In this document: one piece after another, positions 1 to 5,573 of the stretch | Layout of the letters: each line of letters starts with the position of its first letter | How positions within the stretch are numbered: the first letter of the stretch is position 1 | Source of the DNA: a virus | Lineage: Duplodnaviria; Heunggongvirae; Uroviricota; Caudoviricetes | Length of the DNA stretch: 5,573 nucleotides | Reading direction: 5' to 3' (one strand) | IMG/VR virus record: IMGVR_UViG_2724679140_000005 | Made by a program: the position numbers and the translations under genes | Notes under the pieces: generated by a model | The model's database searches: none | Told to the model about the DNA's origin: nothing | The model's input: the letters and a program-made list of their open reading frames with translations, nothing else

Positions 1-174
1 ACAGTGCAGCAGCGCATCAGTGGCTTCCTTAAGCGTCACAGTGTCGCCATCACCCAGTCCTGCAATTTTTTCGTGCCTGACAAACGCCGCGCAAAGGTCG
101 TTAAACGCCCCTGCCCGCACATCCGCCAGGAAAGCGTTGGCAGCAGCCAAATCCTGGTAGTCAATCCCGCTCAC
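1..174 (-). CDS. Hypothetical protein, 5' part only (runs off the left edge); starts with GTG at 174-172, which overlaps the TGA stop of the upstream gene (GTGA)
   Basis: Minus-strand frame is open from 174 to position 1 (VSGIDYQDLAAANAFLADVRAGAF...). AGGAGG (complement of 183-188) lies 8 nt upstream of the GTG. Same orientation and coupling as the preceding gene. The plus-strand ORF 4..189 is the alternative reading. Confidence 0.4.
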   Translation of the reverse strand, partial: MSGIDYQDLAAANAFLADVRAGAFNDLCAAFVRHEKIAGLGDGDTVTLKEATDALLHC

Positions 175-593
175 AGTACCGCCTCCTGAAAATTACCCTG
201 ATAGAAAGCCAGTACACGCTGCATAACTTCGCTTTTACGACACTCAGTACAAATTATATTATGACGCCTGTCATAGCGGCGTATTTCTCCGTCTGGTAAT
301 GACCATATAATGTCCGGATCAACCGCAGATGGTTTCTTCAGCTTTGCCCTTGAGAGCTTTTTACGGGCATTTTGCCAGTCCTTACGCGCCTGTTCAGACG
401 GGAATAACCCGTAACCAGAGCTGTATACATCGCCACTGGCAACCAGCTCTCTGGTCAGAACGCTCATCAGATATCTTGTTGCCCCAGTTTTAGCTTCCAG
501 TTGTCGTAACGTCTCGCGCCCACTCTGGCGTACGAGTTCAACAACCAGCCCTTTAATTTTTTCCCGCTCTTCTTGTGTAAAAACTTTTGCCAC
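171..593 (-). CDS. Hypothetical phage protein (140 aa) immediately downstream of the replication initiator; function unknown, possibly replication-associated
   Basis: ORF-track ORF with GTG start at 593-591 preceded by AGGAGG (complement of 598-603, 4-nt spacer). No Walker A motif, so not an obvious DnaC-type loader. Stop overlaps the next start (GTGA at 171-174). Confidence 0.6.
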   Translation of the reverse strand: MAKVFTQEEREKIKGLVVELVRQSGRETLRQLEAKTGATRYLMSVLTRELVASGDVYSSGYGLFPSEQARKDWQNARKKLSRAKLKKPSAVDPDIIWSLPDGEIRRYDRRHNIICTECRKSEVMQRVLAFYQGNFQEAVL

Positions 594-636
594 AAGCCCT
601 CCTGAAAATTACCTCATGACCAGAAATTAACACTTA

Positions 637-1710
637 TCACCTGAAGCCCGGCGGAATTTCGTTATCCGGTTCAGAAATATGATTCACACAACGCTGGCTG
701 TTCGTGCCGCTTACCGGGAGCAACCAGGGGTTCTCAAAATTCCGGTCCGGTCCAAAAAACGTCGTCGCTCGCTGAACAAATTCCGTTCCCGTTTTCCCGG
801 TAGTCGCCAGGTATCTTGCGTAACGCCTCACGCCATCCAGCATGGCCTCTGGTGGCACCCCCTCGCGTAATCTGGCCTTCCAGGCACTGAAAGCGGATTT
901 CTTCGGGTTTGCTCCGGCACGCAACGGGTACTCCCGCCAGACCTGTTCGAACACATCCGGATAATCCACTCGTCCCACAGACTGCCCGGTGTTTTCCGGG
1001 ACTACCCGATCGGCTTCCCGCTGAATGGCGGAATCGGCTTCGGGCTGCTGCAGTTGGTGTGATTGCTCCGGCCTTGCGGTCATCACCTGCTGCACAGCGC
1101 CCGAATCGGCTTTCAGCGCATACGCTGAATCGGCTTCCGGTGTCGTGCCTGCTGGCTGACCAGGATTGACGGTCTGAACATCCCCTGCCTGGTTCGTGGC
1201 GTTTTTTACGCCATGGACCATAGTGTTTTGATCTTCTTGATCTGTATCTTTATCTGTATCTTTATCTGTCGTGACTCGTCGTGACATGTGCGTGACATTT
1301 CGTGACGCGCCGTGACAATCGCTATTTTGTTCCCGCTTTCTTTCCCTCTCTCGCTGCGCCCTCTTGCGCTCTGCAGGAGATTTTGCGGTTTGCGAAATAT
1401 TGCCGTTGTCCTCTTTCAGCACCTGGCGTTTTTCCCATCCAGTGATTAAATCACCATCAAGTACCCGCCCCTGCATCGTCTGCAAAATTGAATCAATTAC
1501 CTCTTCTGTCACGTCGAGCGCACTTGCCAAATCTTCTGTCGTGACATCAATGTGACCTCGCGTGACATTTCGTGACGCGCTCACCAGGAGGTGGATATAC
1601 ACTGCCATCACTGTTGCAATTGGCTGCCCTGACACCCTGGCAATTGTTCGCCACTTAGGGTCATTTGGCATGTCATGCCATAATCTGAGCCAGGCGTTAG
1701 CCATACTCAC
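637..1710 (-). CDS. Phage replication initiation protein (lambda O-like / replisome organiser), with iteron clusters inside its N-terminal coding half
   Basis: 357-aa ORF. The N-terminus (AWLRLWHDMPNDPKW...VMAVYIHLL) resembles replisome-organiser N-terminal domains as I recall them. Position directly after ydaS-ydaT matches Rac/Qin-type replication modules. The track start is GTG at 1710; ATG at 1704-1702 with AGAGGTG just upstream is the more likely initiation codon. Confidence 0.8.
   Translation of the reverse strand: MSMANAWLRLWHDMPNDPKWRTIARVSGQPIATVMAVYIHLLVSASRNVTRGHIDVTTEDLASALDVTEEVIDSILQTMQGRVLDGDLITGWEKRQVLKEDNGNISQTAKSPAERKRAQRERERKREQNSDCHGASRNVTHMSRRVTTDKDTDKDTDQEDQNTMVHGVKNATNQAGDVQTVNPGQPAGTTPEADSAYALKADSGAVQQVMTARPEQSHQLQQPEADSAIQREADRVVPENTGQSVGRVDYPDVFEQVWREYPLRAGANPKKSAFSAWKARLREGVPPEAMLDGVRRYARYLATTGKTGTEFVQRATTFFGPDRNFENPWLLPVSGTNSQRCVNHISEPDNEIPPGFR
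1241..1268. repeat. Tandem 12-bp repeat (tctgtatcttta x2 plus a partial copy), relatively AT-rich; encodes the DKDTDKDTD linker of the replication protein
   Basis: Direct reading: tctgtatcttta at 1241-1252 and 1253-1264, then tctgtc. Sits immediately next to the iteron cluster. Confidence 0.7.
1269..1320. repeat. Iteron-like cluster 1: five CGTGAC/GTGAC copies at ~10-11 bp spacing; candidate origin of replication inside the initiator gene
   Basis: GTGAC at about 1271, 1281, 1292, 1302 and 1312. Contains the 20-mer cgtgacatttcgtgacgcgc (1291-1310), which recurs exactly at 1561-1580. Confidence 0.6.
1541..1580. repeat. Iteron-like cluster 2: four GTGAC copies at ~10-11 bp spacing, including an exact 20-bp copy of the cluster-1 element
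   Basis: GTGAC at 1541, 1552, 1562 and 1572. 1561-1580 is identical to 1291-1310. Confidence 0.6.
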
Positions 1711-1775
1711 CTCTTCTGATACCGAATCTGTTTACTCACGAGTTGCCGGAAGCGATTCGATATGGCTATTGTCAG

Positions 1776-2201
1776 TCAATGTACTGCCACAGCATTTCCT
1801 GCCGGGCCACCACGGTTCATCTGATTGAAACCGGCGATTGCCACTGCGACAAAATCATCAGCGTCTCTCACCAGTCGCTCCCGCGTCTCCACCAGCTCCC
1901 GAAAATAAGCTGAACTGTGGCTGCGCATTCTGGCCACCAGCAAAGGTGGCATTGCCTTTTCGATCGCTGGTAACAACGCCTGAATTTTTTTAACCGCATC
2001 AGGAGTGTCTTTCTCCACCCAGCGGAAAATTTTCTGGGTATTGCGAGCCAGGGCTTCCGGATGGCTGTCGTCGTACAGCTCAGGAAACGTCATGCCCAGC
2101 TCGAAATAAGCCCTGGTTATCCTGGCTGCTGGCACTTTTTCACCGTCCGGATGCGCCCAGGCATTCATCGCCATGCGGATATGCTCATGCTTGATTTTCA
2201 T
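1776..2201 (-). CDS. ydaT: YdaT-like protein (CII-like regulator of Rac-type prophages)
   Basis: 141 aa beginning MKIKHEHI and ending ...VAVH, which resembles E. coli Rac YdaT as I recall it. Start ATG (2201-2199) overlaps the ydaS stop (ATGA). Confidence 0.8.
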   Translation of the reverse strand: MKIKHEHIRMAMNAWAHPDGEKVPAARITRAYFELGMTFPELYDDSHPEALARNTQKIFRWVEKDTPDAVKKIQALLPAIEKAMPPLLVARMRSHSSAYFRELVETRERLVRDADDFVAVAIAGFNQMNRGGPAGNAVAVH

Positions 2202-2500
2202 GAATCAACTCCATCAGATAAGCATGCACTACAATCACCTTCAGCATGAACTACATGCGTTTGCCCCAAACGAATGCCGCTCGCATACTCAGGCCAAATA
2301 AGTTCCCAATCATGGGGTCGTAGCTCCGCCCTACTTACTTGGCCTTCCGTAGCAGATTCGATCATAAGGGCGCGGGTTGGAGATATAGCTGCTCGTCCAG
2401 ACGCCATTTGCGATAAGTAAGATGGCGATACACCAAGTCTGGCCGCGAATTTCTTAGCATCACCAACCCTCAATGATTTAATAAACTCTTTTAATGTCAT
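2198..2500 (-). CDS. ydaS: Cro-like HTH regulator, YdaS family
   Basis: 100 aa with an HTH segment (AARLGVSPSYLSQMASGR) and an IESATEGQVSRAELRP motif resembling YdaS. GAGGAAGG RBS just upstream of the ATG at 2500. Divergent from the repressor gene. Confidence 0.8.
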   Translation of the reverse strand: MTLKEFIKSLRVGDAKKFAARLGVSPSYLSQMASGRAAISPTRALMIESATEGQVSRAELRPHDWELIWPEYASGIRLGQTHVVHAEGDCSACLSDGVDS

Positions 2501-2596
2501 ACCTTCCTCGATTTAGTGTTTTTTGCGAGTTTAGTGTTTAATAAACCATTAAGTCAAGTATTTGCTTGTTTAGTGATTACTAAAGATAATTACCAC
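2501..2596. promoter_or_regulatory. Divergent control region (OR/PR/PRM-like) between the cro-like ydaS and the CI-like repressor, with repeated operator-like motifs
   Basis: TTTAGTGTT at 2512-2520 and 2530-2538, TTTAGTGA at 2569-2576, and the near-palindrome GTTTAATAAAC at 2535-2545. AT-rich 96-bp gap between divergent starts. Confidence 0.55.
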
Positions 2597-2968
2597 ATGC
2601 AAAAAAAAGAAATTCGCCGTTTACGTCTCAAGGAGTGGTTTAAAGATAAAACTCTGCCACCCAAAGAGAAGAGCTACCTATCTCAACTAATGAGTGGGAG
2701 AGCCTCGTTTGGAGAAAAGGCTGCCAGAAGAATAGAGCAAACATACGGGATGCCGGATGGGTATCTAGATGTGGAATACGCAGAACAACCTGAGGTTTCT
2801 CCACCACATGCAGGGTTAACGTCTAATCAACTGGAATTATTGCAGATTTTTTCAGCCTTCCCTGAGGATGAGCAACGCCAGATAATCAGCGAGTTAAAGC
2901 AGAAAAAAGAATCAATGGAAGATCTCATAGCGAGATGGATTGCGGCGCAAAAATGCCGCCGCGCCTGA
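2597..2968 (+). CDS. paaR2: CI-like HTH repressor, likely PaaR2 (regulator of the paaR2-paaA2-parE2 module and probable prophage repressor)
   Basis: HTH region (KSYLSQLMSGRASFGEKAARRIEQTYGMPDGYLD) of lambda-repressor/XRE type. Divergent from the cro-like gene and directly upstream of paaA2-parE2. The track ORF starts at ATG 2516, but that N-terminal extension is hydrophobic and overlaps the operator repeats, so ATG 2597 (MQKKEIRR...) is preferred; start uncertain. Confidence 0.7.
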   Translation: MQKKEIRRLRLKEWFKDKTLPPKEKSYLSQLMSGRASFGEKAARRIEQTYGMPDGYLDVEYAEQPEVSPPHAGLTSNQLELLQIFSAFPEDEQRQIISELKQKKESMEDLIARWIAAQKCRRA

Positions 2969-2988
2969 GTTATAAAACCGGAGGAAAC

Positions 2989-3180
2989 ATGAATAGAGTC
3001 CTTTCACCAATGGTTTCTGAATTTGAAACCATTGAACAAGAAAACAGTTACAACGAATGGCTGCGTGCGAAAGTAGCAACAAGCCTTGCAGATCCGCGCC
3101 CAGCAATTCCCCATGACGAAGTTGAGCGCAGAATGGCAGAACGCTTTGCTAAAATGCGGAAGGAACGGAGCAAGCAGTAA
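2989..3180 (+). CDS. paaA2: PaaA2-type antitoxin (ParE-associated antitoxin)
   Basis: 63 aa (MNRVLSPMVSEFETIEQENSYNEWLRAK...KERSKQ) matching the PaaA2 antitoxin of E. coli O157 as I remember it; the paralog number is uncertain. GGAGG RBS 5 nt upstream of ATG 2989. The track's longer ORF from 2935 overlaps the repressor 3' end. Confidence 0.8.
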   Translation: MNRVLSPMVSEFETIEQENSYNEWLRAKVATSLADPRPAIPHDEVERRMAERFAKMRKERSKQ

Positions 3181-3181
3181 A

Positions 3182-3460
3182 ATGTTACCCGTGTTATGGC
3201 TTGAAAGTGCAGATACCGACCTAGATGATATAACTAGTTATATTGCTCGTTTCGACGTAGATGCGGCTGAACGCTTATGGCAGCGATTAAGGGGTTGTGT
3301 GCTGCCATTATCCGAACATCCGTATTTATACCCACCAAGCGACAGAGTACCTGGCTTGCGTGAGATTGTGGCCCACCCTAACTATATAATTCTATACCGC
3401 GTAACAACATCAAGCGTTGAAGTAGTAAACGTGATCCACGCAAGACGCCAGTTTCCCTAA
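3182..3460 (+). CDS. parE2: ParE-family toxin (ParE2-like, RelE/ParE superfamily)
   Basis: 92 aa from ATG 3182, one nt after the paaA2 stop. C-terminal signature typical of ParE (YIILYRV...VEVVNVIHARRQFP). The track ORF 3086..3460 is an upstream-extended version in the same frame. Confidence 0.8.
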   Translation: MLPVLWLESADTDLDDITSYIARFDVDAAERLWQRLRGCVLPLSEHPYLYPPSDRVPGLREIVAHPNYIILYRVTTSSVEVVNVIHARRQFP

Positions 3461-3530
3461 CTTTCACTACCAATAGAAACATAACAACCGCAACGACTTT
3501 ATCAAAAGCGTTGTGTTTGTTACGCCCCAT

Positions 3531-3580
3531 GGTTTAGTTTTTACTTGACTTAAGTTTAATGTTTATTAAACTAAATCTAC
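3531..3580 (+). promoter_or_regulatory. Candidate PL-like promoter for the ydfABC-dicF-dicB operon, with an operator-like motif shared with the 2501-2596 control region
   Basis: TTGACT (3545-3550), 16-bp spacer, TAAACT (3567-3572). Flanked by GTTTAGTTTTT (3531-3541) and GTTTATTAAACTAAATC (3561-3577), whose reverse complement GATTTAGTTTAATAAAC closely matches TTTAGTGTTTAATAAAC at 2530-2546. Confidence 0.45.
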
Positions 3581-3748
3581 CAACCCATCCCGCCCCACAG
3601 AACGCAGGGCAATACTTCGAGTTACCAGGCAGTGGTCAGGGGTTAAGTAGCCAGCCCGAGGCGTAAGAACATGACGGCAGGGTTCAACTTTAACTATGCA
3701 GCAGGTTTTTGTTCCGCTACCCCGGCGTTAAGGGGAAATGAGGTCAGC

Positions 3749-3904
3749 ATGGATACTATCGATCTTGGCAACAACGAATCTCTGGTGTACGGCGTGTTTC
3801 CCAACCAGGACGGCACGTTCACCGCGATGACGTATACCAAAAGCAAAACGTTTAAAACCGAAAATGGTGCCCGTCGCTGGCTGGAAAGAAACTCAGGTGA
3901 GTGA
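3749..3904 (+). CDS. ydfA: YdfA-like small prophage protein (51 aa)
   Basis: MDTIDLGNNESLVYGVFPNQDGTF...RWLERNSGE matches Qin prophage YdfA as recalled. GAGGT RBS upstream of ATG 3749. The track ORF from 3671 is an N-terminally extended version. Confidence 0.7.
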   Translation: MDTIDLGNNESLVYGVFPNQDGTFTAMTYTKSKTFKTENGARRWLERNSGE

Positions 3905-3905
3905 T

Positions 3906-4034
3906 ATGGATTTCGACACAATCATGAAAAAGGCTTACGAAGAATACTTCGAAGGCCTTGCCGAAGGCGAAGAAACTCTCAGCTTCAGCGAATTTAAACA
4001 GGCGCTTTCCCGTTCGGCAAAATCTAACGGCTGA
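3906..4034 (+). CDS. ydfB: YdfB-like small protein (42 aa); not in the supplied ORF track because it is short
   Basis: ATG 3906 sits 1 nt after the ydfA stop, with AGGTGA RBS upstream. Open frame MDFDTIMKKAYEEYFEGLAEGEETLSFSEFKQALSRSAKSNG to TGA at 4032-4034. Gene order ydfA-ydfB-ydfC as in Qin. Confidence 0.6.
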   Translation: MDFDTIMKKAYEEYFEGLAEGEETLSFSEFKQALSRSAKSNG

Positions 4035-4063
4035 TAAGCGAAACAGCACCGCGAGGAATCAGT

Positions 4064-4282
4064 ATGCAGAAACGAGAACCCGTCATCATCGCGCCAGACT
4101 ATACCGATGATGAACTTTATGAGTGGATGCGCCAGAAAATTAATGCAGCGCAGGATCTGAAATGGGCCAATGAAGCCAGGGTTAAACAGGCTGAAAATCT
4201 GTCCGCTCTGGAGACGGATATCACCAATCTGGAAAAAGCAGCGGCATTAAGCATTGCCAGAATGATTACATACCCACGTTAA
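4064..4282 (+). CDS. ydfC: YdfC-like prophage protein (72 aa)
   Basis: MQKREPVIIAPDYTDDELYEWMRQKINAAQDLKW... matches Qin YdfC as recalled. GAGGAA RBS upstream of the ATG. Confidence 0.75.
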   Translation: MQKREPVIIAPDYTDDELYEWMRQKINAAQDLKWANEARVKQAENLSALETDITNLEKAAALSIARMITYPR

Positions 4283-4304
4283 TAGCTAACCAACGAGGCT
4301 AATA

Positions 4305-4712
4305 ATGGAATTTAAAGATTCACCAAAAGAAATCCAGACAATTGCTGCAACGGCTCTCGGTGATAGTCTGGTGAAAATTGACCCGGCATACACCAAAAAA
4401 GAAACCATCGATAATATGGTTCGTAATGTGCGCAATGCTTTTTCTGGGCTATATGGTCCTGATAATCAAAAGCAGGAAAGCGATGTTAATAAACGGGTAA
4501 TTTCTGTTTGCGTGAATGGCCATGTTCTTTCATCAATCAAAACAGAAACAGCGACAGTCTTCGATTGCCTTTGCATTGTACAGAGCCTTGTTGATGCCCT
4601 GTTTCGTTCAGTGAATTTAGAAAATGATGCAAATCTGCGAGGGCGCACAATAGCACATCCATATGCACATACTTTAGGCTCTGTGGATATCAAAGATCCC
4701 ACAAATCTTTAA
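4305..4712 (+). CDS. Hypothetical protein (135 aa) in an AT-rich insert; function unknown
   Basis: ORF with GAGG RBS ~8 nt upstream of the ATG. Local GC is clearly lower than in flanking prophage genes. I recognise no motifs. Confidence 0.55.
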   Translation: MEFKDSPKEIQTIAATALGDSLVKIDPAYTKKETIDNMVRNVRNAFSGLYGPDNQKQESDVNKRVISVCVNGHVLSSIKTETATVFDCLCIVQSLVDALFRSVNLENDANLRGRTIAHPYAHTLGSVDIKDPTNL

Positions 4713-4923
4713 TGAAATAGTTAACGCGAATTGTACTTGCTCTTTCAGTTGCTTTCAGAATACGCGTTGAAACTGCTGGCGGTAATTTGGTATTCCATTT
4801 ATTAAAATCATGCCCGGGAAAGTACTCTTCGAAAATACTTTTAACTGCAGACTCGCCTATTGAAATGCTGCTTACCATGCGACTTTGATAAAGGCATTTA
4901 GCAATAAGAGTTGATTTTAACAT
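4690..4923 (-). CDS. Hypothetical small protein (77 aa), convergent with and overlapping the 3' end of the 135-aa gene
   Basis: ATG at 4923-4921 preceded by AGGAGG (complement of 4928-4933, 4-nt spacer). AT-rich. Overlaps 4305..4712 by 23 bp at the 3' ends. Confidence 0.5.
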   Translation of the reverse strand: MLKSTLIAKCLYQSRMVSSISIGESAVKSIFEEYFPGHDFNKWNTKLPPAVSTRILKATERASTIRVNYFIKDLWDL

Positions 4924-4936
4924 TCACCCTCCTGAA

Positions 4937-5256
4937 GGTTGGTAATTAAGGAGTTCTCCACGGGTGAGGTGGAGTGCGTGCGCCGGACACGGGTGAACAT
5001 CCGGCACAGACAGTTTACTGAAAGGATATTTCCCTGAAAAGTCAGACCATAACGCGAAAGCGCACGGCGAGGTAGCTGGTTCATAGATAGCCTGTCGTTA
5101 AATTTTCGTCGACCGTGCGCTTCCGGTTGTGGCACTCCGCGAAATGGCGCGGCGGTAAGTATAGCGGGGTTATTCCTTCCCCGTTGAGGACACCGGGTTG
5201 TCAGGTTGACCATACGCTTAAGTGACAACCCCGCTGCAACGCCCTCTGTTATCAAT
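4937..5256 (+). other. GC-rich structured non-coding leader upstream of DicF (probable dicF precursor/processing region)
   Basis: Perfect inverted repeats: aagcgcacgg (5058-5067) with ccgtgcgctt (5113-5122); gggttgtca (5195-5203) with tgacaaccc (5223-5231); gccgga (4982-4987) with tccggc (5000-5005). The only ORF here (minus 4917..5255) is Arg-rich and implausible. Confidence 0.4.
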
Positions 5257-5314
5257 TTTCTGGTGACGTTTGGCGGTATCAGTTTTACTACGTGACTGCT
5301 CTGCCGCCCTTTTT
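5257..5314 (+). ncRNA. dicF: DicF small regulatory RNA (antisense inhibitor of ftsZ translation) with intrinsic terminator
   Basis: Sequence beginning tttctggtgacgtttggcggtatcag... and ending ...ctgctctgccgccc followed by ttttt matches DicF as I recall it. Located directly upstream of dicB, as in Qin. Confidence 0.75.
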
Positions 5315-5484
5315 AAAGTGAATTTTGTGATGCGGTGAATGCGGCTAAGCGCACGCGGAACAGTTAAAACCAAAAACAGTGTTATGGGTGGATTCTCTGT
5401 ATCCGGCGTTAATTGTTAACTGGTTAACGTCACCTGGAGGCACCAGGCACTGCATCACAAAATTCATTGTTGAGGACGCGATAA

Positions 5485-5573
5485 TGAAAACGTTATTACC
5501 AAACGTTAATACGTCTGAAGGTTGTTTTGAAATTGGTGTCACTATCAGTAACCCTGTATTTACTGAAGATGCC
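5485..5573 (+). CDS. dicB: DicB cell-division inhibitor, 5' part only (runs off the right edge)
   Basis: ATG 5485 preceded by a GAGGA RBS. N-terminus MKTLLPNVNTSEGCFEIGVTISNPVFTEDA matches DicB as recalled. Confidence 0.8.

Follow-up and report, generated by a model that had tools for sequence, protein, structure and literature searches.

The locus described here raises the question whether the gene of a phage replication initiator carries, within its own reading frame, the origin at which the encoded protein acts. The window, by which we mean the whole analysed stretch of 5,573 nucleotides, belongs to a lambdoid (Rac/Qin-like) prophage of E. coli, of which it is the immunity and replication region. 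As judged from sequence comparison, positions 1190-1580 are in all likelihood a phage replication origin, lying inside the gene for the initiator that uses it. The features on which the argument is built are the following.

171-593, minus strand: DUF977 gene
637-1710, minus strand: replication initiator gene ("phage replisome organizer"), open reading frame of 357 amino acids, PHROG 3729
640-711, minus strand: C-terminal tail ...VNHISEPDNEIPPGFR of the initiator, with a match to the end of DnaT, a primosomal protein of the host
1190-1220: palindrome, arms of 13 bp around a loop of 5 nt, just past the AT-rich tract
1235-1269: AT-rich tandem repeat, reading (GATAAAGATACA)n in the coding strand and coding for DKDTDKDTD; candidate DNA unwinding element
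1270-1316, minus strand: iteron cluster B, five direct GTCACG with a spacing of 10/10/11/10 bp, coding for amino acids 131-147 in the inter-domain linker
1290-1310 and 1560-1580, minus strand: two identical copies of a 21-bp two-iteron unit
1426-1710, minus strand: coding region of the N-terminal winged-helix domain (amino acids 1-95, AlphaFold2 model)
1508-1513, plus strand: one iteron in inverted orientation, separated by 27 bp from the near edge of cluster A, coding for D-V-T
1540-1576, minus strand: iteron cluster A, four direct GTCAC(G) with a spacing of 10/10/11 bp, loop peptide ASRNVTRGHIDVT
1776-2201, minus strand: cII/YdaT-like gene
2198-2500, minus strand: Cro/YdaS-like gene
2516-3460, plus strand: paaR2/paaA2/parE2-like cassette
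5258-5309, plus strand: DicF sRNA

The initiator gene and the signals within it

The initiator protein matches PHROG 3729, "replication initiation protein", with an E value of 7e-255, and its N-terminal domain gives weak matches to PHROG entries named "replisome organizer". Translation probably starts at the ATG at 1704, which has a GAGG ribosome-binding site ahead and is annotated in the same way in phage Tritos; residues are numbered here along the 357 amino acid reading frame beginning at 1710. The same gene is found with 98% identity in isolated phages including Tritos, Evi, and vB_EcoS-689R5, where its annotation reads replication protein O or replisome organizer. A Pfam search with the whole initiator at E <= 0.01 matched no family, lambda O (Phage_rep_O) included. 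When the N-terminal domain alone was compared to Pfam at E <= 10, only Phage_rep_org_N and HTH_Crp_2 were returned, both weakly. The match to Phage_rep_org_N (PF09681; SPP1 G38P) spans profile positions 1-119 of 121, yet with 16.2 bits (E 0.011) it stays below the cut-off of 23.3, and a distant kinship of the domain to this family is plausible on these grounds, not established.

A loader gene is absent from the window and from the complete phage Tritos, and a P gene is absent from the window. In relatives, the gene next to the initiator encodes a lambda P-like protein (locus L005) or DnaB (L018, L048), and in others a DnaC/IstB-like protein (L040, L023) or a primase-helicase (L056), so widely do the neighbours of this initiator family differ between hosts.

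Within the initiator gene, the GTCAC(G) core occurs nine times in direct orientation at a spacing of 10-11 bp. On the plus strand CGTGAC starts at 1270, 1280, 1291, 1301, and 1311 in cluster B and at 1540, 1561, and 1571 in cluster A, with TGTGAC at 1551. The initial annotation, which had described GTGAC/CGTGAC repeats in two clusters at helical-turn spacing, is borne out by these numbers: the window contains 10 copies of CGTGAC compared to 2.2 expected, a count reached in 0 of 200 shuffles, and nine of the 12 GTGAC on the plus strand of the window fall in clusters A and B. The remaining copies at 5222-5296 were considered as a further part of the system and were dismissed as unrelated because two of the three lie inside the DicF sRNA. 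A check of the whole 46-kb genome of phage Tritos found at least three GTCAC within 60 bp only at clusters A and B.

The similarity of the two clusters extends beyond the core, with 32 of 46 positions identical between 1265-1310 and 1535-1580 at an offset of 270. An exact 20-mer had been said to occur twice in this region. The duplication itself is real, its length has to be corrected to that of a 21-mer (1290-1310 = 1560-1580). The further claim that the repeats are tied to fixed peptide motifs does not hold, as GTCAC on the coding strand occupies all three codon phases and is read as V-T, (A/M)S-R, and (C/G)-H. No DnaA boxes were found near the repeats, the sole match with one mismatch being located at 4682, at chance level. 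A search for internal promoters gave one weak site (9/12), created by the iterons, and a search for internal terminators gave one match, which is the palindrome on the antisense strand; neither was above shuffles.

The AT-rich tandem repeat has 2.9 copies if a period of 12 is assumed, and can also be described by a period of 6. A 12-bp tandem repeat adjoining the first cluster had already been noted, and this observation stands, with an extent now set at 1235-1269; the GC content of the gene is lowest there (27.5% over the 40 bp at 1220-1259, overlapping the tract). According to the GC profile of the gene no AT-rich tract adjoins cluster A. The palindrome at 1190-1220 folds as single-stranded DNA with -10.9 kcal/mol (z -5.3), which was reached by 0 of 200 shuffles, and is kept with one compensatory pair in the Shigella phage 75/02 Stx, which has the C-terminal module in common. 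In the lambda ori a palindrome follows the AT-rich tract too and, by analogy, the palindrome found here may play a role in the origin.

A structural model of the N-terminal 157 residues of the initiator was calculated with AlphaFold2. It shows a winged-helix domain, modelled with high confidence at residues 11-90 and containing helices 31-47, 58-65, and 69-79 and a hairpin 80-90. The fold of the modelled domain seems closest to the N-terminal domain of DnaD; Foldseek against the PDB gave no significant match, and a PDB sequence search with the profile of the domain gave no match. Cluster A codes for the end of helix 31-47 and for loop 48-57 of the model, and cluster B together with the AT-rich tract codes for residues 130-157, which are predicted to be disordered. 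According to the model, both DNA elements are thus placed where the protein can tolerate an imposed sequence.

At the other end of the protein, the terminus ...SEPDNEIPPGFR resembles the tail of DnaT (chains 6aep with E 0.002, 2ru8, and 9zbt), and the NCBIfam DnaT entry matches the initiator with an E value of 0.007, which suggests that the tail may engage the helicase-loading machinery of the host directly. C-terminal modules are swapped directly after the AT-rich tract. In phage 75/02 Stx residues 160-357 are in common and the N-terminal domain is unrelated, and many relatives have the same N-terminal domain but a DnaT-like single-stranded DNA-binding C-terminal domain. A swap right after the tract is as expected if origin and binding domain travel together.

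Conservation of the two arrays across the initiator family

A word-indexed search for the initiator family yielded 912 protein clusters. From one-genome-per-species contigs 58 homologous loci were collected, the hosts of which are gamma-, beta-, and alpha-proteobacteria, Acidobacteria, and one Gemmataceae metagenome-assembled genome (planctomycete). Relative to the D of the conserved DPKWR, most homologs have cluster A at about +86 to +117; cluster B mostly lies within about +310 to +390, and in a few loci is found as far down as +456. The conserved core is the asymmetric GTCACG with a variable spacer of 4-5 nt. Depending on the lineage the repeated 6-mer is GTCACG, GTAACG, CGAACGC, or GTGACG, and the two clusters of a locus share it. 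In 41 of 52 loci each cluster contains two or more copies of the same 6-mer, compared to 24 of 1040 controls placed in the flanks, and in 27 of 52 loci each contains three or more, compared to none of 1040 controls. Of the 213 copy-to-copy spacings across the family, 176 measure 10 bp (141) or 11 bp (35).

The clusters co-vary through four specificity switches, and cluster A is kept in most lineages. The presence of two clusters, which had been called unusual, is therefore nothing peculiar to this prophage, the layout being conserved across the gene family. Exact stretches of at least 15 nt common to both clusters occur in 17 of 52 loci compared to one of 1080 control placements, and they cover two iterons with their spacer. 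The duplicated unit first seen in the present sequence is thus a trait of the family in general. A constant helical phasing between the two clusters was not found, their distances being 231, 240, 250, 258-260, 269, or 350 bp with no constant multiple of 10.5. Cluster B is present in every lineage with recognisable repeats, including those without cluster A. Loci L036, L037, L055, L027, L029, and L041 lack cluster A and have cluster B and the AT-rich tract, L036 with as many as seven CGAACGC copies in cluster B.

Another conserved element is the tract itself. Across 41 related loci, the 40 nt that follow the final iteron of cluster B contain 68% AT compared to a locus mean of 44%, and purines make up 75% of their coding strand. 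After cluster B, (C/T)AGATAAAGATAAAG or CAGATACAGATA recurs in all iteron groups, even in loci of 60-65% GC, and DKDKD-coding tracts use GAT AAA even where the host loci have this GC content. As the tract is common to the family and the iterons vary, specificity would reside in the iterons.

How the iterons are read was also considered from the side of the protein. The putative recognition helix and wing are similar between groups with different iterons. The loop peptide encoded by cluster A is disfavoured as the reading element, since L036 has CGAACGC iterons but a different loop, and L037 has a loop of the CGAACGC-group type with GTCAC-type iterons.

The association of the arrays with the initiator can also be approached from the DNA alone. 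IMG/VR was searched with the nucleotide pattern GTCACG-N4-GTCACG-N2-AGATAAAGATAAAG, and 30 viral contigs matched. All of the 29 evaluable ones carry the match inside the initiator family, in the reading frame and downstream of its DPKW/F-R/K motif, and have cluster A as well. The arrays sit at a fixed position in the initiator gene whatever the neighbouring genes are.

Proposed mechanism and alternative readings

The core origin is probably made up of cluster B and the AT-rich tract, with cluster A serving as an accessory array. Cluster B and the tract are taken as the core because some lineages have cluster B only, and cluster A cannot be essential in general because some lineages lack it. 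We infer the identity of the binder, the opening of the DNA, the recruitment of the helicase, and the role of cluster A as follows. The winged-helix domain of the 357 amino acid protein would bind the GTCACG direct repeats, with cluster B proposed as the core initiator-binding array, and the spacing of one turn would align the bound initiators on one face of the DNA. Filling of the five-copy cluster B with initiator would stress the adjoining (GATAAA)n tract and open it. The C-terminal domain with its DnaT-like tail would then recruit the helicase machinery of the host, which is invoked here because there is no phage-encoded loader. Cluster A and the inverted copy, 270 bp away in the coding sequence of the N-terminal domain, would be bound by the same protein as an accessory site. 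This site may aid loading of the core by looping, limit the transcription of the initiator's own gene, or both.

The alternative which survives best assigns the origin to cluster B and the AT-rich tract only, and regards cluster A as a separate control element outside the initiation machinery. This could be an operator or roadblock repressing the gene in which it lies, or a copy-control site acting by "handcuffing" as incA of plasmid P1. Such a division would explain why cluster A is missing from the six loci named above with the core kept, and why the AT-rich tract does not adjoin it. In addition cluster A lies about 130 nt into the initiator gene, where bound protein would meet the RNA polymerase. 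The orientation and phasing of cluster A, and often a two-iteron unit identical to that of the core array, argue against a separate function, while its retention in most lineages over four specificity switches fits cooperation as well as control. We regard a pure control element as a serious possibility, albeit an unlikely one, and retain the accessory array as the preferred reading.

The arrays might also bind a different, non-replicative protein, and serve for transcription control of the early operon, as a partition or packaging site, or as a target of a host nucleoid protein. The small variation of the putative recognition helix between iteron groups is in favour of such a binder. The 29 of 29 evaluable DNA-only matches inside the initiator family and the fixed position in the gene despite widely differing neighbours are difficult to reconcile with it. 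Also, the adjoining AT-rich tandem in the inter-domain linker has the position and layout of the lambda ori (PMC6022878), and the CI/Cro-type regulators of the window have a separate intergenic control region of their own near 2500-2600. This explanation is therefore considered improbable.

It remains to be asked whether the repeats are needed as DNA at all. The initial annotation had named coding constraint alone as one of the findings that would speak against an origin, and synonymous sites were examined for this in 18 divergent homologs using GTCACG. Valines 49 and 56 are encoded by GTC in 18 of 18 homologs (background 21%), threonine 50 by ACG in 18 of 18 and threonine 57 in 17 of 18 (background 24%), glycine 52 by GGT in 18 of 18 (background 17%), and serine 46 by TCA in 17 of 18 (background 16%). 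Adjacent synonymous sites are free, with CGT, CGC, CGA, and CGG all in use for arginine 51 and a ratio of 9:9 between GAA and GAG for glutamate 59. The valine of the inverted iteron is GTG in all 16 GTCACG-group loci keeping the peptide DVT, compared to a background of 29%. Coding constraint alone is thus rejected, the synonymous sites of the motif being frozen and those next to them varying. Because the motif is used in three reading frames, its synonymous sites are frozen, and the clusters co-vary, we conclude from these comparisons that the repeats are maintained as DNA and are not a by-product of the protein sequence. Conservation of the encoded peptides ASRNVT, VTT, and DKD in homologs, and the 21-bp identity between the clusters, which could reflect duplication or gene conversion, would fit repeats arising from repeated peptides or internal duplication with no function as DNA, but this is hardly credible in view of the different peptides encoded in the three frames, motif positions fixed in 17-18 of 18 homologs compared to backgrounds of 16-24% next to randomised flanking sites, the joint switching of motif identity in both clusters with the 10-bp phasing retained, and the use of GAT AAA for DKDKD in GC-rich loci.

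The locus hence combines what is found at origins, namely phased repeats above chance inside an initiator gene, an adjoining AT-rich tract, and selection as DNA, with the two separated arrays of the same repeat which are known from the P4 ori/crr type. The earlier proposal of an origin embedded in the initiator gene is supported by comparison, i.e. by co-variation, the AT-rich tract, the winged-helix N-terminal domain, and the neighbouring genes. A PLSDB search for a natural mini-replicon with the initiator gene alone returned only large plasmids and misfiled chromosomes. Literature searches covering the iteron, the AT-rich repeat, and the initiator family brought up no account of the family's origin, and surveys of replication modules of Stx phages do not discuss origins.

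As the two-cluster layout and the in-step changes of the repeats recur in many bacterial groups, this looks like a widespread origin type. A bolder version is that of an undescribed wide origin family in which one initiator fold reads a switchable 6-bp code at two obligatorily cooperating arrays, the upstream one looping to the core, opening (GATAAA)n, and throttling its own gene. This full version is tentative and rather doubtful. If it were true, throttling would tie the supply of initiator to the occupancy of the origin, and the natural specificity switches would amount to a recognition code for the initiator fold.

Several uses follow from the preferred reading of a core with an accessory array. 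It would provide a sequence-defined origin for a large initiator family which is annotated only as "replisome organizer", and the four co-varying iteron types would make up a natural specificity-swap series for DNA reading by a small winged-helix initiator. The locus is also a case of overlapping codes, where a DNA signal and a protein sequence share the same bases and the signal is placed at a loop or a linker. The signature could be used for the annotation of origins, for compatible vectors, and for predicting the replication incompatibility of co-resident prophages. Medical relevance arises from the occurrence of the family in prophages of pathogenic E. coli and Shigella and in phages of Pseudomonas aeruginosa.

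Comparison with known systems

The lambda ori lies inside gene O, between the DNA-binding and the P-binding domains, and consists of four iterons and a 39-bp AT-rich region (PMC6022878). As in lambda, the array described here is located inside the initiator gene, in the linker joining an N-terminal domain for DNA binding to a C-terminal one for recruitment, and is directly followed by an AT-rich tract (about 40 bp in lambda, PMC6022878). The initiator gene likewise follows the cro and cII-like genes in an immunity region of lambdoid type and has a P-like neighbour in relatives. The iterons of lambda are 18-19 bp long, have an internal dyad symmetry, and are each bound by an O dimer (PMC6022878), whereas the cores here are asymmetric, 6-7 bp long, and repeated with a period of 10-11 bp. 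A second array, 270 bp upstream inside the coding sequence of the DNA-binding domain, is a further difference to lambda, as are the lack of a match to the O family in Pfam, a window without a P gene, and the DnaT-like tail of the protein. The initial annotation had stated that the locus mirrors lambda. This is correct for layout and position and incorrect for the structure of the iterons and the protein family.

The architecture of an O-like N-terminal domain combined with a DnaT C-terminal motif has a counterpart in DopC, a domesticated O-like protein with an N-terminal helix-turn-helix and a DnaT C-terminal motif, which is encoded next to a P-like gene (PMC5509034). No iteron-like sequences were reported at dopC loci, and Cellvibrionales are one of the two bacterial orders in which DopC was described (PMC5509034). 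Unlike these loci, the homologs from Gilvimarinus (Cellvibrionales) collected here, L011 and L014, which may be either DopC or prophage copies, carry both iteron clusters.

In the Bacillus phage SPP1, the replisome organizer G38P works with oriL, which is located within gene 38, and oriR, and its two sites are tens of kilobases apart. The likeness of the present initiator to G38P consists in the full-length match of its N-terminal domain to Phage_rep_org_N, but at 16.2 bits compared to the 23.3 required. Binding of G38P to its origin and to a second, distant region is mentioned in a passage of PMC5615212 which cites Missich et al. 1997. In contrast to SPP1, the arrays described here are 270 bp apart in one gene, and the hosts and partner proteins differ.

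Two separate arrays of the same repeat for one initiator are found in the satellite phage P4 (ori/crr) and in the plasmids P1 (incC/incA) and R6K. In such systems one array adjoins the site of opening, and the other one is an enhancer, as crr of P4, or a control locus, as incA of P1. The arrays of P4, P1, and R6K flank the initiator gene or lie outside of it, their repeats are longer than the ones found here, and their initiators are unrelated. P4 ori/crr and P1 incC/incA can nevertheless be regarded as functional precedents for the two arrays of the present locus.

Repeats and domains of the initiator

Two features lie in the middle and at the end of the 357-residue initiator, which is encoded on the minus strand.
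1008-1137 (plus strand coordinates; gene on the minus strand): third repeat family, four GAATCGGCTTC-like 11-mers at 1008, 1031, 1103 and 1127
640-711, minus strand: final residues of the initiator (...VNHISEPDNEIPPGFR)

All four 11-mers are found in one frame, coding for (P)EADS(A), and sit in the low-complexity middle of the protein. The final residues match the C-terminal tail of Escherichia coli DnaT (PDB 6aep, 2ru8, 9zbt) almost exactly. The initiator has no helicase-loader gene after it, either in the window or in phage Tritos, an isolated phage with a 98% identical initiator.

The GAATCGGCTTC-like repeats also occur in Shigella phage 75/02 Stx (locus L002, positions 3369, 3392 and 3467), the initiator of which has the same C-domain as that of the window, whereas its N-domain is unrelated. 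Three further elements were located in this locus.
L002, about 3903-3870: repeat pair, GGGGCTTC twice, in the N-domain coding sequence
L002, about 3650-3620: inverted pair, AGCCCCTT twice, immediately preceding a (CAGGAA)n tract
L002, about 3565-3535: palindrome region

The palindrome, which recurs after the (CAGGAA)n tract, is that of window positions 1190-1220 with one compensatory base pair. These elements hint that the two-site layout recurs in a second initiator family, that of 75/02 Stx.

Other genes and RNAs of the window

Outside the initiator, the following features were identified.
5258-5309, plus strand: DicF antisense sRNA (Rfam RF00039, 73.4 bits)
2516-3460, plus strand: cI-like regulator, then PaaA2 antitoxin and ParE toxin genes
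182-197 and 598-613: identical 16-nt stretch CCTCCTGAAAATTACC (GGTAATTTTCAGGAGG on the coding strand)

Beyond the initiator gene GTGAC occurs three times, and two of these copies fall within the DicF sRNA. In the immunity region, the place of the repressor is taken by the cI-like regulator together with the PaaA2/ParE cassette; the regulator has 150 amino acids and its matches of the DicA/PaaR2 type are weak. Of the two copies of the 16-nt stretch, one lies where the DUF977 gene ends and the other upstream of the DUF977 start; together they look like a duplicated ribosome-binding region.

Variation among homologs

In Pseudomonas aeruginosa phages (P0055 and the Pseudomonas phage matches H36-H41) the initiator gene appears to be divided at the origin, because the N-domain forms a separate reading frame of about 160 amino acids which stops just past the AT-rich tract; the annotation there gives two "hypothetical proteins". 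In two more distant homologs (L042 and L057) the part of the gene corresponding to cluster B contains neither GTCAC-type repeats nor a GATAAA tract; ACTACGTA-type repeats are present there and appear to be followed by a different C-terminal domain.

Three loci (L025, L022 and L023) carry an extra iteron at +181, counted from the D of the conserved DPKWR, within the stretch coding for the putative recognition helix. Its sequence is CGT CAC GTT, coding for R-H-V, in the GTCACG locus L025, and CGT or AGT AAC GTT, coding for ...N-V, in the GTAACG loci L022 and L023, so that a C/A switch in the iteron necessarily exchanges H for N in the encoded protein.

Homologs carrying both iteron clusters were also found in Gilvimarinus, a member of the Cellvibrionales (L011 and L014), whereas dopC, a domesticated O-like gene known from the Cellvibrionales, has been reported to be free of iterons (PMC5509034).

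Follow-up and report, generated by a model that had tools for sequence, protein, structure and literature searches.

Does the short gap between the divergent ydaS and repressor genes of this Caudoviricetes stretch carry the operators of a bistable switch, and which of its repeats are the units that the regulators recognize? A preliminary description, made from the letters of the 5,573-nucleotide window (the whole stretch of DNA analysed here), had seen in the gap a series of direct repeats laid out like a lambda-type OR region, with a repressor and YdaS as a CI/Cro-like pair. Our analysis identifies the window as the immunity region of a lambdoid prophage of the CP-933P type and assigns the 96-bp gap, with a probability of about 0.93, to the OR-type operator/promoter region of the CP-933P-type switch. 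As this locus has been characterized experimentally in a near-identical allele, the proposal is correct and already known.

Gene content of the window

Read from left to right, the window carries an O-like gene, ydaT and ydaS, the divergent paaR2-paaA2-parE2 genes and then DicF and dicB, with DUF1391/ydfC-type genes located in its right part between the parE2 side and DicF. The annotated features are:

171-593, minus strand: DUF977 protein
637-1710, minus strand: replisome-organiser (O-like) protein
1776-2201, minus strand: YdaT (CII analogue), Pfam YdaT match
2198..2500, minus strand: ydaS, Cro-like anti-repressor of 100 aa, Pfam YdaS_toxin/HTH_3
2597..2968, plus strand: paaR2, CI-like repressor of 123 aa with the N-terminus MQKKE and an N-terminal helix-turn-helix (HTH)
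2989-3180, plus strand: paaA2 antitoxin, Pfam PaaA2, co-transcribed with paaR2
3182-3460, plus strand: parE2 toxin, Pfam ParE_toxin, co-transcribed with paaR2
5258-5309: DicF small RNA, Rfam RF00039, 73 bits
5484-5573: start of dicB (cell-division inhibitor), 3' of DicF, as in Qin-type prophages

YdaS matched PDB 8C7K, 'Phage antirepressor protein Cro' (E=7e-63), as well as 8CO2, and PaaR2 matched 7NKV, 8C3K and 8C3L, 'Phage repressor protein CI' (E=1e-38); both designations are names given by the PDB depositors. A literature search on 8C3K, 8C3L, 7NKV, 8C7K and 8CO2, in which a protein-DNA complex was sought, returned unrelated chemistry papers only. The Pfam search of the window proteins gave no family match for PaaR2, and an S24 domain is absent from this protein.

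Apart from the switch, the O-like gene contains two clusters of CGTGAC, at 1270-1316 and 1540-1576 (five and four copies, respectively, at a spacing of ~10-11 bp), which look like origin iterons, comparable to the lambda ori that lies in gene O; for YGTGAC, 12 occurrences in the window compare with 4.7 expected. The same gene carries at 1235-1270 the sequence TCTTTATCTGTA, a 12-bp unit repeated three times in tandem and encoding a DKDTDKDTD linker.

The characterized control region of CP-933P

The same control region was mapped experimentally by Jurenas et al. (2021) in CP-933P of E. coli O157:H7 EDL933 (PMC8630535). Start sites of PR933P, serving ydaS-ydaT, and of PRM933P, serving paaR2-paaA2-parE2, were determined by 5' RACE, the former in agreement with the predicted PR promoter of CP-933P; paaR2 proved to be leaderless, and sequencing of the protein N-terminus gave MQKKE (PMC8630535). 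A 97-bp region was bound specifically by PaaR2 and by YdaS, each forming several gel-shift complexes. In DNase I experiments the PaaR2 protection was continuous over ~78 bp, and YdaS protected stretches of 27 and 32 bp, occupying PRM before PR, which required a higher concentration (PMC8630535). Four 18-bp inverted repeats at equal distances, sharing the half-site consensus GTTTAGTAA, were described, IR1 lying over PRM and IR3 over PR, and IR2 and IR4 each having one degenerate half, together with a second, overlapping scheme of three 'pseudosymmetrical' operators, OR1-OR3 (PMC8630535). With gfp reporters, both promoters were repressed by each protein and PRM was activated at low PaaR2. Beyond the toxin-antitoxin genes, PL933P with OL1-OL3 was repressed ~100-fold by PaaR2 or YdaS. 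Moreover, YdaT activates a PRE-like promoter, PaaR2 is not SOS-inducible, and bistability of the locus is seen at the single-cell level (PMC8630535). The published set comprises eight inverted repeats, none reported inside ydaS (PMC8630535); by our reading, four of the eight belong to OR and four to OL.

This organization recurs in the window, where a gap of 96 bp (~97 bp in the published type) carries GTTTAGTAA-type repeats over PR and PRM, a PaaR2-type repressor gene is divergent from ydaS-ydaT, paaA2-parE2 lies downstream of paaR2 and is followed by OL/PL, and a TTGATT-N6-AATCAA YdaT box occupies the ydaS/ydaT junction. The multi-operator, OR-like bistable switch setting the repressor against YdaS, as put forward in the preliminary description, matches the experiments on the near-identical CP-933P region (PMC8630535). 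From this near-identity we infer that PaaR2 and YdaS would bind the repeats of the window and that its expression would be bistable.

Promoters and inverted repeats in the 96-bp gap

The gap measures 96 bp, as had been stated, from the ydaS start (CAT at 2498-2500, minus strand) to the paaR2 ATG at 2597. IR1-IR4 were given coordinates from the text description in PMC8630535 combined with the window sequence, IR2 in particular from the 'four equally spaced' repeats of that work. PR hexamers were located by consensus scan, and PRM hexamers were read off the sequence. The elements are:

2511..2528: IR4, in which only the half-site ATTTAGTGT (2511-2519) is consensus-like; it holds the first TTTAGTGTT
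2529..2546: IR3, GTTTAGTGTTTAATAAAC, composed of GTTTAGTGT and TTAATAAAC; exact GTTTA-N8-TAAAC
2528..2557, minus strand: PR for ydaS-ydaT, -35 TTGACT (2557 to 2552), 18-nt spacer, -10 TAAACT (2533 to 2528)
2548..2565: IR2, weak, beginning ATTAAGTCA; coincides with two back-to-back -35 boxes
2568..2585: IR1, GTTTAGTGATTACTAAAG, composed of GTTTAGTGA and TTACTAAAG; GTTTA-N8-TAAAC with one mismatch, holding TTTAGTGA
2562..2590, plus strand: PRM for paaR2-paaA2-parE2, -35 TTGCTT (2562-2567), 17-nt spacer, -10 GATAAT (2585-2590)

The repeats start at 2511, 2529, 2548 and 2568, hence ~18-20 bp apart, and share a half-site of approximately GTTTAGTRW. IR4 surrounds the putative PR start within the ydaS leader, IR3 overlaps the PR -10 and spacer and includes the second TTTAGTGTT as well as a near-palindrome, and IR1 occupies the 17-nt PRM spacer. 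The PRM transcript starts at the A of the ATG at 2597, 7 nt past the -10, yielding a leaderless mRNA; this start site and leaderless translation are known from the identical CP-933P sequence.

With respect to gene calling, the open reading frame 2516-2968 in the mechanical list of the window extends paaR2 upstream through IR1, and called paaR-type genes in two relatives (L071 859-1251 and L072 2170-2565) are prolonged to GTG, TTG or ATT-type starts, crossing IR1. Given that the leaderless ATG (MQKKE, METKE or MEKKE) is the true start, entries of 130-150 aa in databases probably start too far upstream.

The direct repeats listed in the preliminary description lie exactly where it had placed them, TTTAGTGTT at 2512-2520 and 2530-2538 and TTTAGTGA at 2569-2576, and represent the left half-sites of IR4, IR3 and IR1. 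Their interpretation as OR-like operators stands, whereas the units are 18-bp inverted repeats and not direct repeats; their dyad structure had been overlooked, as had the distal operators at 3532-3571. The near-palindrome GTTTAATAAAC is likewise present, although at 2536-2546, one base away from the position claimed for it (2535-2545). As an independent palindromic operator it was rejected, because it consists of the right arm plus the centre of IR3 and family conservation tracks the 18-bp dyad centred on 2537/2538.

A trivial explanation would be that the direct repeats reflect chance similarity within an AT-rich promoter region, unrelated to protein binding. The region is indeed AT-rich, and the arms overlap promoter hexamers, TAAACT being both the PR -10 and the outer arm of IR3. 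However, TTTAGTGWT was found three times vs 0.14 expected, a count reached in 0/200 shuffles. The half-site GTTTAGTRW, allowing ≤1 mismatch, occurs 15 times in the window vs 4.0 expected, with seven matches in 2478-2585 and four in 3532-3571. Neither this count nor that of exact TTTAATAAAC copies was attained in 200 shuffles. The full pattern GTTTA-N8-TAAAC is exact at both 2529 and 3554, with 0.002 exact matches expected per shuffled window, and is present with one mismatch at 2568. Arms outside the promoter hexamers are conserved as well, and binding has been demonstrated directly, so that the footprints already refute a chance origin (PMC8630535), which we consider vanishingly improbable.

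Comparison with the E. coli O157:H7 copy and other alleles

The window was aligned with E. coli O157:H7 ATCC 35150, two further E. coli genomes and Escherichia phage Evi. Its gap differs from that of O157:H7 at two places only, both in IR4: position 2511 is A in the window vs G, and the T-run at 2520-2525 is T6 vs T7, the gap being 96 vs 97 bp long and the IR4-IR3 spacing 18 vs 19 bp. From 2526 through IR3 and IR1 to beyond the paaR2 start codon, the two sequences are the same. Within E. coli, allele differences in the gap are confined to these IR4 positions (2511 G/A and the T-run 2520-2525).

The control region was found in 592 of 5,426 complete E. coli genomes (~11%). None of the 5,426 contains the exact 141-bp allele of the window, the best matches being one base off; the T6 variant is present in at least seven complete genomes, and A at 2511 in none of the 5,426 (no 100% identical match). 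At the protein level, PaaR2 is 97% identical to the O157:H7 protein, its four changes (linker residues 54, 59, 66 and 67) falling outside the conserved N-terminal domain, and YdaS is 99% identical, with the single change A37T. The two IR4 changes of the window allele presumably leave function unaltered; these private changes could also retune PR repression.

Over a wider range, CP-933P/Sp12 of E. coli O157:H7 (PMC8630535) agrees with the window in gene content and order, in OL/PL, in the YdaT box and in a leaderless start of paaR2, whereas mosaic differences are found in the replication genes on the left and in those past PL.

Conservation in related loci

We compared 63 loci, comprising one genome per species, phage records and intermediate paaR-paaA-parE relatives, and calculated information content from 46 non-redundant sequences of Enterobacterales, Burkholderiales and Pasteurellales, three orders of Proteobacteria. 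PaaR2 homologues fall into two groups, one of ~123-130 aa and another of ~212 aa in which an S24 LexA/CI-type peptidase domain, PF00717, is present, the N-terminal domain of the latter being 70-85% identical to that of PaaR2 over ~58 residues. Upstream lies a common cassette of ~65 bp that reads GAGTTTA-N8-CTAAAC, N4-5, GTCAAGTATTTGCTT, GTTTAG-N5-TACTAATC, -10, ~6 nt, ATG. The divergent gene is YdaS-like in 50 of the 53 loci with this cassette, and in most relatives the ATG follows the -10 at a distance of 6-7 nt, a Shine-Dalgarno sequence being absent.

Across the 46 loci, the halves of IR3 carry 1.25-1.37 bits per position and those of IR1 1.05-1.25 bits, and the -35 boxes reach 1.37 (PR) and 1.56 bits. 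IR4 and the ydaS leader retain 0.2-0.35 bits, and the segment that separates the -10 from the ATG 0.11 bits. Centres and spacers of the inverted repeats are variable, and conservation reaches the arms outside the promoter hexamers. The preliminary description had held that repeats not conserved at homologous loci would speak against operators; IR3, IR1 and the -35 boxes are strongly kept, IR4 is not, and the operator interpretation survives that comparison on account of the conserved repeats. Relative to the repressor start, the 18-bp pattern gave 93 hits at -200 to -1 and 24 at +400 to +700, clusters corresponding to OR and an OL equivalent, respectively.

These data bear on whether all repeats of the gap are operators. 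Judged by sequence comparison, IR4 appears to be an auxiliary site limited to some lineages, the two -35 boxes would suffice to account for the conserved IR2 stretch, and the overall pattern favours IR3 and IR1 as core units. In a stricter version, IR3 and IR1 would be the only true operators of a two-site switch, with the IR4 half-site, IR2 and the copy inside ydaS incidental or weak auxiliaries. This would account for the retention of only IR3, IR1 and the promoter boxes in the 46 loci (IR4 at ~0.3 bits), for the restriction of E. coli variation to IR4, and for the loss of the ydaS copy at synonymous sites. Yet the continuous footprint of ~78 bp and the successive gel-shift complexes suggest more than two bound units (PMC8630535). 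Moreover, an ATTTAG half-site upstream of IR3 is found in the nearer paaR-toxin-antitoxin relatives, 16 nt upstream in L071, L073 and L074, with a similar one in Brenneria, and Pasteurellaceae loci have an extra GTTTAG between the -35 boxes. On balance, a strictly two-site switch seems rather unlikely, and a multi-operator OR is the preferred reading.

Several lineages show variant architectures. In Serratia, Yersinia, Erwinia and other genera (P0059-P0114; L024, L027-L030, L042), the PaaR2 N-terminal DNA-binding domain is fused to a C-terminal S24 domain, so that SOS-cleavable and non-cleavable repressors have a DNA-binding domain and an operator cassette in common. In Xenorhabdus and Photorhabdus (L007-L015, L022), the cassette is displaced upstream by ~60 nt relative to the repressor ATG; repressor mRNAs there consequently appear to have a leader, unlike those of most loci. 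Pasteurellaceae (L047, L051, L056, L059-L063) contain a ~10-bp insertion, with the extra GTTTAG between the -35 boxes and more GTTTAG upstream, which suggests a cassette variant with more operators.

A possible, if somewhat doubtful, evolutionary reading is that the PaaR2-type domain, the YdaS-type Cro and the ~65-bp cassette constitute one ancient module spanning the three orders, in which fusion has joined the domain to S24 or to a short oligomerisation tail, and paaA2-parE2 has been inserted between the repressor gene and OL.

The copy inside ydaS

The preliminary description had also pointed to a further copy of TTTAATAAAC within the 5' end of ydaS, and it is present at 2477..2486, where it corresponds to the minus-strand codons GAG TTT ATT AAA (E-F-I-K). 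Exact copies of TTTAATAAAC number three in the 5.6 kb, at 2477-2486, at 2537-2546 and, on the minus strand, at 3561-3570, the last missing from the earlier list. This copy might be a fifth, promoter-distal operator half-site, located exactly 60 bp from its IR3 twin: a 10/10 exact match within 60 bp of OR is mildly surprising, and the other two copies sit in IR3 and OL. Against this, three relatives with the same MTLKEFIKSL N-terminus (L071, L073 and L074) use other synonymous codons, TTTGATGAAT, with 3/10 bases changed at synonymous sites; the left flank of the ydaS copy has no matching half-site, and no ydaS site figures among the eight published repeats (PMC8630535). The copy is probably not an operator, and we rate a fifth operator at this position as very unlikely in view of the changed synonymous sites.

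Distal operators and the YdaT box

Two further regulatory regions were located outside the gap:

3532..3572, plus strand: OL/PL region, inverted repeats GTTTAGTTTTTACTTGAC (3532-3549) and GTTTAATGTTTATTAAAC (3554-3571)
PL, plus strand: -35 TTGACT (3545-3550), 16-nt spacer, -10 TAAACT (3567-3572), the same hexamers as PR
2191..2208: YdaT box (OM), TTGATTTTCATGAATCAA, exact TTGATT-N6-AATCAA, PRE-associated

The cluster at 3532-3571 was assigned to OL/PL because it combines PR-type promoter hexamers with conservation in O157:H7, where the region is kept; its repeat at 3554-3571 is a perfect GTTTA-N8-TAAAC. OL lies ~940 bp downstream in the window because paaA2-parE2 intervenes, a distance that fits the published idea of a toxin-antitoxin pair inserted into the immunity region. 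The YdaT box spans the overlap of the ydaS stop and the ydaT start, and a YdaT footprint on this box has been shown in CP-933P.

Discussion

Collectively, the window would operate as follows. On the minus strand, PR would drive ydaS and ydaT, the analogues of Cro and CII, and on the plus strand a weak PRM, divergent and back to back with PR, would drive the leaderless paaR2-paaA2-parE2 transcript. IR1-IR4 overlap both promoters and would be bound by the helix-turn-helix proteins PaaR2 and YdaS, the bases contacted by each being putative. PaaR2 would preferentially turn off PR, stimulating PRM at low and repressing it at high levels, and YdaS would preferentially turn off PRM; such mutual repression would generate two heritable expression states. 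The distal OL/PL (3532-3572) may, in addition, permit predicted looping by octameric PaaR2.

The likeness to lambda OR extends to shared operators over divergent PR and PRM for which the repressor and the Cro analogue compete with opposite preference, to a repressor that activates its own promoter at low level from a leaderless mRNA, and to a distal OL/PL set, repressor octamers and a CII analogue acting on a PRE-like promoter. In contrast, lambda has three 17-bp operators and the CP-933P type four 18-bp repeats ~19 bp apart, the place of lambda rexAB is taken by the toxin-antitoxin pair, and sequence similarity of PaaR2 and YdaS to lambda CI or Cro is undetectable. The C-terminal S24 domain and the Cro-family partner that characterize the lambda CI/Cro family are not found in this pair. 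Given the lack of protein similarity, a PaaR2 without S24 and four 18-bp repeats, the region works like lambda OR without being a homologous CI/Cro member.

The gene architecture is also that of Rac of E. coli K-12, where the repressor gene racR is divergent from ydaS-ydaT and the YdaT box is nearly identical. Identity to the Rac proteins is only 26% for CP-933P YdaS and 31% for CP-933P YdaT (PMC8630535). In Rac, the intergenic region is bound by YdaT as well; in CP-933P this is reportedly not the case.

Since the mechanism has already been published, the worth of the present finding lies in correct annotation, with the modest addition of a family-wide conservation map that speaks for IR3 and IR1, 18-bp repeats of the GTTTA...TAAAC type, as core units of recognition. 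The switch sets the expression of prophage ydaS-ydaT vs the repressor/toxin-antitoxin operon, and through it prophage immunity in pathogenic E. coli is coupled to a ParE-type toxin-antitoxin pair. In view of the strong conservation of both operator and DNA-binding domain, a single immunity specificity may be shared by many such prophages across genera.

Follow-up and report, generated by a model that had tools for sequence, protein, structure and literature searches.

Gene map of the immunity region

The DNA under investigation is a stretch of 5573 bp (hereafter, the window) that corresponds to the immunity region of a lambdoid E. coli prophage resembling CP-933P/Qin. The closest database match of the portion 2400-3800 is found in E. 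coli strain M3, with an identity of 99.1% across the full 1401-bp query, and at least 80% of this query is present in 594 of 5426 complete E. coli genomes. The gene map, which is based on the annotation of the strain M3 relative and on Pfam, PHROGs, and Rfam, reveals that the O-like gene, ydaT, and ydaS are followed by paaR2-paaA2-parE2, and these in turn by ydfA-ydfB-ydfC and, farther on, by dicF-dicB. The genes are the following:

171-593, minus strand: Ren-like gene
637-1710, minus strand: replication-initiator gene (O-like)
1776-2201, minus strand: ydaT
2198-2500, minus strand: ydaS, Cro analogue (Pfam YdaS_toxin, HTH_3, and P22_Cro; PMC8630535)
2597-2968, plus strand: paaR2, leaderless gene of a CI-like repressor (97% identity to O157 PaaR2; phrog_5736, transcriptional regulator)
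2989-3180, plus strand: paaA2 (Pfam PaaA2, 1e-19)
3182-3460, plus strand: parE2 (Pfam ParE_toxin, 8e-17)
3749-3904, plus strand: ydfA (Pfam DUF1391; M3 annotation)
3906-4034, plus strand: ydfB
4064-4282, plus strand: ydfC
4305-4712, plus strand: ORF of unknown function
4690-4923, minus strand: ORF of unknown function, between ydfC and dicF
5258-5309, plus strand: dicF (Rfam DicF, 73.4 bits)
5484 onward, plus strand: dicB (start only)

The PaaR2 protein encoded by the window begins with MQKKE, which is the same N-terminus as that of the protein sequenced in PMC8630535. In strain M3, the region beyond dicB harbors, on the same strand, ydfD, an exonuclease gene, a gene for a DUF4224 protein, and an integrase gene adjoining a tRNA-Ser gene; in the relatives, the early-left genes located past dicB (exonuclease, excisionase-like, integrase) are probably co-transcribed from PL, the promoter lying between parE2 and ydfA that is described below. 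The Rfam search performed on the entire window (E ≤ 1) returned two matches only, DicF at 5258-5309 and, below the threshold, STnc100 over the dicF-dicB region; zero matches (E ≤ 1) fall within 3461-3750.

Between parE2 and PL, the plus strand can form a stable hairpin (3482-3522, inverted repeat I5), whose fold z-score is -3.9, with none of 200 shuffles being as stable. In one locus (L042), both substitutions are located in the 3' arm of the hairpin and improve its pairing, and the paralogous locus L005 has, in its place, a canonical terminator with a GC stem and a T-run. The hairpin probably represents the 3' end, or a terminator-like element, of the paaR2-paaA2-parE2 transcript, and read-through from PRM past this non-canonical structure could be a further feed of the downstream operon. 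A promoter-like site on the minus strand (3505-3478), embedded in the hairpin and devoid of supporting context, was considered as a chance match.

A promoter with operator-like repeats downstream of parE2

The gap existing between parE2, which ends at 3460, and ydfA contains a promoter (3545-3572) oriented on the same strand and pointing away from the locus. The features of this region, together with those of the ydaS/paaR2 intergenic region to which it is related, are listed below:

2511-2585: cluster of OR-type operators between ydaS and paaR2 (origin of the motif also seen at PL), with DNase I footprints of PaaR2 and YdaS (PMC8630535)
2528-2557, minus strand: PR, promoter of ydaS-ydaT (TTGACT, 18-bp spacer, TAAACT), with its start mapped by 5' RACE (PMC8630535)
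3532-3549: operator-like 18-bp inverted repeat with halves GTTTAGTTT and TTACTTGAC, overlapping the -35 (repeat families D2 and D3)
3545-3550, plus strand: -35 hexamer of PL, TTGACT, the same as that of the minus-strand PR (2557-2552)
3554-3571: operator-like 18-bp palindrome GTTTAATgtttATTAAAC with halves GTTTAATGT and TTATTAAAC, spanning the spacer and the -10 (inverted repeat I24)
3567-3572, plus strand: -10 hexamer of PL, TAAACT, the same as that of PR (2533-2528)
3570-3576, minus strand: additional half-site, ATTTAGT, which overlaps the -10 and extends into the bases just beyond it
3579, plus strand: predicted transcription start, 7 nt after the -10, where the homology among at least 10 immunity types begins
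3579-3748, plus strand: predicted untranslated leader of the PL transcript, with a core (3579-3680) nearly invariant across immunity types

The two hexamers of PL and the 16-bp spacer between them (3551-3566) lie exactly where an earlier reading of this DNA, made from the sequence alone (the sequence-only reading), had placed them, and the flanking sequences that it had pointed out, GTTTAGTTTTT and GTTTATTAAACTAAATC, are indeed present at 3532-3542 and 3561-3577. The promoter consensus scan lists the PL site with a match of 9/12; since the number of such sites in the window (11) resembles that of the shuffles (7.3 +/- 2.4), the consensus match alone is not significant, and it was dropped as the sole evidence for a promoter.

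It is the tie to the paaR2/ydaS intergenic region that brings the PL site beyond chance. The sequence TACTTGACTTAA (3542-3553) is 100% complementary to 2549-2560, and the 24 nt at 3548-3571 are 79% complementary to 2536-2559. When 3525-3590 is locally aligned with the minus strand of 2505-2590, the score is 30, a value that was reached by none of 2000 dinucleotide shuffles (15.1 +/- 2.6). PL is, therefore, an inverted near-copy of PR. The identity of the hexamers of the two promoters can be explained on the basis of the operator half-site (A/T)TAAAC, which, followed by a T, generates the -10 TAAACT in both of them.

The relationship of the single repeats is of a different kind. The sequence-only reading had suggested that the motif at PL corresponds, in inverted orientation, to the element located at 2530-2546; the similarity stands, the inversion does not, since the palindrome at 3554-3571 (a near-palindrome of the form GTTTAAT-gttt-ATTAAAC) matches 2529-2546 (GTTTAGTGTTTAATAAAC) better in direct orientation, with 16 of the 18 positions being identical. 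The inversion relative to PR applies to the promoter as a whole and not to the single motif. The repeats at 2529-2546 and 3554-3571 have the same register relative to the -10 hexamers that they cover (of PR and PL, respectively); in the case of PL, five of the six bases of the -10 fall in the right half-site of the palindrome. In the same way, the repeat at 3532-3549 takes in five of the six bases of the -35, and families D2 and D3, to which it belongs, also include 2529-2542 and 2568-2581. The centres of the two palindromes of PL are 22 bp apart, i.e., about two helical turns. As for the half-site itself, GTTTAGT (with one mismatch at most) occurs five times within 3525-3590, compared with 0.57 expected occurrences (just 2 of 5000 shuffles contain as many), and the six TTTAGT hexamers present on both strands of the 5573-bp window are all located inside 2512-2584 or 3533-3575. 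These elements are conserved: TTGACT and TAAACT are each unchanged in 11 of the 12 distinct PL sequences of the PaaR2 type, in which variation clusters in the flanks, outside both the hexamers and the repeats.

The CP-933P prophage of E. coli O157:H7 EDL933 is the locus studied by Jurenas et al. (2021, mBio; PMC8630535), who described PaaR2 as a leaderless CI analogue, YdaS as a Cro analogue, and YdaT as a CII analogue. In that work, the starts mapped by 5' RACE are those of PRM and PR only, and the DNase I footprints of both proteins concern only the 97-bp intergenic region, which contains 18-bp inverted repeats with the half-site consensus GTTTAGTAA, organized as four inverted repeats and three pseudosymmetric operators at OR (PMC8630535). 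Repeats of the GTTTAGTAA type are common to this footprinted region and to PL, as revealed by repeat families D1-D3, by the half-site map, and by the enrichment over shuffles. In the same paper, a PL/OL analogue was also sought; it was named PL933P, its operators were designated OL1-3, and it was fused to gfp (PMC8630535). The cloned PL933P fragment is an active promoter by itself, and the expression of the PL933P-gfp fusion is repressed about 100-fold by PaaR2, and also by YdaS, the repression being visible already at the basal level of PaaR2 (PMC8630535). The three OL operators reported in a figure of that paper compare with the two clear palindromes and one extra half-site located here.

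The position of PL933P relative to the RAE2 locus (RAE2 being the abbreviation for paaR2-paaA2-parE2) is given in two ways in PMC8630535, that is, "upstream of the RAE2 locus" in the text and "a downstream RAE2 region" in the legend of Fig. 2. The discrepancy is settled by the primers, since F-PL (CTTTCACTACCAATAGAAACA) matches window positions 3461-3481 (21/21) and R-PL matches 3557-3578 (20/22), so that PL933P lies downstream of the RAE2 locus. The corresponding fragment of the window is identical to the O157:H7 sequence at 112 of 118 positions (95%). None of the six differences affects the hexamers or the palindromes: they occur in the segment separating the hairpin from the first repeat and just behind the -10, in the six bases that lead up to the predicted start, two of which are not those of the tested EDL933 fragment. 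The repressor itself is 97% identical to the O157 protein, and residues 1-53 are the same in both.

On the whole, the PL element of the window is PL933P, already known from 2021, and does not represent a new feature. The work of Jurenas et al. on a near-identical locus supports the interpretation advanced by the sequence-only reading: the PL-like promoter under the control of the repressor of the intergenic region is what PMC8630535 shows in the CP-933P of O157:H7, and the toxin-antitoxin pair (paaA2-parE2, 2989-3460) does lie between PRM and PL, as it does in that paper. PL of the window would be repressible by PaaR2 and YdaS as well, and the prerequisites are present, namely, conserved sites and an identical N-terminal region of PaaR2. 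Very probably, the stretch 3531-3580 acts as the PL/OL of a lambdoid immunity region of the CP-933P type, containing a sigma-70 promoter with a predicted start at about 3579.

Other immunity types and the conserved leader

A much larger set of genomes shares a part of this region. Matches to some part of the query 2400-3800 occur in 4355 of the 5426 complete E. coli genomes (about 80%), in a median of two places each, and most of them cover only the sequence from about 3577 onward. An IMG/VR sample was scanned for a 16-mer of the leader, and the sequence upstream of each match was extracted. At least 10 clearly different promoter-plus-palindrome types were disclosed in this sample, each of them ending 6-9 nt before the common sequence ACCAACCCACCCCGCCCCACAGAACGC; in other words, each of these immunity types possesses its own palindromic repeats on a promoter placed at the equivalent spot, directly upstream of the common leader. 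In Rac, a TTGACA-17-TATAGT promoter is located downstream of racR, directly before the homologous leader, and ATTAGGC repeats surround this promoter and also fill the racR/ydaS intergenic region. In the Qin prophage of K-12, dicBp (TTGACC-17-TAATCT) carries TGTTAGTCAT-type repeats, as in the published DicA operator Oc. A locus harboring a PaaR2 paralogue (73% identical repressor) exhibits TTGACT and TAAACT hexamers with its own variant repeats. The comparison of Rac, K-12 Qin, and the PaaR2 type shows that the repeats of PL and OR change together with the immunity type.

Since the homology among immunity types breaks at about 3579, the PL transcript is predicted to start there. The comparison of different immunity types provides, in this way, a sequence-based pointer to the PL start that is of use for many related prophages of E. 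coli (a large family), and it also brings to light the conserved leader. The core of the leader (3579-3680) is nearly invariant among 51 distinct sequences belonging to many immunity types, and many indels are found after about 3680; its 5' end shows the largest excess of C over G of the window. The leader does not fold better than shuffles (z-score of +1.66 for 102 nt and +1.0 for 172 nt), its RNAalifold consensus has zero pairs with compensatory (both-sided) changes, the variable positions of the core lack a three-base periodicity, and no second copy of it was found in the window or in the relatives.

A coding function was considered for the leader on the basis of an upstream ORF starting at the ATG 3671 (MTAGF...), which in the window is fused in frame to ydfA and in Rac and in L005 terminates with a TAA that overlaps the ribosome-binding site coming next. 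This ORF is not convincingly coding, in that its start codon is conserved, but non-triplet indels shift the frame and the stop among the relatives. An antiterminator of the HK022 put type was also considered. The position of the leader, which starts at the predicted +1 immediately downstream of PL, would fit such an element, and among the immunity types preceding this leader, there is one whose operators (TGTAC/GTACT) resemble those of HK022 and whose -35 is TTTACA. A put RNA is a stable structure of about 70 nt with two stem-loops, and it is present a second time in the PR operon. However, neither sequence similarity to putL nor a comparable structure was detected: the first 75 nt of the leader fold at -15.4 kcal/mol, compared with -23.7 for 75 nt of putL (the numbering of the HK022 PL-putL sequence was checked against the base pairs described in PMC9378689), and a blastn search with putL gave zero matches in the leader, the only matches being inside a coding ORF about 7 kb off and on the wrong strand. 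A 21-nt putL-like match present in related loci was dismissed, as it falls inside a minus-strand ORF of 349 aa.

It is doubtful that the core 3579-3680 has a function of its own as a cis-acting element, at the RNA or DNA level. If so, it might be a Rho-loading or attenuation site, keeping leaky PL transcription off the toxic dicB/kil genes, or a new kind of processivity signal; alternatively, it might simply be a module boundary homogenised by recombination. The idea of a Rho site gains no support from the published Rho terminator of Rac (trac), because this is located inside racR and not in the leader (PMC4150792).

Regulatory role and comparison with known systems

According to the arrangement described above, PL would fire rightward, away from the repressor operon and into ydfA-ydfB-ydfC and dicF-dicB. 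Its role as the driver of ydfABC-dicF-dicB is suggested by its position and by the K-12 analogue, and PL might be the main source of dicF and dicB transcripts in this strain. In the lysogen, PaaR2 bound to the two palindromes would cover both the -35 and the -10 and exclude RNA polymerase, presumably by steric occlusion, so that ydfABC-dicF-dicB would be silent, as would the same-strand exonuclease, excisionase-like, and integrase genes of the relatives. The repeats are the likely points of contact with the repressor at PL, and the Cro analogue YdaS would bind the same sites. Octameric PaaR2 might also join OL and OR by looping across about 990 bp, which is plausible. By analogy with DicA (PMC10448788), RecA-type self-cleavage is not expected for PaaR2, since this protein is short (123 aa).

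Looping leads to a different view of the site, that is, that it might be mainly an OL-type anchor for looping with OR, where a bridge of octameric PaaR2 would tighten the repression of PR and tune PRM, the promoter activity being secondary. The octamers formed by PaaR2 in solution and the analogy with lambda OL-OR raised by the authors (PMC8630535), as well as the distance between the two operator clusters (2552-2557 versus 3545-3550), speak for such an anchor. Nevertheless, the cloned fragment works as a promoter by itself (PMC8630535), the hexamers are conserved as much as the repeats, and a good promoter is retained at the exact spot in each of the other immunity types, so that anchoring as the main role, although possible, seems rather unlikely; moreover, it would overlap with the role of PL as a repressible early-left promoter rather than replace it.

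The remaining alternatives deny either the promoter or its repressor. The repeats might be 3'-end signals of the paaR2-paaA2-parE2 transcript (a terminator or a stabiliser) instead of operators, given the significantly stable hairpin just upstream and a T-run at 3537-3542. Yet the hairpin is a separate structure, whose end lies 10 bp ahead of the first repeat, the scan for terminators gave no call within 3531-3580, and the repeats match the footprinted operators of the intergenic region, which makes this explanation highly improbable. That PL might be a chance promoter-like match without a regulatory role could be argued from the 68% A+T content of this intergenic region and from the ordinary consensus match discussed above; this is scarcely credible, however, as composition-matched shuffles fall far short of both the observed similarity to PR and the observed number of half-sites, the element is conserved across prophages, and a chance origin is contradicted by the near-identical O157 fragment, which drives gfp under strong repression by PaaR2 (PMC8630535). 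Lastly, the promoter might be a K-12-type dicBp controlled by a DicA-type repressor and not by PaaR2, because it occupies an equal position upstream of ydfA and the downstream ydfA-ydfB-ydfC-dicF-dicB genes are those of the K-12 dicBF operon. The Oc-type DicA operator TTGTTAGTCATAACTAACAA, however, has zero matches anywhere in the window, even when up to three mismatches are allowed, the alignment with K-12 does not reach the promoter region, extending upstream only as far as the final ~45 nt of the leader of ydfA, and PaaR2 resembles DicA only over 55 C-terminal residues (33% identity), to the exclusion of the DNA-binding part. As the window has no DicA operator and PaaR2 is not DicA, control by DicA is rejected, its probability being negligible.

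The annotation of the parE2-ydfA gap can be considered as settled for this window. Since the gap holds a repressor-controlled early-left promoter, the PaaA2-ParE2 pair is placed inside the immunity module, in the position that rexAB has in lambda: the order cI-rexA-rexB followed by PL is mirrored here by paaR2-paaA2-parE2 followed by PL. As in lambda, operators overlapping the hexamers are common to PL and PR, CI and Cro analogues act as repressors, and the repressor forms octamers (PMC8630535). The two systems differ in that they share no sequence homology and that the layout of the repeats is not the same. Early-left genes of the lambdoid type are found downstream of PL, i.e., dicF and dicB in the window and, further on, the exonuclease and integrase genes in M3. 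On reading the leader, neither an N gene nor the boxA/boxB of nutL was seen after PL, where Rfam gave no match either and the first gene is ydfA. The N/nutL feature defines lambda itself, and not all lambdoid phages.

The Rac equivalent of PL is found at the same position, with the conserved leader beginning right behind it (positions 2502-2600 of the Rac locus L004 are 95% identical to window 3579-3678) and with an operator repeat, ATTAGGC, that it has in common with the racR/ydaS region. Unlike the window, Rac has RacR as a repressor, other operators, and ydaG/ydaF, sieB, and kilR as downstream genes; no published assay of this promoter was found in the literature consulted. PL933P is the same element as PL of the window, having the same site just downstream of parE2, the same hexamers as PR, and the same GTTTAGT-type repeats. 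Besides the six substitutions, what changes is the DNA to which the leader is joined: in EDL933, it leads into DNA lacking ydfA and ydfB, with ORFs to which the authors assigned no function (PMC8630535), whereas in the window, it leads into the intact ydfA-ydfB-ydfC and dicF-dicB.

The positional and functional counterpart of PL in K-12 is dicBp, which is located upstream of ydfA and downstream of the repressor gene, in the same direction. This promoter, from which the dicBF operon is transcribed, has been designated as the analogue of PL, and DicA represses it 22-fold (PMC10448788); the sources on dicBp and DicA are Bejar et al. (1988), cited through PMC10448788, and Yun et al. (2012; PMC3441716). 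Each of the two promoters precedes ydfABC-dicF-dicB and has operator repeats in common with its own repressor/cro intergenic region, but these are of the TGTTAGTCAT type in K-12 and of the GTTTAGT type in the window, the repressor specificity being different as well. Furthermore, K-12 has no toxin-antitoxin pair between the repressor gene and the promoter, and its conserved leader is missing the initial ~125 nt. DicF and DicB are predicted to be under the control of PaaR2 and YdaS in this strain, versus DicA and DicC in K-12. By combining a PL933P-type control with the complete ydfABC-dicF-dicB operon of the K-12 type, the window assembles known modules into a mosaic; this arrangement does not introduce a new principle and represents a useful example of an immunity module swapped in front of a conserved cargo operon.

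The repressor gene and the parE2-PL interval

The kinship between PaaR2, the CI-like repressor (2597-2968), and DicA of the K-12 Qin locus (L002 2935-3342) is limited to a stretch of ~55 residues at the C-terminus, which is 33% identical (E 3e-7), the N-terminal DNA-binding parts being unrelated; at the level of sequence, this suggests a common oligomerisation module fused to different DNA-binding heads. Between the parE2 stop codon and PL, the repressor-controlled early-left promoter, a significantly stable structure is located:

3482-3522, hairpin, z -3.9

This hairpin lacks an adjoining U-run. In the relative L042 it carries two substitutions, with each of which pairing improves, and the paralogous locus L005 harbors a canonical terminator at the corresponding position. 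The hairpin is probably the 3' end, or a terminator-like element, of the paaR2-paaA2-parE2 mRNA.

The ydfC-dicF and dicF-dicB spacers

The ydfC-dicF spacer (4283-5257) is 975 bp long in the window versus about 340 in K-12, and contains about 400-600 bp of additional DNA compared with K-12 and with the closely related E. coli strain M3. Two convergently overlapping ORFs are embedded in it:

4305-4712, plus strand, ORF of unassigned function (phrog_1363)
4690-4923, minus strand, ORF of unassigned function (phrog_10348)

Prophages of E. coli frequently carry this segment, at least 80% of its length being present in 644 genomes. Further downstream, a sub-threshold Rfam match to STnc100 (5307-5516; 34.8 bits versus a gathering score of 47) extends across the spacer between dicF and dicB into the beginning of dicB.

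A conserved leader behind PL

The DNA following PL is occupied by two partly overlapping features:

3579-3737 (core 3579-3680), plus strand, highly conserved untranslated leader
3671-3748, short upstream ORF (MTAGF...) with a conserved ATG preceded by GAGG

The 5' end of the leader, which is C-rich, coincides with the predicted PL start. The same leader is found in Rac (L004 2502-2654) and in about 85 IMG/VR loci, where it is preceded by at least ten different promoter/operator types; among the 5426 complete E. coli genomes, 4355 match all or part of window positions 2400-3800, and most of these matches consist of the leader stretch only. Its predicted folding does not exceed that of shuffled sequences, and the Rfam search of the window returned no match in it. 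A Rho-loading site, a processivity signal and a recombination boundary are candidate roles.

As for the short ORF, in Rac and L005 its stop codon is a TAA that overlaps with the following gene's ribosome-binding site, while in the window a one-nucleotide difference joins it in frame with ydfA, forming a 77-aa ORF. Indels altering its frame among the relatives argue against a conserved peptide.

Comparison with HK022

One of the immunity types preceding the leader (IMG/VR loci L012, L015, L019 and others) possesses HK022-like PL operators (TGTACT...GTACT, with a -35 TTTACA), the reference being the HK022 locus L127 (820-900, minus strand). However, where HK022 harbors the antiterminator RNA element putL, these loci carry the conserved leader, which is dissimilar to putL, indicating that the segment directly behind PL and the operators can be swapped separately.

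What the first reader, a model, noticed from the sequence alone, without database searches (positions are those of the whole stretch)
4290..4925. AT-rich insert with two convergent, 3'-overlapping ORFs of unknown function between ydfC and the DicF leader
Between ydfC (ends 4282) and the GC-rich DicF leader (from about 4937) lies a ~0.65 kb segment with visibly lower GC than its surroundings. It carries a 135-aa ORF (4305..4712, +) and a 77-aa ORF (4690..4923, -) that overlap by 23 bp at their 3' ends. The minus ORF has a strong AGGAGG RBS and is antisense to the surrounding early-operon transcript. I recognise neither protein. The compositional break and gene arrangement suggest a horizontally acquired cargo module, possibly a superinfection-exclusion/defence or toxin-antitoxin-like pair; this is inference.
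Basis: partly seen in the sequence, partly recalled or inferred. Interest (0 to 1): 0.7.

Follow-up and report, generated by a model that had tools for sequence, protein, structure and literature searches.

The report
Conserved convergent prophage gene pair
The AT-rich segment holds two real, selected genes that always travel together as a tail-to-tail overlapping pair next to the on/off switch of many temperate phages of gut bacteria, including E. coli O157:H7 prophages; nobody knows what they do, and the evidence best fits a prophage-expressed small protein with a matching early-gene partner.

Summary
ORF135 (4305-4712, +) and ORF77 (4690-4923, -) overlap by 23 bp in the lowest-GC stretch of the window. 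K-12 Qin lacks exactly 4303-4934.

Both are real genes (dN/dS about 0.1-0.4; PHROG 1363 and 10348, function unknown). There are no Pfam, NCBIfam, PADLOC or PDB matches. ORF77 models as a confident five-helix protein (pLDDT 95) with no structural neighbour.

The two genes are a coupled pair, not chance cargo. ORF135 residues about 62-135 form a core domain. A gene carrying this core lies convergent to ORF77 in 98 of 100 ORF77 hits, and ORF77 lies convergent to the core in 43 of 49 core loci. The overlap is 23-53 bp. The pair occurs from E. coli to Serratia, Yersinia, Klebsiella, Dickeya, Xenorhabdus and Proteus, and in a high-GC phage contig, usually just beside the repressor gene. Where ORF77 is missing, the core is followed by extra sequence and a different convergent gene sits behind the same conserved, structured leader.

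ORF77 occupies the slot that sieB holds in Rac. My best, inferred model is a prophage-expressed effector with a cognate early-operon antagonist. Function is unproven. K-12 looks like a deletion, not the ancestral empty site.

The parts
4303..4934 (.). Two-gene cassette that is absent from K-12 Qin. It is a presence/absence polymorphism in E. coli.
   Evidence: BLASTN and junction alignment against MG1655. Found in 645 of 5426 genomes, against 2694 with the empty junction. GC is 39.6%.
4305..4712 (+). ORF135, which lies in the dicB (PL-like) operon. Residues 1 to about 60 (4305-4484) form a two-helix N-domain that is shared with other early-operon proteins. Residues about 62-135 (4488-4712) form the conserved core domain: a beta-hairpin, two helices and a conserved disordered tail ending IKDPTNL.
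   Evidence: PHROG 1363 for the whole protein; PHROG 23433 for residues 57-128; N-domain PHROGs 2151, 9419 and 6937. Alignments A2-A5. Profile search. AF2 pLDDT 66.9. dN/dS 0.19-0.42.
4690..4923 (-). ORF77, a 77-aa soluble five-helix protein of an orphan fold, transcribed against the operon.
4690..4712 (.). 23-bp 3' overlap. It is a pseudo-palindrome (TCAAAGAT-N7-ATCTTTAA), so both proteins end I-K-D-x-x-x-L-stop.
   Evidence: Read directly from the sequence. The overlap length is conserved: 23 bp in 91 hits and 26 bp in 4; 23, 26, 33 or 53 bp in the core-anchored set; 38 bp in the high-GC contig L104.
4924..5012 (-). Structured leader upstream of ORF77, with two hairpins plus a hairpin that occludes the SD. 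K-12 retains it up to the anti-SD arm. Its counterpart in other genera is conserved in front of alternative cargo genes.
   Evidence: Minus-strand MFE is -34.3 kcal/mol with z = -3.34, against z = +0.22 for the plus strand. Conserved leader with covarying stems. No Rfam family.
5012..5040 (-). Weak sigma-70 candidate promoter for ORF77: TTTTCA (5040-5035), 17 nt, TAAACT (5017-5012).
   Evidence: Read from the sequence. It falls below the scan threshold (8 of 12 matches), and the scan found nothing upstream of ORF77. This is inference only.
4064..4282 (+). ydfC, the upstream neighbour. It is linked to the module by gene fusion in Yersinia.
   Evidence: The Yersinia partners of 191-205 aa are a YdfC-like N-domain fused to the core. 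BLASTP against window YdfC gives E = 4e-11.
5258..5309 (+). DicF sRNA gene. It is a context marker and not part of the pair.
   Evidence: Rfam RF00039, 73.4 bits.

Best explanation
ORF135 and ORF77 are the E. coli Qin/CP-933O-type copy of a conserved cognate gene pair at the promoter-proximal end of the early-left (PL/dicBp) operon of lambdoid temperate phages. Shown: the pair is real, is under purifying selection, is almost always found together, and always sits tail-to-tail with overlapping stop regions. ORF77 is a compact five-helix protein. The partner has a small folded core followed by a conserved, unstructured C-terminal tail. ORF77 sits in the same slot that sieB holds in Rac. Inferred: ORF77 is made from its own signals in the lysogen, with translation held down by an SD-occluding leader, and acts as an accessory effector such as a superinfection-exclusion or abortive-infection factor. 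When the prophage's own early operon fires, ORF77 would be switched off in two ways. Convergent transcription through the gene would give interference and antisense RNA. The ORF135 core would bind and neutralise ORF77 through its C-terminal tail, giving the phage self-immunity. The evolutionary and anatomical part carries about 0.9 confidence. The confidence number given below is for the functional model.
For: A convergent core-domain partner was found in 98 of 100 ORF77 hits (37 distinct pairs; overlap of 23 or 26 bp in 95), with the exceptions being a contig end and a non-prophage homologue. In the reverse, core-anchored scan, 43 of 49 loci carry convergent ORF77. The pair lies directly downstream of the S24 repressor gene in Serratia, Dickeya, Yersinia and Klebsiella; in Xenorhabdus a 64-aa gene lies in between. 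It lies beside HTH switch genes in a high-GC phage contig. Where ORF77 is absent, the core is followed by extra sequence, either fused or as a separate ORF, and a different convergent gene sits behind the same leader. Cassette C recurs in 3 of 3 loci with homologous extension and homologous convergent gene. The AF2 model of ORF135 shows the conserved C-terminal tail as disordered, as in binding tails, while ORF77 is very well folded. The synteny with Rac is racR, ydaG, ydaF (DUF1391) converging on sieB, then kilS and kilR; here it is dicA-like, ydfA (DUF1391), ydfB, ydfC, ORF135 converging on ORF77, then dicF and dicB. The ORF77 SD sits in a hairpin whose arms covary across leader types. No terminator-like site lies between the genes, so the transcripts should collide.
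Against: There is no expression, interaction, toxicity or phage-resistance data. No hit was found to any defence or toxin model or to any solved fold. No convincing promoter for ORF77 was found in the window. Net charge of ORF77 is not conserved, ranging from +3.6 to -5.2, so no obvious nucleic-acid target can be named. A standalone ORF77 homologue sits in a Psychrosphaera chromosome outside any prophage and without a partner. Which partner acts on which is not determined. 2694 E. coli genomes carry the empty junction, so the pair is dispensable there.
Confidence: 0.35

Rival explanations
1. The pair is a regulatory module of the lysis-lysogeny decision. ORF77 would be a lysogeny-phase factor that restrains the early-left operon or a host factor needed for lytic growth, and the first early protein (the core) would relieve it. 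The convergent promoters would act as a second switch by transcriptional interference.
For: The pair sits immediately next to the repressor/cro switch in many genera. Its architecture is convergent and overlapping, with no terminator between the genes. A conserved structured leader lies on the path of the early transcript.
Against: The slot also accepts unrelated cargo genes behind the same leader, which fits accessory cargo better than core regulation. Most E. coli Qin-like loci do without the pair. Neither protein has a recognisable DNA- or RNA-binding domain.
Confidence: 0.2
2. The pair is a toxin-antitoxin-like addiction pair. One protein would be toxic and the other its labile antidote, stabilising the prophage.
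For: The genes are tightly linked and matched as a pair. The partner has a small folded domain plus a disordered conserved tail, like many type II antitoxins. The convergent 3' overlap recalls some type I systems (own knowledge: txpA/RatA and bsrG/SR4 of B. subtilis). A bona fide TA system (PaaA2/ParE) lies 1 kb upstream, so such cargo does occur in this operon.
Against: The genes are convergent and under different promoters, one of which is repressed in the lysogen, so co-expression, the defining logic of a TA system, is not built in. There is no similarity to any toxin or antitoxin family. ORF77 has no membrane segment, and both strands encode proteins under selection, unlike type I systems.
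Confidence: 0.12
3. The ORF135 core is the active early protein, for example a host-takeover factor, and ORF77 is a lysogen-expressed inhibitor of it. ORF77 would then protect the lysogen from leaky expression or block related superinfecting phages that depend on their own core protein.
For: The pairing evidence is the same as for the best explanation. The core is fused to varied N-terminal modules (YdfC-like, ClpX-type zinc finger, N-domain), as effector proteins often are.
Against: A resident phage would inhibit its own early protein. The core is dispensable in the many loci that lack it. No effector-like domain was detected.
Confidence: 0.15
4. The two ORFs are unrelated hitch-hiking morons, or spurious ORFs, that happen to abut.
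For: Both are annotated only as hypothetical proteins. The segment has low GC.
Against: Co-occurrence and overlap are conserved across at least 37 distinct pairs and many genera. dN/dS is well below 1 with saturated dS. The ORF77 model is high-confidence.
Confidence: 0.03

Closest known systems
sieB (with esc and the sas antisense RNA) of phages P22 and lambda and of the Rac prophage
   Same: The topological slot is the same: a gene transcribed against the early-left operon, convergent with and 3'-overlapping the DUF1391-type early gene, followed by an sRNA gene and a cell-division inhibitor (Rac; window). From my own knowledge (Ranade and Poteete 1993), SieB is prophage-expressed, aborts other phages, and the phage escapes through its own product and an antisense RNA made from PL.
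   Different: There is no sequence or fold similarity. SieB is a 162-192-aa membrane protein, whereas ORF77 is a 77-aa soluble helical protein. In the SieB system the antidote is an internal product of the same gene. Here the candidate antidote is a separate convergent gene.
Type II toxin-antitoxin systems
   Same: It is a two-gene cognate pair. One partner is small and well folded. The other has a small folded domain plus a conserved disordered C-terminal tail, and its C-terminal part changes together with the partner gene.
   Different: The genes are convergent and not in one operon. No known toxin or antitoxin domain is present. Toxicity is untested.
Type I TA loci with convergent 3'-overlapping transcripts (txpA/RatA and bsrG/SR4; own knowledge)
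   Same: The arrangement is convergent with overlap at the 3' ends.
   Different: Both strands here encode conserved proteins. There is no hydrophobic toxin peptide.
Prophage defence genes with self-immunity placed beside the repressor (lambda rexAB, HK022 nun, BTP1 bstA/aba; own knowledge)
   Same: The location is next to the immunity region, and the logic of prophage expression plus a means for the resident phage to escape is the same.
   Different: Those genes are co-oriented with the repressor gene and are unrelated in sequence. No defence phenotype is known for ORF77.
Overlapping exclusion genes olg1 and gene 10 of Pseudomonas phage Fc02 (PMC9936078)
   Same: A 7.9-kDa prophage-expressed protein near the repressor is overlapped on the other strand by the second gene of the early lytic operon. 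Both give superinfection exclusion.
   Different: Fc02 is a Mu-like phage, the overlap there is extensive rather than limited to the 3' ends, and tblastn found no homologue in Pseudomonas phages.
PHROG 10348 and PHROG 1363/23433
   Same: ORF77 and ORF135 are members of these families, at E = 3.5e-47 and 1.2e-44.
   Different: These families carry no function, and nothing in them records the pairing.

Membership tests
PHROG 10348 (ORF77) and PHROG 1363 (ORF135) | A significant full-length match to the family profile | tested here: met
   E = 3.5e-47 over residues 1-77 of 77, and E = 1.2e-44 over residues 1-130. Both families are of unknown function.
Type II toxin-antitoxin system | The two genes are adjacent and co-transcribed in one operon | tested here: not met
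   The genes are convergent, on opposite strands, with 3' ends overlapping.
Type II toxin-antitoxin system | The toxin or antitoxin belongs to a known TA superfamily | tested here: not met
Type II toxin-antitoxin system | The antitoxin has a folded domain plus a disordered toxin-binding tail | tested here: inconclusive
   AF2 gives a beta-hairpin plus two helices at pLDDT 70-81, and a conserved tail (residues 112-135) at about 50-55. Binding was not tested.
Type II toxin-antitoxin system | One product is toxic and the other neutralises it | not testable with these tools
   This needs expression experiments.
Type I TA with 3'-overlapping antisense RNA | A small hydrophobic toxin peptide and a non-coding antitoxin RNA | tested here: not met
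   The maximum Kyte-Doolittle 19-residue score of ORF77 is 0.74. Both ORFs are under purifying selection as proteins.
SieB superinfection exclusion | Homology to SieB, or a membrane protein of 160-190 aa | tested here: not met
   No Pfam or PHROG match to SieB. ORF77 is 77 aa with no TM segment.
SieB superinfection exclusion | Position: antisense gene in the early-left operon, convergent with a DUF1391-type early gene cluster and upstream of a division inhibitor | tested here: met
   Rac map compared with the window.
Moron (prophage accessory cassette) | Base composition differs from neighbours, and presence is variable among related phages | tested here: met
   GC is 39.6% against about 48%. 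Genome counts for the three alleles are 645, 2694 and 8.
Moron (prophage accessory cassette) | Own promoter and terminator, and expression in the lysogen | tested here: inconclusive
   The scan found no promoter upstream of ORF77 and no terminator after it. There is only a weak TTTTCA-17-TAAACT candidate. No expression data were available.
Known anti-phage defence systems (PADLOC-DB v2) | A match to any component model | tested here: not met
   Zero families at E of 0.1 or below for ORF135, ORF77 and YdfC.
Qin-type dicBF early operon | ydfA (DUF1391), ydfB, ydfC, DicF and dicB in that order, downstream of a dicA-like repressor | tested here: met
   Pfam DUF1391, Rfam DicF, and collinearity with MG1655 at 97-98% identity.

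The most novel reading that the evidence does not exclude
The promoter-proximal end of the early-left operon of lambdoid phages holds a previously unrecognised cassette slot. A conserved structured leader drives interchangeable antisense cargo genes, each matched to the C-terminal part of the convergent early protein. ORF77 plus the core would be the commonest cassette and would represent a new two-component system: an orphan-fold, prophage-expressed effector and a cognate early antidote encoded tail-to-tail. That would make it a new kind of phage exclusion/self-immunity or TA-like system.
Probability: 0.3. Interest if true: 0.8.

Novelty: new variant of a known kind. Interest (0 to 1): 0.6.

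Why it matters
The pair is carried by about one in eight complete E. coli genomes, including O157:H7 prophages. It also sits beside the genetic switch of temperate phages across Enterobacterales, yet both proteins are annotated only as hypothetical. If the pair is an exclusion system with built-in self-immunity, or a second layer of the lysis-lysogeny switch, three things follow. It would add a new protein fold and a new gene architecture (convergent, stop-codon-overlapping cognate genes) to phage-host conflict systems. It would define a new hotspot for swapping accessory genes. It would also explain part of the long untranslated dicF leader that K-12 studies have treated as featureless. The proposal can be tested directly with cloned genes and an inducible phage (Evi).

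Tried and rejected
1. I first thought ORF135 was a 3'-truncated 201-aa gene whose tail had been replaced by ORF77. I rejected this because the 135-aa ending (IKDPTNL, 23-bp overlap) is the form conserved across genera. The 201-aa form is the rare allele, found in 8 genomes.

2. I read TGnTATCTT upstream of ORF77 in other genera as an extended -10 promoter. This reading is weakened, because that motif is the 5' arm of a covarying hairpin that pairs with the SD. The transcription start site remains unknown.

3. I considered an H-type pseudoknot (stems S1 and S2 interleaved) acting on the early-operon strand. Loop geometry favours that strand, but for the E. coli leader, thermodynamics and G-U pairs favour the ORF77-sense strand. 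The strand question is unresolved.

5. The search for related loci with the broad ORF77 alignment failed because no stretch was conserved enough. The genome-contig scan gave only 4 loci.

6. Column-wise pair counting on the MAFFT leader alignment (A9) was abandoned because stem 3 was out of register. I used per-sequence folds instead.

7. Literature searches for ydfC, the dicF loci and WP_000920491 found nothing on these two genes.

Full report
**1. The observation**

The window is a Qin/CP-933O-like lambdoid early region. It contains the following features:
- replication genes, and ydaS/ydaT-like genes, on the minus strand;
- a dicA-like HTH gene;
- a PaaA2/ParE toxin-antitoxin pair;
- ydfA (DUF1391), ydfB and ydfC (4064-4282);
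- the two ORFs of the finding;
- DicF at 5258-5309 (Rfam, 73.4 bits);
- the start of dicB.

ORF135 is 4305-4712 (+) and ORF77 is 4690-4923 (-). They overlap by 23 bp at their 3' ends. ORF77 has AGGAGG four bases upstream of its ATG.

GC of the segment is 39.6%, against about 48% on either side. It is essentially the lowest-GC 632-bp stretch in the window.

Against K-12 MG1655 the flanks are collinear at 97-98% identity, and K-12 lacks exactly 4303-4934. Among 5426 complete E. coli genomes, three alleles were counted:
- 645 carry this cassette at 80% coverage or more, including many O157:H7 and O111 strains;
- 2694 carry the K-12-type empty junction;
- 8 carry a third allele.

RefSeq calls both products hypothetical proteins: WP_073519719.1 or WP_000394552.1 for ORF135, and WP_000920491.1 for ORF77. 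The closest phage record is Escherichia phage Evi.

**2. Both ORFs are real genes without a known function**

ORF77 matches PHROG 10348 and ORF135 matches PHROG 1363. Both families are of unknown function. Pfam, NCBIfam, PADLOC and PDB sequence searches gave nothing useful.

ORF77 has homologues at 55-71% identity in Dickeya, Xenorhabdus, Klebsiella/Raoultella, Morganella, Yersinia, Serratia and Salmonella. Almost all of them are exactly 77 aa. A profile search of 1.84 billion representative proteins finds 163 clusters, nearly all standalone proteins of 74-80 aa.

Pairwise dN/dS is 0.10-0.35 for ORF77 and 0.19-0.42 for the conserved part of ORF135, with dS at or near saturation between genera.

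**3. ORF135 is modular, and its C-terminal core is the conserved partner of ORF77**

The gene convergent to every ORF77 homologue examined in other genera encodes a protein of 75-85 aa. That protein aligns with ORF135 residues about 62-135. Its motif is VNG..L..I.T..AVAADY...LE.EAN.SG(K/R)TI.H...FGS..I.DPKGL.

ORF135 residues 1-60 form a separate N-domain. This domain also occurs alone or fused to other C-termini, for example in gp22 of the Stx2a phage ArgO145, which has no ORF77 nearby.

In Yersinia the core is fused to a YdfC-like domain (BLASTP against window YdfC, E = 4e-11). In Y. rohdei it is fused to a ClpX-type zinc finger. The N-terminus is therefore free to vary, while the C-terminus is constrained.

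**4. The pairing is close to obligate, and the architecture is conserved**

I ran two scans, anchored on each partner in turn.

Anchored on ORF77: across all loci fetched with ORF77 as bait, 98 of 100 ORF77 hits have a core-domain gene on the opposite strand. These make 37 distinct pairs. The overlap is 23 bp in 91 hits and 26 bp in 4. The remaining 3 are extra fragments of frameshifted ORF77 copies. The two hits without a partner are a contig end and a standalone chromosomal homologue in Psychrosphaera, which is not in a prophage.

Anchored on the core: in the independent scan, 43 of 49 viral contigs carry convergent ORF77, with an overlap of 23, 26, 33 or 53 bp.

A distant high-GC phage contig also has the pair, with a 38-bp overlap, next to cro/cI-like HTH genes.

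In Serratia, Dickeya, Yersinia and Klebsiella, the core gene is the first gene downstream of the S24 repressor gene. That is the PL-proximal position. ORF77 points back toward it. In Xenorhabdus a 64-aa gene lies between the repressor and the core.

In the enterobacterial copies the 23-bp overlap is a pseudo-palindrome, so both proteins end I-K-(D/E)-x-x-x-L.

**5. The slot takes alternative matched cassettes behind one leader**

Where ORF77 is missing, the core is followed by extra sequence, and a different convergent gene takes ORF77's place. Four alternatives were seen:
- In the rare E. coli allele, a 201-aa protein (ORF135 residues 1-128 plus 73 new residues) faces an unrelated 63-aa gene. 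The overlap is again 23 bp, and the RBS and right-hand junction are the same.
- A related form pairs a 141-aa protein with a 60-aa gene.
- A 208-aa Serratia form faces a 49-aa ORF.
- In three viral contigs, an extension domain is paired with a convergent protein of about 150 aa. Both parts are homologous among the three loci. L131 and L138 carry yet another module, with an embedded zinc-ribbon ORF.

All of these cargo genes are preceded by the same leader of about 75 nt. The leader's stems change by compensatory substitutions:
- S1: GCCTG/CAGGC, GCCGGG/CCCGGC, or GCCGGA/TCCGGC in E. coli.
- S2: CCACC/GGTGG, CCACA/TGTGG, CCACT/AGTGG, CCACG/CGTGG, or CGTG/CACG in E. coli.
- S3, which contains the cargo SD: TCTTGG/CCAAGA, TCTTGT/ACAAGA, TCCTTGC/GCAAGGA, TTCTCTTAG/CTAAAGAGAA, CCTTAT/ATAAGG, or CTCCT/AGGAG in E. 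coli.

No Rfam family covers this element.

In the window, the ORF77-sense strand of 4921-5012 folds much better than shuffled sequence (-34.3 kcal/mol, z = -3.3). The opposite strand does not (z = +0.2).

K-12 keeps this leader up to the anti-SD arm but lacks the SD and both genes. On that basis I read the K-12 state as a deletion rather than an unoccupied site. This is an inference.

**6. Positional analogy**

In the Rac prophage of K-12 the order is:
- racR, ydaG and ydaF (DUF1391), all leftward;
- then sieB, rightward and 3'-overlapping ydaF;
- then the kilS sRNA and the FtsZ inhibitor kilR.

The window has:
- dicA-like, ydfA (DUF1391), ydfB, ydfC and ORF135;
- then ORF77 convergent to them;
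- then the DicF sRNA and the division inhibitor dicB.

ORF77 therefore occupies the sieB slot. From my own knowledge, SieB is a prophage-expressed abortive-infection protein, and the resident phage escapes it through its own early functions, including an antisense RNA. This is a positional analogy only. There is no homology between ORF77 and SieB.

**7. Mechanism**

Shown: the two genes form a cognate pair under selection, arranged convergently and overlapping. The promoter-distal gene is antisense to the early operon. Its SD sits in a conserved hairpin. No terminator-like site separates the two genes.

Inferred: ORF77 is made at a low, controlled level in the lysogen and acts as an accessory effector. 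When the early operon fires, transcription through ORF77 and the ORF135 core protein, acting through its conserved tail, would together shut ORF77 down.

I give the functional model a confidence of 0.35. The rivals are:
- a lysis-lysogeny regulatory pair (0.2);
- the reverse polarity, in which the core is the effector and ORF77 its inhibitor (0.15);
- a TA-like addiction pair (0.12);
- chance neighbours (0.03).

**8. Comparison with known systems, and novelty**

The module fails the operon and domain criteria of type II TA systems. It fails the peptide and RNA criteria of type I systems. It has no match in PADLOC. It meets two criteria of a moron, composition and variable presence, but not a demonstrable promoter or terminator.

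I found no paper dealing with these two genes. The nearest published analogue in concept is the pair of overlapping exclusion genes of Pseudomonas phage Fc02, which is unrelated in sequence.

I rate the module as a new variant of a known kind, namely prophage accessory cassettes with a cognate partner in the sieB slot. I see a real chance, about 0.3, that it is a new type of two-component exclusion or TA-like system.

Noticed in passing
window 4924-5012 (minus strand); also K-12 L003 about 3561-3640, and the leaders in L008-L158: A conserved leader of about 75-90 nt precedes ORF77 and every alternative convergent cargo gene. It has three stems that covary across types. S1 and S2 are interleaved like a pseudoknot, and S3 buries the SD. 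No Rfam family covers it. K-12 retains most of it inside the 'untranslated' dicF leader. Which strand uses the structure is unresolved.
   Followed up: partly
window 2597-3460: A three-gene block made of a dicA-like/PaaR2-type HTH gene (2597-2968), PaaA2 (2989-3180; Pfam PF21217, 1e-19) and a ParE toxin (3182-3460; PF05016, 8e-17). This is the known paaR2-paaA2-parE2-type TA system, sitting in the same early operon.
   Followed up: no
L013 3712-4287; also P0082, P0093 and P0099: In Yersinia prophages a YdfC-like domain is fused to the core domain (E = 4e-11 against window YdfC). This links the uncharacterised K-12 gene ydfC to the module.
   Followed up: partly
P0101 (Yersinia rohdei, 156 aa): A ClpX-type C4 zinc finger (PF06689) is fused to the N-terminus of the core domain.
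   Followed up: no
L004-L007 4001-4775; 8 complete E. coli genomes: An alternative allele occupies the same site. A 201-aa protein (ORF135 residues 1-128 plus a new 73-aa tail) is convergent with an unrelated 63-aa gene. The overlap is again exactly 23 bp, and the RBS and right junction are the same.
   Followed up: partly
L023 3989-4228 (Psychrosphaera sp. chromosome): A standalone ORF77 homologue (43% identity) lies between a chemotaxis-receptor gene and a glycosidase gene. It has no core partner and no prophage context.
   Followed up: no
L131 2801-3085 and L138 2810-3010 (minus strand): A conserved zinc-ribbon ORF of 66-94 aa (CxxC...CxxC) lies fully antisense inside the ORF that follows the core domain in another cassette type.
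   Followed up: no
L022, L101 and L103: These loci carry frameshifted (pseudogenised) ORF77 copies next to an intact core gene.
   Followed up: no
window about 1265-1320 and 1545-1580: CGTGAC(A) motifs are repeated inside the 357-aa replication-initiator-like ORF (637-1710, minus strand). They look like origin iterons. I read this from the sequence.
   Followed up: no
L002 (O157:H7 SS52) compared with the window, ORF135 N-domain: The O157-type ORF135 shares the core with the window copy but has a different N-terminal domain sequence. dN/dS across the full length is about 0.8, which indicates mosaic recombination inside the gene.
   Followed up: partly
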